This document shows positions 1-64,000 of a stretch of DNA of 64,000 nucleotides, piece after piece. Positions within the stretch are counted from its first letter, which is position 1, and each line of letters begins with the position of its first letter. Made by a program: the position numbers and the translations under genes. The notes under the pieces are model-generated. The model had not been told where the DNA came from and made no database searches. It was given only the letters and a program-made list of their open reading frames with translations. Source of the stretch: Candidatus Bathyarchaeota archaeon (lineage in GTDB: Archaea; Thermoproteota; Bathyarchaeia; Bathyarchaeales; Bathycorpusculaceae); assembly GCA_963717465.1 (NCBI GenBank), contig OY970340.1, positions 352,001 through 416,000 on the forward strand, read 5' to 3'.

Positions 1-1
1 G

Positions 2-193
2 TTTGATAAGCTACCAAATGGGCCTAAAGTACCGTACTTTCCGCATATGCTTACGTGGTCAAAAGATATGCAGTACACGATTGTAAAATACAACACGCTA
101 TTCACAGCGGCACTCCAGCTTATGAAACAAACACAGGAACTAAGAGATCAAAAGAAAGAATTGCAGGCTAGCGCACGATGGGACACCATATAA
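2..193 (+). CDS. 3' end of a hypothetical protein, truncated by the window start
   Basis: Frame 2 is open from the window edge: FDKLPNGPKVPYFPHML...ASARWDTI, TAA at 191-193. Confidence 0.6.
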   Translation, partial: FDKLPNGPKVPYFPHMLTWSKDMQYTIVKYNTLFTAALQLMKQTQELRDQKKELQASARWDTI

Positions 194-272
194 AGAAAAT
201 TCGTCAATCAGGTATTCGATAGCGAGTTTCAGCAGAAAATATTTTAGAATCACGTTTGATTTTACATAAGGT

Positions 273-545
273 ATGCTGAATATTGTTAATTTCCTAATCG
301 GATTCGTGGTTGTTCTTGGTTGTTTATTCCTAATTGGGATAACTCGTGGACGGAGGATTTCACAAAAAACATGGGTATTTCTCTGGACAATCGTTTCATT
401 GTTGTTTGCCATTTTTCTAATCACATCTGCCATCATCGGCGATGAAACGTTGTTGAGCTACAGTTTAGGCGGTTCAATAGGATACGTGACTGCGGTTTCA
501 ATCCATACAATTGAACACGCGATAAAAGAAACTAAAAAAGGCTAA
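273..545 (+). CDS. Small membrane protein, about 3 TM helices
   Basis: 90-aa ORF with three hydrophobic stretches. Confidence 0.65.
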   Translation: MLNIVNFLIGFVVVLGCLFLIGITRGRRISQKTWVFLWTIVSLLFAIFLITSAIIGDETLLSYSLGGSIGYVTAVSIHTIEHAIKETKKG

Positions 546-546
546 C

Positions 547-1602
547 ATGATAAAAGTGTGCCAAAGCAGCAAAAACTTGGGAAATAACAAGACTAAACAA
601 AACATAAAGAAAGATGTAGAAAAAGAAAAGACTTTTATCTGCCCCCTTTTGTACTCGATTGAGGGGTTCATCATTAGCGCGCAAGATGTTTTAGCGATTC
701 AGCAGCAGTATAAAATAATAGGCAGATTTGATGAGCTTGAGGAAGCTCTTTTAGCGGTAAAAGCCAAAAAGCACATACTAATTGAGGGCCCTGTTGGTGT
801 GGGAAAGACAGTTATCGCTATGGCGCTGGCTAACTATCTCAAAAGAAACATCTACCGCGTTGACGGTGACGAACGTTATACGGAACAGAAGATGGTAGGC
901 TGGTTTGATCCTCCACAGGTTATGGCAAAGGGATATTGTCAAGAAGCTTTCATTGAAGGCCCACTCATGAAGTCCATGGATGAAGGCGCATTCCTCTTTA
1001 TCAATGAACTTAACAGGATGCCTGAGGGCACTCAAAACGTTTTATTGCCAGCCATGGATGAGAGAAAAATTGTCGTTCCACGAATCGGCACCGTCACGGC
1101 AAAGGATGGCTTCCTTATAATTGCCACACAGAACCCTGAAGAATACATTGGTACTAGTCGACTAAGCGAAGCATTAAAGGACAGGTTTGTCTGGGTGAAA
1201 CTGAACTATCAGCCTGAGCAGGAAGAGGAGGAAATCGTGAAAAAGGAAACCTGTTCTTCAGATCAAATTCTTATTAAACTTGCAGTGAAAATCGGGAGAA
1301 AAACAAGAGAAATTCCTGAAATAAGAAGGGGCGCATCAATCAGGGGAGCAATCGACATTGTCTCGATAATGCAGCAAGCCACTTCACGAAACATTGCAGA
1401 TTTAACAACTCCTGAAATAAAAAAGATCCTTGAAAAAGCAGCAGTGCTTTCTCTGACCTCTAAAGTGGAGCTAAGAGAAGGTTCCCACGAGAAACTCATC
1501 GAAATCATTAAAAAAACGGTTGGCAAAGTCTTAGAGGAAATTATTCTTCAGAAAAAACCTGAATTGAAAGAGCCTACAAAGGAGCATTCGGAAAATTTTT
1601 GA
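547..1602 (+). CDS. MoxR-family AAA+ ATPase; true start probably near 649-673
   Basis: Walker A GPVGVGKT, Walker B LFINE, ATQNP and ALKDRF motifs; overlaps the VWA gene. Confidence 0.92.
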   Translation: MIKVCQSSKNLGNNKTKQNIKKDVEKEKTFICPLLYSIEGFIISAQDVLAIQQQYKIIGRFDELEEALLAVKAKKHILIEGPVGVGKTVIAMALANYLKRNIYRVDGDERYTEQKMVGWFDPPQVMAKGYCQEAFIEGPLMKSMDEGAFLFINELNRMPEGTQNVLLPAMDERKIVVPRIGTVTAKDGFLIIATQNPEEYIGTSRLSEALKDRFVWVKLNYQPEQEEEEIVKKETCSSDQILIKLAVKIGRKTREIPEIRRGASIRGAIDIVSIMQQATSRNIADLTTPEIKKILEKAAVLSLTSKVELREGSHEKLIEIIKKTVGKVLEEIILQKKPELKEPTKEHSENF

Positions 1603-2534
1603 CAACCCTCCCTCTGGTGAGGGAGGATCTGAAACAGGGTGATTTTTTAAAAATTCGGCTTCTTATGGATAAGAGTCCCCAGACTTTAGCTGAGATTCTT
1701 CAAGACCCTGAAACCTTTAAGGAAATGCTGAAAGCTATTGAAAACGCTAACATGAAGCTTTCAGCTGCACTCTTTCTTTTTGAATTTCAATATCAAGACG
1801 CGCTCTTGACTTTGGAGCAGAAGCAGCTTGCAAAAGTTACGCTTATTCGAATCCTTATGCAGCTAGCTTCCAAGTTGTCTGCAAGGGGGATAAGGTCGAC
1901 ACAGCGAGTCCTCACCCCATTCAGGCCAGGACTAGACGAGATAGAGACCGAATGCACCATGGAGAACCTGCTGGGGAAGAAAATTGCCGAATACGAAGAC
2001 ATCATTATGGTGGATAAGCAGCCTAAGCAACGCGGAACCGTTCTGATGCTGGACATTAGCAATTCAATGCAGCGTGAAAAGATACTATTGGCAAGTTTAG
2101 CAATAGGTGTATTAGCTTACCGGTTAAAAGGAGAATACTACTCGATACTAACGTTTGCTGATAAAGTGGAAGTTATCAAGCAAATGGAAAAAACAATGAC
2201 CATCGAGGAATTGCTGGATAAGATGCTGGAAATTATGCCCAAAGGCGCAACGGACATAGGCAAAGCGTTAGATGAAGGACTTGAACAGCTTTCAAAGAAA
2301 GTTACCCATGAAAAAATTGGGATACTGATCACAGACGGCTGGGTAACAGCTGGCGACAACCCTGTGGACATTGCAAAAAACTACCCCAAACTGCACGTTC
2401 TGCAAGTACCAATCGGAGTAGGCGGCGGAGACGACCAAATGTGCATAGACATGGCTCAAGAAGGCAGAGGCATGAGACTTAAAATTAAGGATTTTGAAGA
2501 GATACCGCGCGCAATTCTTGAGGTTCTGAAATGA
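1599..2534 (+). CDS. von Willebrand factor A domain protein, MoxR partner
   Basis: MIDAS DISNSM, GATDIGKAL and ILITDG motifs. Confidence 0.92.
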   Translation: MTTLPLVREDLKQGDFLKIRLLMDKSPQTLAEILQDPETFKEMLKAIENANMKLSAALFLFEFQYQDALLTLEQKQLAKVTLIRILMQLASKLSARGIRSTQRVLTPFRPGLDEIETECTMENLLGKKIAEYEDIIMVDKQPKQRGTVLMLDISNSMQREKILLASLAIGVLAYRLKGEYYSILTFADKVEVIKQMEKTMTIEELLDKMLEIMPKGATDIGKALDEGLEQLSKKVTHEKIGILITDGWVTAGDNPVDIAKNYPKLHVLQVPIGVGGGDDQMCIDMAQEGRGMRLKIKDFEEIPRAILEVLK

Positions 2535-2776
2535 GATGAGGCGGAAGCGCATTTAAAATTAAACCCAAATCCAAACTTCCTAACTATCCTTAATTCTCGT
2601 TTTCCTAGGTTCATATTCCCTTATTCTTAATCTCTTTGTATTACATTAGCGTATCAAATATCACATAAACAAAACATGTTTCTATTAATCATATATAATG
2701 GTTTTGTGTGAGTTTCAATTAGAAAAGTTTTTATGAGTGAAAAATTAAGTTTTTTAGCCAGAAGGGAAGAGAATTC

Positions 2777-3259
2777 TTGTTCCAAAGAGCCGTTCACGAC
2801 GATATTGCAATTTTTGTTCTTTGGATCATGGTGGCTTTTGTTTGGCTCCCAATAAGATATTTTAATCAATTTTTAAACTGTGGAACTCCACAGTCGTATT
2901 TGTTGTTAGCTATTATTCTTGGCGTCTTTTTTGGTGCATTTTGCAAAGCCCCACTGTCATTGAGAGAATTGAGAATTATTGAAAAAAAAGGTGAGTACAG
3001 GCTTTCTGGGGAAACTTATTCGGTGATGGTTCTAATTGTTTTAGTTTTAAGCATTTTAGTGCTTGAGCTAAAGGTTGTTTCCCTTCAAGGGTTAACTATT
3101 GCATTATTCTTTTATTATCCCTCTATTCCTGCAGTCTTTTTAACGGAGGCTATTTTTTATTACAGATGGGAAAGAAAGAACCAGAGAAATCTTTACACTA
3201 AAGGAAATTTTTTCAGAACTATAACTCAGAACCAGAAAATTGAAAATTCAACTCATTAA
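2777..3259 (+). CDS. Hypothetical membrane protein, about 4 TM
   Basis: Hydrophobic, AT-rich ORF. Confidence 0.55.
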   Translation: MFQRAVHDDIAIFVLWIMVAFVWLPIRYFNQFLNCGTPQSYLLLAIILGVFFGAFCKAPLSLRELRIIEKKGEYRLSGETYSVMVLIVLVLSILVLELKVVSLQGLTIALFFYYPSIPAVFLTEAIFYYRWERKNQRNLYTKGNFFRTITQNQKIENSTH

Positions 3260-3431
3260 AATTTCCACTACTCGATTCTAAATCGTATCCCAAAAAAATT
3301 AATTATGATTTACCCCAAAAAGTCATTTCGTTACATAACCGAATTTCCAATGGTTAAAATAAGTCATATTTTCAACAAAAGCTAAAGGCAAACCATAAAC
3401 CAAAAATGCTTAAGCCCTAAGTTCATAATGA

Positions 3432-4277
3432 ATGACTAAGTATAACGTGTTGGCGCTTAGCACTGAATATTGGAAACCGAAACAGGATTACTTAGATGAC
3501 ATAATTGATGCAGTTGAAGGCAGAATAGAAGATAACGATTTTGCAGTTGTGTCTGAAAAGGCTATTTCAACGGCAACAGGCAACATCATAGACGAAGACA
3601 AAATCAGCCCAACATTAACTTCAAAAGTGTTATCGCGTTTTTGGATGAGAATTATCTGGGGATATTTTCTTGGACCTCTTTGCGGTTTTGGTCCAAGGCT
3701 TCTAAATCGCCTAAGAAATTACCCTTTGGAAAGTGGAAGCCGCCACAAACAAGCAGCCTTGCAATACGCTGGATTTACGCAAGCACTAATGTTTGGCTCA
3801 GAAGGTGGAATCGACGGCTCAAACCTACCATATTCATACGTAAGCCTGCCCCTAAAGAACCCTGATGAAGAGGCAGAGAAAATTCGCAAACACATCAAAA
3901 CTTGCCTCAAAAAAACCGTCAATGTAATAATCGTTGACACCGACAAAACTTACCAATTCAAAAATTTCTGCTTCACGCCTCGGCCCCACCCGATAAAGGG
4001 CATTCACTCCGTAGGAGGAATAAGCTTGTACCTCACTGGAAGGATGCTGAAGCTTAAAAAAAGCTCTACACCAATCGGAATTACAGGCTTCAAAATAAGC
4101 GCAGTAAGCGCTCTACAAATTGCAAACATTGCTGATAGAGCAAGGGGACCGGGTTCTGGCGCAACAGTTTGGGATATGGCAGCACGTTTCCATGTTCAGG
4201 TGAACGGAGTTAGCTGGGAAATGCTAACTAAAATGAAACATAAACCCTTGGTGCTAGTTAGAATTTCAAGTGAATAA
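3432..4277 (+). CDS. F420-0:gamma-glutamyl ligase (CofE)-like protein
   Basis: VVSEKAIS, GGIDGSN, LPLKNPD and VIIVDTD motifs of the CofE-like family. Confidence 0.8.
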   Translation: MTKYNVLALSTEYWKPKQDYLDDIIDAVEGRIEDNDFAVVSEKAISTATGNIIDEDKISPTLTSKVLSRFWMRIIWGYFLGPLCGFGPRLLNRLRNYPLESGSRHKQAALQYAGFTQALMFGSEGGIDGSNLPYSYVSLPLKNPDEEAEKIRKHIKTCLKKTVNVIIVDTDKTYQFKNFCFTPRPHPIKGIHSVGGISLYLTGRMLKLKKSSTPIGITGFKISAVSALQIANIADRARGPGSGATVWDMAARFHVQVNGVSWEMLTKMKHKPLVLVRISSE

Positions 4278-4363
4278 AAGTATTTAACATGCTCTCCAAC
4301 TACTAATTGTTAGCGAACCTTCTTGTAATCAAACTAATCAACAGAATCACTAAGGGTATAGGA

Positions 4364-5872
4364 ATGGAAGAAGACATACATAAGTTAGATTCATTTTTTA
4401 ACCCAAAATCGGTTGCAATAATCGGGGCTACTAAAAAAGTAGATAAAGCAGGATACGTGATCTTCAAAAACATCGCCAACAACAAGCAACATGGAATTTT
4501 CAAGGGAGAACTCTACCCCGTGAACCCCAATGACGACTCAATTTTAGGCTTCAAATGTTACCCTTCAATCACAAAGATACCAAACGAAATCGAGTTAATC
4601 GTCGTCATAATTCCAGCGAACCTTGTTTTGGGCATTTTGGAAGAAGCCGCCACGAAAAAAGTTAAGACGGCAATTATAATAAGTTCAGGATTCAGAGAAA
4701 TCGGCAACGTTCAACTTGAAGAACAATTAGTTGACGTAGCCAAGAAAAATGGCATAAGAATTCTGGGACCCAACTGTTTAGGAGTTTATTATTCGAAAAC
4801 TGGTATTGACACGCTTTTTCTCCCAGAAACCAAAGTTCTAACAACCGGGGATGACGTGGTTGCAACGCCAAGACCTATGCCTGGCAACATAGCCATGGTC
4901 ACTCAAAGCGGAGCATTCGGCGTTGCCGCTATGGACTACTTAACTGGCAGGCAGATGGGCATTAGCAAATTTGTAAGTTTCGGCAACAAGTGCGATGTAA
5001 CAGAAACAGACATTCTCCATTACCTTCTGCATGACAAGGAAACGCAGGTCATACTTGTTTACTTGGAAGACATAAAATCAGGCAAAGAATTCCTGAAAAC
5101 TTCCAAGAAAGTAACTGTTAAAAAACCGGTTGTCGTCATCAAATCGGGAAAGAGTGAAGCGGGTGCACGAGCTGCAGCCTCGCATACTGGCGCGATTGCT
5201 GGGTCAGACAAGATATATGATGCTGCTTTTGAGCAGGGTGGAATTATAAGAGCAAGGGACATGGAGGAGTTCTTCGACGTTGGAAAAGCATTGGCGATGC
5301 AGCCGCCTGCTCAAGGCAAGAACGTCGGCATACTAACGGACGCTGGTGGACCAGGAGTTATGACGGTTGATGAATGTGAACTTTTAGGGCTCACTGTAGA
5401 GCATTTTTCGGACGAAACCAGTCAGAAATTCAAGGAACTTAAAGATGAAAACGTGATATTGCAGATTGCGGCCACTTCGAATCCTGTTGACCTTACAGGT
5501 TCAGTTACTGATGACATGTTCAAAATCGCCTCAGACATCATGTTCCAAGACAAAGATATTTACGGCATAATTTTGCTGGGGCTTCACCACATGCCGGGCC
5601 TGAAAGAAAAATACATTGGTGACGTGGTAAAAGTTGCTTCAAACTACTGCAAACCCATAGTAATGTGCGACATCGGCGAAACAGAAATGGCCCTCTACAC
5701 AAGATCCAGGTTTGATAAACTCGGCGTGCCCTCTTACTCCTCGCCTGAAGACGCCGCGAGAGCCATGAAAGCATTGGTAACTTATGGTTCATACCTGCAA
5801 AAAAATAATTGCCTAGAAGAATACCTCGCAGAATTCCAGAAAAGAAAAAACAACACTAAAATACCGCAGTAA
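4364..5872 (+). CDS. acdA: ADP-forming acetate/acyl-CoA ligase, alpha subunit
   Basis: FFNPKSVAIIGA, ILGPNCLG, TQSGAFG, SFGNKCDV and phospho-His SHTGAIAG. Confidence 0.92.
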   Translation: MEEDIHKLDSFFNPKSVAIIGATKKVDKAGYVIFKNIANNKQHGIFKGELYPVNPNDDSILGFKCYPSITKIPNEIELIVVIIPANLVLGILEEAATKKVKTAIIISSGFREIGNVQLEEQLVDVAKKNGIRILGPNCLGVYYSKTGIDTLFLPETKVLTTGDDVVATPRPMPGNIAMVTQSGAFGVAAMDYLTGRQMGISKFVSFGNKCDVTETDILHYLLHDKETQVILVYLEDIKSGKEFLKTSKKVTVKKPVVVIKSGKSEAGARAAASHTGAIAGSDKIYDAAFEQGGIIRARDMEEFFDVGKALAMQPPAQGKNVGILTDAGGPGVMTVDECELLGLTVEHFSDETSQKFKELKDENVILQIAATSNPVDLTGSVTDDMFKIASDIMFQDKDIYGIILLGLHHMPGLKEKYIGDVVKVASNYCKPIVMCDIGETEMALYTRSRFDKLGVPSYSSPEDAARAMKALVTYGSYLQKNNCLEEYLAEFQKRKNNTKIPQ

Positions 5873-6230
5873 CGACAACTCGACTCCCATCAATCAACTT
5901 CAACTTTTCACGCAGATAAACCGGAGCAATAACCTCCAAAACATCACTCGGATAATCAGGCATTATAGGAATCACAATCCCACAGTCAAAACCATTAATT
6001 TGCGCTTTGAATAGTTTGCCAGGTAAGTAGCCTTTCTCAGGCAAAATATCCATTGCCCCCGAAGTCTTAAGCAAATTCGTGTTTTTATTTTCTTTTTCTA
6101 AACGTATGTTTAATGTTCCAGGAAAAGGAATAAAATTCAATTTTTCATTTATCTGCCGCTCGACCCATGGTAAATTGGTGAATTTTTTGCCGTTGCCCTT
6201 GCCTGAAAAAACGGTGCCTGCTAACTCCAT
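5856..6230 (-). CDS. ribK: Archaeal CTP-dependent riboflavin kinase, without HTH domain
   Basis: GTVFSGKGNG, PFPGTLN and LEVIAPVYLREKLKL motifs. Confidence 0.9.
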   Translation of the reverse strand: MELAGTVFSGKGNGKKFTNLPWVERQINEKLNFIPFPGTLNIRLEKENKNTNLLKTSGAMDILPEKGYLPGKLFKAQINGFDCGIVIPIMPDYPSDVLEVIAPVYLREKLKLIDGSRVVVTAVF

Positions 6231-6267
6231 TTTTTGCAAAAGCAAGCCTTCGAAGGTTGCTTAGAGC

Positions 6268-6636
6268 TTATTTTTGTTCTTTTAGCCATTGGGCGACCTT
6301 TTTCAGGGTTGCATCTGATGAAATGTCAACGACTGGAATGATCATTTTTTCTTTTGTCTCGATCGTCGGGGAGTATTTGGGCATCAGCGCGTATCCGACA
6401 AAAGTCCAATAAACCTTGCCTGCTTCTAAAAGCTCCTTAGCAACCGCGGCTGTTGAAGCAGTCAGGGGGAAATATAGGAAAACTACTCCATCAACCCAAT
6501 ATAAACCTGCAAGTTTGCCTCCGGCAATTACTGATGTAAAACGTGCTATTTCGTCAGGCGATTCGAACCGTGTCTTCTCCATAATAACTATTTCCTTAAA
6601 TGGTTCATAACTAATCTTGACATCGTTCTTGCTCAT
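6268..6636 (-). CDS. Hypothetical protein
   Basis: 122-aa ORF with a GGTGA SD, co-oriented with ribK. Confidence 0.7.
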   Translation of the reverse strand: MSKNDVKISYEPFKEIVIMEKTRFESPDEIARFTSVIAGGKLAGLYWVDGVVFLYFPLTASTAAVAKELLEAGKVYWTFVGYALMPKYSPTIETKEKMIIPVVDISSDATLKKVAQWLKEQK

Positions 6637-6805
6637 TCGTTTTCACCGATTGCTTACTTAATTTGTAAATGGCTCCCTTTTAATTTTACCTATAGCTTAT
6701 CCTTCCAGAAAATAGGTTTGCTTAATATGTAATGTTAAGCTTACCATTTATTCAGATGCGGAAATGGCGCTTGAATAATTCCTTGTTTGCGAATAATTAT
6801 CTTCT

Positions 6806-6853
6806 TGTGGGAAATAATTTAAATCTGTGGGGAATATCTATTTTTGGTGGGAA
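6806..6853 (+). promoter_or_regulatory. Probable antitoxin operator array: three GTGGG(G/A)A boxes at 20-bp spacing around a TATA-like element
   Basis: tGTGGGAA at 6806, tGTGGGGA at 6826, gGTGGGAA at 6846; TTTAAAT between boxes 1 and 2; ATG at 6860. Confidence 0.5.
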
Positions 6854-6859
6854 CAGATT

Positions 6860-7111
6860 ATGGTTGAGACCACGACTAAACTGGATGAGAAAGGACGCGT
6901 TAGAATTCCCAAGCAAATCAGGGAAGCTGCTCAGCTTAAAGAGGGAAGCTGTGTCAACATCAAAGCAAAAGGTAAAACTATAATCATTGAACCTGCTGAG
7001 CCTGTAGCTGACAAATACTACGGAGCATTCAAAGTGGAAAAATGGCCTGAGGATATGGATGAATTCGTTGGAGAGGAAATGCAGAAACGCTGGAAACAAC
7101 GAAGTACGTAG
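6860..7111 (+). CDS. vapB: AbrB/MazE-type antitoxin (VapB)
   Basis: KLDEKGRVRIPKQIREAAQLKEG swapped-hairpin motif, upstream of a PIN gene. Confidence 0.88.
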   Translation: MVETTTKLDEKGRVRIPKQIREAAQLKEGSCVNIKAKGKTIIIEPAEPVADKYYGAFKVEKWPEDMDEFVGEEMQKRWKQRST

Positions 7112-7509
7112 ATGTCAACATATTTGTTTACTGGCTAGGTAAACATCCGAAATTCGGTGAAACAGCATACAAGTGGATCCAAAAAATCGAAAACTCTGCC
7201 AGCAAGGAATACGTTACTTCAAGCTTGACAGTCTACGAAACTCTTGTTATACTGGCCGGACTTTCCAAAAGAAACCTAAAAGATAACGAACTTGTGGAAG
7301 AGGTCACCAACGCCTTAACGAACATGAAAGGCTTAACAATTGAGCCCCTCAAACTCGAGGACCTCAAAGCTGCAACAGACCTGATGGGGAACCACAAAAT
7401 CGATTATGAAGACGCATTACACTTGGCCGTTGCAATGAGAATTGGTGCCCAAGAAATAATATCAAACGACAAACACTTTGCCACTACCAACATAAAAAGA
7501 ATTATTTAA
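7090..7509 (+). CDS. vapC: PIN-domain VapC toxin with apparent CTG start
   Basis: YVDVNIFVY, TVYE, DYEDALHLA and ISNDKHF in one frame; the ORF track starts too late at 7225. Confidence 0.85.
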   Translation: METTKYVDVNIFVYWLGKHPKFGETAYKWIQKIENSASKEYVTSSLTVYETLVILAGLSKRNLKDNELVEEVTNALTNMKGLTIEPLKLEDLKAATDLMGNHKIDYEDALHLAVAMRIGAQEIISNDKHFATTNIKRII

Positions 7510-7680
7510 GGAATCGTGCATATTACCGAAATTCTTCAGCGTCTCTTTTCGCCGCTTTTTCTTTGAAACCTGGAAACTAAACACCGACCGAGACTGCAAC
7601 TTGTCTTAATGTAAGGAAAAAAGTTATAGCGTAGGTGAGCGTTAAGCCTTCAACAACGATTCATGTTCGGATGGTTATTT

Positions 7681-8760
7681 ATGCCTGAAATCCGCGTGGC
7701 ACTTGTAGGTGTCGGCAATAGTGCATCAGCCCTGATTCAGGGCACACAATATTACAAGGATGCAAAAGAAACAGAGACCGTTCCAGGACTTATGCATGTT
7801 AGCTACGGTGGTTACCACATAAAGGACATAAGATTTGTAGCGGCTTTTGAAGTAAACAAGGACAAGATAGGCAAAGACCTATCAGAAGCAATCTTCACTA
7901 AGCCGAACTGCTGCGAAAAATTCTCAAAAGTACCGAACCTCGGCGTAAAAGTTTCTCCTGCGCCTATACTGGATGGAGTTGCTCCGCATATGCGAGAGAC
8001 TTTTAACGTTTATGATGATAGTAAAACAGATAAGGCAAGCGTTGTTAAAATTCTCAAGGATTGCAAAACGCAAGTGCTTGTGAATTATCTTCCTGTTGGA
8101 AGTCATGATGCTGCACGGTTTTATGCTCAATGTGCTATGGATGCGGGTTGCGCGTTTGTTAATTGTATGCCTGAATTCATTGGTTCCGAGAAGGAATGGT
8201 CAGATAAATTCTTGAATGCTGGGTTGCCAGTGCTGGGTGATGACATAAAAAGCCAGGTTGGTGCGACGATTTTGCATCGCACTTTGGTGAGGCTTTGCCT
8301 TGATCGCGGAGTAATCGTTGATGAAACATACCAGCTTAATTTAGGTGGAGATACTGATTTTCAAAACATGACTGTTGAGAACCGCCTGAAATCCAAACGC
8401 ATCAGCAAAACTGAAGCAGTGACAAGCCTTGTACCATACGAGTTGCCAACACGGATTGGCCCGTCAGATTATGTTGGTTTTCTGAATAACAAGAAAATCT
8501 GTTATATTTCGCTTAAAGGTCGCAAGTTTGGTGATCGCCCGATTAATATTAGCCTTAAGCTTGAGGTTGAGGATTCACCTAACAGCGCTGGAGTGGTGAT
8601 TGATTTGATTCGCGCGGCTAAAATAGCATTAGACCGCAAAATCGCAGGTGCGCTGTTAAGCATGCCTTCGTATGCGTTTAAGCATCCGCCGATTCAAGTG
8701 CCTGATTCACAAGCTAGGCAATGGACGGAAGATTGGATAGCAGGCAAACGGGAAAGATAA
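7681..8760 (+). CDS. ino1: myo-inositol-1-phosphate synthase
   Basis: VGVGNSAS, NYLPVGS, GDDIKSQVGAT, QLNLGGDTDF and EDSPNSAG motifs. Confidence 0.95.
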   Translation: MPEIRVALVGVGNSASALIQGTQYYKDAKETETVPGLMHVSYGGYHIKDIRFVAAFEVNKDKIGKDLSEAIFTKPNCCEKFSKVPNLGVKVSPAPILDGVAPHMRETFNVYDDSKTDKASVVKILKDCKTQVLVNYLPVGSHDAARFYAQCAMDAGCAFVNCMPEFIGSEKEWSDKFLNAGLPVLGDDIKSQVGATILHRTLVRLCLDRGVIVDETYQLNLGGDTDFQNMTVENRLKSKRISKTEAVTSLVPYELPTRIGPSDYVGFLNNKKICYISLKGRKFGDRPINISLKLEVEDSPNSAGVVIDLIRAAKIALDRKIAGALLSMPSYAFKHPPIQVPDSQARQWTEDWIAGKRER

Positions 8761-8865
8761 GGTTAGCATTTGAATGGATGTAGTTAGTTGCGTTTGATGA
8801 TGTGGAAGATTTTTAAGCTTGAAATTATAATTTAGAAACTGTTTAGAAACTAAAAGGTGCAAGTT

Positions 8866-9273
8866 ATGGTACGTGTTGGAAATTATGAAGTTCCAGAAGG
8901 GCTCTATTACTCGAAAGATTTTGAATGGATAAAGATTGAAGCAGATAAAGTTCGGATGGGTATAACTGATTACGCTCAAAAATCGTTAAGAGAAATCGTT
9001 TTTGCCCAAATGAATCCATCCGGAACTGAAGTGAAGCAGGGAGAACCGTATGGTTCAGTGGAATCCGTTAAAGCTGTTTCAGACTTAATCTCAGCAGCAA
9101 GCGGAACTATCGAAAAAGTTAACGAGGAAGTGCAGTCTAAACCAGAACTGATAAACGAAGATCCCTACGGGAAAGGCTGGCTAATCATACTTAAACCCTC
9201 GAACCTAAACGCTGAACTTGCTAACTTAATGGATTTCAATAAAGCCGTCGAATGGCATAAAGCTCAAAAGTAA
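8866..9273 (+). CDS. gcvH: Glycine cleavage H protein (lipoyl carrier)
   Basis: GITDYAQ, lipoyl-Lys VESVKAVSD and PELINEDPYGKGW. Confidence 0.93.
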   Translation: MVRVGNYEVPEGLYYSKDFEWIKIEADKVRMGITDYAQKSLREIVFAQMNPSGTEVKQGEPYGSVESVKAVSDLISAASGTIEKVNEEVQSKPELINEDPYGKGWLIILKPSNLNAELANLMDFNKAVEWHKAQK

Positions 9274-9328
9274 GCGCACGTCACGTCATCTCTTAAATAA
9301 AGAGACCCTCTTTTTATTGGCTTAGATA

Positions 9329-9363
9329 ACATGCTTAAGTTAACTTTCGGACTTAAGCCATGT
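9329..9363. terminator. Inverted repeat between convergent gcvH and ferritin genes, possible terminator
   Basis: acatGCTTAAGT-N10-ACTTAAGCcatgt. Confidence 0.35.
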
Positions 9364-9436
9364 ATTCTTGTTAATGGTTAACAAAAATGATTTTTGTTTG
9401 TTGTTTTTGTTTTGATTCTTGCTTTATTTTACATGT

Positions 9437-9877
9437 TTATGGCTGAGTGAATGGTTCAGTCATTCCAGCTAGCAATTTTCCAAACGTGTTGATGTGCGTT
9501 TCTTCGTCAGCTAAAATTTCTTCGAGCAAGCGTCTTGTGGTGTAGTCTCCTTCTTCAGCAGCTGTCTGGATTCCATGCTTGTAAAGTTCGATTGCGCCTT
9601 CCTCGTCTTCTTCATTCTGCCTTAACATTTCGATCAAGCTTCCGCCGACAAATATGGGTTCAGGTTTAGTTGTTGGTATGCCATTTAAGTAGTCGAGCCG
9701 CTCGGCAAGCCTTTCAGCATGCTTCATCTCGGCAATAGCGATTTTTCTGAAAGTGCCCTCGGTAATTGCGCCGTTTAATCCTGTTACTTGTATATGTTGC
9801 CACATGTATTGAATGGAAACTTGAAGTTCGCGTGCGATAGCCTCGTTTAAGAGGTCGAGCAGTTTTTTTGAAGCCAT
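9437..9877 (-). CDS. Ferritin/bacterioferritin-like di-iron protein
   Basis: ELQVSIQY, EMKH, EEGAIELY and DEETH di-iron motifs. Confidence 0.88.
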   Translation of the reverse strand: MASKKLLDLLNEAIARELQVSIQYMWQHIQVTGLNGAITEGTFRKIAIAEMKHAERLAERLDYLNGIPTTKPEPIFVGGSLIEMLRQNEEDEEGAIELYKHGIQTAAEEGDYTTRRLLEEILADEETHINTFGKLLAGMTEPFTQP

Positions 9878-10041
9878 AAAAATCCTTCTATTAAGCAAGT
9901 AGCCTACTTCATGTATTTAACATGTTTGTTTCGGAACAATTTAGCCAGTAAGAAACAGGAAGCTATTCGTTAATGTTATGCAAAAAGTATATTTGACAGG
10001 TAGCCATCAAAGTCTTAGCCAAAACAGAAGGTTACTGCTAA

Positions 10042-10203
10042 ATGCCCATACTTGATCCAGTTAAAAAAGCAATAGCGCAAAAGCACAGGTTGTACATGAA
10101 GATTTGCAGGGACTGCGGCGCACGGAACGCTGAAACCGCAATAAAATGCAGAAAATGCAAAGGAAAAAACCTGCGCTGGAAGAAACGAGAAATAGTAAAG
10201 TAA
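10042..10203 (+). CDS. rpl40e: 50S ribosomal protein L40e, absent from the ORF track
   Basis: MPILDPVKKAIAQKHRLYMKICRDCGARNAETAIKCRKCKGKNLRWKKREIVK. Confidence 0.95.
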   Translation: MPILDPVKKAIAQKHRLYMKICRDCGARNAETAIKCRKCKGKNLRWKKREIVK

Positions 10204-10512
10204 ATTTAACTTACAGGTTAAAGAATCTATATTACTTTTTTAGATTTCTTTTGGAGGGCGCTTTCTTGATGAAACTCCAAGACGATCTTGGCATAATCCG
10301 AACAAATTCTTCAAGCTGCAGGCTTGCATTCAGGCATGGTCTTAGTGCGTTTATTGCATATTTTTTAGTTTAATGCTTCTCATTAAGCTCTTGTTAATTT
10401 AGGTTGATAGGCATCTGTAATCTGAGTTAAAAACCATGCTTCAAGAGACCCAAAATTTCACTTTTTTGTTTTCTGAAAAAGAAGAAATAGTAGTTACTAT
10501 CTAACAGTTTCT

Positions 10513-11332
10513 ATGCGATTACTCTTTAAAGAAGCCATTCAAACCTGTTTTAGCCCAACAGATGACCGATTAAAGAAGCTCACCAAATGGGTTGAAAACT
10601 CAAACTCCGCAAGAGACACAAAAAACCTAAACAAAAAACTTAACCAGTATGATAAAGCGGAAGAACTCATCGCTTTCTACACTTTTGCACCATTAGTGTT
10701 AAGTCTAAACAGGGTAGGGTTAACAAACAGAATACTATCATTAGCTAATGTAAGTGCGTTTGAAGAGAGTGTGGAAGAAATAGCTCTCGAAAAACAATTC
10801 AACCCACCAAAAGAATACCTACGATGGCTCAGAAAACAATGTGACAATCACCCCATTAGATATGTTAGAGAGCAAGCAAAACTGCATAAGGATAACCAGC
10901 GATTAGAAGGAAATACACATGCTGATGCATTCATTCAAACCGACAAACTGCTCATCTTCTTCGAAATTAAGTTCACTTCAGACATTTCATGTGACACTAC
11001 CTTTGACCCATGTAGAAATCAATTGGCAAGACTTGTTGATGTCGGTTTAGAAGTTAACGAACAAAATGGCAAAGAAGTTCTTGTAATCCTATCAACTCCA
11101 CGTAAACTCTACGAGAGTAAAAGCAGATTCTATTATTACAAAATCGGAGTACGCTCACCCAGAAAAGATGAAGGAAGACATTGAGTGGAGAAGCGTTGCA
11201 ACTATTAGAGATAATGTCTTAGCTGTAAGGTGGATTGCTCTCGAAGACTTAATTGATGCACTCTACAGAGACTTTGAGCATAAGGATAAGAAAGAAGCAT
11301 TAGAATTTTTCAAAGAGAAAAACCTCTTGTAA
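10513..11332 (+). CDS. Putative PD-(D/E)XK nuclease, frameshift near 11145
   Basis: EGNTHADAFI...FFEIKF...RNQLARL motif; reading continues EYAHPEKMKEDIEW... to TAA at 11330-11332. Confidence 0.65.
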
Positions 11333-11365
11333 AATCTGTGAAAGAGATTAAGTCATTATTCTTTT

Positions 11366-11689
11366 TTAGTCCTCAATGTTTTTAATTAATTTTTTTAATG
11401 ACTCAAGGGTTTTCTTAACTGTTAGATTGTTAAGAAGATCCAGGTTCAATTCTATTGCCTTATTATCATTTAAAGAATCGTCTGTCATGAAGTCTATTAC
11501 TACCTCACTGAAGACCTTCCAGAGCTTTGACATTGGCATATTGTAGGTTTCATCATCTGTAAAGCCTTCTTTACGCATTCTTCCTAACATTTCATTAATT
11601 AATGCAACTTCAAGCGTTCCTTGCTTTTTTGCTTCATCTACAAATTCTTTGAAAGTCATGTCTAAAACATCTTTGACTATGTCAGACAT
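11366..11689 (-). CDS. Hypothetical alpha-helical protein
   Basis: 107-aa ORF with ATG start. Confidence 0.55.
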   Translation of the reverse strand: MSDIVKDVLDMTFKEFVDEAKKQGTLEVALINEMLGRMRKEGFTDDETYNMPMSKLWKVFSEVVIDFMTDDSLNDNKAIELNLDLLNNLTVKKTLESLKKLIKNIED

Positions 11690-11871
11690 ATCATATTTTT
11701 TGTTTGGTTGCTATTTTAACTACTATTGCATACAAAAATAGATGCACATTTAACCTAACAACGCTTTTCCTATGTGTAGGATTAGACAGTTAGTAAAGTG
11801 AGCGTTAAGTTTGTTGTTACTTAGACGAGACAACATATACCTATATACTATCTTATAATTTCATTCGCTAA

Positions 11872-12009
11872 ATGAATGGAAACATAGTTACTTGCCCAAA
11901 CTGCGGTAATACGCTTGATAAACCATGCAAAAAATTAGAAAATTCTGTCTTTGCAATTGCAGCTTACCATTGCCCAAAATGTGATACTACTTTTAAAGTG
12001 GTTCGCTAA
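11872..12009 (+). CDS. 45-aa Zn-ribbon microprotein, absent from the ORF track
   Basis: MNGNIVTCPNCGNTLDKPCKKLENSVFAIAAYHCPKCDTTFKVVR; TTATAA upstream. Confidence 0.7.
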   Translation: MNGNIVTCPNCGNTLDKPCKKLENSVFAIAAYHCPKCDTTFKVVR

Positions 12010-12218
12010 AAATCTTCTTTTTTTCAGGTTTTCTGGATGATGATATTCTTATTGCTTTTCTCTCTAAGGTTTTATGTTTATATCTCTTAATTGAAAATAA
12101 AAGCTTTTTGAAATCTGTGAAATAATAATAATTTATTCAATCTTCCACCACATGCGGCATTCAACTGGTCAATCCTTCCAAGTCCTTTGTCTTTTATTTA
12201 TAGTGAAAGAGGGGTTCT

Positions 12219-12638
12219 TTAATCTCGCTTTGCCAATCTTTTCTTCATGCATTCTTCACAAAAATTGTTCTTGAACCTTCTTAAACGTCTGGGCTGAAAT
12301 GATTTTCCGCAGCCATTACAGTTTATTTGATTAACCTGTTTGGGTTCAAGTAGTCTTAATCTTCGCTCTATCTCAACTCTAACTTCAGGATCATCAACTG
12401 TTTTCAAAGCATCAGTTAACAAAATTCTTGCCTGTTCAACACTGTTTTCACCAAAAACCTTTACAAAGCCATTCTTGCTATTCCCAAGCTGAATGGGCAA
12501 CATGCAAACAAAATTTGAAGGATAACTCTTAGACTTGCGCATATCAATTACGGCAAAGCGAAAGCGATGCCTCTTGGAATAGTCCGAAATGTCTTCTCGC
12601 TTAATGATACGCAATTTAAAGTCCATGTCAATCAACAC
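12219..12638 (-). CDS. Hypothetical protein with C-terminal Zn finger
   Basis: CNGCGKSF...FCEECM. Confidence 0.7.
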   Translation of the reverse strand: MLIDMDFKLRIIKREDISDYSKRHRFRFAVIDMRKSKSYPSNFVCMLPIQLGNSKNGFVKVFGENSVEQARILLTDALKTVDDPEVRVEIERRLRLLEPKQVNQINCNGCGKSFQPRRLRRFKNNFCEECMKKRLAKRD

Positions 12639-12825
12639 TTAGAACTAAGAGATTAAGAATACAACCTAATAATTGTAACCTATGGATTTTTCAAAAATAT
12701 ATTGTCTGGTTTGAAACTTGTTACCCGAATCTTCCACTACACACTGGACATTCAGTTAGAAGCTTGTTCCGATATACATGATTACTTCAAGCATCACAAG
12801 GTCGAAGGTAGGCCCTGATTACATA

Positions 12826-15453
12826 TTATTGACTATTTGAGGGAAGATTGATTGTGAATTTTGTTCCTTTGCCAACTTCACTTTCAAAAAATATTGTTCC
12901 GCCTTGAGCTTCTATAACCCGTTTGCAGACTGATAAACCGAAGCCTTGACCTCTTGATTTAGTTGTAAACAATGGAGTAAAGATTTTAGGTTTGACCTCT
13001 TCAGCAATTCCTACACCAGTATCCTCAACCTTAATCTCCATTTGACCTTTACCATCAACAAGTGCTTCTATCATTAATTCTCCACCGTTTGGCATGGCTT
13101 GAACTGAATTCGTGACAAGATTGATTAGCACTCTTCTTAGCAGTTGAGGGTCTACATCAACTGTTAGCTTCTCTCTAAGTTTAATTGTTGCTTGAATGTT
13201 CTCAGGAATGTTCAATTGGTCTAAAGTTGATGCTAAGAGTTCATTTAAATTAATAATTTGCTTGATTGTTTCCACTGGTTTAACGAAAGTTTGCAAGTCA
13301 CTCACTATTTTATCCATATAGTTGATTTGTGCTTCAATATCCTCAATGCTCTCAAGCATCATAGTTCTTGATTGTCCTTCTGGAACACTATCTAATTCTG
13401 ATTTTGCAAGATACAGTTCCCCAATGATGGCTTGCAACGGATTCCGCAAATCATGCCCAACCATGCCAGCCGTTTCACCAATGGCTGATAGTCTTTCTTT
13501 TTCCTGCAATTGCTTTTCTAAGTTCTTACGTTCAGTAACATCTTCAGCGATTAAACCCATTTGGTTTGGGTTCGGTCTCCATGCAAGAACTTCAAAATAA
13601 CGGTTTAACACTTCACTTTTCATTAAAGAGCGAATAGGCTTACCAGTTTTTTCAACTTGATTGAACATTTCCAGCCAATAATCAACCCTAAATTTTGTTA
13701 AGTCTCTTAGATTTATGTCTTTAAAGACATCCCTCGTTCCTTTGCCAATAATATCCTCTTTTCTTTTATTCAGAAGCTTTAAAAACGCAACGTTGGCATC
13801 AGTAATAACATAATCAATAATTTTTCCTGCTTTATCAAAAACTAAATCGGCGATAAAGAACATTTCACTCATAGAATCAAAAAGCTGATGATAGCGTTTT
13901 TCACTTTCCTGCAAAGCAAGTCGAGCCTGCTTAAGCTCAGTCATGTCAACGCTTATCCCTCTTGCTCCAACAATCTTATCTTGCTTTATGATTGGTACAC
14001 TAATAAGTAATACAGGGAATTTTGAACCGTTCTTTCTAACAAACATATATTCAATACTTTGTCTTTTACCGTCTGAAAACATTTTTATCATGTTAGTTTT
14101 TGAACGTTTAGCATCCTCTTCAGCGACCAAACGGTTAGCATTAAAACTGCTTCCAAAGTCCTGTTTAGAATAACCCGTTTGCTCAATTGACTTCGAATTT
14201 GCAAAATTTATGATCCCTTTATTGTCAATTTCAAAAACCATTTCAGGTAACTTATCAACCATCTGTTGATATTTGCTCTCGCTTTCCTTCAGCTCCGCCT
14301 CAGCTTTTTTACGTTCGGATATATCTTTAAGCAAAACGCCGACTTGACCCCTAACGAATGGAAACATGTGAACATCAAACCACCTGCTTACTTCCTTGTT
14401 AAACCTTTCATAACGTGCCCATTCGCCGGTCTTGGCAACTTTGCCAATTAATGAAAACCATATAGGCTCAATGTTCTCTGGAACTTCGCTTGCCCTTTTG
14501 CCTTCAACATCTTCGATGCCCCCGCCTGTTTGACGCTCAAACGCAGGATTAACCTTCAAAAACCTAAAATCACATAGTTCTCCTGCTTGATTGTACAGTG
14601 GCTCAAGCAAAATGAAACCATCATCGCTATTATCAAACAATGTCCTGTATAGCTGTTCACTGTCTCTGAGTGAATTTTCAGCTTTTTTGAGTTCGGTTAC
14701 ATCTCTGAAGAGTATGCCGATTTTTCCTTCCTGGTATTTGAAAGTATAACCATCATACCATCGGCTGGTAACTTGGTTATAGTTCTCAAAATGCTCGGAT
14801 ATACCTGTTTTGTTTGCCTTATCGATAGAAGAAAACCAGTGGGACTCTATCTTAGGAAATATGCCTTTTACACGCTTGCCAACGAGAACGGATGATTTAA
14901 CTCCAGTCTGCTTCTCATAAGCTTCATTTACCCTAAGATACACCAAATCAACAAGCTTACTTTCCTTATTGTACAATAGCTCAAACAGTACAAAGGCATC
15001 TTGAGTATTATCAATAAGTTTATGGTAGAGTTCTTGGTTTTCTCTTATTGCATCTTCTGCTTTCTTGCGTTCAGTGATGTCTTGAACAGTTACTATTAGC
15101 CTAACTGGATGATTATGTTCAAAGAAGGTCTGTCCAGTGGCAGTTATCCATCTCATGTTGCCGTCTTTCTGGTTAATAACTCGATATTCTGCACAGTATT
15201 CTCCATTTTCATTTGGGTTAAGAGCCTTGTCAATTTCTGCTTGAGTATTTGCACGGTCATCTGGATGTATCAATGACATAAAAGTATCATGCGTAAATTT
15301 TCCTTTCGGACCAACTCCCAAAATTTCCCTAACGCGCTTATCCAATTGAATTGTTCCAGAAGTCAAATCATAATCATAAATTCCCAATTTATTAGCCTTT
15401 ATTGCTAATGAAAATCGTGTTTTCGTTTCAAACAAATTTTCTTTTTCAAGCAA
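12826..15453 (-). CDS. Cytoplasmic multi-PAS sensor histidine kinase
   Basis: About 5 PAS/PAC repeats (DITERK), H-box GHDLRNP, and N, G1, F, G2 boxes. Confidence 0.93.
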   Translation of the reverse strand: MLEKENLFETKTRFSLAIKANKLGIYDYDLTSGTIQLDKRVREILGVGPKGKFTHDTFMSLIHPDDRANTQAEIDKALNPNENGEYCAEYRVINQKDGNMRWITATGQTFFEHNHPVRLIVTVQDITERKKAEDAIRENQELYHKLIDNTQDAFVLFELLYNKESKLVDLVYLRVNEAYEKQTGVKSSVLVGKRVKGIFPKIESHWFSSIDKANKTGISEHFENYNQVTSRWYDGYTFKYQEGKIGILFRDVTELKKAENSLRDSEQLYRTLFDNSDDGFILLEPLYNQAGELCDFRFLKVNPAFERQTGGGIEDVEGKRASEVPENIEPIWFSLIGKVAKTGEWARYERFNKEVSRWFDVHMFPFVRGQVGVLLKDISERKKAEAELKESESKYQQMVDKLPEMVFEIDNKGIINFANSKSIEQTGYSKQDFGSSFNANRLVAEEDAKRSKTNMIKMFSDGKRQSIEYMFVRKNGSKFPVLLISVPIIKQDKIVGARGISVDMTELKQARLALQESEKRYHQLFDSMSEMFFIADLVFDKAGKIIDYVITDANVAFLKLLNKRKEDIIGKGTRDVFKDINLRDLTKFRVDYWLEMFNQVEKTGKPIRSLMKSEVLNRYFEVLAWRPNPNQMGLIAEDVTERKNLEKQLQEKERLSAIGETAGMVGHDLRNPLQAIIGELYLAKSELDSVPEGQSRTMMLESIEDIEAQINYMDKIVSDLQTFVKPVETIKQIINLNELLASTLDQLNIPENIQATIKLREKLTVDVDPQLLRRVLINLVTNSVQAMPNGGELMIEALVDGKGQMEIKVEDTGVGIAEEVKPKIFTPLFTTKSRGQGFGLSVCKRVIEAQGGTIFFESEVGKGTKFTINLPSNSQ

Positions 15454-15655
15454 TACCTATAAAACTCCTCAAAAATCGACTATATTATAAATATAATATT
15501 AACAGTTTAAATCATATATAAATTGGCATTTCCAGAAAAGAAACGAGAAATAGTAAAGTAGTGCCTGCGCTTATTGGTTGAGATTTTAGGCAAGGCTTTG
15601 AGCGTCAGGCTTTAGTGGTCAAAGTGCATTGCTCATAGTGATGTTTCAGGGGGGA

Positions 15656-15705
15656 TTGGGTAGGTCTTTGGGTAAAACTTATATTCTGCCCAATTCATTG
15701 GGTAA
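15656..15705 (+). promoter_or_regulatory. Probable antitoxin operator with TTGGGTA repeats and an inverted repeat
   Basis: TTGGGTA at 15656, 15668 and 15698; CCCAAT-TC-ATTGGG just upstream of the antitoxin ATG. Confidence 0.45.
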
Positions 15706-15718
15706 CATGTGCTGAGTT

Positions 15719-15961
15719 ATGGCTGAAACTACTTTTTACAAGAATAAGGTGTATCTTCCACGTGAAGTTCAAGAGAAACTGGGACTGGCTGAGGGTGACG
15801 TTTTGCGTATTGAAGTCGTTGAGAAAGGTGTAGCTAAATTAGAAGTTGCACGCAGTTGTGATGCATCAGCAAGAATCCTCAAAAGACTCAAAAATCCTCC
15901 AGACCTGGGAAGAGTGAAGGGTAAACTTGGGCGAGAGGAAATCTACGAAGATATTACTTGA
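15719..15961 (+). CDS. vapB: AbrB-type antitoxin (VapB)
   Basis: KVYLPREVQEKLGLAEGD; overlaps the PIN gene. Confidence 0.85.
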   Translation: MAETTFYKNKVYLPREVQEKLGLAEGDVLRIEVVEKGVAKLEVARSCDASARILKRLKNPPDLGRVKGKLGREEIYEDIT

Positions 15962-16382
15962 CACCAATATCCTTGTCCATGCTCATAATAAGTCATCTCC
16001 TCATCAGAAAAGCGCCAGCGCTGTAATTGAGGATGCAATGACTGGCAAATTCGATGCATGCTTGACAGCTCAAGTGATATACGAGTTCTTTGCAGTCATA
16101 ACGAACCCAAAAAGGGTAGAGTCACCCATGAAATTAGATGAAGCAGTCAACGTTTGTAAGGATTTTTGGGAATGTTTCGAAATCGAAAAGATTAATCCAA
16201 CTCATAACACAGTCATGGACGTAATGAAGCTGGCCAAAGAAATGAAAGTTTCCAAAGGCAAGATTTTCGATTGCGTCTTGGCTGTCACAGCCAAAGATAA
16301 TGATGTGCAATGCATTTACACTGAAAATACCGATGACTTCAAAAAATACCTGTTTCTGAACGCTTCCAACCCTCTTAAATGA
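15927..16382 (+). CDS. vapC: PIN-domain VapC toxin; start TTG 15927 or ACG 15945
   Basis: ILLDTNIL, VIYEF, IFDCVL and YTENTDDF motifs. Confidence 0.9.
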   Translation: MGERKSTKILLDTNILVHAHNKSSPHQKSASAVIEDAMTGKFDACLTAQVIYEFFAVITNPKRVESPMKLDEAVNVCKDFWECFEIEKINPTHNTVMDVMKLAKEMKVSKGKIFDCVLAVTAKDNDVQCIYTENTDDFKKYLFLNASNPLK

Positions 16383-16428
16383 CCACAGACATTATTGTAA
16401 CCACCAGTGATTTGAACGATGCAAGTCG

Positions 16429-16635
16429 ATGTCTAAGTTACCGTCTGTGGATTATGATAGGGTTATCAAAGTCCTTACACAATAGGTTATGTTGTTAACA
16501 GCCAGAAAGGAAGCCACATAGTTATGCGGCTTGTTGATAACCAGAGATATATTTCGTTGTTCGGCTGCAGAAAAAATAAGAGGATGGCAGTTATTCCTGC
16601 ACATAAACCTCTTGGAAAAGGGATGCTGAATTATC
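16429..16635 (+). pseudogene. hicA: HicA-family toxin remnant, frameshifted and truncated, with no hicB
   Basis: MSKLPSVDYDRVIKVL, frameshift near 16483, then GYVVNSQKGSHIVM...VIPAHKPLGKGML. Confidence 0.72.
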
Positions 16636-16871
16636 GACTTTTTCTTTTAAGCAATTGTACCGACGCGACCCAAAAATTTTGGCCAATCAGAACTACCAAG
16701 ATTGGGACAAAAAACGGAGAAAGCAATCCTGCCATTATTAAAGCAAACCCGCCCTCATATAAACGGCCCATTCAGCATTCGCGTGCATGAACGGACAAAA
16801 CAGGACGAAATTGGCTAAGTATAAAAGGCTCTCAAGCGCATTAAAACAAAACGGGCAGTTGCGGTGAACTG

Positions 16872-17801
16872 ATGGTTTCTAAACTACCTTTAAAGAAAAC
16901 CATTTTTGTCCTAGCGGTCATCATCGTTATTGCTCTTAACCTGTACACTTTAATAGCTGCATACCCTGAAAGCACGCAGATAAGTGCAGGCATTAACCTT
17001 TCAGGTTCAGGCTCCAATTTAGCCAAGGATTTCTCAGCATATTACATAGCAGCGTGGAGGCTCTGGCATGACCCCAGCCACATTTACACTATCGGAGGCT
17101 TAGCTGATGGCGAGCCGATGATTTTTCCGCAACCGGAAACTTACAAGTACCTGCCGTCCTTTTTGCTTATAGTTTCACCTTTCCTTTCGCTGAGTTACCA
17201 GCAGGCACTTTTAGCTTTTGATATTGTTCAGTTCCTGCTTTTGCCCATCATGGCTTACATGCTCTATAAGATGCTGGGCAACAAGCCGCTGGCAGTCACT
17301 TTCATCATCATCCTTATTGCATTACTCTTGCCTTATCCAGCTCCAAACGGGGGACTTTCTTTGAGCTATTACTGGCAATGGGCTGAAGGGCAAGCCAAAG
17401 TCTTCGTGACTTTTCTGCTTTTGCTCAGCTTCTACCTTGGTTTTCGGGGTAAACCGGTTTTATCTGGAATTGTTTTTGCGTTTGGGTTTTTCGACCCTAG
17501 GTTCGGGTTGCTGGCGATACCACTCTTTGTCACGTATAACTGCAAAAAACTCAAAGTAGCCACTGTAAGCGCAATCGGTATGATGGTTGTGTCAAATGCG
17601 ATGCTGCTTTACCCAAGCATGGGCTTAGGATTCATAAGCATGGCTTTCAATTCAACGACAACACCGCTATACTACTACTCATTCATACCTCTCTTTACGC
17701 TTATAGCACTCACCGTGGTGAACGCCAAAGAAGTAGTCGCTGCCTTCTTTAGTTTAATAAGGAAAAACAACAAAACATTAGAAGTAGGCCAACAAGGATG
17801 A
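16872..17801 (+). CDS. GT-C membrane glycosyltransferase (GT87-like)
   Basis: DFSAYYIAAWRL, YKYLPSF and EGQ motifs; multiple TM helices. Confidence 0.75.
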   Translation: MVSKLPLKKTIFVLAVIIVIALNLYTLIAAYPESTQISAGINLSGSGSNLAKDFSAYYIAAWRLWHDPSHIYTIGGLADGEPMIFPQPETYKYLPSFLLIVSPFLSLSYQQALLAFDIVQFLLLPIMAYMLYKMLGNKPLAVTFIIILIALLLPYPAPNGGLSLSYYWQWAEGQAKVFVTFLLLLSFYLGFRGKPVLSGIVFAFGFFDPRFGLLAIPLFVTYNCKKLKVATVSAIGMMVVSNAMLLYPSMGLGFISMAFNSTTTPLYYYSFIPLFTLIALTVVNAKEVVAAFFSLIRKNNKTLEVGQQG

Positions 17802-18089
17802 GCAGATTGTAAGATTTCAAAAAGCTTAGGCAATCAACTAAGCTAGAAATCGTGTCTTAGTATAGAGCTCAACTATAAGTTGTATTAGCATGCGCTTTAA
17901 CCCGTAGGTTAAAAAAAAACAATGCTATTTTTATCTTCCAGACCAATTTGAAACTCAAGTTAATCATGGCTCTTCCTTGAATTGGATATTTTCCTTCCAT
18001 ACAATATGCTAACGGATTGTTATTACTAATCAGTATTATTAATTCATAAATACTTTAAGAATTTAAAATCCATTTTTTCTTGGTAAACA

Positions 18090-18656
18090 ATGATAAAAGA
18101 GAATAACGAAAACAAGACAACCTATGAAGACTTACCATACATCCCTATGGATACTGCTGTAAAACCTGCAATGTCTAGCTTTAAGAAATTAGATGTTGGC
18201 TGCGGAAACATTGGGCAAGGTGACGTTAACTGTGACTTATACATAAAAGATGCTGGGCATAGAGGAAATAAACTACAAGAAGAACAAATAAACCCTAAAC
18301 TAATATTAAATTTTGTCAACTGCGACGCATTACATTTGCCTTTTAAAAACAATGTTTTCGAAGAAGTTTATAGCAGTCACTTGATTGAGCATGTTTCTAA
18401 TCCATCCTTACTAATTAAGGAAATGCTACGGGTAACGACACACTCTGTAATAATTAAGTGCCCTCATCGTTTTGGTGAGCCCTTTAGAGCTAGATATAGT
18501 AAATATCATAAATGGCATTTCACAAGGAAGGATTTTGCTCATTTATCAAATGTTAGCGGTTATATTTCAGGTTGGGCTTACCTGCCCCATGATTATTTTC
18601 CACTTTTCAGGCTTCCATCAGAAATAACCATTCAAATAATAAAAGAGAGAGTATAG
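18090..18656 (+). CDS. Class I SAM-dependent methyltransferase (type 11-like)
   Basis: LDVGCG, CDALHLPF, SSHLIEH and EMLRV motifs. Confidence 0.8.
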   Translation: MIKENNENKTTYEDLPYIPMDTAVKPAMSSFKKLDVGCGNIGQGDVNCDLYIKDAGHRGNKLQEEQINPKLILNFVNCDALHLPFKNNVFEEVYSSHLIEHVSNPSLLIKEMLRVTTHSVIIKCPHRFGEPFRARYSKYHKWHFTRKDFAHLSNVSGYISGWAYLPHDYFPLFRLPSEITIQIIKERV

Positions 18657-18799
18657 TCATTTACAAAAAAGACTAAACTTTTTATGTCTTTATGTTAGGT
18701 AACTTAATTTTACAGTCAAAATCGAATAAATTTTTTAATTCTATCTGACGAGAGTTAACAGCAAAAAGAAACTGACGATAACAACAGAACCATTGCAAG

Positions 18800-19232
18800 C
18801 TTTACTCATGCGATTAGGGTGAAATCAAGATAAAATCTAATGTCAAGTGTGAAAAATAATTCCGCCCTCTATGTGGAGCAGTACACCAGGATAGAATAGG
18901 TGATAACGTGTTTATAAAATCCTAGTCTACCATTGAATCATTCATTTAAGAGCATAGTCATAGGGAATGACACGTTAATTGCTCAACACGTTTTTATTAT
19001 TGACAGCTACCACAGAACAGGAAGGAATGAATTAATAAGAACCCAATGTGGAACTAAAGGAGCAGTAAAGATCGGCAATGATGTTTGGATTGGTGAGGGG
19101 GCAAAGATTTTAAAGGGGGTTACGGTAGGTGATGGCGCTATAATCGGCGCTGGCAGCGTAGTAACAAAGGATGTGCCGCCATATTGCATCGCAGTTGGGG
19201 TTCCAGCTAAGGTCATTAAAGAAAGAAAATAG
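18800..19232 (+). pseudogene. Hexapeptide-repeat O-acyltransferase with degraded 5' part
   Basis: [36 protein letters not shown]...VGVPAKVIK; upstream IGDNVFIK fragment is interrupted by a stop. Confidence 0.7.
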
Positions 19233-19317
19233 AAAAGTTGAGAACATATATTTTTAATTTTAGGTAAGGTAATCTGCTTTTTGGTTTTTGCTTTTTCTCA
19301 GTTTTAGCCGTTAACAG

Positions 19318-19749
19318 TTATGGGTTATTTTGGTCGTCTTTGAATCCTAAGAGATCTTTAAGAGATTTTAATTGATCTTTTAACTCGTTTACTTCAAGTT
19401 CAAGGTCATTTGCTTTATCTTCAGCGTCTTCAAGTTCTTGGAATTCTAAAATCATGCCTGAACGTTCAGATTCTATTATTTTCAGGTTCTCTCTTAGTTT
19501 GTTTAAGTTGCTGTTTAAGCCTGACTTTATTTCGGTTAATTTTTCAATTAAGCTTAGGTAATCTGGTGAATCTGCAGGTTTTGCTTGGGAATCGACTTTT
19601 GCTCTGAATTTGAACTGGCATTTTGGGCATTGAAAAATTCCTATTTGGATTTCAGAGGTGCTTCTTTTCAGTCCCTTCTTTGAGGATGCCATAGTCCAGG
19701 ATTTTATGACTGTTGATTCTGTTCCGCATTCAGGACAATTAACCATCAA
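19318..19749 (-). CDS. Cren7-like Zn-ribbon domain fused to a coiled coil
   Basis: CPECG...KSWTMA...IGIFQCPKCQFKFRAK followed by about 80 aa of heptad-rich helix. Confidence 0.65.
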   Translation of the reverse strand: MMVNCPECGTESTVIKSWTMASSKKGLKRSTSEIQIGIFQCPKCQFKFRAKVDSQAKPADSPDYLSLIEKLTEIKSGLNSNLNKLRENLKIIESERSGMILEFQELEDAEDKANDLELEVNELKDQLKSLKDLLGFKDDQNNP

Positions 19750-19867
19750 GTGAGCCTCACGCGATCAATCATTTTTCTTATTATTCTGTTGACGTGGCTA
19801 TAACATTTTGCATTGCAAAAGAAAGATTTTGGCGAAAAATAATAAAAAAAGAAAAAAGATATGTTAG

Positions 19868-20866
19868 TTAAAGGCTGATTTGGAACATTAATCTTTCAGC
19901 TAGTTCCTTGTATCGGTTTCTGATTGTGACTTCGGTTACTTGTGCGATTTCTGCGATTTCTCTTTGAGTTTTTCTTTCTCCTGTTAAGACTGATGCTACG
20001 TAGCTTGCGGCTGCGGCGATGCCTGTTGGACCTCTGCCTGAGGTGAGTTTGAGTTCTTTTGCTGCGGCTAGGATTTTGTGGGCGATCTCTTCTACTTTTC
20101 CCTGCATGGTTAATTGGTTGGAGAATTTTGTTACGTACTGGCTGGGTCTAAGCGGCGGGATTGAATAGTTGAGTTCTTTTATTAGGAAACGGTAACTGCG
20201 GCCTACTTCTTTCTTGTTTATTGTTGATGATTGCGCGATTTCGTCTAGTGTTCTGGGTAGTCCGCATTGTCTGCAGGCTAGGTAGATTGCTGCTGATGTA
20301 ACGCCTTGGATGGATCTGCCGCGGATTAAGCGTTCTTTTACGGCTTTTCGGTAGATTACTGAGGCGGTTTCAAGGATGTTTTTTGGCAGGTTGAGGTTGT
20401 TGGATATCTTGGTGATTTCTGATAGGGCAAAGGCTAGGTTGCGTTCTGTTGCGTCGGATACGCGTATGCGTCTTTGCCATTTTCTTAAGCGGTAGACTTG
20501 GGCTTTTTGTCCCGGCGAGAGGCTTTTGCCGTAGATGTCTCGGTCGTGCCAGTCGATGGTTGTGGATAAGCCTTTATCGTGAATTGTATAAGTTAGGGGT
20601 GCGCCGACTCGGGTTCTTTTTGATCGCTGCTCATCGTCGAATGCTCTCCATTCGGGTCCTCTGTCAGCTATTTTGGCTTGGATGACGTAGCCGCAGTCCA
20701 TGCAGACTAATTCAGCGGCTTCGTAGTCGCGCATTAGTCGGGTGCTGCCGCATTCGGGGCATGATTGGACTTTAAAAGTTTCTGTTTTTTGGGGTGCTTG
20801 GTCTGCTTCCTCATGCAGCTTGCTTTCAGGTACCTTGTTATCTTGTAACTTGCTTTCTCTACTCAT
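19868..20866 (-). CDS. tfb: Transcription initiation factor TFB
   Basis: Zn ribbon CPECG/CMDCG, B-finger GPEWRAF, cyclin repeats and [13 protein letters not shown]. Confidence 0.97.
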
Positions 20867-21125
20867 GGTCTTTTCTCCTTTTCATCGTTTTCGAGAGAAG
20901 CAGGTATAACTGCTTGTTTGCAAGTTGAGCGGGTTCTTTGATTGTTGGTTTTATTATTGCGTAAGGTGCGGTTACTGGGCCTATTATGTCAAAAATTTTT
21001 CCGACGACTTTTAGGTTTTCGTCGACAACTTCTAAGCCAAGTTTCGGGGCGTTTTCGGTTTTTACCACGAGACTTTGTGAAGGAGTAACATTTAAAACTC
21101 TTCCTAATCTCTGCAATCCCTTCAT
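20859..21125 (-). CDS. gar1: H/ACA RNP protein Gar1
   Basis: [15 protein letters not shown]; conserved position upstream of tfb. Confidence 0.9.
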
Positions 21126-21275
21126 TCCTCTCCGAAAACAAAAAGGGTCACCGTAGATGTATATTTAAAGTTTTCGAAGATTTGATGTAGTGGCAAGTTA
21201 AGGAAAACTATTATCTGGGGAAAACTTCTTAAATAAGAAGCGCGATATGACTTTGCCTTAAAAGGGTGAGGCTTT

Positions 21276-21656
21276 ATGTCAAAACCGTTTTATGTAAAGT
21301 ATGAAGTGCCAAAAGAAGTCGTGGATGCAGCCTATGAAGCCCTACAGATTGCTTCGAAAACCGGCATAGTGAGAAAAGGAACTAATGAGGCGACAAAAGC
21401 TGTTGAACGTTCAATTGCGAAGTTGATTGTGATTGCTGAAGATGTTGATCCGCCTGAAGTGATTGCGCATTTGCCGCTTCTTTGTGATGAAAGGAAGATT
21501 TCGTACGTTTTTGTTCCTAACAAGGATAAGCTTGGCAATGCAGTCGGTATTGATGTTCCATGCGCGTCAGCGTGCATTATTAAGGAAGGAGAAGCTACAG
21601 GGTTAATCAAGGAAATCGTAACCAGGATTGATCAGATCAAACGAGGCTCTAAGTAA
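21276..21656 (+). CDS. rpl7ae: Ribosomal protein L7Ae
   Basis: [12 protein letters not shown] and [15 protein letters not shown]. Confidence 0.97.
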
Positions 21657-21889
21657 TGAGCAGCAAGGAAGAGAGAGCAGCGGCAGCGGAAGAGCTTATT
21701 CCATCCGAAGTCATCCAGGTAATCGGGCGTACAGGTGTTACTGGTGAAATTACGCAGGTTCGAGTGCGCATCTTGGAAGGCAAAGACAAAGGCAGAATCA
21801 TTACACGCAACGTTAAAGGTCCAGTGCGAGTTCAAGATATCCTAATGCTGCGAGAGACTGAGCGGGAAGCAAAGAAAATTACAAGATAA
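21656..21889 (+). CDS. rps28e: Ribosomal protein S28e
   Basis: [18 protein letters not shown]...RNVKGPVR...ETEREA. Confidence 0.97.
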
Positions 21890-21905
21890 ACAAGAGGGTT
21901 AATGA

Positions 21906-22103
21906 ATGCCAAAAGCAAGAAAATGCTCATTTTGCGGTAACAATTTTCCAGCTGGAACAGGAATGATGTACGTAAAAAACGATGGGACAATCTTGTGGTT
22001 TGACTCAGGCAAGTGCAAGAAGAGCTCTTTAGTGTTTGGCAGAGATGCACGCAAACTTAAGTGGACTCAGTACTTTGGTAAAGAAGAGAAAGGCAAAGCG
22101 TAA
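21906..22103 (+). CDS. rpl24e: Ribosomal protein L24e
   Basis: CSFCG..PAGTGMMYVKNDG...RKLKWT. Confidence 0.95.
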   Translation: MPKARKCSFCGNNFPAGTGMMYVKNDGTILWFDSGKCKKSSLVFGRDARKLKWTQYFGKEEKGKA

Positions 22104-22499
22104 ATTAAGCATCCAATCTTAAAGTTTCCTTATTTTTTAATTTTTAGTTTTAACTCGTGTCTGATTTTACGTAGAGGCAACTTTGAGTGAGAATGATGAG
22201 GGAACTCCTGAAGACTTGTTGGTAGTTAAGCCTGCTACTTCTTCGGTTTGGTCTTTTTTTGGACCTTAAAGCTCAACGAGAATGCCGAGAAAGACATTTT
22301 GCCATACCCGTAGATGATCTGGAAAATCTCGGAAAACCCACGAATAGCATGGAAAATTCGTAAATCCTTAGTTCAAATGAGCTGAAAAAAGTGCAAAATG
22401 AGCTGAATGGTATTTAGAAAGCGCAAAATTTCTTGAATTCTGGGAAAATTTTAACTATTTACCAATACTGTTTTAGTTGTTTGTATATACTGTTTTTGT

Positions 22500-22723
22500 A
22501 TGTCAGATGTTGTTACTGTCAGAGTTGAGAAGTTGCTGAAGGAGAAAATAAAAAAGCACAAGATAAACGTGAGCAAGGTTGTTCGGGATGCCCTTGAAGA
22601 AGAGGTAAAGAAGCAGGAAGATGCTAACTGCTGCAGGCCATTGGTGAGGTGAAAACTATTCTGCAGAAAATTCCGAACGATGAAATTGTGAAAGCCGTAA
22701 GAGAATCAAGAGATCAAAGATGA
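22500..22723 (+). pseudogene. vapB: RHH-type antitoxin, frameshifted near 22626
   Basis: MSDVVTVRVEKLLKEKIKKHKINVSKVVRDALEEEV, then ...EIVKAVRESRDQR; ATGA overlap with the toxin. Confidence 0.75.
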
Positions 22724-23141
22724 AAAAATACCTGTTTGACGCCAGTGCACTCATGCTGCTGATAAAAGAGGCAGATGCAAATACTACTGCGAGTTAACTG
22801 CAAGATTCCAATGTCCTCGACTTAACTTTTTATGAGGTTGGAAACGCAATCTGGAAGGAAAGCGCACTAACAAAAATGTTGACAGAAGAGGATTCAAAAA
22901 GAATGCAAAAAACATTCAAACAATCCTTATGAAAACTGACCGCATAACAAGTGAACCTGACACTTTTGAGAGAATCCTTGAAATCGCACAAACAGAAAAA
23001 CTCGCATTCTACGATTCAAGCTACATCCATCATGCAAAAGAAAAAGAACTCCAACTCATAACAGAAGACCAACAACTCAAAACAAAAACCCAAAATTACA
23101 CCAACGCTCAAACCCTAACCGAACTGCTAACCCAAAAGTAA
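22720..23141 (+). pseudogene. vapC: PIN/VapC toxin pseudogene
   Basis: YLFDASA, FYEVGNAIWK, FYDSSY and LITED motifs; in-frame TAA at 22795 plus a frameshift near 22915. Confidence 0.8.
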
Positions 23142-23414
23142 ACAGAAGCAACGATGCAATGGCTAAACTTAACCTAAAAATCATGAAAGTGCTAGAGAAA
23201 TTACAGTTACATTAACAGTCTGAATTATCATCGCATCACAAAAGCTGACCTATGAATTTGATTTGCTTGATTGCTTTAAAAAAATCATCTTTTGAATAGG
23301 TCTCTTCTCTTATTGTAGATTAAAGGGAAGGTGGAAAAACGATTGATTTAAAGCATGAGTAGCGATGGTTATCAAAAGAAAAAAAACTATGCTGATTATG
23401 TACTATAATTCGCG

Positions 23415-24152
23415 TTATGCATGTAAGAGCGCACCAATAATTCCGAAACCAACACCAAATACACCGAAAATAATCACGAGGAGCAAATCCCTCCACTTAT
23501 CAACATATTCTCTTGTCGAATCAACATCATGCTTCGTAGCGAAATCAGCTGATGTTAAGGCAAATCCGGGATTCATATTGAAAGACAAGTTTTTCTGCGC
23601 ATCCGCTATGCTAAATTGAGGTTTTTCATGGAACTTGCTGTATTTTTCTTCAATTTTGTTTGTTTTGCCAACGACAAAATATAGACACCCTTCATGCCGC
23701 CCAATCTTTATTGGTTGATTAGTCATATTAAGTAATGTAGCTGTTAAATGCCCGTGAAAACCAGGATCAACATGCCCCAAAGTAAAAAAGTGGAGGCCTA
23801 AATTAGAAAATCGTGGATTCATAAAAAGCGAGCCGTCGATATCGAATGGCATGTTTATGCATTCTCTTGTCGTGAAGAAGACAAATTTTCCAGGTGGGAT
23901 TATTATTGCGTTTTCAGTGAGCTCCTCTCTAGCTAATTTTCCTATTACATCACCAACATGTAGAATCATAGCATTTCCTTCAAAATTCTTATCGTCAGCA
24001 ATTTCTGTTGGTTTGACGTCCCCCGTTGGGTCGTAAACAAGTCTATTCAAGTTTCCTTTATGTTCTGGGACTTTGCAAATCCCAGTATAATTATCGCAAC
24101 TCCAGCCTTTAATAATTAAATCTTGCATCTCGCCTTGAGTTAAATCCGACAA
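23415..24152 (-). CDS. dCTP deaminase/trimeric dUTPase-fold protein with degenerate active site and C-terminal TM helix
   Basis: IIPPGKFVFFTTRECINMP, GHVDPGFHGHL and LLNMTNQPIKI; C-terminus LLLVIIFGVFGVGFGIIGALL. Confidence 0.8.
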   Translation of the reverse strand: MSDLTQGEMQDLIIKGWSCDNYTGICKVPEHKGNLNRLVYDPTGDVKPTEIADDKNFEGNAMILHVGDVIGKLAREELTENAIIIPPGKFVFFTTRECINMPFDIDGSLFMNPRFSNLGLHFFTLGHVDPGFHGHLTATLLNMTNQPIKIGRHEGCLYFVVGKTNKIEEKYSKFHEKPQFSIADAQKNLSFNMNPGFALTSADFATKHDVDSTREYVDKWRDLLLVIIFGVFGVGFGIIGALLHA

Positions 24153-24242
24153 TAAATCACTTCCTTCGAATCATCTTAATGGTATCAGACTTATCAATTT
24201 TTTGTATTCTAATGATTTAGTGCGAAGTTATTAACATGGTGA

Positions 24243-24548
24243 ATGTGGCCAAATATCCACGGCAATCTTTTTGGTCTACCAATATGTACAATAAATCGAT
24301 CTCGAAAGGCGCTGATAGCAATGCGTTTAATAGAAACTCATCCTGAAAAGTTAAAAAGGCGAAAACTACAGAAATAATTGCCCAACAAAAAGGAATGGAA
24401 ATTAAGTGGTCTTGAAATGGGAAGCAAGCAAATCAATGAAATATCTATAGAGCTTAGTGTAATAAGGATAAATCTCATGGATAAACATTGGATTAAAGTA
24501 ATTACGGATAAAGAATCTGCAAAAATGAGGGTAATAAATGAGCAATGA
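24243..24548 (+). pseudogene. Possible decayed winged-helix protein gene overlapping the cytidine deaminase start
   Basis: One frame reads GLPICTINRSRKALIAMRLIE...K*LPNKKEWKLSG...NEQ*, with internal TAA at 24375. Confidence 0.35.
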
Positions 24549-24957
24549 GGCTTCGAGCAATAATGTTTCTACTACAGATATGAGACTTTGGCAAAAGCTC
24601 GCTGGAAAAGCGTGGGCTTGCAGGAAATATGCTCGTGTTCTAGGAAATACCAAAGTCGGCGCTGCTGTACTTTCTGATGGAAAAATTTTTACTGGGTGCA
24701 ACATTGAACATCAATTCCACAGTCATGACATTCATGCCGAAGTAACTGCGATAAGTAACATGATATCTAACAATCACAAGAGGTTACAAGCGATCGTAAT
24801 TGTTGCTGAGAGACAAAGGTTTACGCCTTGCGGGGCTTGCATGGATTGGATTATCGAATTTGGCGGAGGCAAATGCTTGGTAGGAAATCAGTCCGCCCAA
24901 AACAGCGAAATCAACATTTATCGGGCAAATGAGCTAATGCCTTATTATCCGAAGTAA
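24538..24957 (+). CDS. Cytidine/deoxycytidine deaminase
   Basis: VGAAVL, FTGCNIE, HAE and PCGAC zinc motifs, all intact. Confidence 0.9.
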   Translation: MSNEASSNNVSTTDMRLWQKLAGKAWACRKYARVLGNTKVGAAVLSDGKIFTGCNIEHQFHSHDIHAEVTAISNMISNNHKRLQAIVIVAERQRFTPCGACMDWIIEFGGGKCLVGNQSAQNSEINIYRANELMPYYPK

Positions 24958-25224
24958 AGAAACTATCCTCAATTCTTTAGGCGGGTCTATTGGCAACGCA
25001 TCCTTATTAGTTTTAAACTTTTTTCTCACTGAATTTAGATTTTCACAAACTTCCGCTGGAATTACATCATCTGATGCTTTTGAGGCTTAATTTCTGTTAA
25101 CTTATCATAAGATTAATGGAGTATATATTAATGGTCAGAGATAAGTTACAGAAGGGATTTGGGGCTTTCACATCTTTTTGACGCGCAATCCTTTAATAAT
25201 AATTCACACAATCAATTGAAAATA

Positions 25225-26031
25225 ATGACAGAGATAGCTTTCGATAATGTTGCTCATGAGTTAGGTGTAACACGTGCCTTCTTTGATAGAATCGTCAAAG
25301 ATGGGAAAGAAATTCCATTTCACAGGTCTGGGGCGAGAAATGTTGTTTACAGAACTGACCTGGATAATTATGAAACTATGAAAGAGTCACGAAAAGTCTT
25401 TCTTGGGAAAGACGTTTTTCTTAAAGCTTTGAAATTCGCCTTGGAGATAAATCTTCACGGTCATACAAGAGCAGATTTCGGTACAAAAAGGCAACGTCCC
25501 TTCATGCAAGCTGTGGAGAATTGGACACAGGGAGCACTTGCTGAATTAGCCTTACAAAAATTTATACAAGACAAATACAATCTTGAACTACAAGTTGAGT
25601 TTCGTGTTTTCGATGATGCAATAGTTGGTCAGGACATTGTTGCTGTAAAAAGAAACAAAGTGATAAATCCACCGAGAAAAAAAGTAAGCGTCAAGAGCGG
25701 CAAAACTAATGGCATGTGTTTGTTAGTTCCTACCAATGAAGTTGAAAGTAGCCAAAGATTTTCTGAGTACTATGTTTTTGTAAGAGTAGATTTTCCTGTA
25801 GACACCTTCGTAAGGTTTTATCGTGATGCCCCAGAATTTAGCGACTTTAAAGACAAGATAAGCCCCTTTGAGAATGCGATTGCATATATAGCTGGTTACT
25901 GTGAAAGGACTAACCTTTCCAAAAGAACTGTTCCTGAAATAGGTTTAGCTGATGAAGAGAGGTATGTTCAAATAGTAGGAAACTTGAAAAATCAAGATAG
26001 TGATTGGCAAAATTTTGTCAATGACCTCTAA
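25225..26031 (+). CDS. Excisionase-like HTH fused to a putative PD-(D/E)XK restriction endonuclease
   Basis: N-terminal FDNVAHELGVTRAFFDRIVKDGKEIPFHRSG; core QGALAE...QDIV...VSVKS; YYVFVRV. Confidence 0.65.
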   Translation: MTEIAFDNVAHELGVTRAFFDRIVKDGKEIPFHRSGARNVVYRTDLDNYETMKESRKVFLGKDVFLKALKFALEINLHGHTRADFGTKRQRPFMQAVENWTQGALAELALQKFIQDKYNLELQVEFRVFDDAIVGQDIVAVKRNKVINPPRKKVSVKSGKTNGMCLLVPTNEVESSQRFSEYYVFVRVDFPVDTFVRFYRDAPEFSDFKDKISPFENAIAYIAGYCERTNLSKRTVPEIGLADEERYVQIVGNLKNQDSDWQNFVNDL

Positions 26032-26450
26032 TTAAGTTTAGAGGTCTTTCCAGCTGTTGCTTTAAGAATTCTGCTGATACAGTAACTTAACCTGTGCTTC
26101 ACATCATATTCCCAAATACGTATCACAGTCCATCCTTGCTTCTTCAACTGTCGATTAACCATGCGGTCTCTTTTCTTGTTCCCTGAAATTTTCTTATCCC
26201 AATATTCAACGTTAGTTTTAGGTCTAACAAAACGTTTAGAATTACCATGCCAAAAATCAGAATCAATGAAGATAGCAAGTTTTTTCTCGGAAAAAACAAT
26301 ATCGGGCTTACCCATAATTGCTTTATCATAGACAGTGAAAACTAAGCCTTTTTTTCGCAATTCATTTATCATTATGTTTTCAGCTTTTGTGCCTGTAGAG
26401 CGTATCCTTTGCATGTTCTTTCTACGTTGTTCAGGTGTAAGATTATCCAT
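26028..26450 (-). CDS. vsr: Very short patch repair endonuclease
   Basis: MDNLTPEQRRKNMQRIRS, GKPDIVF, FIDSDFWHG and RIWE. Confidence 0.95.
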   Translation of the reverse strand: MDNLTPEQRRKNMQRIRSTGTKAENIMINELRKKGLVFTVYDKAIMGKPDIVFSEKKLAIFIDSDFWHGNSKRFVRPKTNVEYWDKKISGNKKRDRMVNRQLKKQGWTVIRIWEYDVKHRLSYCISRILKATAGKTSKLN

Positions 26451-26453
26451 TTA

Positions 26454-27443
26454 CTATCTCTTAACAGAAGGCTTAGAAAAATCCATGTAATAAGTTTCAT
26501 TATCAATTTTGTAAAAGACAACATCAGTGCGGCCATATCGTTCTAAATCTTCTTTCTTAACCAGTGCCCCTAATAGTACTTCGAGCCGTTTCCTGAAATA
26601 TATGCCAATAATGCTGTTATTATGAGGTGTATGTATGGCTTTACCATTTTGTTGTGCTCTGGTACAGATCATAACTTTATCATTATCAGTGTAAACAGTA
26701 AAATGTACTTCGACGTCAGGGAAAAAGTCAGTATTATAAACGCTTGAAGGTAACCTTATGTATGCTTGATTAGGCTCTCTGCCCTCTTCAGGTCTCTGCC
26801 CCCAATTTAACCCAGAACGTTTTGGTAACTCGCCATATCTATCAAGCAAAGAGACACGTTCAAATGGCAATCCTTCTAAGACCACACCTTTAGGAACTGC
26901 GGAGGGCTTATCTTCTACGAGTAGTCTCTGCTTGATTAGCCGCCGATAAGTTTGGTCTTCATAAATTGTAACAAGGTTTTCAGCGTCTTGATGATTGCAG
27001 TAAATTGATTCACTGCTCATATTTTCAAAATAATCATTTGCTTCTTTAAGCGGGCATTCAGTCATTAATTCTCTTTGATTACTAAAAGCAGTTTGAGTAT
27101 AGTTTGCTGAACCAGCAAAGGCTATTATCGGTTTTTCATCTTTGAGCCAGATATACATTTTTGAATGCACTGGCGGGCAATTTACGATGTAACTGCAAGT
27201 AAATACATCATTAAACTCATCCATTAATTGCTGAAAACCTCGATGATTGCTTTTAGATAACCCGTCTTGAGAACTCATGCCTAAAATTAATTGTACTTGA
27301 ACGTTTGGGTTTATACTTTTCAATGTATTTAGATGATGAAAAGCCATAGCGGCTGTCGCATAACCAGAGACTATGAGAAGTTTGTTGCAGCCTTTTTGTG
27401 CTGGTTCAATAAGTATTTTGTTAAATAAGTCGTCAATAATCAT
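26454..27443 (-). CDS. PLD-family restriction endonuclease (NgoFVII-like)
   Basis: IVSGYAT, HSKMYIW...GSANYT and SGLNWGQR...REPNQAYI. Confidence 0.85.
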   Translation of the reverse strand: MIIDDLFNKILIEPAQKGCNKLLIVSGYATAAMAFHHLNTLKSINPNVQVQLILGMSSQDGLSKSNHRGFQQLMDEFNDVFTCSYIVNCPPVHSKMYIWLKDEKPIIAFAGSANYTQTAFSNQRELMTECPLKEANDYFENMSSESIYCNHQDAENLVTIYEDQTYRRLIKQRLLVEDKPSAVPKGVVLEGLPFERVSLLDRYGELPKRSGLNWGQRPEEGREPNQAYIRLPSSVYNTDFFPDVEVHFTVYTDNDKVMICTRAQQNGKAIHTPHNNSIIGIYFRKRLEVLLGALVKKEDLERYGRTDVVFYKIDNETYYMDFSKPSVKR

Positions 27444-27467
27444 GTTCGCTATGTCAGTTTGAATTAT

Positions 27468-28571
27468 TTATAAAGTTATCTGTTGCAGTTGTAGCGGTTT
27501 CGATTGCGTAATATTTTGTAAAATTGGTGAAATGTTGGGTTCAACAGATTTATACTCTATTTCAGCAAAAGTTTTCAGAATTGCTTCGAAGACTACTTGA
27601 GCACCTTTCGGCGGGACTGCCATGCCGATCTGACGTCTGACACTTTCTTTAGATCCGCTGAAAGAAAACCAGTCGGGAAATGTTTGTAATCTTGCTCTTT
27701 CTCTATTAGTTAATGCTCTGTTTTCTTTCCAATGATACATATGTGTTCCACCGCCACCGCTTCCCGTAACAGTGTATGCGGGTTTCTTTGGATCTAACCG
27801 TTTGTATAGTTGACTTATTTTGGCACCGTTGACCTTAAGTCTTAGATGTTCAGGTAAATTGGCTGTGAAAACGTTTTCGCCTGCTTTAATATACTGTAAT
27901 CGTTCAATGACATGCTTTGCCTGCTTGGTTAACTCTTGGTTTTTTGCATCGGAAGGTATCGGCGGGTTTTTTAACGCTGTCTTGCATGTTACTGGTGTAT
28001 TGTTTATCGGAGCCGGAACTTTAAAGATTAGAGATAGATCTCTTCTTATCCCAACAATTATTATTCGATGCCGTGATTGTGGAACGTTGTAATACTCAAA
28101 CTTATAGAGGTTAGGTACAATATTGTATCCTGCATCAGCCATTTCTTGCAGGATGACTTTTAGTGCTTTTCCGTCATTTGCATTTCTTAATCCAGCTACG
28201 TTTTCAGCAAGAAACCATTTAGGCTGAAAGTGTTTTAGCGCTTTAATACAGTACTCATAAAGCTGTCCATAAATGCCGTTGAAACCTTTTTTCTCGCCAA
28301 CATCGCTGAAATCGTTGCAGGGAAAACCGAAGGCGAGAGCATCAGCTGAAGGAAGCTGATTCATATCAAGGTCTGCTACATCACAGCAAATTACACTATT
28401 GCTACTAATGTTTTTGCGGTATGTGTTGCAGGCATCTTCGTCATAATCATTCGCCCAAACTGGATTTATGGAAAAATCGGTTGAGCCTTCGGTGACCTTG
28501 GCTGATATTGCGCCGAGGGCTAATCCACCTGCGCCGTTAAATAATTCGCCTAGTCTGAAGCTCATGGTCAC
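27468..28571 (-). CDS. dcm: DNA cytosine-5 methyltransferase
   Basis: FNGAGG, GFPC, ENV, QSRHR, RERARLQTFPD and QIGMAVPP; TRD SGGGGTHMYHW. Confidence 0.95.
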   Translation of the reverse strand: MTMSFRLGELFNGAGGLALGAISAKVTEGSTDFSINPVWANDYDEDACNTYRKNISSNSVICCDVADLDMNQLPSADALAFGFPCNDFSDVGEKKGFNGIYGQLYEYCIKALKHFQPKWFLAENVAGLRNANDGKALKVILQEMADAGYNIVPNLYKFEYYNVPQSRHRIIIVGIRRDLSLIFKVPAPINNTPVTCKTALKNPPIPSDAKNQELTKQAKHVIERLQYIKAGENVFTANLPEHLRLKVNGAKISQLYKRLDPKKPAYTVTGSGGGGTHMYHWKENRALTNRERARLQTFPDWFSFSGSKESVRRQIGMAVPPKGAQVVFEAILKTFAEIEYKSVEPNISPILQNITQSKPLQLQQITL

Positions 28572-28768
28572 CGTATCCCCTTTGTACGTAACTCTTATTT
28601 AAACCTAAGTTAGAATCTGATGTTGAGATCTGAATTTTACCGAATATCCCATTCTTGCGACTATTTCTGCAGGCTAAATTTTACTAAATTCGTAAAAAAT
28701 AATATAAAAATCGGAAAATTTAAATATTATATCTTCATTTATCTTCCCAAACGTGAGGAATCCAGAAT

Positions 28769-29806
28769 ATGATTAGATTTAGTGGTTGCTACACGGCACT
28801 TGTGACACCCATGACTAGTAGTCGTCGAGTGGATTATAGAGGCTTACGTAGCCTAGTAGACTTTCAGATCAGGGAAGGTGTAAAGGGCATTTTAGCGGTT
28901 GGTACCACAGGTGAGAGCCCAACTTTGGATTGGAATGAGCATAACAGGGTTATTGAGGAAGTGCATGAGTACGCGGATAACAGGGTTTTAACTATTGCTG
29001 GAACTGGAAGCAACTCAACTCAAGAAGCCATCGAAGGCACAAAACATGCTATGGAATTGGGCATTAAATCCGTTTTACTTGTGGACCCCTACTATAACGG
29101 GCCAAGTTCACTTGAAATACGAAGAGAATACATTGAGCCCATAGCAAAGGAATTCCCAGAAGTGCAAGTTATCTCTTACATTATTCCTGGCAGAACAGGA
29201 GCACAACTCCTCCCGCAAGACCTAGCGGTCCTCAACCACCAGTACGCAAACGTTCGCTGCGTAAAAGAGGCCACGGGAGACTTGGAGAATATGAAGTTAA
29301 CCCGCAAACTCTGCGGAGATGACTTTGACATTCTCTCAGGCGACGACGACAAAACCTACGCCATGATGACCAGCCCAGACATAAAAGCAGCTGGAGTAAT
29401 ATCCGTCACCAGCAACATCGCGCCAAGAGCAATAGCCGACATGGTCCAGCTTCTACTCGATGGCAACACTCAAGAAGCCACCAAAATCGCCCAAGCACTC
29501 CAACCACTATTCAGCATAGTCACCGTAAAAACAATGGAGAAAACACCCTACGGACCAGCAGCATGCAAAGCCCGAAACCCACTCGCATACAAAACCCTAA
29601 TGAACATACTTGGCATGCCATCAGGACCCTGCAGGCAACCCCTTGGAAAAATGACCCACAACGGCATAGACGTAGTCTTAGCTAACGCAAGAAAAGTTCA
29701 CGAGAACAACCCGGAAATCCTAAAACCCATAGCAGACTACTTCAACGTTGACATAAAAGAACGCCTCTACAACCCAAAATACTTGGAGGGACTCTACTAT
29801 CCTTAA
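28769..29806 (+). CDS. dapA: 4-hydroxy-tetrahydrodipicolinate synthase
   Basis: GTTGESPTL, GTGSNST, PYYN, Schiff-base VKEA and SGDD. Confidence 0.93.
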   Translation: MIRFSGCYTALVTPMTSSRRVDYRGLRSLVDFQIREGVKGILAVGTTGESPTLDWNEHNRVIEEVHEYADNRVLTIAGTGSNSTQEAIEGTKHAMELGIKSVLLVDPYYNGPSSLEIRREYIEPIAKEFPEVQVISYIIPGRTGAQLLPQDLAVLNHQYANVRCVKEATGDLENMKLTRKLCGDDFDILSGDDDKTYAMMTSPDIKAAGVISVTSNIAPRAIADMVQLLLDGNTQEATKIAQALQPLFSIVTVKTMEKTPYGPAACKARNPLAYKTLMNILGMPSGPCRQPLGKMTHNGIDVVLANARKVHENNPEILKPIADYFNVDIKERLYNPKYLEGLYYP

Positions 29807-30593
29807 AATCTGCGTAGCAGGTGCCAGTGGAAGAATGGGCAACGCAATCATAAAAGAAGCTGTAGCCAAAAACCACACAATAGTAGGCGCAATAGAAGCC
29901 CCAAACAACCCCAACATAGGCAAAACACTACGAGAACTCGGCATATACACATCCGACACAAAAATATTAAGCTCCGACAAAATCCCAGAAGCAACACGAG
30001 AAGCTGACATTTACATATCATTCACGGTGCCAGCCGCCGAATTAATGAACATTCCCACAGTAGCCAAACTCGGCAAACGCATAATACTGGGCACGACAGG
30101 ATTTGCGCCTGAGCAGAAACGGCAAGTTGAAGCTGACATGTCAGGCAAAGTCCCAGCTGTTTTCTCACCAAACTACTCAGTAGGCGTCAACATACTCTTC
30201 AAACTAGCAGAAGCCCTGAAAGCTTTTCCAGCAGACTTTAATTTCAGTCTAAGCGAAATCCACCACACCGCCAAAAAAGATGCACCAAGCGGAACCGCCA
30301 AAAAACTCGAAGAAATAATCATGAAAACCCGCGGCTACACAAAAACAGTCTACGGCAGAGAAGGCATAAGCCCACGCATGCCAGAAGAACTCGAATCCGT
30401 CGCGTTAAGAGCAGGCGGAGTCCCAGGAATACATGACATAATCGTCGCAGGACCAAACGAAATGCTCAGAATCGAACACACAGCTTTTTCACGAAACGTT
30501 TTCGCCCAAGGAGCCATCATCGCCGCAGAATGGCTCAGCAAACAAACAGAACCCAAAATCTACAGCATGGCAGACGTACTCAACCTAACATAA
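29799..30593 (+). CDS. dapB: 4-hydroxy-tetrahydrodipicolinate reductase with apparent ATC start
   Basis: LKICVAGASGRMG, GTTGF and EIHHTAKKDAPSGTA. Confidence 0.93.
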   Translation: MLKICVAGASGRMGNAIIKEAVAKNHTIVGAIEAPNNPNIGKTLRELGIYTSDTKILSSDKIPEATREADIYISFTVPAAELMNIPTVAKLGKRIILGTTGFAPEQKRQVEADMSGKVPAVFSPNYSVGVNILFKLAEALKAFPADFNFSLSEIHHTAKKDAPSGTAKKLEEIIMKTRGYTKTVYGREGISPRMPEELESVALRAGGVPGIHDIIVAGPNEMLRIEHTAFSRNVFAQGAIIAAEWLSKQTEPKIYSMADVLNLT

Positions 30594-30616
30594 ACCAAAC
30601 AAACCTAACGTAACCG

Positions 30617-31798
30617 GTGAAAGAATTGCATGGCAGAGTCGTCGTTAAATTCGGAGGCGCAGACCTCGCAACGGGCGAAAAAATCAGTCAAGCCGCCCAA
30701 CTGGTAGCCCAATCGCCATACAAGGAAATCGTAGTCGTTGTTTCTGCAATGGGTAAAATGACGGATAGCCTAGTCGAATCAGCAACGCTTATCGGCGTCT
30801 CAGAAGAGGATTACGCGGATATAATATCAATGGGCGAGAGAACAAGCGCCCGCGTCTTCTGCTCCTCGCTGCGAGCGCAAGGATTAAACGCTGAACTCTT
30901 CGACCCAGGCTTCCAAAACTGGCCCATAATAACAGACTCAAACTACCTAAACGCAAAACCAGACCTAGAAAAAACCCTCATGCTAACGGACAAGGAAGTT
31001 AAGCCGAAACTGGGAAAATCGGTTCCCGTCATGTGTGGTTTCCTTGGAAAAGACAAGAACGGCAAAATAACCACGCTTGGCCGAGGCGGAAGCGACACAA
31101 CAGCGCTTCTAATAGCCAAATGCATAGGCGCCGACGAAATCATACTTGTCAAGGAGACAAGCGGCGTAATGTCAGCAGACCCAAAAATCGTCCCAGAAGC
31201 AAAACCATTAAACAAACTCGACATCCACGAAATGTTCGACTTAGCCCAAGGCGGCGCAAAAATCATAAAACCCGAAGCCCTAAAATACAAACAGCCAGAC
31301 CAGACCATGCGAATCGTAAATTTCGCCTCAGGCAACTTAGCAGAAGGAGGCACCCAAATAACAGGCTCGTTCAACTTGAACTCGGTTGAAACACAATGCC
31401 ACGAAGGCCTAATAGCCATAAATATCATCTGCGAGGTCAACGCCCAAAACATAAGGGAGATTTTTTCTTCGCTTAACCAGAAGCCTGTCTACGGAGTCAG
31501 TTCCGGAAGGAAATCGGTAACCGTCTTCACCACCGACGGCGATGTTGGCCAGGTGCTAAAAAGACTTCATGCGATTGACGGTTTCAAAGCGATTAGTCAT
31601 CGAGAGAAAGTTGCGATGATTCAGCTCAGTCACCCACAATTTATTGATTCGCCAGGTGGCATAGCGAAAATTTCAGCCGCATTAAGCAGAGCTGGAATTA
31701 ACATTATTGAGGTTACAACTAGTAAGGCGACCATTAACGTTTTTATTGAAGAAAATCAACTCAAAAAGGCACAGGAAGCAATAAACGATGTCGTTTAA
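30617..31798 (+). CDS. lysC: Aspartate kinase with ACT domains
   Basis: VVKFGG, VVSAMG and [12 protein letters not shown]. Confidence 0.92.
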
Positions 31799-32847
31799 GC
31801 GCAAAGTAGCAGTTTTAGGCGCAACAGGAGCCGTTGGGCAACGGTTCATTACACTGTTGCAAAACCATCCATGGTTCAAAATTGAAGTATTAGCCGCATC
31901 AGAGCGGTCAGCAGGCAAAAAATTCAAAGACGCATGCAACTGGGTCATGGAAACAGACATGCCAAAAGAAATCAGTGAAATGCCAGTAGCATACACCGAC
32001 GTAGAATCTATCGAGGAACGCGGGAAAAGTAGACTTAGTCTTCTCATCTTTGCCAGGAGACTTAGCAGGCAAAGTTGAAGAAGAAATCGCAGCAGTTTAC
32101 CCGGTTTTAAGCAAGGCAAGCGCTCACCGAATGGAAAACGATGTCCCCTTGCTCATTCCAGAAATCAACCCAGACCATGCAGAGCTGATTCGGCTTCAGC
32201 AGAAGAATAGAGGCTGGAAAGGCTTCATCACAACCGATCCCAACTGCAGCACCATACAATTGGCAATTACGCTTAAGCCGCTTATGCAGTTCGGACTAAA
32301 ACAAGTGATCGTTACAACGATGCAAGCGTTAAGCGGAGCAGGATACCCAGGAGTAGCATCACTGGACATAATCGACAACGTAGTCCCGTACATTTCAAAG
32401 GAAGAGGAGAAAATGGAAGCCGAAGCCTACAAAATCCTCGGCAGCTTCGACGGAAAAAGCGTAAAGAACGCGGATTTCCAGTTAAGCGCCAGCTGCAACA
32501 GAGTCAACGTTAAAGATGGACACTTAGAATCAGTCTTCATCAAACTCGACCAGAATCCTTCGATGGAAGAGGTGGAAGCAGCCTTCGCCAAATTTAAGGG
32601 TGAACCACAAAAACTCAAACTACCCTCCGCACCAAAAAACCCAATCATCGTACGCAAGGAACCAAACCGACCACAACCACGCTACGATCGCGACACAGGC
32701 AACGGAATGAGCATCGTTGTTGGAAGGCTAAGAAAAGACCCAATCATGACCCTAAAGTACATGTGCCTGGGACATAACACTATTCGCGGCGGAGCAGGCG
32801 CAGGAATCCTAAGCGCTGAACTCTTAGTAGCCAAAGGCTTAGCCTAA
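31788..32847 (+). CDS. asd: Aspartate-semialdehyde dehydrogenase, one frameshift near 32025
   Basis: [23 protein letters not shown] and HNTIRG across two frames. Confidence 0.92.
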
Positions 32848-32886
32848 AAACACTCCATTAAAAACTTGGCAGGACGCGTTAAGGTT

Positions 32887-34179
32887 ATGGTTAAAAAAAA
32901 GCAGTCGCTCAACGAACCGTTAGAGAACCGAAAAGGCACTCTTTTCTTCGACGGAGTTTCAACCAGAGAGTTAGCGGAAAAATACGACACACCACTGTAC
33001 GTGATCAGCGAGAAACGTATAAGGGACAACTATGATCGCCTCCAAACCGCTTTAAACAAGAACTATGAAAGAGTGCGAATCTACTATGCCGCGAAAGCAA
33101 ACTCGAACCTTTCAGTTCTGAAAATACTGCAGTCAGAAGGCGCTTATTTGGATACAGTCAGCCCAGGCGAAATCTTCATGGCACTCACCAGCGGTTTTTC
33201 TCCAGACCGCATCCTATTCACGGGCACAAGCGTCCGAAATGACGAGTTAAAATTCCTCTCCGACGCAAAAGTTACAGTAAACATTGATTCTTTATCCGAA
33301 CTTGAAAGACTGATGAAATTTGCAGTGCCACCTGTCTTGTCGGTTCGAGTTAACCCAGAAGTTGGTGCAGGACACCATAGCCACTGCATAACAGCTGGTC
33401 CAGAATCAAAATTTGGATTATTCGAAGACGATGCTATAAAAGCGTATGAGTTAGCAAAGAAGGCAAGAGTGGAAAGGTTCGGGATACACATGCATGTTGG
33501 TTCAGGCATCCTTGATGTGGAACCGTACCTATTGGCACTTGAGAAGCTTTTGGATGTAGCCAAAAAAGTGCATGAGCAAGTAGGCGTGGACTTCGAATTC
33601 ATAGACATCGGCGGCGGAATCGGAGTTCCATACAAACCCGATGATACAGAATTAGATTTAGCACTATTCTCCAGTAAAGTAATTGTCCTTATTCAAGAGT
33701 AAGGTTAAGGAGTATGGTCTTGGCAAACCGTTGCTTTACTTGGAGCCAGGCAGATACCTTGTCTGCGATGCAAGCATCCTCTTAACAAGCGTTAACACTG
33801 TAAAGGTAACGCCTTCCAAGAAATTTCGTCGGAGTAGACGCTGGCTTTAACACGCTGATCAGGCCGACAATGTACGGCTCATACCACCCCATAATAGTAG
33901 CTAACAAAGTGGGCGCTCCGGAAAAAGAAACGTATGATGTGGTTGGGTCCAATCTGCGAGTCAGGAGACGCTCTCGCTAAAGACCGAAAACTGCCAGCGA
34001 TTGATGAAGGTGACTTGCTGGCTGTTTTAAATGCTGGAGCGTACGGGTACTCAATGAGTTCACAGTACAATTCCCGACCGAGAGCCGCAGAAGTTCTTAT
34101 AAGAAAAGACAAACCAGTACTGGTCAGGGAACGAGAACAACTTGACAATTTAATGTATGGTCAACAATTGGCGGAGTGA
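32887..34179 (+). CDS. lysA: Diaminopimelate decarboxylase, frameshifts near 33681, 33826 and 33945
   Basis: [32 protein letters not shown] and GAYG. Confidence 0.92.
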
Positions 34180-35022
34180 AAATTATGAAGTTTTGGAAAA
34201 TGCATGGTTTAGGAAACGATTACATCGTAATAGATAATAGAGACCAAAAAATAGATGAGAAAAACGCTTCTAAATTAGCCAAAAAACTCTGCGAAAGACA
34301 CTTCTCAATAGGCGCAGATGGACTGCTTTTAGTTTCAAATTCCACGGTTGCTGATGTTAAAATGCAGATTTTCAACGCTGACGGCAGCCAAGCAGAAATG
34401 TGCGGAAACGGCATACGCTGCTTCGCAAAATACTGCTTCGAAAACAAAATCACAAACAAAACCGAATTCTCAGTGGAAACCCTGGCGGGAGTAAAGAAGG
34501 TTTGGTTAACCCTCGCTAATCAAACTGTTAAAACGATTAAGGTTGATATGGGCAAGCCTGATTGGGATAGGAAAGCGTTGCCCATGCAGGGTGAGGGTAC
34601 ATGCATATACCAAGACCTTGAAGTAGAAGAAGGCGAACACTACAATGTCACTTGCCTTTCATTGGGAAATCCGCATTGCATCATATTCGTGGAGAATGTG
34701 GATGAGTTTCCAGTAGAATACGTCGGTCCACTTATTGAAAATCATGAAGTTTTTCCCAAGAGAACAAACGTTGGCTTTAGCCAAGTTTTAAACAAGAACG
34801 AGACTAAAGCTGAGAGTTTGGGAGCGAGGCTGCGGAGAAACATTAGCCTGCGGAACAGGCGCTTGCGCAGCTGCTGCAGCAGCAAACAACCTAAGAAAAG
34901 TAGGCAACAAAGTCACAGTTCATGTTCGCGGCGGAGACCTGCAAGTGGAAATTTCAGAAAATTTGTATTTAAGCGGACCCGCAGAGAAAGTTTTCGAAGG
35001 AACATTGTTCCAAGAGGTTTAA
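34176..35022 (+). CDS. dapF: Diaminopimelate epimerase, frameshift near 34803
   Basis: [21 protein letters not shown], then [17 protein letters not shown] in the shifted frame. Confidence 0.93.
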
Positions 35023-35025
35023 AAC

Positions 35026-36186
35026 GTGACATTCGAGTACGCTGATCGAATCAAGCGTTTGCCACCATACTTGTTTGCTGAAATAGAAAAACAAATCAAA
35101 GAAAAAAAGGCCCAAGGAGTCGACCTCATCTCTCTAAGCATCGGTGACCCCGATTTGCCGCCGCCCCAGTTTGTGATTGACGCGTTGCGTGAAGAGGCTT
35201 CAAACCTCAAGAACCATAATTACTCATTTAGTCAAGGTGAACCTGATTTTCGAGAGGCTGTTGTGGGCTGGTGCAAGAAACGCTTCAACGTTGACTTGGA
35301 GCATGATCAGGTTGTTGCTCTTTTAGGCAGTAAAGAAGGTATAGCAAACGTGGCGAGGGCATTCGTGAATCATGGTGACCGTGTTTTGGTGCCTGACCCT
35401 GCGTACCCAGTTTACGCGAACGGCAGCACGATTCTGAGCGATGGTGTTCCAGTTGTTATGCCGCTTCTTGAGGAGAACGGGTTTAAACCTGACTTTGAAA
35501 CGCTCAATGCCAACGGTGCGAAGATGATGTTTCTGAATTACCCCAACAACCCTACAGCCGCCACTGTAGGCAAAAAATTCCTTAGAGAAGCAGTGGACTA
35601 TGCGAAGGACAATAACATTATCCTTTGTTACGACAATGCTTATTCAGAAATCAGTTATGATGGTTACAGGGCGCCAAGCATTCTTGAAGTTGACGGAGCA
35701 ATGGATGTAGCAGTGGAGTTTCATTCATTATCAAAAACCTTCAATATGACAGGCGACCGAATAGCGTTTGCCGTTGGAAACAAGCAGATTATCAGCGGCT
35801 TAACAAAAGTCAAATCCCAAATCGATTCAGGTCCACCAGTTTACACTCAAAAAGTAGCAATCAAAGCTTTAGGCGCTTACACCAATGCTGACCCGCCAAA
35901 ATTCTTGCAGAAAACAAACAGGATATACGAAGAGCGACGAGACCTACTTGTCAAAACCCTTCACAATATGGATCTTAAATGCGAAAAACCAAAAGCAACA
36001 TTCTACGTTTGGGCAAACTGCAAAGGAGATTCAATGAAGTTTGCATCAAAACTCTTGGACGTAGGAGTAGCAGTTACTCCAGGCGTTGGATTCGGCAAGT
36101 ACGGCGAAGGATACGTACGAATAACGTTTACTCAGCCAAAAGAAAGAATAAAGGAAGCCTGCAAAAGAATCGCCAGTGCCTTCTAA
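35026..36186 (+). CDS. dapL: LL-diaminopimelate aminotransferase
   Basis: PPYLFAEI, GSKEG, NYPNNPT, DNAYSE and SLSKTFNMTGDR; last gene of the dap operon. Confidence 0.85.
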   Translation: MTFEYADRIKRLPPYLFAEIEKQIKEKKAQGVDLISLSIGDPDLPPPQFVIDALREEASNLKNHNYSFSQGEPDFREAVVGWCKKRFNVDLEHDQVVALLGSKEGIANVARAFVNHGDRVLVPDPAYPVYANGSTILSDGVPVVMPLLEENGFKPDFETLNANGAKMMFLNYPNNPTAATVGKKFLREAVDYAKDNNIILCYDNAYSEISYDGYRAPSILEVDGAMDVAVEFHSLSKTFNMTGDRIAFAVGNKQIISGLTKVKSQIDSGPPVYTQKVAIKALGAYTNADPPKFLQKTNRIYEERRDLLVKTLHNMDLKCEKPKATFYVWANCKGDSMKFASKLLDVGVAVTPGVGFGKYGEGYVRITFTQPKERIKEACKRIASAF

Positions 36187-36238
36187 CCTGCAAAAATGTG
36201 TTTTACTTCTTTTTGCTATTTTTGTAAAATTTTCGTTT

Positions 36239-36478
36239 TTAACGTTGTTGTGTAGGTTCTTTATTGCCTTTTTGTTTATTCCAGTTTTCTTGAAGCTTTT
36301 CGGCAAGATTGCCATCTTCAAGAATTACCGGGCCACGGTACCCGCAATTTCTGCAGTCCCATAACGACCATAACTGTGGCATACCACGAGCCCAAAAGAC
36401 ATCTGTTGAACCACAATTCGGGCAGAATTTAATCGAAAATTTTCGTTTATCACTTTTTTTGGTTGATTCGCCTGTCAA
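36239..36478 (-). CDS. Small Zn-ribbon protein
   Basis: CPNCGS...WDCRNCGY. Confidence 0.7.
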   Translation of the reverse strand: MTGESTKKSDKRKFSIKFCPNCGSTDVFWARGMPQLWSLWDCRNCGYRGPVILEDGNLAEKLQENWNKQKGNKEPTQQR

Positions 36479-36657
36479 CAGGTACCCCTAAATTCGCTTT
36501 TGACGCATTCTCTTATTAAGCTATACTGTTCAGGAGTGAAAAGTTCTTCTTTGCATTTTGGACATTTGAGCGCCTTTACGTTTCTCAGTATTGTATCACC
36601 GTATTCAAAGTCAACTGTAGTTTCCACATATTTCGTTTTGCATTTTGGGCAATTCAT
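36475..36657 (-). CDS. YgiT/MqsA-type zinc-finger protein, antitoxin-like
   Basis: MNCPKC...NVKALKCPKCKEELFT. Confidence 0.72.
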   Translation of the reverse strand: MNCPKCKTKYVETTVDFEYGDTILRNVKALKCPKCKEELFTPEQYSLIRECVKSEFRGTC

Positions 36658-36872
36658 TTTTTCACTTCATTTTTGTTACTGTTATTATGATTGTGAATTC
36701 TGCGGTTCCTTGGCAGACTTCTGTCCGTGCATATTTCTTGTTTTAGAAGATAAGCGTGTTTCTTTGCTTTGTTTTTTTGTCACTCGTTGATATTCTTTGA
36801 ATTGGCTCTAATTTTAAGTTTTACTAATTTTCTAAAAGTTTAGGTTGTAGGCTAAAAAAATGACTTTGGCGA

Positions 36873-37809
36873 TTATTTGGAACTTGCTTTTGCAAGTTTC
36901 TTTAGAATCGCTCCTTTCCCAATCTCGTAGGCGATTGAGTAGTCGAAGAGTCCTTGTGGTTCAGCGGTTGCACGCTTTATCATTTCTGTTTCAATCTTTA
37001 TTTTTAGTTTGCCGATAGCTAATGCGCCTATGCCGTAAACGCTTGGTTTAAGTTCTTTTCCATCATCGTTTGAGTCTATGCCTTCAACACCGAGTGGTTT
37101 GATCGCATTGATATCAGCAATTATTTTTGCGTTTTTAGCATAAGCCTCCAAATCGCTTAGCTGAAAGCAACTGTATTCCACCAGCGCCAGCAGACAGAAT
37201 AATATCTGCAAACTCTAATGCTAATCCAAGTTGCTGAGGAATAGTGATTTCAACAGCTTTAACTGCTTCTGCACCAACTTCCTTGTTAATCTTGTCAGCT
37301 ACAGCTTGACCTTTTACCAATGAGCGGGAAGTAATTATTACGTGAGCTTTTTCGGAAGCGTAAATTCTTGCCGCTGTTTGCCCAACTGGTCCTGTTCCAG
37401 CTAGAACCGTTACGTTTTTGCCTTCTAAGGTTCCAAGACCCTTCTCTAGTGATACGCCAAGGGTTTTTGCTACTGCGCCTGCCGCTGTGGAATAGCCGCC
37501 TCGTGGGTCAACGATTATCGAGTTTCCCCATGGTGCTGAAGCCATGCATTTCTGGGTTGCCGCCACGACTTCGCTAACCATGTCAAAGTTGCTTCCATTA
37601 ATGAATATTTTAGTGTGTTTCGCGCCTTCAGGTCCTCGTGGGAAAAGAGCATCTAACACTATTTTGGCAGCATCTTCGCTTGTTACGTTTTCATATTTGA
37701 ATATCGTTGAATCAGGAAAAGAATCCAATGCTACCAGCATGTCAAATGGACTACAATATTTATCGGTATCTAGGAAAACAAAAACTGTTTTGAAACTTGG
37801 TTGTGTCAT
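36873..37809 (-). CDS. NAD(P)-dependent methylene-tetrahydromethanopterin dehydrogenase (MtdA/MtdB-like), frameshift near 37163
   Basis: SPFD, FPRGPEG..TKIFING, DPRGGYSTAAGAV, GTGPVG, DINAIKPLGVEG and GALAIGKLK. Confidence 0.8.
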
Positions 37810-37949
37810 ATTTATACCCTAACCTGACGTTGTAGGATGCAGCTTTAAGATTTAGAGTTTTCGACGATTTATCCGACCAATTGAATGTTGATTCTGTATG
37901 AAAACATTTTTTTTAAAATTCTAATTTCTAAGCGAAACTTAAGGTGCAG

Positions 37950-38663
37950 TCATTTTGCTCTTTCCCAGTAAAAGAGAAACAAGTCTTTTATCCAGTTTGT
38001 AAATGCTGGGTCGCTTCCACTAAAACTGGCATAGTCCACTCTTCCATCAACGAAGCGAAAGCATATGGCTGCCTCTTTTTCGGTGAACGCAAGAATGACT
38101 GGGCTGTTCAAAATGGTTCTGTTTTCAAGATTGGGCAGTTTTATTGGCGGTTGCGGCGAAAGGATTTTGTATTGGACGCCTTTCGGAATTTGTTTAGCTA
38201 TATCTTCAAACGGTTGATCCATGGGCTCAGCACTGATTCCCCACATGTACTTCTCGGCTTGCCAAATCATCTGCGAAGACCTAGTTGTGCTCTCTAACAA
38301 GCCCATTCTCAGGGTTGCCTGTGAAAGTTCGCCAATTCTGTTTACAAATTGCTCAGGAAGCCGCCAGAAGTCATGGCTTAAAATGTATTGTTTGTTCTTT
38401 AGGGCGAATTCCATAACATAAACGAAATGCAATTCTAATTTGCCGTATTGAGTGATGGCATAGGAGCCGTCAGGTTGCCTTTGAATAAGTGAAGTTGAGC
38501 TTAAACGTTCAAGTTGTCTAAAGGCTTCTGTTGCAGTTAAATTTAGACGACGAGCGATTTCCTGCATTTTCAGGTTCGAAGTTTGCAATTCGCGCAATAT
38601 GTCGAGCCTACTTTTATTTGCAAACTCAAAGAATAATCTCTCTACTTCTTCCGCGTTTTCCAA
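37950..38663 (-). CDS. ArsR-type wHTH transcriptional regulator with C-terminal sensory domain
   Basis: ANKSRLDIL...TEAFRQLERL, HDFWRLP and WIKDLFLFYW. Confidence 0.8.
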   Translation of the reverse strand: MENAEEVERLFFEFANKSRLDILRELQTSNLKMQEIARRLNLTATEAFRQLERLSSTSLIQRQPDGSYAITQYGKLELHFVYVMEFALKNKQYILSHDFWRLPEQFVNRIGELSQATLRMGLLESTTRSSQMIWQAEKYMWGISAEPMDQPFEDIAKQIPKGVQYKILSPQPPIKLPNLENRTILNSPVILAFTEKEAAICFRFVDGRVDYASFSGSDPAFTNWIKDLFLFYWERAK

Positions 38664-38769
38664 GTCGCTTACCTGCTAATAATTTCTAGCCACTGTGTAA
38701 TATTACACATTGCGTTCAAATAAAACTAATCACATTTCAGGCTTTCTTACTATTTTGAGGCAAGAAAAA

Positions 38770-39033
38770 ATGGAAAACAACACAAACAAAACACGGCTCT
38801 TTTCCGTGGAACTAAAATCTAAAGCAAACCTCAGAAGCATTATGATGACAAACGGCAACTCAACTGAAGGCGTTATGATTGAGGGTGTGCTCGGTGAACT
38901 GCTGAAAGCTCGTTTTGCAGAAGAGATAATCTTGGAAGTCATCGGGACTAATGGCATTCTGCGCGTGGATCTTAGGGCAAGCGAGATAACTAAGCTAAAG
39001 TTGGAAAACGAAACGGAAGGCGAAAAGCTATGA
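38770..39033 (+). CDS. Hypothetical protein
   Basis: 87-aa ORF divergent from the regulator; ATGA overlap with the next gene. Confidence 0.65.
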   Translation: MENNTNKTRLFSVELKSKANLRSIMMTNGNSTEGVMIEGVLGELLKARFAEEIILEVIGTNGILRVDLRASEITKLKLENETEGEKL

Positions 39034-39233
39034 ACGCTTTAGGCTTCGTCTTTATTTTTATAATGGTCATATTAACTATTGCAACTATAAAGACGGCAAT
39101 ACCTGACTCAAACGGCAGACTAAACCTAATAGGATACAGAACCTGTTGTCCCTTCGCTCCCGCAAGCACTGCAATTGGCATCGCGGCAGTCATTATCCTA
39201 TTCATTGTGGCAAAGAGAATAACGCTTTTTTGA
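39030..39233 (+). CDS. Small 2-TM membrane protein
   Basis: Two hydrophobic segments flanking LIGYRTCCPFAP. Confidence 0.6.
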   Translation: MNALGFVFIFIMVILTIATIKTAIPDSNGRLNLIGYRTCCPFAPASTAIGIAAVIILFIVAKRITLF

Positions 39234-39443
39234 AACATTCAAAAAAAAAGGCTGTGAAGACGTTGAAAGCATCGCTTAACGACCTAACTTTCTTTTGTCA
39301 TCAATGAGTTAACTTCAGTATCATTCTTGAGCAGACGGAAGTAACATGGAAAACAAACAGACGAAGAAGTACCAGAACCTCAAACCACAATTGTTTAATA
39401 ACTTAGCCAGCGTCTTAATTAACAAATTTGGGAAGTCAGGTAA

Positions 39444-40490
39444 ATGGCGACAAACGAAACTTTAGAAAAACTCTCGAACGCTTGCGGCGTGACCGGCAGA
39501 GAAGAAGAAGTTCAAAAATTAATGATTAATTACATGAAGCCCCATGTCGACGAAGTATCAACGGATAAGCTTGAAAACGTCATTGGAATTAGAAAGGGAA
39601 AAAAATCTGCGTTAAAAATTATGCTTGCCGCTCACATGGATGAAGTCGGCTTAATGGTGAAAACAGTTACTAAAGAAGGATTTATACAGTTCATGAAGAT
39701 GGGTGGAATAGACGATAGAATACTGCCGGCCCAAAAAGTAATAGTCTACACAAAAAAAGGTTCCCTACCAGGAATAATTGGGTCAAAGCCGCCGCACATT
39801 CAAAAAGAAGAGGAAAGGAAAAAAGTCTTGGCTTTCGATGAACTTTTCATCGATATTGGAGCAGAAAGCAAAGATGATGCGGCAGCATTAGGAGTATCAA
39901 TTGGTGACCCAGTTGGTTTTGACGTTAAATACGAAAATTTAGGCAAGAACATTGTAATGGGCAAAGCATTTGATAATCGCGCAGGCTGCTTAGTACTAAT
40001 TGAAACCCTAAAATTACTTAAAGAAAACTGACTGCACAATCTGCGCAGTCGGCACGGTTCAGGAAGAAGTCGGATTACGCGGCGCTGGAACAGCAGCTTT
40101 CGGCATTGACCCTGACGTTGCCTTAGCATTGGACGTAACTGTAGCTGGCGACGTTCCAGGAGTAAAAGAAACCGATACAAGCGTAAAAATGGGTAAAGGA
40201 CCAACGCTAACAATTTCAGATTCAGGATTAATCACTAGCCCAAAGATTCTCAAGATGGCTAGTGGAAACGGCTGAAAAAGAAAAAATTCCTTTTCAAGTC
40301 GAGTCAGGAATACTCGGTTCAACTGATGCGGCAAGAATATCATTAACCCGACAAGGCATTCCAAGCAGCTGCAATATCTGTTCCAACCCGCTACATTCAC
40401 AGTCCAGTAGGAATTCTCAACTTAAAGGATATAGAAAACTCGGCGAAGCTTGCCGCAGCAGCAATTGGCAACATTGCAAAACACTTCTAA
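39444..40490 (+). CDS. M42 (TET-like) aminopeptidase with about three frameshifts
   Basis: [33 protein letters not shown] and RYIHSP. Confidence 0.9.
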
Positions 40491-40561
40491 CAATTAACAT
40501 AAAAGGTTAATCCGAAATTTTTTTAAAAGTACTTACTTACTTTTAGTATAAGGTTAAATCG

Positions 40562-41000
40562 ATGGATTTCACGGGCAAATTCGAGTTTTTAGAACATACT
40601 GCAGACGTTTACATCAGGGCTCATGGGAAAACGATGGAGGAAGCTTACGAGAACGCTGCACTTGCAATGTTCGAAACAATAACTGACACTGGAAAAAGTT
40701 TCACAATCCGAAGAGGACTATGTGGAAGTTGAAGCGGAAGATCAATACGCGCTGCTTTATAATTGGCTTGAAGCCTTGCTTGTTAACTCTGAAACCAAAG
40801 AAATGCTTTACTCGAAATTTCAAATAACAAAACTGGAAGAAAACACTGAAGGATTCAAAATTAAAGCTAAAATTTGGGGAGAAAAATTTTCTCCAGAAAA
40901 ACACCCGCAGAAAGTCGCAGTGAAAGCCGTGACTTATCATTTAATGGTGATAATAAGAGAAACAGATAGAGTACTTTTAGAGTTCATCTTAGACATTTAA
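40562..41000 (+). CDS. Archease (RtcB cofactor), frameshift near 40700
   Basis: FEFLEHTADV at the N-terminus, VKAVTYH, and C-terminal ILDI. Confidence 0.92.
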
Positions 41001-41003
41001 CAT

Positions 41004-41657
41004 CTAAACTAGTTTTTTCTTTTTTAGTTCAGCAATCATTTTATCAACCATAGGTTCCGGCGGCGAATCAATGGATGTTGTTTCGGACGTTATGAAGGGC
41101 ACTTTCTTTTCCTTGAAGAACTGAATAAGCGGACTGGTTTGTTCCTCATAGACTTTAAGCCTGTTCTTTATTACTTCTTCATTGTCGTCTGAACGCTGAT
41201 ACAACGGTCCACCGCATTTGTCGCATTTTCCTTCAACTTTTGGTTTTAAGAATCGAATGTTGTAGACTTCTCCGCAGTTACGGCATATCCTCCTGGTAGA
41301 CAAGCGCTCAATGATAATAGAATCAGGAACATTGAGGAGCAAAATAACATCGATTTTGGTTATCGAATCCAAGATTTTTGCTTGAGCCAAAGTTCTTGGG
41401 TAACCATCAAAAATGAAGCCTTTCTTATTTCTTTGCCCAGATAATTTTTCCTTTAAAACTTCAACTACCACGTCATCAGGGACAAGTTGTCCTTTTTCAA
41501 GGTAAACTTTAACTTTCTTTCCTAACGCAGTGTCCTGCTTAACTATTTCTCGGAAAATGTCACCCATTGCAATAATACTTACTCCAAGCTTAGCTTGAAG
41601 CCTTGACGCCATAGTTCCTTTTCCAGCTCCAGGCGCTCCAAAGATTATCGCGTTCAA
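41004..41657 (-). CDS. adk: Adenylate kinase, bacterial type with Zn LID
   Basis: GAPGAGKGT, GDIFRE, DGYPRT, CRNCG/CDKCG and QRSDD. Confidence 0.93.
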   Translation of the reverse strand: MNAIIFGAPGAGKGTMASRLQAKLGVSIIAMGDIFREIVKQDTALGKKVKVYLEKGQLVPDDVVVEVLKEKLSGQRNKKGFIFDGYPRTLAQAKILDSITKIDVILLLNVPDSIIIERLSTRRICRNCGEVYNIRFLKPKVEGKCDKCGGPLYQRSDDNEEVIKNRLKVYEEQTSPLIQFFKEKKVPFITSETTSIDSPPEPMVDKMIAELKKKKLV

Positions 41658-41957
41658 ACCCTTTCTAACTCCATTTTAGCAATTTCAAAGGTGACAACGC
41701 ATAATTAAGTATTCGCCGAATTTTTCGCAATAAACCATCCATTTTTTGTTATTTTCCCCGCTGGTTTCCCGTTTCTCACGAATTATCTGTTGTCGGCACA
41801 CCATGTAAACCGTCACTTAGCAAGTCAGATGCCACAGCCTGTTAACTAAATAAGTACTTAGACCTTAGAAATCATCCCTGATGTAAACGGCGTTAAAATC
41901 CACTAACCTTAAATTGGAAGCTAAACAATATCTCAATTAGTTGTAATTTTAATAAAA

Positions 41958-43520
41958 GTGAAACTTTTGGCTGTTTCTAACAAGAAATTGCGCACACGTA
42001 AGCATAGAGAAGCTGATGAAGCGCTAAAAAAATCCAAAGAAAAATATCAAGCTATAATAGAAACTGCAAATGACTTCATTTGGGAAGCCGATACTAAGAG
42101 GCGCTTTACTTATTGTAGTCCTCAGATTGAAAAGTTGTGGGGAATTAAAACTCAGGATGTGATTGGCCAGGATTTTACTGATAAATTACCAGATAAAGAA
42201 AAAGAAAAAATGCGAGCAATGTATGCAGAATTAAACAGTAATCCTAAGCCATTTATTGGTTTAAAAGTAGCTTCTTACAATGTCGAAGGGCAATTAATTT
42301 TTACAGAGATAAATGCTGTTCCATTTTTTGATGCTAAAGGTAAGCTGCTTGGTTGGCGAGGAATAACAAGAGACATTACCGAACGTAAGAGGGCTGAAGA
42401 AAAACTTGCAGAATATACCGAAAATCTTGAGAGACTTGTAGAAGAACGCACCAAAAAAATTCAATTAAGCGCATCATATGCCAGAAACTTGATCGAAGCA
42501 AGCCTTGACCCTTTAGTAACAATTAGTGCTGAAGGTAAAATTACTGATGTAAACAAAGCCACAGAGTTGGTAACAGGATACTCAAGAGAAGAATTGATTG
42601 GAAGTGATTTTTCACTCTATTTTACTGACCCAAAAAAAGCAAGTTTAGGATACAAACAAGCTTTTGATAAGGGGCATGTCATAGACTATCCTTTAGCTAT
42701 TAAACACAAGTCTGGAAAAATCACCGATGTCTTATACAATGCAACAGTCTACCGAGATGCCTATGGCAAGATACTGGGCATTTTTGCTGCTGCCCGCGAC
42801 ATCACGGAACGCAGAAAACTGGAAAAGAAACTGCAGGATGCAGAGCGTTTGGCTGCTATTGGGGCTACTGCGGGCATGGTTGGACATGATATACGTAATC
42901 CGTTACAGTCGATAACAGGCGACTTGTATTTAGTAAAAACAGAATTGCCCGATTTGCCAAATAGCAAGCAAAAAGAAAGCATCTATGAAAGCATAAAAGC
43001 GATCGAGCAATCGGTAGAATACATTAACAAGATCGTGCAGGACCTGCAAGATTACGCGAAACCAATCAAACCTGCTCAAAAACTAACCAACCTTGAAGAA
43101 TTAATTAACATAATAATATCCAAAATTGTTTCTCCAAATATTGAGATCAGAATAGAAATTCAGAAAGAAGCAAGCACAATCATGACAGACCCTGATTTAC
43201 TTAGAAGAATCATCAGCAATTTAATTTTAAATTCTGTTCAAGCTATGCCAAACGGCGGAGAACTCGACATAAGTGCTTACATGGATAAAGAGCATATCGT
43301 TATCACCACTAAAGATTCGGGTTTTGGTATTCCTGACGAAATTAAGCCTAAATTATTTACACCTATGGTAACAACCAAAGCGAAAGGTCAAGGTTTTGGA
43401 CTTGCCGCTGTAAAGCACATTACTGAAGCATTAGGCGGCACGATTTCATTTGAAAGTAAAGTTGGCAAAGGAACAAAATTCACAGTTAAATTGCCCATAC
43501 AAAAACAAGATTTACGCTGA
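41958..43520 (+). CDS. PAS sensor histidine kinase
   Basis: Two PAS/PAC domains, GHDIRNP H-box and HATPase boxes. Confidence 0.92.
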   Translation: MKLLAVSNKKLRTRKHREADEALKKSKEKYQAIIETANDFIWEADTKRRFTYCSPQIEKLWGIKTQDVIGQDFTDKLPDKEKEKMRAMYAELNSNPKPFIGLKVASYNVEGQLIFTEINAVPFFDAKGKLLGWRGITRDITERKRAEEKLAEYTENLERLVEERTKKIQLSASYARNLIEASLDPLVTISAEGKITDVNKATELVTGYSREELIGSDFSLYFTDPKKASLGYKQAFDKGHVIDYPLAIKHKSGKITDVLYNATVYRDAYGKILGIFAAARDITERRKLEKKLQDAERLAAIGATAGMVGHDIRNPLQSITGDLYLVKTELPDLPNSKQKESIYESIKAIEQSVEYINKIVQDLQDYAKPIKPAQKLTNLEELINIIISKIVSPNIEIRIEIQKEASTIMTDPDLLRRIISNLILNSVQAMPNGGELDISAYMDKEHIVITTKDSGFGIPDEIKPKLFTPMVTTKAKGQGFGLAAVKHITEALGGTISFESKVGKGTKFTVKLPIQKQDLR

Positions 43521-43655
43521 TAATTAGGTAGCCCTAATATTAATAAGAAAAATCCTTGATAATGAAGATGCTAACGCATTTCGCCACCTAAATTCAACCC
43601 TTTTCAGGTTCATTTCATTCTTCACCGTCGTTCAGAGAGAGGATTAAATTCTATT

Positions 43656-43865
43656 CTAATCTTTTTTAAACACAATTCCAAGGACAGTAGCCACAACAAA
43701 CGTTATCGTGGACGGCCCCAAGGGTTTTTTAGTTCGAGAGCACAGCCGGGAACCGACTGGAGTAACTTTTCCACAGTGCAGACAAACATTGTCATCTTTG
43801 GGCACGAGTTTTCAACGATACTTGCATGGAGATGTGCATCCACAAACCCTATGAACTTCGCTCAT
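43656..43865 (-). pseudogene. Possible degraded double-zinc-ribbon gene
   Basis: Minus frame reads PCKYR*KLVPKDDNVCLHCGK...LCS with an internal stop. Confidence 0.3.
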
Positions 43866-43987
43866 GACTAAATTTTAGTCCCAAAAAAAAGTTTTTCATA
43901 CGGAACCCTTATCTTTATTGACCCGTTTGATTATAAGGATTTTTATAACAAAAGAGGATTTTGTCCGCCTCAATTAGGAAGTAAAAT

Positions 43988-44776
43988 ATGTCCGAAAATA
44001 AACCTGAATGGCCAGAATCTGGCGACCTAGTAATCGCCACAATAGAAAGTGTGATGGATTACGGAGCTTACGCTAATCTTGATGAGTACAAAAAACGCGG
44101 TTTTCTTCACATTTCCGAAATATCCAGCGCCAGAATAAGAAACGTCCGCGACTTCGTTCGCGAAAACCAAAAAATGGTTCTTAAAGTAGTCCATGTGAAC
44201 CTTGAAAAAGGTCACATTGACTTGTCGCTTAGACGAGTTACAAAACGAGAAAGAATCGAAAAAATCAAATCCTGGAAAAAAGATCGCAAAGGCGAAGCAC
44301 TCCTCCACGCCGTAGCAGAAAAAGTTGGCTTGCCTATTCATGAAGTCTATCAGAAAGCTGGCGTAATTCTCGAAGAAAAATACGGTTTGTACGAAGGTTT
44401 CGAAAAAGTAGTAACAGACGGCATAGAAGTTTTAACCAAACTTAACATACCTGAAGATATTGCCAAAGTCATCGCACAAGTTGCAGAAGAACGTATAAAA
44501 ATTAAGATGGTTAAGGTTAGAGGTGTGCTTGAAGTTCGCTGCATAAAGCCCAACGGCGTTAAATGTATTCAGGGCGCGTTTATAGACGCAAAGAAAGCAC
44601 AAAAAGCTAAAGACGTCAAAATAGAATTTTACGTTGTCGCTGCTCCAAAATACAGTTTGGAGGTTTCAGCCGATAATTGGAAACGAGCGGAAGAGTTTCT
44701 GAAAAAAGTAAGCGATAGTGTGATTGCAAACATTACTGAGGCTGGTGGACAGGGGTCTTTTAAGAGGGAGAAATAA
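43988..44776 (+). CDS. eif2a: Translation initiation factor aIF2 alpha subunit
   Basis: WPESGDLVIATI, YGAY.NLDEY, HISEIS, KGHIDLSLRRV and AAPKY. Confidence 0.95.
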   Translation: MSENKPEWPESGDLVIATIESVMDYGAYANLDEYKKRGFLHISEISSARIRNVRDFVRENQKMVLKVVHVNLEKGHIDLSLRRVTKRERIEKIKSWKKDRKGEALLHAVAEKVGLPIHEVYQKAGVILEEKYGLYEGFEKVVTDGIEVLTKLNIPEDIAKVIAQVAEERIKIKMVKVRGVLEVRCIKPNGVKCIQGAFIDAKKAQKAKDVKIEFYVVAAPKYSLEVSADNWKRAEEFLKKVSDSVIANITEAGGQGSFKREK

Positions 44777-44789
44777 AAAAGGTGATAGC

Positions 44790-45113
44790 TTGAGAGATTC
44801 AAATGGATCAGTGGTTTGGGGTCAACTTGAAAAAATCGGCAAAGGTACAAAGGCAAGTTATGATGCTGACAAGCAGGTTATTATTTTATGCTTCAATAAA
44901 AGCCCGCAAACGTCAGGCGAAATTTTAAGAAAATTGCGTGAGCAACTATTAAAAGAACTAAAAGACTTGGGTTACGTAGGCAAAATCAAGTTCAATGGTG
45001 AAGTAATCGTGGACAATGTTGCAAAAGAAGATGTTGTTCTTGTTAAGAAAAATCATAAACTCATAATTCATTTAAACCAAAAAACAACTCAAGAACCTCC
45101 TAAAAAAGAATAA
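44790..45113 (+). CDS. Hypothetical protein
   Basis: TTG start after a GGTGA SD, 13 bp downstream of aIF2-alpha. Confidence 0.55.
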   Translation: MRDSNGSVVWGQLEKIGKGTKASYDADKQVIILCFNKSPQTSGEILRKLREQLLKELKDLGYVGKIKFNGEVIVDNVAKEDVVLVKKNHKLIIHLNQKTTQEPPKKE

Positions 45114-45419
45114 CGCGGTATTTTCTAACCGCAAATCAGTTTTTTGGCACATTAATCGGAAAACCTGCCTTATGGCTTAATAATGAAGATTGCACATTTT
45201 AACAGAGAAATCCCTGAGAGGTAGTGCACGCAAAAGGAGCGGGCACTCATGGCTACTTAATTTTACAAAAGCATGACATTCTATACCAAAGCAAAATTGG
45301 AATTGCGGCTTAAGCTGAGGGTGATTTTCTCTTCAAACAACTTGATATTGAAGAAAAAAAGATTTGGTAAATAAATACACTACACTTAAGTTTAAACCAA
45401 TAATATCAGCCTATTTTTA

Positions 45420-46292
45420 CTATGCATCAAGCAGTTTTTTTAGCCGCTTGCACAGTTCTCCGCGTTCTGCTGGTTGTTTTGTCCACAGCTCTCGATTTTC
45501 TCTGAATTGTTCGCCTGTAATCTTATGTTGCCTTTGCAAGTCACCCAAAAGTTTTGCGAATCCTTGTAGGTCCAACTGTGCATCGGTTACCTCGTTTACG
45601 GTTTTTCTTTCTGTTACCGTGTTAGCTTCGAATATCTCGCTGTCTGGCGGTGGATAAGTGTTGTATAAGAAACAGGAAAAGTACAAATTACTCCAACCTC
45701 GAGTAAGTGGCAAGCTATTTTTTGCTTTCAGCAACTCAGCCGTATAATGTTCAAATTCTTGTCCCAGCGAAAAATACTTTGTTTGCTCACTCAACCCGTC
45801 AACAACTCGGTTAGCAAAGTGCCGCAGATGCTGATTACTAAATATAGGCAAGATCGTTCCGCTTTCATAATTAAAGCAATAAATGATTTTTTTGGCAAGA
45901 ATCTTGTCTGTTCCCATTCCGCCTATTTTTTCCCAATCAACATCGACTTTTTGTGCCAACGATTTCCTGTTATCGACTGCTATGCGAAGCAAGTTTTTGA
46001 AGATGTTGATTTGTAGTCTGGCGTTGCGGTAAACATTAGAACTGCAAATGGTTGAATACCCCAGAGGTTTAAAGTAACGTTCTAGAAATTGGAAGAATTC
46101 TCCTATTTCATCAGGACTTAATTTGAATAGTTTGTCAGGGTCTAACCACTCTATTGTTCGAAGATTTTCAGTGAAGGGATATTTTTGCCTAAGCTCCTTG
46201 AGTAATCCGTTTGAGCTTTCAACGTCGTGTTTTGTTGAGTTAAGTTTATCGTAAGTGTTGGCTTTTTCAAGCATGCCGTTTGATCTAGACAT
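45420..46292 (-). CDS. Hypothetical protein
   Basis: 290-aa ORF with no motif recognised. Confidence 0.7.
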   Translation of the reverse strand: MSRSNGMLEKANTYDKLNSTKHDVESSNGLLKELRQKYPFTENLRTIEWLDPDKLFKLSPDEIGEFFQFLERYFKPLGYSTICSSNVYRNARLQINIFKNLLRIAVDNRKSLAQKVDVDWEKIGGMGTDKILAKKIIYCFNYESGTILPIFSNQHLRHFANRVVDGLSEQTKYFSLGQEFEHYTAELLKAKNSLPLTRGWSNLYFSCFLYNTYPPPDSEIFEANTVTERKTVNEVTDAQLDLQGFAKLLGDLQRQHKITGEQFRENRELWTKQPAERGELCKRLKKLLDA

Positions 46293-46494
46293 TTAAACCA
46301 TACCTTAATGAGATTGTGGGTCTAATAAGACTTACAAGTATGTAGTTGTTGTTGTCAACTTTTCAGTTGCGGGCAACTTTGAATGCGCCATTCTTCATGT
46401 GGTAGAAAAGTTGGCGTGCGTTATTGGTTTATAAGCGTCAAGGCTATTAATACTCATGATTTAGTAAACTGTTTATTGGGGAGAGAAAGGAATT

Positions 46495-46638
46495 TTGACT
46501 TATAAAAATTCGTATTATAGAACAACATATTTGTTTAAGTGTAGAATGTGCAAGGCCTGTTTTTCCAATCCTGACGAGTTAAGAATACACAGTGCGACAG
46601 AGCATAAGGGGCACATGCTTCTCAAAATAAAAAGTTGA
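46495..46638 (+). CDS. 47-aa classical C2H2 zinc-finger microprotein, absent from the ORF track
   Basis: FKCRMCKACFSNPDELRIHSATEH fits F-x-C-x2-C-x3-F-x5-L-x2-H-x4-H; purine-rich leader. Confidence 0.75.
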   Translation: MTYKNSYYRTTYLFKCRMCKACFSNPDELRIHSATEHKGHMLLKIKS

Positions 46639-46749
46639 TAAGGAATATTGCTTTTGTCAGCCACAGAAACCGCGGCTAAATCCTCACTTTTTAGCGTTTA
46701 GAATTGGGATTTTGACAAGTCTGGTTGCACATATTCTGGAGAAGATTTT

Positions 46750-46866
46750 GTGAGTAAAAGCAGATTTTTTGATTCAGCAAATTGCTTGAATTGCATGTAT
46801 AAAGGAGGCAATTACTGTTGGAGCCAATGTTCCCTTAACATTTGGAAGAGAGGCAAGGAATATTAA
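46750..46866 (+). CDS. 38-aa Cys-rich microprotein, absent from the ORF track
   Basis: GTG start after GGAGAAG; ...NCLNCMYKGGNYCWSQCSLNIWKR. Confidence 0.45.
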   Translation: MSKSRFFDSANCLNCMYKGGNYCWSQCSLNIWKRGKEY

Positions 46867-46890
46867 GACTTTTACTGGATTGTTTTTGAT

Positions 46891-47088
46891 ATGGAAGATT
46901 TTGAAAGATTAAGCAGTAAAGTTCTCACTAAAACTTGCTCCTGTGGCATCTCGTTCAAAACGTATGACCCAAGAAAAGTGTACCATTCAAACAAGTGTAG
47001 GTCAAATTGCGTTAGGAAAAGAAATGAAGCCGTAGTGCAAAGAAGGAAACTATGGCAAAAGAAGTTAAAAGAGCAACGTGTGCGCTGA
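46891..47088 (+). CDS. Small basic Zn-binding protein, treble-clef-like
   Basis: TCSCGISF...KVYHSNKCR and a basic C-terminal helix. Confidence 0.6.
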   Translation: MEDFERLSSKVLTKTCSCGISFKTYDPRKVYHSNKCRSNCVRKRNEAVVQRRKLWQKKLKEQRVR

Positions 47089-47093
47089 TAAAT

Positions 47094-47492
47094 ATGAACG
47101 CAAAGCAATTCTTCAAAATCGAAGTTAGCATAAGTTGGGGGCATTTGATTAGGGAAAAGAAGGCTCTGACTAAAGACGAAGAGAATCTTAGAGAAGCAAT
47201 AAGGGCTTATCGTGATGGAATCAAAAAAGCATGGGACATTTACACCCAAGACAACAGGATAGTAAAGGAAGCAAAGAAGACTCTTGACTCAGCAATAGAT
47301 GAAGCATACAAATTATGCTTGCCTGAACATGGAGAGAGAATGGCACAAACAGAATACGAACAGGCAACTAAACTTTATTTAAAAACTCTGTACAAAGTTC
47401 ACCGCAAGTTTGCGGATACGATTGAAAAAGTTTGGAGTGTTTTCATTAAAGACATGGAAACTTCTCCAAGGCTAACCAAGAAGAATACTTAG
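47094..47492 (+). CDS. Hypothetical helical protein
   Basis: ATG 5 bp after the previous stop; two similar helical halves. Confidence 0.55.
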   Translation: MNAKQFFKIEVSISWGHLIREKKALTKDEENLREAIRAYRDGIKKAWDIYTQDNRIVKEAKKTLDSAIDEAYKLCLPEHGERMAQTEYEQATKLYLKTLYKVHRKFADTIEKVWSVFIKDMETSPRLTKKNT

Positions 47493-47635
47493 CTGAACCA
47501 AAAGCCTTATTGTTTCGCCATAGGCTTAGGTGCAAGGCTCAAAATTTTTAACGAAATAATTTTTATTGCCCTCCTCCCTCATGTTCCAAGAGGTATCAAC
47601 GGCAACATTGCCAACAATAGTTAAGGTGTACACGC

Positions 47636-48544
47636 TTGAAAGTTAAAGAAATAGGGAAAAACTTGTTTTTAATCGACTTGGAAACTGGAGGGTTTAAGAA
47701 ATCTTTTTGCAGCTACGTCATAAAAGGCGCTAAAAGCAGCATTGTAGAATCTGGTCCAACCTCTTCGATTCCCAATCTCTTCTCAGGCTTAAAGGAGCTA
47801 AATATCAAGCCCAGCGAAGTTGAGTATGTAGCCTTAACTCATGTGCACATAGATCACGGCGGAGGCGCAGGCACTCTGCTAAATTCTCTGCCAAACGCCA
47901 AAGTGCTTGTTCACCCAAAGGGTTTGCCTCACCTGATTAACCCTGAAAAGCTTTGGCAACAATCACAAATAGTTCTTGGACCTGTCAGCGAAATTTTAGG
48001 CAAACCTGAACCTGTCCCAAATGAAAGAATAATCTCAGTCAAAGATGAATCCTTCAAAATTAATGACAAATCAGAACTGCAAGTTATTGAGGCACCCGGT
48101 CATGCTTCACATAATCTATGCTTTTACGAAACCCTAAACCGTGGAATCTTTACAGGCGACACTGCAGGTGCGTATTACCCAGAATTTGACGCTGTCCTGC
48201 CAACGACGCCGCCTCCATTTTATTTAGTCCCAGCATTGCATTCAATCGATAGATTGATCAGCCTAAAACCAGAATTCTTGTATTATAGCCATTTTGGATT
48301 AGGCTCAGATGCCATACAACGATTAAAAGATTATAAAGCGCAGATTCAATTATGGGCAGACATTGCAGTTGAAGGCGTAAAAGAGAAACAGGGTTTCGAA
48401 GCAATTCTGGCTAACATTGTTTCCCAAGACAAAGCTATGAATCGAATGCATGATTATTTGAGAAACCACAAGATTTATTCAAAAACCGAGTTAATCAACA
48501 GTGTACAAGGCTTTATTGAATTAGCTCAAAGAGCATTGCCTTAA
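47636..48544 (+). CDS. Metallo-beta-lactamase-fold hydrolase
   Basis: THVHIDHGGG, PGHASH, FTGD and YSHFG. Confidence 0.9.
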   Translation: MKVKEIGKNLFLIDLETGGFKKSFCSYVIKGAKSSIVESGPTSSIPNLFSGLKELNIKPSEVEYVALTHVHIDHGGGAGTLLNSLPNAKVLVHPKGLPHLINPEKLWQQSQIVLGPVSEILGKPEPVPNERIISVKDESFKINDKSELQVIEAPGHASHNLCFYETLNRGIFTGDTAGAYYPEFDAVLPTTPPPFYLVPALHSIDRLISLKPEFLYYSHFGLGSDAIQRLKDYKAQIQLWADIAVEGVKEKQGFEAILANIVSQDKAMNRMHDYLRNHKIYSKTELINSVQGFIELAQRALP

Positions 48545-48589
48545 ACGAATTGATAATGTTTTATAGTCACGATCATTCAATGTTTCAAG

Positions 48590-50077
48590 GTGAAGTTTTT
48601 GGGCGAAGACGAAGGCAGAACATCTCCAGAACATGTTCCGTTAGAAAAAGTAAACGATTATTCATGGCGTATTCCAAAATACAAGACAGCTATGCGTGTT
48701 CCAGGCATGGTTTTTGCAAACCAAGAGCTCTTGGAAAAAATGAAGACTGATCGTACTCTTTGGCAATGCGTCAACGTTACACAGTTACCAGGCATATACA
48801 AGCATGCAATAACATTGCCTGATGGACATGAAGGCTACGGCTTCCCCATAGGAGGCGTTGCAGCAACTGATTATGATGAAGGCGTCATAAGCCCAGGCGG
48901 CGTCGGATACGACATTAACTGCGGAGTCCGATTACTAACAACTAATTTTTCTGAGAAAGAATTAAGGCCAAAACTTGCACCTTTAGCAGAAACAATTTTC
49001 CACAATGTACCCTCTGGTCTTGGAAGCCGACGCAAAGACCTTAAAATATCCGCAGGCGACTTAGACCGTTTAGAAGTCGAAGGCGTAAATTGGCTAATTG
49101 ATCAAGGTTTAGGATGGCCTGAAGATGCACAGCACTGCGAAGAACACGGTTGCATGCCAAACGCTAATCCAGACCTGGTTTCAAACACGGCTAAAAGCAG
49201 AGGCTTAACACAGATTGGCACTTTAGGTTCGGGAAACCATTTTCTTGAAATACAAAAAATCGACAAGATATATAATCAAAAGGCAGCAAAAACTTTCGGC
49301 CTTGAACATGAAGGCCAAGTAACCGTTATGATTCATTGCGGTTCAAGAGGCTTTGGTCACCAAGTATGCTCAGACTATTTACGCGTAATGGAACATGCAT
49401 CACAAAAATACAAAATAGCATTACCTGACCGAGAATTAGCCTGCGCACCAGGAAACAGCAAGGAAGCAAAAGATTATTTCCAAGCCATGACCTGCGCAGT
49501 AAACTATGCCTTTTCAAACCGCCAAGCCATCATGCATTGGGTCCGACAAAGTTTCCAGCAAGTCCTCCATGAAGATCCAGAAAAGTTCGGGTTAAAACTC
49601 CTATACGATGTTGCCCACAACATTGCCAAAATTGAAAATCACACTGTTGATGGCACTCAAAAGAAAGTTTGGGTTCACCGAAAAGGTGCAACACGCGCCT
49701 TCCCTCCTGGGCATCCTGATGTTCCAGCTGATTACCGAAGCGAAGGGCAACCGGTTCTTATTCCAGGCAGCATGGGCACAAGTTCATGGGTTCTTGTGGG
49801 TTCACAGAAAGCTATGGATTTGACGTTTGGTTCAACAGCGCATGGTGCCGGCAGAATGATGAGCCGTTCAGCAGCAAAACGGCAGTATTGGGGCGGTGAC
49901 ATTAAGGCTAGCTTAGAAAAGCGAGGTATTGTTGTCCGCGCTGCAAGCGCATCAGTGTTAGCTGAAGAGGCAGATCCAGCTTACAAGAATGTTGATGTTG
50001 TAGTTGATGTTAGCGACAAAGTTGGAATTGCCACTAAAGTTGCAAGGCTAGTTCCATTAGCGGTAATAAAAGGCTAA
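48590..50077 (+). CDS. rtcB: tRNA-splicing ligase RtcB
   Basis: PDGHEGYGFPIG, GYDINCG, GSGNHFLE, HRKGAT and HGAGR. Confidence 0.97.
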   Translation: MKFLGEDEGRTSPEHVPLEKVNDYSWRIPKYKTAMRVPGMVFANQELLEKMKTDRTLWQCVNVTQLPGIYKHAITLPDGHEGYGFPIGGVAATDYDEGVISPGGVGYDINCGVRLLTTNFSEKELRPKLAPLAETIFHNVPSGLGSRRKDLKISAGDLDRLEVEGVNWLIDQGLGWPEDAQHCEEHGCMPNANPDLVSNTAKSRGLTQIGTLGSGNHFLEIQKIDKIYNQKAAKTFGLEHEGQVTVMIHCGSRGFGHQVCSDYLRVMEHASQKYKIALPDRELACAPGNSKEAKDYFQAMTCAVNYAFSNRQAIMHWVRQSFQQVLHEDPEKFGLKLLYDVAHNIAKIENHTVDGTQKKVWVHRKGATRAFPPGHPDVPADYRSEGQPVLIPGSMGTSSWVLVGSQKAMDLTFGSTAHGAGRMMSRSAAKRQYWGGDIKASLEKRGIVVRAASASVLAEEADPAYKNVDVVVDVSDKVGIATKVARLVPLAVIKG

Positions 50078-50191
50078 ACCATTTCGTCTTTTTCCTGCAA
50101 TTTTCAGGTTTGATTTGGGGAAAACTAAAACTACAACCTTAATAATGCTCCTGCAAGTTTTAATCGTTAAATGAGAGAGCGGGAGCATTAA

Positions 50192-51724
50192 TTGAAAAAG
50201 CAGGAAATTAGACTTCGCTACAGCGGTTTCATAGTCTTTGGAACCCAGGTGCTGAGCGTGATAACTGGACTCATTTTTACGCTTCTGCTAACCCGCAATA
50301 TGAACCCTGCTCAGTATGGCATTTGGACCAACATTTTTGACTATACGGGATATTTTGTAATGTTCAGTGGTTTGCTGCCGTTCTGGGCGACAAGGTTTGT
50401 GGCAAGAAATATAAAAGGAACTGCTAAAACCTCAGTCTTGGCGCAATTTCTCTTAGCACTCATCTCGTTTGTCGCATATTTTCCCGCAATAATTCTAATT
50501 TCTCAAGCCATTGGAACCCAAGCATATTTGCCAATTTACTTCATTGCAGGCGGCTACATTCTAACTTATTTCATGATTAACATTTTCGAAAGCATACTGC
50601 AATCCACCAAACCTCAAGCTGTCGGTTACGGGTTGATGATTGAAGAAATCTCAAAAGTCTCCATAGCATTAATTGTTATCCTTGGTTTTCGACAGCTTTT
50701 TCTTGGAGCAATATTAGCTTTAGTTGTTTCATGCATAATCCAAATAGTCTATTACTATGCGCTTCTGAGGCATGAGTTTAATGAGAAAACAAACTGGAGC
50801 TATCTCAAAGAGTGGCTGAAAGGCTCCACGGCAATTGCTTACAACTCCATCGGTTCCCAGATATTCTCCTTTGTCTACATCTTGCTCTTCATTTACGGTG
50901 GAGCTGCCACGAGGGCTTATTATCAAGCAGCCTTCACTTTTACAAATATTGTTGGCTACTCTGCCTCATTGGCGTTTGCAGTTTACCCCAAATTGCTATC
51001 GAACTCTTGTTCAGAAGAGCAAATCGGAACTTCGTTTAGAACGGTCTTAATGTTGGCTATTCCGTTTGCAACCATAGTAATGGTAATGTCGACCTCGTTT
51101 TTAATTGTCCTAAACAGTGCTTATGCCGTAGCTTGGCCAGTCTTAATTGCATTAACGTTTGACACATTAATCAGTATAATATTCTCCTTTTACTCCAACA
51201 TTTTAATGGGCAGGGAAGCCTTCGACTCAGAGGGCAAAATCTCTCTTCGCAAACTTGTCCGAAGCAAAATCATCTTGGTATTCAGCGTTTCATACATTCA
51301 AGCAGCAATCGCCTTACCCGTAACATATTACGTTTTAACAGCCTTACCAATTGCAGGCTCTGTGCAGGCAACCTTAGATGTAATCCTCATACTATTCGGC
51401 GTTCACCTCTCAACATTTATCGGCCTTTACGCCTTTTTGCATCATAAAATATGGATTCCTGTGGCTTGGAAAGGCATAGCCGAATACATTTTATCAGCGC
51501 TCCTCATGGGAGGCATCATGCTTTTCGTGATACCAGCCCCGACGACATTGCTCCCTACAATCGGCAAAGCAATTGCAGGATTCGGAATTTACGTACTATT
51601 ACTGTTAGCAATAGACAAACAAGCACGCGAACTAATACGATTAATCTGGAAGGAAATCAAGGGCAGCATACAACAAGTAGAAACAAATAACATTAGTAAG
51701 ATTCAGGAAAACTCTAGCACATAA
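50192..51724 (+). CDS. Oligosaccharide flippase-like (MOP/Wzx) membrane protein
   Basis: About 14 TM; LTRNMNPAQYGIW N-terminal motif. Confidence 0.75.
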   Translation: MKKQEIRLRYSGFIVFGTQVLSVITGLIFTLLLTRNMNPAQYGIWTNIFDYTGYFVMFSGLLPFWATRFVARNIKGTAKTSVLAQFLLALISFVAYFPAIILISQAIGTQAYLPIYFIAGGYILTYFMINIFESILQSTKPQAVGYGLMIEEISKVSIALIVILGFRQLFLGAILALVVSCIIQIVYYYALLRHEFNEKTNWSYLKEWLKGSTAIAYNSIGSQIFSFVYILLFIYGGAATRAYYQAAFTFTNIVGYSASLAFAVYPKLLSNSCSEEQIGTSFRTVLMLAIPFATIVMVMSTSFLIVLNSAYAVAWPVLIALTFDTLISIIFSFYSNILMGREAFDSEGKISLRKLVRSKIILVFSVSYIQAAIALPVTYYVLTALPIAGSVQATLDVILILFGVHLSTFIGLYAFLHHKIWIPVAWKGIAEYILSALLMGGIMLFVIPAPTTLLPTIGKAIAGFGIYVLLLLAIDKQARELIRLIWKEIKGSIQQVETNNISKIQENSST

Positions 51725-51800
51725 GGACTCAAAGTTAATAAGGCGAAATGAAAAGAATACTCAAACATTTTCAAGCATACTAAGCAAAGGTTGATCAATC

Positions 51801-52445
51801 GTGAAGGATGAATGCAGCATCTGCGGAAGGGTTCTTAATGTTGCTTACATGAGAAAATGCGAGCGGTGCCGTAAAATCTTCTGCAGAGACTGCATGGTTC
51901 CCGATGTATCCACGGGAGACGTGAATGCAATGTTATGTTTGCATTGTGCGCGACGTGTTGTTTCTCCGCGGTCAGTATCCAAATATTACGGGTTAGAGCA
52001 GCATTTAAAATTTAGAGCCGCCTTTACAGGGTTAGTCAAACTATCTTTTGCAAGAATCGACGGTTTAATCGGCAGCAATCTTCCGATGGAGGCTTTTCAA
52101 GATGCTTCATGGTGGAGTAATTCGTCATCGAGTGTTCATGCGAAGGCTTGGCTAAATGCGGGCTGGGAAGTCCAGGAAGTTAACCTCAAAGAAGGCTATG
52201 TCATCTTCAAAAAAGTGCGTGAAGTAACGTTTAAGCAATCTAAGAGGCAAAAATTAGAGATCGATAAGCCTTTCATACCTGTTCCTGTCCACCCTTATAA
52301 ACGCAAGACGCCTTCTAAAACAAAAGTGTCAAAGCTTTATGCGAGAATCAAGAACCTGGAGCGTCAACGCGCCGAGGGGCATAGTCAGATTAGGGGTTTT
52401 AAGCCAAAGTCTAATCATGAGAAAAAGCTTTTTAAAACAAAGTAG
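51801..52445 (+). CDS. Zn-finger protein fused to an LSF..LP..WW.N..W..AGW domain
   Basis: CSIC/CERC/CRDC/CLHC; KYYGLEQHL...LSFARIDGLIGSNLP...WWSN...AWLNAGW. Confidence 0.7.
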   Translation: MKDECSICGRVLNVAYMRKCERCRKIFCRDCMVPDVSTGDVNAMLCLHCARRVVSPRSVSKYYGLEQHLKFRAAFTGLVKLSFARIDGLIGSNLPMEAFQDASWWSNSSSSVHAKAWLNAGWEVQEVNLKEGYVIFKKVREVTFKQSKRQKLEIDKPFIPVPVHPYKRKTPSKTKVSKLYARIKNLERQRAEGHSQIRGFKPKSNHEKKLFKTK

Positions 52446-52481
52446 AAACCATTTCAAGAGAAATTCTTTGAAGGCATCTAT

Positions 52482-53009
52482 GTGACTGTACAAACAATTA
52501 GAATGGAGCCAAATGAAGCCTTTTTGAAAATTAAAGAAGAACTAACCAAAAGAGGCTGCAAAATAATTTCAGACAACTTGCCTAAACAAATTATTGCTAA
52601 GCAGGGTTCCATTTGGGGATTGTCACCAAAAACTGCCCAAAAAATTGTGACAATAGATTTGGAGAAAGCTGAGTTTGGAACAAAAATAACATGTTCTTCA
52701 AAGTTAGGCAGCAGCTGGAAAAACTTGACAATAATCGGCACAGCCTTATCAATCGTTGTTGTAGGCATTTGCCTGTGGATCGCATACGACTTAAACGTGT
52801 TTTTAGCATCAAGACAGCCTAACTATTGGAGCTGGCTAATATCTGTTGGTGGTGCCGTTTATGTTCAAATAGCACAATCGCTTGTTTCCACGATGGAAAT
52901 CCTTGCCGTTTCACTTTCCAGTATAATCGTTTTCGAAACAATAATCGCTTTGTACGCACAACGGAGAGTTAACCTGTTTGCAGAAGAAATGCTAAGAGAA
53001 TTGAAGTAG
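52482..53009 (+). CDS. Hypothetical 2-TM membrane protein
   Basis: Soluble N-terminal domain plus two hydrophobic helices. Confidence 0.65.
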   Translation: MTVQTIRMEPNEAFLKIKEELTKRGCKIISDNLPKQIIAKQGSIWGLSPKTAQKIVTIDLEKAEFGTKITCSSKLGSSWKNLTIIGTALSIVVVGICLWIAYDLNVFLASRQPNYWSWLISVGGAVYVQIAQSLVSTMEILAVSLSSIIVFETIIALYAQRRVNLFAEEMLRELK

Positions 53010-53152
53010 ATAAATGCCGCTTTAAGGCAGTTTGGTAATCTTGAAACATGGTAGCAATCATAATTCCTCCTGTGGAAACAGTGGAGAACGATAACAAACA
53101 TGGCCCAATCAAAATACTTATCATTAACAGAGCTAACTATCTACAACATTAT

Positions 53153-53231
53153 GCGGTCGTCGTCTAGTCTGGTTTAGGACATTAGCCTTCCAAGCTAATG
53201 ATCCCGGGTTCAAATCCCGGCGACCGCACCA
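53153..53231 (+). tRNA. tRNA-Gly(TCC) with encoded CCA
   Basis: Acceptor GCGGTCG/CGACCGC, anticodon arm TTAGC-CT-TCC-AA-GCTAA, T arm CCGGG-TTCAAAT-CCCGG. Confidence 0.97.
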
Positions 53232-53352
53232 CTTTCTTAAAAAGCTGGATGTTGAATTTAGGAAAGACCACCAATAACCTTGTTTAAGTTAAAAATAGAC
53301 GTGTTTATAGCAACCTATTTACATTTTTTAAATTGTAAAATAAAATCTTCGC

Positions 53353-54012
53353 TCAAATAAGATGGTATAGGCTAATTGATACGGGCGTTGCGAAAGCAAA
53401 GAACGAGATCAAGATATGAGCTATAGCATTCCATCTTACTGATTCTGTTTTGAATGAAACTAGGCCGTAGACTAACCCTAAAGGAAGAGTTAACGCTATA
53501 AAGAACGGAGTTGCGGCTGTCCAGCTGATAAGTGAAGAAGAAACGTGTTGCACACTAAACCATAGTGTGGGATAAAGGAAAGATAGAAAAAGCTGGTTTG
53601 GAAAAGATTTGATGTAGAGACCTCGCCACAAAATTTCTTCGCCAGCCCCTGCTATTATCGAGAGAGGGACAGCGAGAAGAATTACTGGAAGAGGCGTAGT
53701 CTGAAAATTAGGAATATAATACATAAAAACAGAGCCTACAATTGTGCCCATCAATAATATAATCAAGTACCAGTTTTTCTTAGAGAAAAAGGGTGATTTC
53801 TCGCGGAAAATTCCTATAAAACCTTGTTTGCCCAACATAATTGAAGGAATAAGATAACACCAAACCGCCCAGTAAAAGGCAAATCCTATCACGTAACTCC
53901 AATCTTTTTCCAAAAAATAATTTGTTAATAGGAAAACCGTTGCTGTACTGGCAATTAGCAGAATTGGTAGTCCTAAGAGCAGAAATCGGCTTTTTGATTG
54001 TATGTTGGTCAA
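53353..54012 (-). CDS. CPBP/Abi (CAAX protease-like) intramembrane metalloprotease
   Basis: GEEILWRG, FSVQH and NAIAH; multiple TM. Confidence 0.85.
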   Translation of the reverse strand: MTNIQSKSRFLLLGLPILLIASTATVFLLTNYFLEKDWSYVIGFAFYWAVWCYLIPSIMLGKQGFIGIFREKSPFFSKKNWYLIILLMGTIVGSVFMYYIPNFQTTPLPVILLAVPLSIIAGAGEEILWRGLYIKSFPNQLFLSFLYPTLWFSVQHVSSSLISWTAATPFFIALTLPLGLVYGLVSFKTESVRWNAIAHILISFFAFATPVSISLYHLI

Positions 54013-54086
54013 GTCTGTGCAGGCTCCTAAACGCAGAATAAAGCTGTCGAAAAAAGTATTAATATCTTTTCGGAATGGCGGCATGG

Positions 54087-54141
54087 GGACATTAGCCTTC
54101 CAAGCTAATGATCTCGGGTTCAAATCCCGGCTACCACACCA
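54087..54141 (+). repeat. Direct repeat of the tRNA-Gly 3' 55 bp, att-like
   Basis: Matches 53177-53231 with 3 mismatches. Confidence 0.93.
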
Positions 54142-54235
54142 AATCATGCGTCTAACCATTTTTATCCATTTTAGAAACAGCCACGTGCATAAAATTCAGA
54201 AGTATCTTATACATCCTTTAACAGTGCCATATTTG

Positions 54236-55045
54236 ATGTTACTGAAGAAAGTAGTTAGCCCAAACCAGCTCAGCCAGTGCAAGAGATTTCTTGCCAAGGA
54301 TGTTGCAGTCAATGTGCTGATACTTGGCGATTGCTATTCCCCATTGTTACAGGCAAGTACAATATTTTACGCTCAAGAAGGCAATCGAATTCTCGGAGTC
54401 GGCTCGGTTTTCCGCGGTTTTCAAAAACCCAGCATAGCTCTCGGAGAAATGACTACTACAACAAAAAGAGCATTGCTCGAAAAGGCTCTGGAAAAAGTGG
54501 ATGATGTCTTCATTTCAATCTGTCCAAAAGACGAGGTCGAGATAATCAAGGAATACGCAACAGTCTTGACCGTTCACGATGAACACCAAATGGTAACCGA
54601 TTCACCCAAAGCAGTAGATGGCAATATTGAGGTTGCTAGGGTAAGCAAGTCCGAGTTTGAAGAGCTTAACAAATTCTACTTAGAACACCATGCAATAGCT
54701 TGGATACCTCTCCAGTTTAAGGTTGGCCCATACTACTGCATAAAACAGAACAAAAAAATAGTTAGCGCCGCTGGAGTGCATTTGTGTACGCCCAACATAG
54801 CGCACTTGGGAAACATAATCACAGATGAAGCATACCGAAACAGGGGATTCGGCACCGCTTGCACGAGCACTTTAACACATAATCTATGCACGGGAAGAAG
54901 AATCACCAGTCTCTATGTAATGGCTGACAACAAACCTGCAATCCACATGTACGAGAAACTTGGTTTCAAAAAAACACGCGAAATTGCATACGTAACTGCA
55001 CAAAAACGGCCTAACGCGGTCTCAAATCAGATTCTTAGGAAATAA
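54236..55045 (+). CDS. GNAT acetyltransferase, two-domain
   Basis: LGNIITDEAYRNRGFG and DNKPAIHMYEKLGF. Confidence 0.88.
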   Translation: MLLKKVVSPNQLSQCKRFLAKDVAVNVLILGDCYSPLLQASTIFYAQEGNRILGVGSVFRGFQKPSIALGEMTTTTKRALLEKALEKVDDVFISICPKDEVEIIKEYATVLTVHDEHQMVTDSPKAVDGNIEVARVSKSEFEELNKFYLEHHAIAWIPLQFKVGPYYCIKQNKKIVSAAGVHLCTPNIAHLGNIITDEAYRNRGFGTACTSTLTHNLCTGRRITSLYVMADNKPAIHMYEKLGFKKTREIAYVTAQKRPNAVSNQILRK

Positions 55046-55125
55046 ACATGGACAGTTGAAGCGCACATAAAAGATTGCTGAAATAATGAATAGAGAGTGT
55101 TTTGCTTGTTGTCGAAAAGTCGAGT

Positions 55126-55665
55126 TTAACTTGTTAGGAAAAGCTCCATCATGATCCTGTCGGCGTATGTTCCGTTTTCGTATTTTATGTCACATGTTAG
55201 TTTTCCGCATTCTTTAAAGCCGCACTTCTGGTAGACATGCATAGCTCGCTTGTTTGTTGAAAATACGGAGAGCTGAATGATTTCGAAACCGCTTTTTCTG
55301 GCAACTTCTGTAAGTTCTGTTATCAAAATTGTTCCCAGTCCGTTGTTGCGATAATTCTTATGAACGAAAATACCGAATTGTACCACATGTGCTTCTTTAT
55401 TCGCGCCAGGAATAATGCTTGCTCCTCCGGCAACTTTGCCGTCTACTCTCGCTACAAGATAGCGCATTCCTTTTGTATTGCCATCATCTAAATATTTCTC
55501 GGAGTCACTTCTGCCCACGTCTTGGTTCATCAACAAGTATTTATTTTCGTGAATTACGCTGTTTAAAACCTCAACAACTTCATCAATGTCATCTCTGCCG
55601 AACCAACTCAAAGAAGCTGCTTTTCCATTCTTTAAAGCTACATTCTTGTATAGCAAAGAATTCAC
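55126..55665 (-). CDS. GNAT acetyltransferase
   Basis: GIFVHKNYRNNGLG and NKRAMHVYQKCGF. Confidence 0.88.
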   Translation of the reverse strand: MNSLLYKNVALKNGKAASLSWFGRDDIDEVVEVLNSVIHENKYLLMNQDVGRSDSEKYLDDGNTKGMRYLVARVDGKVAGGASIIPGANKEAHVVQFGIFVHKNYRNNGLGTILITELTEVARKSGFEIIQLSVFSTNKRAMHVYQKCGFKECGKLTCDIKYENGTYADRIMMELFLTS

Positions 55666-55740
55666 TGCTCCCTATTTGATATTGACTTACTGATAAAGCA
55701 TCACATTTTTGCTTAACGAAAATGATGAAAGCCGAATCGC

Positions 55741-56211
55741 TTACAGCTTTTGAATGAGATTGCTCTGATTTGGCTTGAATCCCATCGCCTTGTATGCTGC
55801 GATAGCTGCGTCGTTTTGGACATCGACATTGAGATTTACGTATTCTATTTTATGTTCTTTCATCCATTTTAGAGCCTGTTTCATCAATGCTGTAGCGATT
55901 CCGCGGCGACGATACGCTGGAACCACGTACACAGCCATTATATGGCCAATCTTCCGAATCTCCATATGCGGGTAATAATCATTGATGCTGCATGCCAGAA
56001 ACCCGATTATGTCTTCTTCCTGTGCCACCAGTACAAGTCCATCCCCTGAAGTGGACTTTTCGATCCAATCCGTGATGTATGCAGCGCTTAGCTCAGACGC
56101 GTTTTCTCTTAGGCGATACATCGGACTATAAGAAGAATGCTGAATATCCAAGTCGTGGTTAAGTAAAGCTATTTTCTTTGAATCTTCAGAAGTTGCTATT
56201 CTCACGAGCAT
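55741..56211 (-). CDS. GNAT acetyltransferase
   Basis: VYVVPAYRRRGIA and NDAAIAAYKAMGF. Confidence 0.88.
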   Translation of the reverse strand: MLVRIATSEDSKKIALLNHDLDIQHSSYSPMYRLRENASELSAAYITDWIEKSTSGDGLVLVAQEEDIIGFLACSINDYYPHMEIRKIGHIMAVYVVPAYRRRGIATALMKQALKWMKEHKIEYVNLNVDVQNDAAIAAYKAMGFKPNQSNLIQKL

Positions 56212-56291
56212 TTCAAATCAATGTGAGATATAGGCTTATTTTCATTAAAAGCCTTTTAAGCGGAAAGCGCCAAAAAGTCAGTGGTGTTATC

Positions 56292-56900
56292 ATGCGTGCA
56301 CCTAGGACTCTCAACGATGTTAATTCGAGCAAAAGAAAACGATCTGCGAACCCTACAGTCATTACCCAGACTGCGAGACTAGAGTTGCGGGAGTTTCAGA
56401 AAGCTGATTGGGCAGATGTACATGAGTACGCTTCTGATCCGATTGTGACTCGCTTCATGGGTTGGGGACCCAACTCAGAAGAGGAAACAAGCATGTTTAT
56501 CCAGAAATCTATCGCTCAAAAGAATGAGAGACCCCGCATGAATTATTCTCTAGCAGTTGTGACTCGTGAGGGGAATCGACTTATCGGTGGCTGTGGGATA
56601 TACGAGTCAAACGTTAAGAATCGAGAGGGGTGGATTGGCTATTGTTTGAACCACCAGTTATGGGGTCAAGGTTATGCTACTGAAGCAGCGCTTGCACTCG
56701 TAGATTTTGGCTTCACGCATCTCAATTTTCATCGAATATTTGCCACTTGCGACCCAGCGAACACTGCATCGGCGCATGTTATGGAAAAAATTGGAATGCG
56801 ATACGAAGGACACCTCAAAGAAAACATTCAGCACAATGGAGAATGGCTTGATTCACTCTTATACGCAATACTTGACCGAGAATGGAAAACATCGAAGTAA
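56292..56900 (+). CDS. RimJ/RimL-type GNAT acetyltransferase
   Basis: TARLELR, IGY..WGQGYATEAA and NTASAHVMEKIGM. Confidence 0.9.
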   Translation: MRAPRTLNDVNSSKRKRSANPTVITQTARLELREFQKADWADVHEYASDPIVTRFMGWGPNSEEETSMFIQKSIAQKNERPRMNYSLAVVTREGNRLIGGCGIYESNVKNREGWIGYCLNHQLWGQGYATEAALALVDFGFTHLNFHRIFATCDPANTASAHVMEKIGMRYEGHLKENIQHNGEWLDSLLYAILDREWKTSK

Positions 56901-57044
56901 TCTTTTATGCGAGTAAACGCATGCTTTAGCCAAGCTAATCGACGCTAAACTTATTTCTGACATTTATTGCTGCAATCTTTCAAGTCCGGAGCAAGAGGTT
57001 GGCTTTCAAGTTAACAAGAGGATTTGTATTTTGATTTAGCGAGC

Positions 57045-57525
57045 CTATAATTTGCGAACCATATTACATATTATACTGGCTAGGCTTGAATCTCATCGCT
57101 GCCCAAGTTGAGATAGCCCCATCGTTCTGGACTGAGACGCCGATGTCGACATATTGGACGTTATTTTGTTTTAGCCAATTTAAAGCTTCGTTCAGCATTG
57201 CTGAAGCGATTCCTCTTCGAAGATATGCTGAAACCACATACACCTTTATAATATGACCCATCTTCCGAATTTCCCAATTAGGATTACTCCGCTCATCGAT
57301 CTTGCATGTTAGGAACCCAACTATATCCGTGTCTTGAGCGACGAGAACAAGCCACTCTGCTGAATTTGACTTTTCGATTTTATCCTGTAGATAAGCGATG
57401 GCAGCGTCAGATGTGTTTTCCTTAATGTGGTAAAGCGGATGATACGGAGAATGGTACAGATCCAAATCGCGGGCGAGTTGAGTCAATCGTTCGGAGTCTT
57501 AAAGAGTTGCTTTCCTTACAAGCAT
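57045..57525 (-). pseudogene. GNAT pseudogene, paralog of 55741-56211
   Basis: MLVRKATL*DSERL with TAA at codon 9; TAATATG duplication truncates the C-terminus. Confidence 0.82.
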
Positions 57526-57613
57526 TTTTGGTTCATGTTATTTTTGGTTTATTACATAAAAATTTGTGCCGCTTTCTTTAACGGCGCATTTTAACTCCAA
57601 AAAGCAAAGATGA

Positions 57614-57724
57614 CCTTCCAAGCAAATTATCGGGTTCATATTCCTTCGAACATACCATTTATTTTCAAAGGTTGGATGTTGAATTTACAAAGACAGCTAA
57701 AATGGTTTGTTTATGTTGAAAATA
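57614..57724 (+). repeat. Degenerate third copy of the tRNA-Gly 3' half plus its downstream flank
   Basis: ccttccaagc..cgggttca..acca..TGGATGTTGAATTTA..aaagac..ttgttta.gtt.aaaata parallels about 53186-53297. Confidence 0.75.
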
Positions 57725-58093
57725 ACCTTTTTCTAGGCAAAATTTTTCATTATCTTTCTTCTAAATTGATTTAAAATTGTTTAAATCTCTGCATCGTGCA
57801 GGATGTCAGTTCGAACTTCGAAGTAAACTTAAGGATACAGTTATAACAAATGCAGCATAATCACTTTATCATGTCAAGCGCTACTCACTTAACCAACATA
57901 GAACAAAAACAAAAGATAGATCAGAAAATAATGAAACAACTTGCTAAAATAATGGAATCATTGCCAAATATTGAAGATTAACACTAAATCTATTTTTTCA
58001 GCCATAGTTTTTTCGCTAAAAACTCGGCGTAATGTTGCAAAATTCAAAATGTTTGAAAATTTATAAATTGTGCGAGTTGCTTTAAGCTGTCTC

Positions 58094-58498
58094 ATGCATG
58101 AATGGGCGTTAGCTGAAGCAGTCTTAGCGGCGGCAAAACAAACTGCTGAAAAAGAAAAACTCAAAGAAATCACCGCGTTAACCATAAGAATCGGTGAACT
58201 GCAAAATGTTGAGCGAGGCATCCTGCGTTTCGCTTTAAATCAACTTAAGATAGACATTTTAATTTTTAAGAACACGAAATTTCACATCTACAAAGCCAAG
58301 TCATCTCTTAAATGCAAAGTTTGCGGAACAACTTGGCTTTTCAAAAAGGAAAATCTTGCCAAAGAAGCATCAGAAGCTATTCATTTTATTCCAGAAGTTG
58401 CCCACACCTACATTAAATGTCCCAAGTGCGGCAGTCCAGACTTTGAAATCATCAGTGGACGTGGAATTTGGCTTGAAAACGTCAGAGGAGTAAAATAG
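58094..58498 (+). CDS. hypA: Hydrogenase nickel chaperone HypA, Thermococcales type
   Basis: MHEWALA, CKVC and EAIHFIPE...CPKCGSPDFEIISGRG. Confidence 0.93.
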   Translation: MHEWALAEAVLAAAKQTAEKEKLKEITALTIRIGELQNVERGILRFALNQLKIDILIFKNTKFHIYKAKSSLKCKVCGTTWLFKKENLAKEASEAIHFIPEVAHTYIKCPKCGSPDFEIISGRGIWLENVRGVK

Positions 58499-58504
58499 GA
58501 GATC

Positions 58505-59251
58505 ATGATCGACCCGAGAACAAGTGTGATAAGCAAGCGGCTTGCAGGTGTAAACCGGATTATTGCTGTTTCAAGCGGCAAAGGCGGAGTTGGAAAAAGC
58601 ATGGTGGCAACTATACTTGCCTTAACGCTTGCTCGTAAAGGTTGCAAGTTAGGATTATTCGACACAGACTTTACAAGCCCATCAACGCATATTATTCTGG
58701 GTGCCCGTGATATTTCTCCTAAAGAGGAAAAAGGTCTTGTTCCACCCTTAATCGATGGTTTAGAATTCATGTCGCTTGTTTACTTTTCAGGGGATAAGCC
58801 AGCTCCTTTGCGAGGTGCTGATGTCTCGAACGCTTTAATCGAGTTACTCACTATTACTCGATGGGGTGAACTTGATTTTCTCATAATTGACATGCCGCCT
58901 GGAATCGGCGATGCAATCCTGGATCTTTTAAGACTCATAAAGAGAATTGAGTTTTTAATAGTTACAACCCCTTCACTGTTAGCGTTTGAAACCGTCAAAA
59001 AACAAGTAAACTTGATTAGCGAATTGAAAATGCCTATAATCGGAATACTTGAAAACATGAAAATGGACAAAACAGAACATATCAAGCGGGAAACAGAAAA
59101 GTTGGGATTAAAGTTTCTCGGAGAGATACCTTTTGATTCAAAGGTTGAAGCTGCCATTGGCAACCATAACAAACTGCTTGAAACAACCATCGGCAAAAAG
59201 ATCGATCAAGTAGTCACTGAAGCCGTTTTATCTAATTCGGAGAACGATTAG
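58505..59251 (+). CDS. Mrp/MinD-family ATPase, probably ATP-type HypB
   Basis: SGKGGVGKS, IDMPPG and ENM; no CxxC Fe-S motif; directly after hypA. Confidence 0.85.
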   Translation: MIDPRTSVISKRLAGVNRIIAVSSGKGGVGKSMVATILALTLARKGCKLGLFDTDFTSPSTHIILGARDISPKEEKGLVPPLIDGLEFMSLVYFSGDKPAPLRGADVSNALIELLTITRWGELDFLIIDMPPGIGDAILDLLRLIKRIEFLIVTTPSLLAFETVKKQVNLISELKMPIIGILENMKMDKTEHIKRETEKLGLKFLGEIPFDSKVEAAIGNHNKLLETTIGKKIDQVVTEAVLSNSEND

Positions 59252-59253
59252 AA

Positions 59254-59991
59254 ATGCCCAATTGCAAAGCAATAATATTTGATTACATAGGCACTCTGGT
59301 CTGTCCCCGAAATTACGACATGGATGCTTCAAAAGAAAAGCTTTACAAGGCATTAGTTGCCTCAGGGTTCAAAGTTGACAGGGAAAACTTCTTTAAAGCT
59401 TATTCTCAAGCACACGAGAAATACCGAATTGTACGTTACGAGCAGTTTAAGGAAGTAACTAACGCCGTTTGGGTTGCAGAAGCATTAAAAAATCTTGGCT
59501 TCAACGTAACCGAAGATGACTCACGAATAAAAGAAGCCTTAAACGTCTTCTTCAAAGACTTCATAGACACATTAACCCTGAGGCCGAACACTAAAAAACT
59601 AATAAAACACGCCAAACAAAATTTTAAACTGGGATTAATCTCGAATTTTACTTATGCACCGGTAATTTATGCAAGCCTAAAGCAATTAGGCATAAGTGAC
59701 TTTTTCAGCGTGGTTGTGGTTTCACAAGAAAATGGGTGGCGTAAACCAAGCAAACACATTTTCCAAGAAGCCTTAAGCAAACTCAAAGTGAACCCTGAAA
59801 ACGCGGTTTTCGTCGGAGATAGCCCAATTGAAGATATCAAAGGAGCCAAGGATTCAGGGTTGAAAACGGTTTTCATTCCGTCAAAATTTAACTCGTTAAA
59901 AGATCTTGCCGAAAGTAAGCAGCAACCAGATTTTATCTTTAAAAATTTGAAGGATTTTTACGTTGACTTTGCTGGGATTGTCGGCAACTAA
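59254..59991 (+). CDS. HAD-superfamily hydrolase
   Basis: IIFDYIGTL, LISN, RKP and VGDSPIEDIKGA. Confidence 0.9.
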   Translation: MPNCKAIIFDYIGTLVCPRNYDMDASKEKLYKALVASGFKVDRENFFKAYSQAHEKYRIVRYEQFKEVTNAVWVAEALKNLGFNVTEDDSRIKEALNVFFKDFIDTLTLRPNTKKLIKHAKQNFKLGLISNFTYAPVIYASLKQLGISDFFSVVVVSQENGWRKPSKHIFQEALSKLKVNPENAVFVGDSPIEDIKGAKDSGLKTVFIPSKFNSLKDLAESKQQPDFIFKNLKDFYVDFAGIVGN

Positions 59992-60033
59992 GCTTCTCGC
60001 CTTAAACAGGAATAGCAACTGCCAGTGGGAAGC

Positions 60034-60231
60034 CTATTTTTTGTTTTGCTCTTTAGGTTTAGAGCCTATTTCTACGCATAAAATATTAATTTGATAGTTT
60101 TTTCCTCCAGCCATCATTTTTCCTTGGGCATGGTAGCCTTTGCTTCCTGTTTTGAAGTCTTTTTTGCTTAGAAGAAAATTCTGTTTTTCACCATTTAGTT
60201 GGACAGTTACAACGTCAGTTATATCGCTCAT
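60034..60231 (-). CDS. Small basic hypothetical protein
   Basis: 65 aa, FKTGSKGYHAQGK...YQIN...IGSKP. Confidence 0.65.
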   Translation of the reverse strand: MSDITDVVTVQLNGEKQNFLLSKKDFKTGSKGYHAQGKMMAGGKNYQINILCVEIGSKPKEQNKK

Positions 60232-60443
60232 TTAATCGCAAACTCCACAATAATTAATAAGTTGTTCCTTTTCACCTTTTCGCTCTTCAAATTGTGAAGC
60301 CAAATAATGTGAATACATGATCGTCCGCACACATTGTTATATGCAAAATTGAAACACCATAGAATTCCGCATGTACAAATCTGGAATAACGCTTAATGAT
60401 ACCCGACTTGATTTAGAGGAAAAACTGAATCAAACTAATCAGT

Positions 60444-62207
60444 GTGATTAAATTGAACATCTTCGCAGTGCTTACACTATTCGCAAGCATTATCAGCTTA
60501 ACATTAGGCGCAACTATTTGTTTCCTCAAAAAGAAAACATCGTTGAATAGACTATTTGCGTTGGTTTTCCTGGTTAATGCTTACTGGGCGTTTGGCGAAT
60601 TTATGCTTGGACAAGCGAGCACTCTTGGAATGGCAATATTTTGGAGTAAAGTAATTTCTTTTTATCCTTTCTTCATAGCACTTCTATTTCAGTGCATACT
60701 GATTTTTACAGAAAGTAACTTGTTAAAAAGCAAGTGGACATATGTTGTTTTGTATCTTCCACCATTGGTTTTTTCGATTATCAATTTAACAACAAACCTA
60801 ATTGAAACGACACCTGTCCTTGAATCTTGGGGTTACACTTCCACTTTACAATCCAACTCATTACTTGCAATTATTTTTGTGATCTGGGCCGCGACACTTA
60901 TACTTTCATCAGTCTCCTGGTGCACTGCATACTACTATCGCTTGACAGAAACTAACAGAAAATTAGACAGCTAAACTTGTTACTGTAGGCTTAGTTATTA
61001 GCATATTTTTGTCCATTTTATACTAGCCATATTTTTCCAATTTTAAATGTCAATATCCCAGGCCTAACAAATATTTTGATCAGCTTGGCAGGAATCTTTA
61101 TTGCTTTTGCAATTTTCAGGTTGAACATCTACAGCCTGAACCCTGAGATAGCCGCAGATAACATTGTGTCGACTATGCTTGATTCACTTATCCTTGTGGA
61201 TTTAAAGGGAAAAATAATTAATGTTAATCGTGCTTTTTTTGAATTTACTAGGTTTTGAAGAGAATGAGGTAATCGGGAAATCAATAAGAGAGATGAGTAA
61301 AAAGACAAGTAACATTGATGAAAAAACTTTCGAAAACTTGCTTACTAAATTGAAGGCTGAAGGCAAAATTAAGAATTACGAATTTAAATTTTATAAGTCA
61401 GGCGAGGAAACAACAGGTTTGTTATCGAGTTCAATAGTGAAAAACAAGCAAGGTCAAGAAATTGGGATAGCAATTCTTATTCATGATATTACTGAACGGA
61501 AAAAAATGGAGAAAAAGCTTGTTAAGGCTGAAAGATTGGCGTCAATCGGTGAATTAGCGGGCATGATTGGACATGATCTGCGCAACCCTCTAACGGGTAT
61601 TCGAGGCGCAGTGTACTATCTTAAGACAAAACACGCGGCGAAAATGGATGAAAATGACAAAGCAATGTTTGAAACTATAGAGAGAAGCATAGAGTATTCA
61701 AACAAAATTATTAATGACTTGCTTGAATATTCACGCGAAATAAATCTAATGCTTCAGAAAACTACGCCGAAAAATCTTTTGACGAACGCGATTTCTCTTG
61801 TTAAAGTTCCAGAGAAAATTCAGGTTATTGACGAAACGGAAGATAAGCCAATAATGCAAGTTGATATTGCCAGAATGAAACGTGTTTTTACTAGCCTAAT
61901 AAAAAATGCTTTTGATGCAATGCCAAACGGTGGAACACTCACAATAAAAAGCGAAGATGCCAAAGACTGGGTTGACTTCAGTTTCGCAGATACAGGTGCT
62001 GGAATGGATCAAGAAACGCTGCAAAAGATTTGGACCCCGTTATTCACAACCAAAGCAAAGGGCATGGGTTTTGGATTAGCCATCAGCAAACGCATAATTC
62101 TAGCTCACGGCGGAAAAATCACAGCTGAAAGCACTCCAGATAAAGGAACAACTATCACTTTTTCACTTCCAGTGCTAAACTCAAAGCCTGATCAAATTAA
62201 GGAATAA
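60444..62207 (+). CDS. 7TM-PAS sensor histidine kinase with several frameshifts between about 60965 and 61240
   Basis: N-terminal TM region, PAS domain, GHDLRNP H-box and HATPase boxes split over three ORFs. Confidence 0.85.
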
Positions 62208-62246
62208 CTTCTTCTGGCATCAAAGCGAGAAAAAAATTTATAATCT

Positions 62247-63029
62247 TTAGTGTCTAAACTTAGCTACTCTATTCGCTATCAATGTTGCCATTGCTCCAGC
62301 AGCAACTCCAGCGTCGATATTAACAACTGCCAAGCCTAACGAGCATGATTGGAGCATGGCCATTAAAGCGCTTACTCCTTTTTCGCCGAAACCGTAACTG
62401 TTTGATGTTGGAACGCCGATAACTGGCACGTCAACCATTCCAGCTACGACTGAGCAGAGTGCACCTTCCCTTCCAGCAACCACAATTATGACATCAACAT
62501 CTTTTAAGATTAAATCTTTCAATGGTTGAAATAGTCTATGAATTCCTGCGACGCCTAAATCGTAGCAAGTGAAGACTTCGCAGCCCATTTCTTGAGCAAC
62601 TACTTTTGCTTCTTCAGCTACAGGGATATCTGAGGTTCCAGCGGATAGTATTCCGATTTTTCCGCCTGTGAGTTTTGTCTCATAATTTTTCTTTTTCAGA
62701 ATGACCATTCGCGACTTATCGTTAACCTGTAAAACTGAATCTTCAGGCACAGCTCCATTAAGTAGTTGAATGTACTCTGATGCGCACCGGCTGACAATTA
62801 CACGCCCATTTTCTGATAGCATTTTCAAGGCTATATCAACAACAATCTGAGGGGGTTTACCTTCTGCCATAATTATTTCAGGCAAACCATTACGAAACTC
62901 TCTTTTAGAATCAAGTTTCGCCATTTCTTCCAATTCAGTTATAGCTAAAAGACGAATTAGTTTTTCTGCCTCGTCAACTTTTATTTCGTTCTTAGAGGTT
63001 TTTTCAAGAATTTCTTTAAGCGTGAACAT
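62247..63029 (-). CDS. larB: Nickel-pincer cofactor biosynthesis protein LarB
   Basis: PEIIMAEGK, AGTSDIPVAEEA, GVAGIHRL, VPTSNSYG and VVNID. Confidence 0.92.
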   Translation of the reverse strand: MFTLKEILEKTSKNEIKVDEAEKLIRLLAITELEEMAKLDSKREFRNGLPEIIMAEGKPPQIVVDIALKMLSENGRVIVSRCASEYIQLLNGAVPEDSVLQVNDKSRMVILKKKNYETKLTGGKIGILSAGTSDIPVAEEAKVVAQEMGCEVFTCYDLGVAGIHRLFQPLKDLILKDVDVIIVVAGREGALCSVVAGMVDVPVIGVPTSNSYGFGEKGVSALMAMLQSCSLGLAVVNIDAGVAAGAMATLIANRVAKFRH

Positions 63030-63109
63030 TGCAACATTCACTTTCCAAAGAACCACAATTAATATATCGTTTTTTGGTCTTTTTAATGTTAGCAATCGGT
63101 CGGAGTATA

Positions 63110-64000
63110 ATGGCTGAGTTTTCTAAAATAGTTATGATTGACTGCCAAGTGGCTGGAGTTTCTGGAGACATGATGCTTGGAGCATTACTGGATCTTGGAG
63201 CAGACGCAACCAAAGTTGCAAAAGCACTCAAAATTTTAGATAACAAAGATTTCGGCTACAGCGACGTGAAAGTGGACATTAAACAAACTATGCGAGGAGG
63301 CTTCAGAGCAACTAAAGTTGATGTTACAGCCCAAGGAAAAACAAGAAAAGACGGCAAACAACTCATTGAAATAGTGGAAAAAGCAGCATTGCAACTTGGG
63401 CTTTCAGCGAAAGCCAAACAGTTTGCTTCAAACGTTATCTACACCTTAGTCGAAGCTGAAGCAAACCTTCACGGAAAACATTTGGAACACGCACACCTGC
63501 ATGAAGTTGGCATGGTGGACACAGCAGCGGAAATAATTGGTTCCGCGGTTGCCATGGAAGACTTGGGGTTTTTCGAAGCAAAAATCTACGCCACCCCGGT
63601 TTCAGTCGGAGGAGGATTATTCAAGTTCTCGCATGGAACAGTTTCAAGTCCAGCACCAGCAACACTTGCAATTTTTCAATCAAAGAATTACCCTATAAAA
63701 GGTGGACCAGTAGAAGCCGAATTAGCTACCCCCACAGGAGCCTCACTTATCGTTAACTTAGCCAGCCAAGTAAGCGTTTTCTATCCCACAATGATGCCCC
63801 TAAAGGTTGGTTATGGCGCTGGCGAAAAGGAATTCGAAGGATTGCCAAATGCTCTCCGAATCACCGTTGGCAAAAATTTGGAAAAAGGTTTCCAAAGGGA
63901 CCAAATCGCAGTACTAGAAACTAACCTTGATGACGTATCCGGAGAAATCGTCGGATTCACTGTTGACAGGCTCTTTGCCGAAGGCGCAAAAGACGTTTGT
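63110..64000 (+). CDS. larC: Nickel-pincer cofactor nickel insertase LarC, truncated by the window end
   Basis: IDCQVAGVSGDMMLGALLDLG, HLHEVG, PAPATL, ELATPTGA and LETNLDD. Confidence 0.92.
   Translation, partial: MAEFSKIVMIDCQVAGVSGDMMLGALLDLGADATKVAKALKILDNKDFGYSDVKVDIKQTMRGGFRATKVDVTAQGKTRKDGKQLIEIVEKAALQLGLSAKAKQFASNVIYTLVEAEANLHGKHLEHAHLHEVGMVDTAAEIIGSAVAMEDLGFFEAKIYATPVSVGGGLFKFSHGTVSSPAPATLAIFQSKNYPIKGGPVEAELATPTGASLIVNLASQVSVFYPTMMPLKVGYGAGEKEFEGLPNALRITVGKNLEKGFQRDQIAVLETNLDDVSGEIVGFTVDRLFAEGAKDVC

Follow-up and report, generated by a model that had tools for sequence, protein, structure and literature searches.

Why would an archaeon carry a Dcd-like gene whose product has lost its catalytic residues and ends in a membrane helix, and why would this gene lie beside one for an intact cytidine deaminase? 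The pair is found in a 64,000-nucleotide stretch of Candidatus Bathyarchaeota DNA, the whole of which is referred to here as the window. An earlier interpretation, called here the sequence-only reading, proposed the pair as a new nucleotide-based defence module. Both open reading frames are present at the positions given there. The Dcd-like protein, DCD-TM (245 aa), is encoded at 23415..24152 on the minus strand, and the cytidine deaminase, CDA (an HAE-type cytidine deaminase family protein of 139 aa), at 24538..24957 on the plus strand; a divergent intergenic region of 385 bp (24153..24537) separates the two genes.

The Dcd/dUTPase fold proposed for the minus-strand protein was confirmed. DCD-TM matches the Pfam DCD family PF22769 with 40.2 bits (cut-off 27), while its score against the dCTP-deaminase equivalog TIGR02274, 54.7 bits, is under the cut-off of 92.8. 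The dUTPase model TIGR00576 gives 15.7 bits against a cut-off of 102.55, and PF00692 gives no match to the protein. The AlphaFold2 model has a pLDDT of 88.4, and its best Foldseek matches, all with probability 1.0, are the Dcd or Dcd-Dut proteins of M. tuberculosis, B. halodurans, E. coli and M. jannaschii. The known enzymes (E. coli 1xs1, M. tuberculosis 2qlp/2qxx, M. jannaschii 1pkk) are homotrimeric, and they share with the window protein the fold over ~190 aligned columns, the N-terminal region and the G-x-[VI]-D-P-G-[FY]-x-G motif.

The differences from these enzymes lie in the active site and at the C terminus. In the HMMER alignment with M. tuberculosis Dcd-Dut, MNPRFSNLGL of the window protein stands opposite GKSSLGRLGL and GHLTATLLN opposite GHITLELSN. 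None of the catalytic residues Ser, Arg and Glu is kept, in agreement with the loss of the canonical motif and of the catalytic Glu noted earlier. In the G-[RK]-S-S-x-x-R-x-G motif, the invariant Pro113 and Asn117 stand in place of Ser and Arg. The catalytic Glu position (E138 in E. coli, E129 in M. tuberculosis) is Thr139, and none of the aligned family members has an acid there. Within GHVDPGF, His127 takes the place of the Phe/Trp found before the Asp in the enzymes. In place of their C-terminal lid there is a conserved linker followed by a membrane helix: the C terminus, ...WRDLLLVIIFGVFGVGFGIIGALLHA, is the single hydrophobic helix predicted previously, modelled at residues 207-244. The archaeal family also carries an added W-x-C...C...H insertion; in the window protein, Cys19, Cys26, His31, His127 and His175 are candidates for a possible metal site.

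The substitutions and the C-terminal helix are kept in all 29 aligned family members, which argues against chance. Identity within the family is 40-72%, and the substituted positions are among its 28 invariant columns. As judged from its sequence, the window protein is a deaminase-dead, membrane-anchored member of the Dcd fold and not a decayed one. The new invariant residues P113, S116, N117 and H127 lie in the former active-site motifs and suggest that a ligand site has been retained. An archaeal DCD-family dUTPase (P45 type, 9ln0 / 8y1w) shares both the fold and the absence of the deaminase Glu (GNLTLMLYN versus GHLTATLLN in the window protein). However, the P45 enzyme is soluble (~155 aa) and keeps the phosphate-binding motif IRSSLAREG, where the membrane-anchored window protein has MNPRFSNLG. 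Neither the archaeal nor the bacterial alignment contains an invariant Arg or Lys, and this, together with the loss of an [RK]SS motif that even the 9ln0 dUTPase keeps, makes triphosphate binding or hydrolysis by DCD-TM doubtful.

To place the protein in a wider context, we define the DCD-TM clade by five features: a Dcd fold, absence of the catalytic Glu, absence of [RK]SS, a His in G-H-[VI]-D-P-G, and a hydrophobic helix that follows the core on its C-terminal side. The search for Dcd-fold homologues with a TM helix, suggested in the sequence-only reading, found many. Among the 150 nearest cluster representatives, a TM helix occurs in 62 Glu-less proteins and in 25 others whose motif escaped the regular expression, compared with none of 37 Glu-bearing proteins. 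The His is present in 51 of the 62 TM proteins versus 3 of the 37 canonical ones, and [RK]SS in 0/62 versus 34/37. Such a correlated signature points to a new function rather than to decay. The window protein has all five features, and its score is 97 bits with the bacterial DCD-TM profile versus 40 with Pfam DCD. By this signature, DCD-TM is a large neofunctionalised clade of Dcd-fold membrane-anchored proteins, with dCTP deamination predicted to be lost. The bacterial members have a coiled coil beyond the TM helix, and additional small TM partner proteins were found in 5 + 2 loci. The archaeal family profile confirmed none of 18 pattern matches in GTDB species genomes and none of 37 in viral contigs. 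The search for fused, longer DCD-TM forms returned one match, an ordinary long Dcd-type protein (weak evidence). The ESM Atlas returned only generic "dCTP deaminase family" clusters for the Dcd-like protein. In open-access full texts we found no paper on a membrane-anchored Dcd-like protein or on an association of such a protein with CDAs or C5 methyltransferases, and one on thymidine hypermodification (PMC5889632) held nothing relevant on dCTP, dUTPases, transmembrane regions or deaminases.

It might still be supposed that the gene encodes a dCTP deaminase/dUTPase, either decaying or housekeeping, and lies beside an ordinary cytidine deaminase by chance. No other DCD-fold gene is present in the host genome, where a PF00692 dUTPase was not found either, as a housekeeping role would have it. 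Against such a role, dUMP is made in the host by a ComEB-type dCMP deaminase and ThyA. The conservation of the family, its substituted positions included, is contrary to such an origin, and so is its distribution. The family has no match in 35 of 36 congeners, the exception (G019) being a distant DCD-TM-like protein of 219 aa; CDA was not found in 36/36 congeners, and 0/5 have any DCD-fold gene. The gene, moreover, sits on an inserted island. Both the housekeeping Dcd and the decayed pseudogene are contradicted by the conservation and island data; we regard this explanation as extremely improbable and the window protein as not housekeeping.

The island is an insertion of ~6.6 kb between L24e and dapA (22159..28753). 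It is absent from all five congeners compared, in which these genes are ~0.6 kb apart; homology to the congeners ends at ~22105-22158 and picks up again at ~28754-28766. The search for flanking direct repeats gave a single 11-mer, probably due to chance. On one side of the pair, the decayed vapBC reported earlier is indeed a vapB-like RHH antitoxin gene (22500..22652, plus strand, 50 aa, with CcdA and RHH_1 matches) followed by a broken PIN (vapC-like) gene (22721..23141, plus strand). The break is read from the sequence: an N-terminal piece ends near 22796, and the C-terminal fragment, 22929-23141, has a PIN match with E 8.7e-4, under the Pfam cut-off. On the other side is the restriction-modification (R-M) locus, also recognized earlier. 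It begins with a REase-like protein (25159..26031, plus strand; PADLOC REase_II 8.3e-14) that has a weak N-terminal excisionase-type HTH match (TIGR01764, 21.6 bits, under the 28.8 cut-off). The following three genes are on the minus strand: the Vsr T:G mismatch endonuclease (26028..26450; TIGR00632, 123.9 bits versus a cut-off of 97.85, and PF03852), an NgoFVII-type restriction endonuclease with a PLD domain and a B3-like domain (26454..27443; PF09565, 145.5 bits, and PF20731, 121.6 bits), and a C5-cytosine DNA methyltransferase, Dcm (27468..28571; PF00145, 257 bits), the sole PF00145 match in the 3.05 Mb genome. With C5 methyltransferase, restriction endonuclease and Vsr together, the island is a predicted type II 5mC R-M locus with Vsr. 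The DCD-TM and CDA genes are cargo of this horizontally acquired 5-methylcytosine R-M island, and the R-M and defence-island setting claimed for the pair stands.

The second protein of the pair is, by its motifs, an intact Zn cytidine deaminase of the tetrameric-CDA type, the intactness having been proposed before. CDA matches PF00383 with 58.3 bits and keeps H66-A67-E68, in which the first Cys ligand is replaced by His, as well as P97-C98-G99-A100-C101; both motifs are invariant in its subfamily. Alignment to solved CDAs shows that the nucleoside-binding GCNxE motif is kept (GCNIE at 53-57). Scores are under the cut-offs of NF004064 (71.4 versus 74) and TIGR01354 (65.5 versus 113.65), and the sources name its relatives only "cytidine deaminase family protein".

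We examined the neighbours of both proteins in a sample of loci, found via short peptide patterns. DCD-TM adjoins the CDA subfamily in 10/46 bacterial CDA loci, drawn from several phyla, and Dcm is present in 7 of these 10 compared with 5 of the 36 without DCD-TM. In one of them (L054) Dcm, Vsr, an NgoMIV REase, DCD-TM and CDA are packed on one strand, and in another (L067) a GmrSD type IV enzyme adjoins the DCD-TM and CDA pair. STAND NTPases, a hallmark of defence systems, are paired with the CDA subfamily more often than DCD-TM is (27/46 loci). ThyA-like genes in the DCD-TM and CDA operons L056, L058 and L088 encode Asp at the position equivalent to E. coli N177, the criterion for dCMP-directed enzymes in one preprint (10.1101/2024.12.05.627091). 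Away from Dcm, DCD-TM adjoins ThyX, beside an integrase, in seven 186/P2-like viral contigs and ThyA in one phage contig, and it also occurs in 5-hmdU-kinase clusters.

The window protein's own archaeal family is represented by 23 metagenomic loci, with partners counted by profile; the counts include the near-duplicate loci L017/L018, L019/L020 and L022/L024. Dcm is a partner in 13 of these loci, an HhH-GPD (MutY/Mig-like) glycosylase in 13, a HAD-IB phosphatase in 14, and Vsr and an Ndt-like protein in 3 each. At least one of these partners scores at least 60 bits in 21 of the 23 loci; the exceptions are L015, with only a 36-bit HhH match, and L025, with none. Among the closest relatives, with 67-72% identity, the genes for the glycosylase, the Dcd-like protein, HAD and Dcm follow in that order on the same strand, the Dcd-like and HAD genes overlapping. 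A homologue of the window's REase-like protein adjoins Dcm, the glycosylase and the Dcd-like gene in L016. AIPR, ORC-CDC6-like with PRTase-CE, and GHKL ATPases also occur in the archaeal loci. CDA is a neighbour in 0/23, so that its pairing with DCD-TM holds for the bacterial loci but not for the archaeal family itself. In the window island, tblastn searches for HAD, HhH-GPD and Ndt gene remnants gave chance-level matches only (best E 0.063). The pattern is one of non-orthologous replacement: T:G repair is provided by Vsr or a Mig-like glycosylase and nucleotide catabolism by HAD, an Ndt-like protein or CDA, with the Dcd-like gene and Dcm as the constant members. The members of the DCD-TM clade consistently accompany enzymes that create or process C5-substituted pyrimidines.

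These associations bear on the mechanism put forward in the sequence-only reading, in which CDA produces a deaminated pyrimidine nucleotide that is sensed by the trimeric pseudo-enzyme, whose C-terminal helix then perturbs the membrane and causes abortive infection. A ligand-binding fold joined to a single TM helix, with small TM partners in some relatives, would suit a sensor of this kind, as would the adjacency of DCD-TM and CDA in the bacterial loci and the defence-island context. However, nothing in the loci indicates a signal-producing enzyme or a sensor-effector logic. CDA is missing as a neighbour throughout the own-family loci, the partners that replace it, HAD and Ndt-like proteins, are degradative and not signal-generating, and CDA itself retains the nucleoside-type GCNxE site of housekeeping CDAs. 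Elsewhere its subfamily is paired with the unrelated STAND proteins, and no trigger or regulator of its activity is evident. We consider such signalling quite improbable. Pyrimidine pool sanitation, which had been mentioned as an alternative, fits operons with methyltransferase and mismatch-repair genes better, while the membrane anchor does not follow from it.

We favour, tentatively, a predicted role for DCD-TM and its partner in the disposal of 5-methyl-deoxycytidine nucleotides or nucleosides, as an accessory in the manner of Vsr. In favour of this are the company of Dcm and T:G repair genes that the Dcd-like gene keeps in the archaeal loci, its independent recurrence with CDA and Dcm in bacteria, and a tie to 5-substituted cytosine nucleotides through the Asp-bearing ThyA-like genes of the DCD-TM and CDA operons and through PF00383 deaminases described as selective for 5mdCTP and 5hmdCTP (10.1101/2024.12.05.627091). 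DCD-TM would bind, and perhaps hydrolyse, a 5-substituted deoxycytidine nucleotide, e.g. 5-methyl-dCTP or 5-methyl-dCMP, derived from Dcm-methylated DNA. A catabolic partner would complete the disposal: in the window CDA, which may prefer 5-methyl substrates and would convert 5-methyl-deoxycytidine to thymidine, and in the closest archaeal relatives a HAD phosphatase or an Ndt-like enzyme in its place. In this way the module would serve cytosine methylation as a "care package", alongside Vsr and the Mig-like glycosylase, whose task is to repair T:G damage arising from 5mC. Their pairing with C5 methyltransferases is classical; they too are encoded beside Dcm genes in the same islands and offset a side effect of 5mC, but they act on DNA mismatches, whereas DCD-TM would act on free nucleotides or nucleosides. 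Several observations are at odds with this clearance role. Besides the membrane anchor, it does not account for the small TM partners and the bacterial coiled coil, and the triphosphate binding or hydrolysis that it might involve is doubtful for the reasons given above. The viral ThyX, phage ThyA and 5-hmdU-kinase settings lack Dcm, the CDA subfamily is more often with STAND NTPases, and the archaeal loci also contain the AIPR, ORC-CDC6-like/PRTase-CE and GHKL ATPase genes.

The same chemistry could also serve another end, with the pair acting as a second, metabolic line of defence linked to R-M. Cytosine-substituted phages escape type II restriction, and the pair could destroy the 5-methyl- or 5-hydroxymethyl-dC nucleotides that only such phages make; no sensor would be required, since these nucleotides are dispensable to the host. 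The location inside R-M islands, the neighbouring GmrSD enzyme in L067, the STAND NTPases of the CDA subfamily, the AIPR and ORC-CDC6-like/PRTase-CE genes of the archaeal loci, and the integrase-linked DCD-TM and ThyX genes of the viral contigs are all consistent with this. So is the existence of PF00383 deaminases selective for 5mdCTP and 5hmdCTP, described in the same preprint (10.1101/2024.12.05.627091). On the other hand, the gene of the closest relatives is in an operon with a methyltransferase and a mismatch glycosylase, which is self-care and not defence, and the dCMP-directed ThyA-like gene of some operons would itself produce a modified nucleotide. The membrane helix is again unaccounted for. 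PADLOC-DB v2 (2023 library) has 0 families matching the Dcd-like protein, CDA, five bacterial DCD-TM proteins or the HAD partner, so that of the proposed new defence module the genomic setting holds while no model recognizes either protein. A defensive role of this kind seems to us rather unlikely.

Known deaminases differ from the pair as well. The phage 5mC-selective deaminases (mSCD-B5) belong to PF00383 like the window CDA, are linked to dCMP-directed thymidylate-synthase homologues and prefer 5mdCTP/5hmdCTP (10.1101/2024.12.05.627091). They are described there as dCMP-deaminase-like, acting on triphosphates and ssDNA, whereas GCNxE would place the window CDA with the tetrameric CDAs. The anti-phage nucleotide-depletion deaminases (dCTP deaminase defence, AvcD), the subject of preprint 10.1101/2021.04.26.441389, are likewise pyrimidine deaminase genes in defence islands. 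They are, however, kinase- or P-loop-fused zinc deaminases whose PADLOC models match neither window protein, and the Dcd-fold protein of the window is predicted to be unable to deaminate.

DCD-TM could also be a non-catalytic membrane scaffold or regulator, its trimer tethering or gating pyrimidine-nucleotide enzymes (CDA, HAD, Thy enzymes, kinases) or coupling them to nucleoside export. The loss of catalytic and phosphate-binding residues from a strictly conserved fold would then be expected, and so would enzymatic partners that differ yet are all pyrimidine-directed, and the small membrane proteins adjoining some loci. Physical contact with the partners is unsupported, though, and the clustering of invariant P113, S116, N117 and H127 suggests a retained ligand site. 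We consider such a scaffold quite unlikely.

The clearance of 5-methyl-dC nucleotides that we favour has a eukaryotic parallel. Eukaryotic CDA acts on modified deoxycytidines, and the logic proposed for epigenetic-nucleotide clearance is the same: 5-methyl-dC nucleotides are kept from the dNTP pool. DCTPP1 is reported to be linked to 5-methyl-dCTP (PMC4491611); unlike DCD-TM, this eukaryotic protein has a MazG-like fold and no membrane anchoring. In a broader and more doubtful form of the proposal, the DCD-TM proteins would be receptors or enzymes that are tethered to the membrane and act on C5-substituted pyrimidine deoxynucleotides. With CDA, HAD or Ndt, they would possibly make up a pathway by which prokaryotes clear "epigenetic nucleotides", one that co-evolves with cytosine methylation and is a microbial counterpart of DCTPP1/CDA/DNPH1. 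In phages and prophages, DCD-TM may have been redeployed to control which pyrimidine enters DNA.

The DCD-TM clade is a large branch of the dUTPase/Dcd fold, uncharacterised and set apart by its membrane anchor and remodelled site, and it offers a target for ligand and structure work. A preference of the HAE-type CDAs for 5-modified cytosines, like that of some phage PF00383 enzymes, could give them practical interest. If the role proved to be anti-phage, R-M-linked defence would gain a new component in this module. The problem of 5-methyl-dC recycling has so far been discussed mainly for mammalian cells. If the clearance role is correct, prokaryotes that methylate cytosine would have, in addition to DNA-level repair by Vsr and Mig, a dedicated safeguard at the nucleotide level against the recycling of 5-methyl-dC.

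The minus-strand product of window 23415-24152 (245 aa), which we call the Dcd-like protein, matched Pfam DCD at 40.2 bits (cut-off 27) and reached only 54.7 bits against the dCTP-deaminase equivalog, whose cut-off is 92.8. An AlphaFold2 model built from 29 family sequences (pLDDT 88.4, pTM 0.73) found its best PDB matches by Foldseek in the Dcd or Dcd-Dut enzymes of M. tuberculosis, B. halodurans, E. coli and M. jannaschii, over ~190 columns with a probability of 1.0, and the Pfam and Foldseek results together uphold the Dcd fold proposed in the sequence-only reading. In the HMMER alignment to M. tuberculosis Dcd-Dut, MNPRFSNLGL pairs with GKSSLGRLGL and GHLTATLLN with GHITLELSN; Pro113, Asn117 and Thr139 replace the catalytic Ser, Arg and Glu, confirming that the catalytic motifs are degenerate, as that reading had claimed. 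The single terminal hydrophobic helix that it described is present as well: the C-terminal ~25 residues are hydrophobic, and the model has one long helix at 207-244. The DCD-family dUTPase 9ln0 likewise lacks the deaminase Glu but retains IRSSLAREG where the window protein has MNPRFSNLGL, so the latter is not simply dUTPase-like.

A word-indexed search returned 50 relatives, every one of metagenome or MAG origin, at 40-72% identity. The C-terminal hydrophobic helix occurs in 29/29 aligned members; 28 columns show no variation, Pro113, Ser116, Asn117, His127 and His175 among them, and the same alignment shows a W17-x-C19...C26 insertion specific to this archaeal family. In an exhaustive search, 6 representatives formed a small core at E<=1e-30; scores then fell steeply towards a large cloud (834 proteins at E<=1e-3). 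When the 150 nearest representatives were sorted by motif regex and hydropathy, 37 had the Glu and no TM helix, none had both, 62 had a TM helix and no Glu, and 13 had neither; the motif regex was unmatched in 25 proteins with a TM helix and 13 without. The His of G-H-[VI]-D-P-G was found in 51 of the 62 Glu-less TM proteins versus 3 of the 37 canonical ones, and the [RK]SS motif in 0/62 versus 34/37. We refer to the clade with the Dcd fold, a C-terminal membrane helix, this His in most members and neither Glu nor [RK]SS as DCD-TM; a profile of its bacterial members gives the window protein 97 bits. These sequence patterns indicate a protein that is neofunctionalised rather than decayed.

The window is archaeal: a short way upstream are genes for TFB, L7Ae, S28e and L24e, and McrA is also encoded in this genome. 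The L24e-dapA spacing is ~0.6 kb in 5/5 congeners examined versus 6.67 kb in the window, where nucleotide similarity to congeners stops at ~22105-22158 and restarts at ~28754-28766. The Dcd-like gene and the neighbouring cytidine deaminase (CDA) gene are cargo of one inserted island. On one side of the pair are an intact vapB-like gene (22500-22652) and a vapC-like PIN gene (22721-23141) broken by a stop, its N-terminal frame from 22721 ending near 22796; the C-terminal fragment 22929-23141 is the sole open remainder. On the other side are a REase-like gene, Vsr, an NgoFVII-type REase and a C5-cytosine DNA methyltransferase (Dcm), so that the decayed vapBC and the R-M locus read from the sequence are both there. 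The Dcd-like gene is the only PF22769 match in the genome and the island Dcm its only PF00145. No match to the Dcd-like family was detected in 35 of 36 congeners, and none to the CDA in all 36. PF22769 was absent from the five congeners examined (G001, G003, G008, G014 and G030) and the trimeric dUTPase family PF00692 from the host genome itself (G000); within this sampling, the McrA-bearing genus appears to be without both kinds of gene. Given the island setting, the absence from congeners and a host that encodes a ComEB-type dCMP deaminase and an archaeal-type ThyA, the Dcd-like gene is no housekeeping replacement. That it is a decayed or housekeeping Dcd is extremely improbable, being contradicted by both the conservation and the island data.

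The CDA (139 aa, window 24538-24957, plus strand) scored 58.3 bits against PF00383 and 71.4 against NF004064 (cut-off 74), and carries HAE, PCGAC and a nucleoside-type GCNIE; the PF00383 match and the first two motifs bear out an intact Zn cytidine deaminase. The subfamily to which it belongs is distinct, spans bacteria and archaea (50-69% identity), and shares H-A-E, PCGxCMDW and, at the C-terminus, an invariant LMPxYP. Scanning one genome per species yielded 46 CDA loci (L049-L094). In 27 of them a STAND NTPase of ~900 aa lies directly upstream on the same strand (for example L049:2671-5475 and L060:3255-6011); it is sometimes split into ~300 + 650 aa, and its N-terminal domain varies, with PNP_UDP_1 in one case and a DUF676/LmuA-like esterase in another. 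STAND and CDA look like an undescribed two-gene system. DCD-TM is present in 10 of the 46 loci, from several phyla, and adjoins the CDA in all 8 with gene order examined (L054, L055, L056, L058, L067, L071, L075 and L092); in these proteins the Glu and [RK]SS are missing, and a coiled coil comes after the TM helix. Dcm was found in 7/10 CDA loci with DCD-TM versus 5/36 without, and Vsr in 6/10 (one at only 27 bits) versus 3/36. In L054, Dcm, Vsr, an NgoMIV REase, DCD-TM and CDA are tightly packed on one strand, repeating the gene set of the window island in an unrelated bacterium. A divergent ThyA-like gene also occurs in L056, L058 and L088.

The archaeal family profile located 23 loci in metagenomes and none in the viral and GTDB scans. 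Neighbours were counted by profiles across all stop-to-stop ORFs, the ORF calling itself being crude. Among these loci, which were located via short peptide patterns and include the near-duplicate pairs L017/L018, L019/L020 and L022/L024 and therefore represent fewer than 23 independent observations, Dcm and an HhH-GPD glycosylase (a short MutY/Mig-like protein) each neighbour 13, a HAD-IB phosphatase 14, Vsr 3, an Ndt-like gene 3, and CDA none. A weak glycosylase match is the sole counted partner in L015, and the 2.4-kb L025 has none of the six. In the closest relatives (67-72% identity) glycosylase, Dcd-like, HAD and methyltransferase genes follow one another on a single strand, with overlap between Dcd-like and HAD; a second subgroup has (Dcm, Vsr,) HAD, Dcd-like and a small two-TM protein. 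The latter, which belongs to no Pfam family, is encoded immediately downstream of Dcd-like (L022:4194-4604, L023:1648-1986, L024:4193-4603, L026:8726-9064 and L027:2212-2577); L017/L018 have a different 72-aa TM protein just upstream. Further neighbours are ThyX (L022/L024), ORC-CDC6-like with PRTase-CE, AIPR and GHKL ATPases. At L013:6490-9356, near the Dcd-like operon, the ORC-CDC6-like gene (PF24389) adjoins PRTase-CE (PF24390); L009, L022 and L024 also have ORC-CDC6-like genes. The sole congener match, L003:1477-2136 in G019, encodes a distant 219-aa DCD-TM protein between FAD-oxidoreductase-like and methylpurine DNA glycosylase genes, a DNA glycosylase again being a neighbour. Co-occurrence of a membrane-anchored Dcd fold with the CDA is seen in 10 of the 46 CDA loci and in none of the 23 loci of the window protein's own family. 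The proposal that the CDA makes a nucleotide signal, sensed by the Dcd-fold pseudo-enzyme as a membrane effector, is weakened because CDA is missing from that family's loci and the alternative partners are degradative; we rate it as improbable.

DCD-TM was also searched for independently of CDA. Among 401 genomes of a single phylum, the bacterial profile detected the clade in three, one of them the seed genome. In the two new cellular loci (L105:5081-10348 and L106:6429-10571), DCD-TM and a 5-hmdU DNA kinase sit behind an M78 peptidase, together with an uncharacterised ORF of ~250 aa. L105 further has an HTH gene, a dNMP kinase and a ThyA-like gene, and L106 has MazG_C. Both resemble clusters for thymidine hypermodification controlled by a CapH/CapP-like regulator pair. 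The viral-contig scan gave 26 loci. Seven 186/P2-like contigs (L109-L115) have the common order integrase, ORF of ~260 aa, ORF of ~257 aa; L109, the only one annotated with Pfam, encodes CI, integrase, DCD and ThyX at L109:4326-7568. DCD-TM features were checked in L109, L113 and L115, and DCD-TM (260-267 aa) with ThyX beside the integrase looks like a moron. On L107, a contig with a portal gene, DCD-TM adjoins ThyA. CDA was absent from all annotated loci, cellular and viral, found with this profile. In alignment, the ThyA homologues at L056:6399-7358, L058:5124-5981 and L088:4986-5888, from operons with DCD-TM and CDA, and at L107:6768-7610 have Asp at the E. coli N177-equivalent, and L105 retains Asn; those of L056, L058 and L088 score far under the ThyA equivalog cut-offs. 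One preprint treats Asp at this position as diagnostic of dCMP-directed enzymes and reports a preference for 5mdCTP or 5hmdCTP in many phage PF00383 deaminases encoded beside such genes (10.1101/2024.12.05.627091). For the Asp-bearing homologues next to DCD-TM, dCMP-directed C5 modification is predicted.

The sole constant over all DCD-TM contexts is chemistry at pyrimidine C5. Makers of C5 modifications nearby are Dcm, predicted dCMP-/dUMP-directed ThyA homologues, ThyA, ThyX and the 5-hmdU kinase; CDA, HAD, Ndt-like, dNMP kinase and MazG represent pyrimidine nucleotide or nucleoside catabolism or conversion. In the window lineage the Dcd-like gene and Dcm are constant and the partners undergo non-orthologous replacement, the T:G repair partner being Vsr or the Mig-like glycosylase and the catabolic partner HAD, Ndt-like or CDA. 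Because of this constant and the partner replacement we favour, tentatively and at somewhat less than even confidence, a "care package" for cytosine methylation that disposes of 5-methyl-dC nucleotides. The DCD-TM protein would recognise, and perhaps hydrolyse, 5-methyl-dC nucleotides freed from methylated DNA, and the catabolic partner would complete their disposal; in the window, the CDA would form thymidine by deaminating 5-methyl-deoxycytidine. Ligand, catalytic activity and CDA preference are all putative. The same C5 chemistry might instead serve defence against phages with substituted cytosine, which we consider unlikely. Against the care package, neither the archaeal nor the bacterial DCD-TM alignment has an invariant basic residue, which, with motif II lost, makes triphosphate binding doubtful; the membrane anchor and extra TM partners are unaccounted for, and STAND NTPase is the CDA's commoner partner. 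A Dcd-like protein acting as a non-catalytic membrane scaffold or regulator is less likely than such a defence role, and marginally more likely than the signalling proposal.

PADLOC (2023) has no model for the Dcd-like protein or CDA, and in the open-access full texts searched we found neither a membrane-anchored Dcd-like protein nor its association with CDA or Dcm described. On sequence grounds, DCD-TM constitutes a new branch within the Dcd/dUTPase fold as well as a new accessory module of 5mC islands, putative in function.

Follow-up and report, generated by a model that had tools for sequence, protein, structure and literature searches.

What kind of process leaves a row of accessory genes behind a tRNA gene, with fragments of that tRNA between them and no integrase in sight? 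The question is raised by a 64-kb stretch of a Candidatus Bathyarchaeota genome (hereafter the window, to whose numbering all positions refer), in which a tRNA-Gly(TCC) gene is followed by a 0.91-kb unit with a CAAX protease gene, a 55-nt tRNA piece, a 3.5-kb unit with five GNAT genes and a decayed tRNA piece. Bathyarchaeia are abundant, mostly uncultured archaea of sediments and soils, and their gain of accessory genes has been little studied. A first-pass annotation had read this arrangement as the repeated capture of tiny cassettes by an integrase acting in trans, forming an integron-like platform. The analysis presented here indicates that the locus is probably a small genomic island of the additive type, formed at tRNA-Gly(TCC) by two successive insertions that lacked an integrase and used a recombinase supplied in trans.

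The tRNA-Gly(TCC) locus and its two units

The insertion target is the intact tRNA-Gly(TCC) gene (53153..53231, + strand), the single tRNA that ARAGORN detects in the window. It is followed by a trailer of about 110 nt, X1 (53232..53339, +), the left end of unit 1, whose single cargo is a gene for a CAAX (Rce1-like) membrane protease (53353..54012, - strand; PF02517). The boundary between the two units is copy 2 (54087..54141, +), which lies 910 nt from the tRNA gene and reproduces tRNA positions 25-79 over 55 nt with 3 mismatches (95% identity; BLAST E of 1e-17 against the whole genome); sequence comparison places it nearer to Gly(TCC) than to the genome's other two Gly tRNAs. Unit 2 contains GNAT 1 (54236..55045, +, with a putative start codon and an FR47-like C-terminal domain), GNAT 2 (55126..55665, -), GNAT 3 (55741..56211, -), GNAT 4 (56292..56900, +, of the Acetyltransf_3 type) and GNAT 5 (57064..57525, -), all five with Pfam GNAT domains. 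Its right boundary is copy 3 (57614..57657, +), which corresponds to tRNA positions 34-79; 9 mismatches and a gap of 2 nt were read off the BLAST alignment. ARAGORN, alignment, BLAST and Pfam thus reproduce the anatomy given in the first-pass annotation: the piece with three mismatches, the one-gene unit of about 0.9 kb, the five GNAT genes in mixed orientation and the degenerate copy at 57614. What had been missed is that the match at copy 3 overruns the tRNA end by about 110 nt (74% identity over 127 nt, E of 3.5e-11). This overrun is trailer X3 (57658..57765, +), a homologue of X1 (z of 15.8, vs 1.3 when the trailer is compared with what follows copy 2), and X3 is either an older host trailer or an arm of an older unit. 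A further boundary near 56930, suggested by eye from 10 nt that match the anticodon arm, was rejected as too short.

As a chance control, local-alignment peaks with the 55 nt of the tRNA 3' end were collected from the 5 kb behind tRNA-Gly in the window and 57 relatives. Scores of at least 28 were reached by 12 of 2040 same-strand peaks, two of them the window's own, vs 0 of 2017 opposite-strand peaks.

The CAAX gene is complete and lies about 75 and 120 nt from the two boundaries of its unit; its start is probably the TTG at 54012, judging from the length of its homologues (222-233 aa, 39-61% identity). It is rare, occurring in 3 of 201 family genomes with this one counted. No tRNA piece was found within 1.5 kb of the two family homologues, and a search of metagenomes for CAAX neighbours gave 126 pattern matches, 0 of them confirmed. 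Homologues of GNAT 2 are present across many genus genomes, and GNAT 3 occurs in 6 of 120, this genome included. GNAT 3 and GNAT 5 are paralogues (53% at the amino acid level; 67% in DNA over 447 nt), and, compared with GNAT 3, GNAT 5 is interrupted by an in-frame TAA at codon 9, a shorter frame from TTG 57486 being open. CAAX proteases and GNATs are ordinary cargo. A scan for sigma-70 promoters and terminators, with models ill-suited to archaea, remained at chance level.

The reported absence of a nearby recombinase holds well beyond the locus. None was found by Pfam among the 20 window ORFs scanned, and the four PF00589 matches and two split-integrase remnants of the genome all lie at least 300 kb from the locus. 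Neither unit contains an intN or intC remnant detectable by tblastn, six-frame HMM search or antisense translation. The genome shows no match to PF16795 and no serine recombinase; integrase remnants adjoin other tRNAs, and by eye only the integrase adjacent to tRNA-His appears complete. None of the genome's integrases could be assigned to tRNA-Gly, and no integrase-bearing element adjoins the array.

Variation in relatives and at other tRNA genes

Cargo at tRNA-Gly(TCC) varies among relatives, a comparison that the first-pass annotation had proposed: across 59 genus loci the genes behind the tRNA differ, and the upstream neighbours are conserved in most. A detectable tRNA piece is present in 9 of 57 relatives, and most have variable cargo without one. 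Growth is polarised, since units that adjoin the intact tRNA in one genome are found in others behind a tRNA piece: the tRNA and unit of locus L118 align with the piece and unit of L121, and the tRNA and vapBC of L038 with the piece and vapBC of L031 (73% in both cases). Additionally, L207 and L031, with about 98% identity in three shared blocks, differ by entire integrase-less units, L031 having an extra 5.8-kb unit that ends in a perfect 17-nt repeat, plus an extra vapBC stretch. L038 and L097 share a downstream gene and carry different cargo ahead of it. The locus is a hot spot for insertion, with growth at the end nearest the tRNA, as the relatives show. No empty site flanked by this genome's own sequences was found.

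Some of the boundaries bear a mark of site-specific recombination. Perfect repeats of 16-17 nt occur at L031, L152 and L212, and such short repeats start at the T-loop. One cassette piece differs by 3 mismatches from this genome's Gly(GCC) and by 5 and a gap from Gly(TCC). At L038 the tRNA is duplicated nearly whole (positions 3-78), and this boundary decays from near-full to absent through L038, L096, L032/L094 and L092. Five other boundaries share a conserved left arm that the window's boundaries lack. Cassettes common to different species have 72-84% identity, the sole 99% match coming from near-identical backgrounds.

SSV-type split integrases, which the first-pass annotation had suggested seeking, are present at this very tRNA in 4 of 57 relatives. 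Frames for intC adjoin the piece in L043 (twice), L104, L110 and L130; in L043, L110 and L130, and not in the window, the integrase is split by the att into int(N) and int(C). The two integrases scanned, from L043 and L207, match PF16795. The att of the integrase-bearing elements begins at tRNA positions 29-35. L102 retains cargo of the L104 element and a 47-residue intC remnant, its att being lost. Viral contigs gave 0 matches to the exact att pattern, and one intC query gave no confirmed relative among free viral carriers.

Similar units are found at other tRNA genes. In this genome, 12 of 48 tRNA entries have a same-strand tRNA piece downstream, vs 3 upstream (two of which are artefactual, stemming from a duplicated tRNA) and 2 on the opposite strand for the same entries. 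Genome-wide, the cargo at these pieces includes PIN, ParE, HicAB, Fic and Mrr; units are as small as 0.6-0.9 kb, with one gene or one toxin-antitoxin pair, and the smallest are mostly such pairs. Of 30 vapC cassette loci, 18 have a tRNA or a piece of one within 1.5 kb, vs 3 of 57 control windows, and the other 12 have neither. One vapC family sits behind both Leu(GAG) and Leu(TAA), and L342, L343 and L344 hold rows of toxin-antitoxin cassettes that end in pieces of different tRNAs. At Thr-GGT the tRNA duplication spans positions 1-78, and trailer matches like that of X1 and X3 occur at Val(GAC) and Ala(TGC). Divergence had also been said to rise with distance from the tRNA; this is true of the two points here and reversed at the tRNA-Leu(GAG) array of the same genome (proximal piece 86%, distal piece 96%). 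With Val(GAC) flat, an age gradient was rejected as a general rule.

Proposed mechanism and alternatives

In the proposed mechanism, each arriving unit, probably as a circular intermediate, would have brought a tRNA piece, and recombination into the tRNA 3' end would have rebuilt the gene and marked the unit's distal end with a tRNA piece. Older DNA would be displaced away from the tRNA, making the GNAT unit the earlier and the CAAX unit the later arrival. The units most likely came without an integrase, with a tyrosine recombinase acting in trans from an element that uses a tRNA att. Of the capture scenario in the first-pass annotation, the polarised and variable addition of integrase-less units is thus seen in relatives, and we infer the action in trans. 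Several observations weigh on this explanation. X1 matches X3 and not the sequence behind copy 2, which requires the added assumption that unit 1 carries a host-like trailer; in addition, the nearly whole tRNA duplications at L038 and Thr-GGT exceed the att length of the integrase-bearing elements. The lack of the conserved left arm at the window's boundaries, of an integrase assignable to tRNA-Gly, and of a tRNA piece in most relatives and at 12 of 30 vapC loci also counts against it. Two other readings of X1, as the decayed end of an int(N) gene or as an arm of wide occurrence, were rejected (best z of 3.5 in the relatives' flanks). Among 120 genus genomes its own second copy is the only match above 36 nt, with none convincing in the 119 others.

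A broader reading, which we put forward tentatively and hold somewhat doubtful, is that the genus maintains a pool of mini-cassettes that were never autonomous, each a tRNA piece with a single gene or toxin-antitoxin pair, and that tyrosine recombinases of passing tRNA-targeting elements excise and insert them in trans. As the T-arm is the part most alike among tRNAs, crossover there could let a cassette switch target, and the tRNA genes would together form a capture system with many sites, integron-like but with neither IntI nor attC. The vapC family at two Leu tRNAs, the mixed rows at L342, L343 and L344, the Gly(GCC)-like piece at Gly(TCC) and the repeats starting at the T-loop all point this way. 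If sub-kilobase cassettes do borrow integrases, toxin-antitoxin pairs and single enzymes could spread without transposases, and island finders that require an integrase would overlook much of the archaeal mobilome.

Both the additive-island explanation and its extension to a pool take the units to be integrase-less on arrival. They could instead be larger integrase-bearing elements, of the SSV type or with an integrase next to the tRNA, stripped by deletion, which we regard as unlikely. Such elements do occupy tRNA-Gly in 4 of 57 relatives, the 47-residue remnant in L102 makes their decay visible, remnants lie beside other tRNAs in this genome, and tycheposon islands are described as gathering degenerate remnants (10.1101/2020.12.28.424599). 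However, the protein, HMM and antisense searches found no trace of intN or intC in either unit here, and a split integrase touches both ends of its element, so each unit would have required two clean deletions. L102, which lost its att and kept an integrase scar, is the reverse of the window. Many independent units are also tightly trimmed, as in unit 1, whose boundaries lie only about 75 and 120 nt from an intact CAAX gene.

Rather less likely still is a single crossover by homology, in which small circles carrying the tRNA, its trailer and a neighbouring gene would integrate through RadA or a low-specificity integrase, with no dedicated att chemistry. This would account for the match between X1 and X3, and it is in line with the matching trailers of Val(GAC) and Ala(TGC), the nearly whole tRNA duplications and the decay series that begins at L038. 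Homologous recombination needs longer or closer matches than the perfect 16-17-nt repeats or the piece from a different Gly tRNA, which are too short or too divergent for this route. The pTN3 integrase is described as recombining identical segments down to 104 bp (PMC8371274), which favours the homology route, but att sites of more than 100 bp are reported in Thermococcales elements, so long matches are compatible with integrases as well. Site-specific and homology routes may both act.

It is very improbable that the locus arose without any mobile unit, through local tandem duplication or as an assembly artefact: GNAT 3 and GNAT 5 are paralogues and the tRNA end is duplicated with its trailer, but the copies diverge (95%, 76%) and flank unrelated genes, and the pieces recur with other cargo in independent assemblies and at other tRNAs.

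Integron features were sought directly. The best IntI match (TIGR02249) in the genome, which is 88% complete, scored 40.9 bits against a cut-off of 265. The attC core motif is RYYYAAC...GTTRRRY, and a scan of 53231-57800 by simple motif matching, rather than with a covariance model, found no such pair 35-130 nt apart on either strand. Intergenic folding gave z values of -0.9 to 1.2, with one hairpin stretch at -3.3 and no attC-like fold, and the genes do not form the single-orientation run of short ORFs expected of integrons (strands - / + - - + -). The GNAT cargo, which had been taken as an integron hint, provides no evidence for one: 14 of 20 GNAT-homologue loci, in fetched DNA that included several short contigs, lack an intact tRNA or a clear tRNA 3' piece. 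A true integron or CALIN array that merely sits behind the tRNA is hence scarcely credible, for although integrons, which exist in archaea too (PMC9668308), are similar in their polarised addition and in their GNAT and toxin-antitoxin cargo, IntI and attC were not found, the genes face both ways and the boundaries are tRNA pieces. What survives of the proposed integron-like platform is its function, addition at one fixed end, as observed in L118/L121, L038/L031 and L207/L031, that is, in relatives and not in the window's own units.

Comparison with known systems

CIMEs and streptococcal tandem accretion consist of att-flanked, integrase-less units stacked at one site, and CIMEs are read as decayed ICEs or IMEs moved in cis by an adjacent element. 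The units described here are likewise flanked by attL and attR and free of integrase, but no autonomous mobiliser lies beside the array. The dif modules of Acinetobacter plasmids (PMC6449649) are also small accessory modules between recombination sites without a recombinase of their own; there the sites are plasmid-borne dif sites used by Xer, and here they are chromosomal tRNA pieces. Integrons and CALINs, archaeal ones included (PMC9668308), reach a similar outcome, a polarised array of small accessory units, but they do so with IntI, attI and attC, none of which was found here, where units can be multi-gene and of mixed orientation.

SSV-type suicidal-integrase elements (PMC7253208, PMC8371274) share the type of target, and those at tRNA-Gly in relatives are candidate enzyme donors. 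As described, they carry int(N) and int(C), whereas the window has neither. No tandem insertion was reported in the Thermococcales data set; in L043, by contrast, a single tRNA-Gly is followed by two boundaries that bear intC. In a survey of Thaumarchaeota (PMC6563490), the smallest integrated element measured 2.6 kb and carried an integrase of its own. In the tycheposon islands of Prochlorococcus (10.1101/2020.12.28.424599), newcomers push older elements inward and partial tRNAs remain, much as here; tycheposons are described as carrying an integrase, whereas the window's units have neither one nor its remnant.

Arrays of this kind in Bathyarchaeia were not found described in the literature searched, which consisted mainly of openly accessible papers; PMC11697101 and PMC13385816 were not informative on the point. 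Accretion at tRNA genes as such is a known principle, published for bacteria, namely as the additive flexible genomic islands of Alteromonas (PMC4898812) and Ca. Actinomarinales (PMC7771536). As in those islands, an equivalent tRNA position holds differing cassette sets, here across the 59 genus loci. The published cases concern marine bacteria and multi-gene cassettes, such as metal-resistance clusters, whereas the host here is an archaeon and units shrink to one gene or one toxin-antitoxin pair in 0.6-0.9 kb. The array is thus a miniature form of genomic-island growth.

The tRNA-Gly(TCC) array and the recombinases of its genome

The window corresponds to G000:C1:352001-416000, G000 being its own genome, held in a single 3.05-Mb contig (C1). 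The first-pass annotation described 3' fragments of tRNA-Gly delimiting a CAAX gene and then GNAT genes, an arrangement borne out by ARAGORN, sequence alignment and a domain scan. Specifically, ARAGORN places tRNA-Gly(TCC) at 53153-53231, and alignment places one partial duplicate, copy 2, at 54087-54141 (tRNA positions 25-79, 55 nt, 3 mismatches) and a decayed one, copy 3, at 57614-57657 (tRNA positions 34-79). The unit between the tRNA and copy 2 (unit 1, 910 nt) holds a single CAAX protease gene, which is intact and has homologues of 222-233 aa, consistent with a start at TTG 54012. The unit closed by copy 3 (unit 2, 3516 nt) holds five GNAT genes in mixed orientation; GNAT5 and GNAT3 are paralogues (53%), and codon 9 of GNAT5 is an in-frame stop. 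Absent from the first-pass annotation is that the similarity runs on past copy 3, where a further stretch of about 110 nt resembles the trailer of the intact tRNA (alignment of 127 nt at 74%, E 3.5e-11; z 15.8); this trailer is unrelated to the sequence behind copy 2 (z 1.3). A hairpin with a minus-strand T-run lies at 57568-57585, 30 nt inside copy 3. Additionally, most relatives have core genes on both sides of tRNA-Gly, in the 2-3 kb upstream and the 9-12 kb downstream before hypA, and these are missing at this locus (52482-53152 and 57766-58070).

As claimed, no integrase lies at the array, with no recombinase among the 20 window ORFs scanned. Elsewhere in G000, four PF00589 matches adjoin tRNA-His, Val(TAC), Lys(TTT) and Ala(GGC), and two split-integrase remnants lie at Pro(TGG) and near Gln(TTG), all at least 300 kb from tRNA-Gly(TCC); when the translations are inspected by eye, the enzyme next to tRNA-His is the only one that seems complete. 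No PF16795 match and no resolvase were found in G000, and a gene may be missing from the assembly because it is 88% complete. The right att of the Val(TAC) element (G000:C1:916568-916658) is split at tRNA position 43 by a 35-nt insertion resembling an intron carried in att.

tRNA-Gly(TCC) in relatives

Fifty-nine loci were drawn from genomes of the genus, 57 of them Gly(TCC) (L048 and L049 were set aside; L numbers denote fetched loci). A comparison of cargo, as the first-pass annotation had proposed, revealed widely varying genes behind the tRNA, ahead of a conserved anchor. A clear downstream piece of the tRNA is present in 9 of the 57, with weak remnants in a few further loci. A downstream piece also occurs in 7 of 119 metagenome loci, many of which are short (39 with 300-nt flanks only). 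SSV-type split integrases were found at this tRNA: the piece adjoins an intC frame in L043, L104, L110 and L130, the tRNA is followed by an intN frame in three of these (L043, L110 and L130), and PF16795 is matched by the intC of L043 and of metagenome locus L207. In the remaining five piece-bearing loci, the pieces close integrase-less units.

The tRNA and unit of L118 align with the piece and unit of L121 (73%), as do the tRNA and vapBC of L038 with the piece and vapBC of L031 (73%), and polarity is directly visible from these alignments. L038 and L097 differ in cargo and share the gene after it. One boundary decays from positions 7-79 (L038) through 18-79 (L096) and about 20 nt (L032, L094) to nothing (L092); the cassette concerned must therefore be old, and its presence probably reflects inheritance.

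L207 and L031 are about 98% identical across three blocks and share a 0.78-kb gene pair, which from its sequence we take to be an MNT-HEPN toxin-antitoxin pair. In front of it, L031 carries an extra 5.8-kb unit ending in a perfect 17-nt repeat, with no integrase match to the queries used, and behind it a vapBC stretch in which a boundary piece is not detectable. Compared with the Gly tRNAs of G000, the piece closing the pair shows 3 mismatches for Gly(GCC), 5 for Gly(CCC), and 5 and one gap for Gly(TCC), and therefore arrived with the cassette.

Several other features were seen around these tRNAs. A 25-29-nt insertion near tRNA-Gly(TCC) position 32 occurs in L142, L155, L196, L207 and L050; it is missing from most relatives, including L031, near-identical to L207. 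In many relatives, L031, L035, L041 and L047 among them, a second int(N)-like frame on the sense strand runs into the tRNA-Gly 5' end, though their number is a soft figure, since a translation of the tRNA itself was part of the queries; L035 has a matching 5' piece and intC 4 kb upstream.

Cassettes at other tRNAs

After exclusion of two doubtful ARAGORN calls, a same-strand 3' piece was found within 10 kb downstream of 12 of the 48 tRNA entries of G000; controls on these entries gave 3 upstream pieces, two of them a duplicated Thr(GGT) gene wrongly placed by the script, and 2 on the opposite strand. Cargo of the smallest units comprises PIN/VapC pairs at Leu(GAG) and Val(GAC), ParE at Val(GAC), HicAB enclosed by two complete copies of Thr(GGT), Fic with a glycosylase at Ser(GCT), and Mrr at Leu(CAA). 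Similarity to the trailer, too, is seen again at Val(GAC) and Ala(TGC). The rise of divergence with distance from the tRNA, noted for the window, is not general, as Leu(GAG) shows 86% near versus 96% far. A left-arm sequence just 5' of short tRNA pieces is common to L211 and the G000 Cys and Ala(TGC) boundaries by alignment, and to Arg(ACG) and Pro(GGG) by eye; it is found at neither boundary of the window's array, a distribution that suggests two classes of cassette.

The survey also turned up an orphan copy of the tRNA-Gly(TCC) 3' end, perfect over 35 nt (G000:C1:1131175-1131209). It is 726 kb away from the gene and some 42 kb from tRNA-Ala(TGC), with an Ala(TGC) piece on either side and no adjoining integrase. 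ARAGORN's 'Cys' at G000:C1:295325-295430 and 'Ile' at G000:C1:2316394-2316504 read as tRNA-Gly(CCC) and tRNA-Gly(GCC), each interrupted by an intron on the 5' side of the anticodon arm. At tRNA-Arg(ACG) lies a 14-kb island (G000:C1:1386478-1400464) whose att is perfect over 26 nt and in which no integrase was matched; it encodes a Piwi-domain protein with a helicase on each side, and also an HNH/AAA pair and a Vsr-like nuclease.

Of 20 loci with homologues of the window GNATs, two have the homologue enclosed by a tRNA and its piece, at Gln(TTG) in L071 and at Lys(CTT) in L089. In L077 and L079 it is located beyond Leu(TAG) pieces, and in L073 and L074 it is some 3.5 kb away from Val(TAC). The other 14 loci, several being short contigs, show neither an intact tRNA nor a clear 3' piece, so that carriage on a cassette is not demonstrable for most GNAT homologues. 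The mobility test is stronger for vapC of the Leu(GAG) array, which has a tRNA or piece within 1.5 kb in 18 of its best 30 loci (that of G000 included), against 3 of 57 control windows; of these three, one results from the slicing and another is a genuine 5' att. This cassette retains its Leu piece at varying distance from the tRNA and lies directly behind Leu(TAA) in two genomes. It is also found in rows of toxin-antitoxin cassettes (L342, L343 and L344, from G084, G123 and G016) whose boundaries are decayed pieces of several tRNAs (Arg, Cys, Leu, Val); at L342 and L344, no intact tRNA was called within 19 kb.

Probable mode of insertion and known systems

Most likely, each unit entered as a circle bearing a tRNA piece, and a single crossover would have made the tRNA whole again, with the piece remaining at the distal end. 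Polarity in relatives and the two identities point to an earlier arrival of the GNAT unit and a later one of the CAAX unit; the enzyme was probably a tyrosine recombinase from another tRNA-targeting element. The trailer match suggests that the chromosome of a relative was the source of unit 1, which was cut out along with sequence following the tRNA there, or that the trailer is an arm of a small-element family; att sites above 100 bp are known in Thermococcales (PMC8371274). It is unlikely that the units are instead remnants of larger elements. Less probable still is insertion of tRNA-bearing circles through homology, which accounts for the long duplications but not for the 16-17-nt repeats. 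The preferred recombinase route and the homology-driven one may both operate in the genus.

CIMEs are an analogue of the window array. Of the integron-like platform first proposed, the resemblance in outcome stands and membership does not, as G000 has no IntI over the cut-off and a simple motif scan of the array (53231-57800) found no attC (definitions from PMC9668308). The array fits the additive flexible genomic island as defined in PMC4898812 and PMC7771536, and matches the push-down model of tycheposon islands (10.1101/2020.12.28.424599); dif modules offer a further analogue (PMC6449649). Archaeal elements with tyrosine recombinases are known to form arrays at a single tRNA (PMC6563490), though for suicidal integrases in Thermococcales this was not seen (PMC7253208). 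The literature searched, main texts largely from outside subscription journals, gave no description of sub-kilobase integrase-less tRNA cassettes in Bathyarchaeia. The array is real: additive islands anchored at tRNAs have here a new archaeal variant in miniature. As an example the window is modest and its cargo ordinary, and the interest lies in the genus-wide cassette pool.
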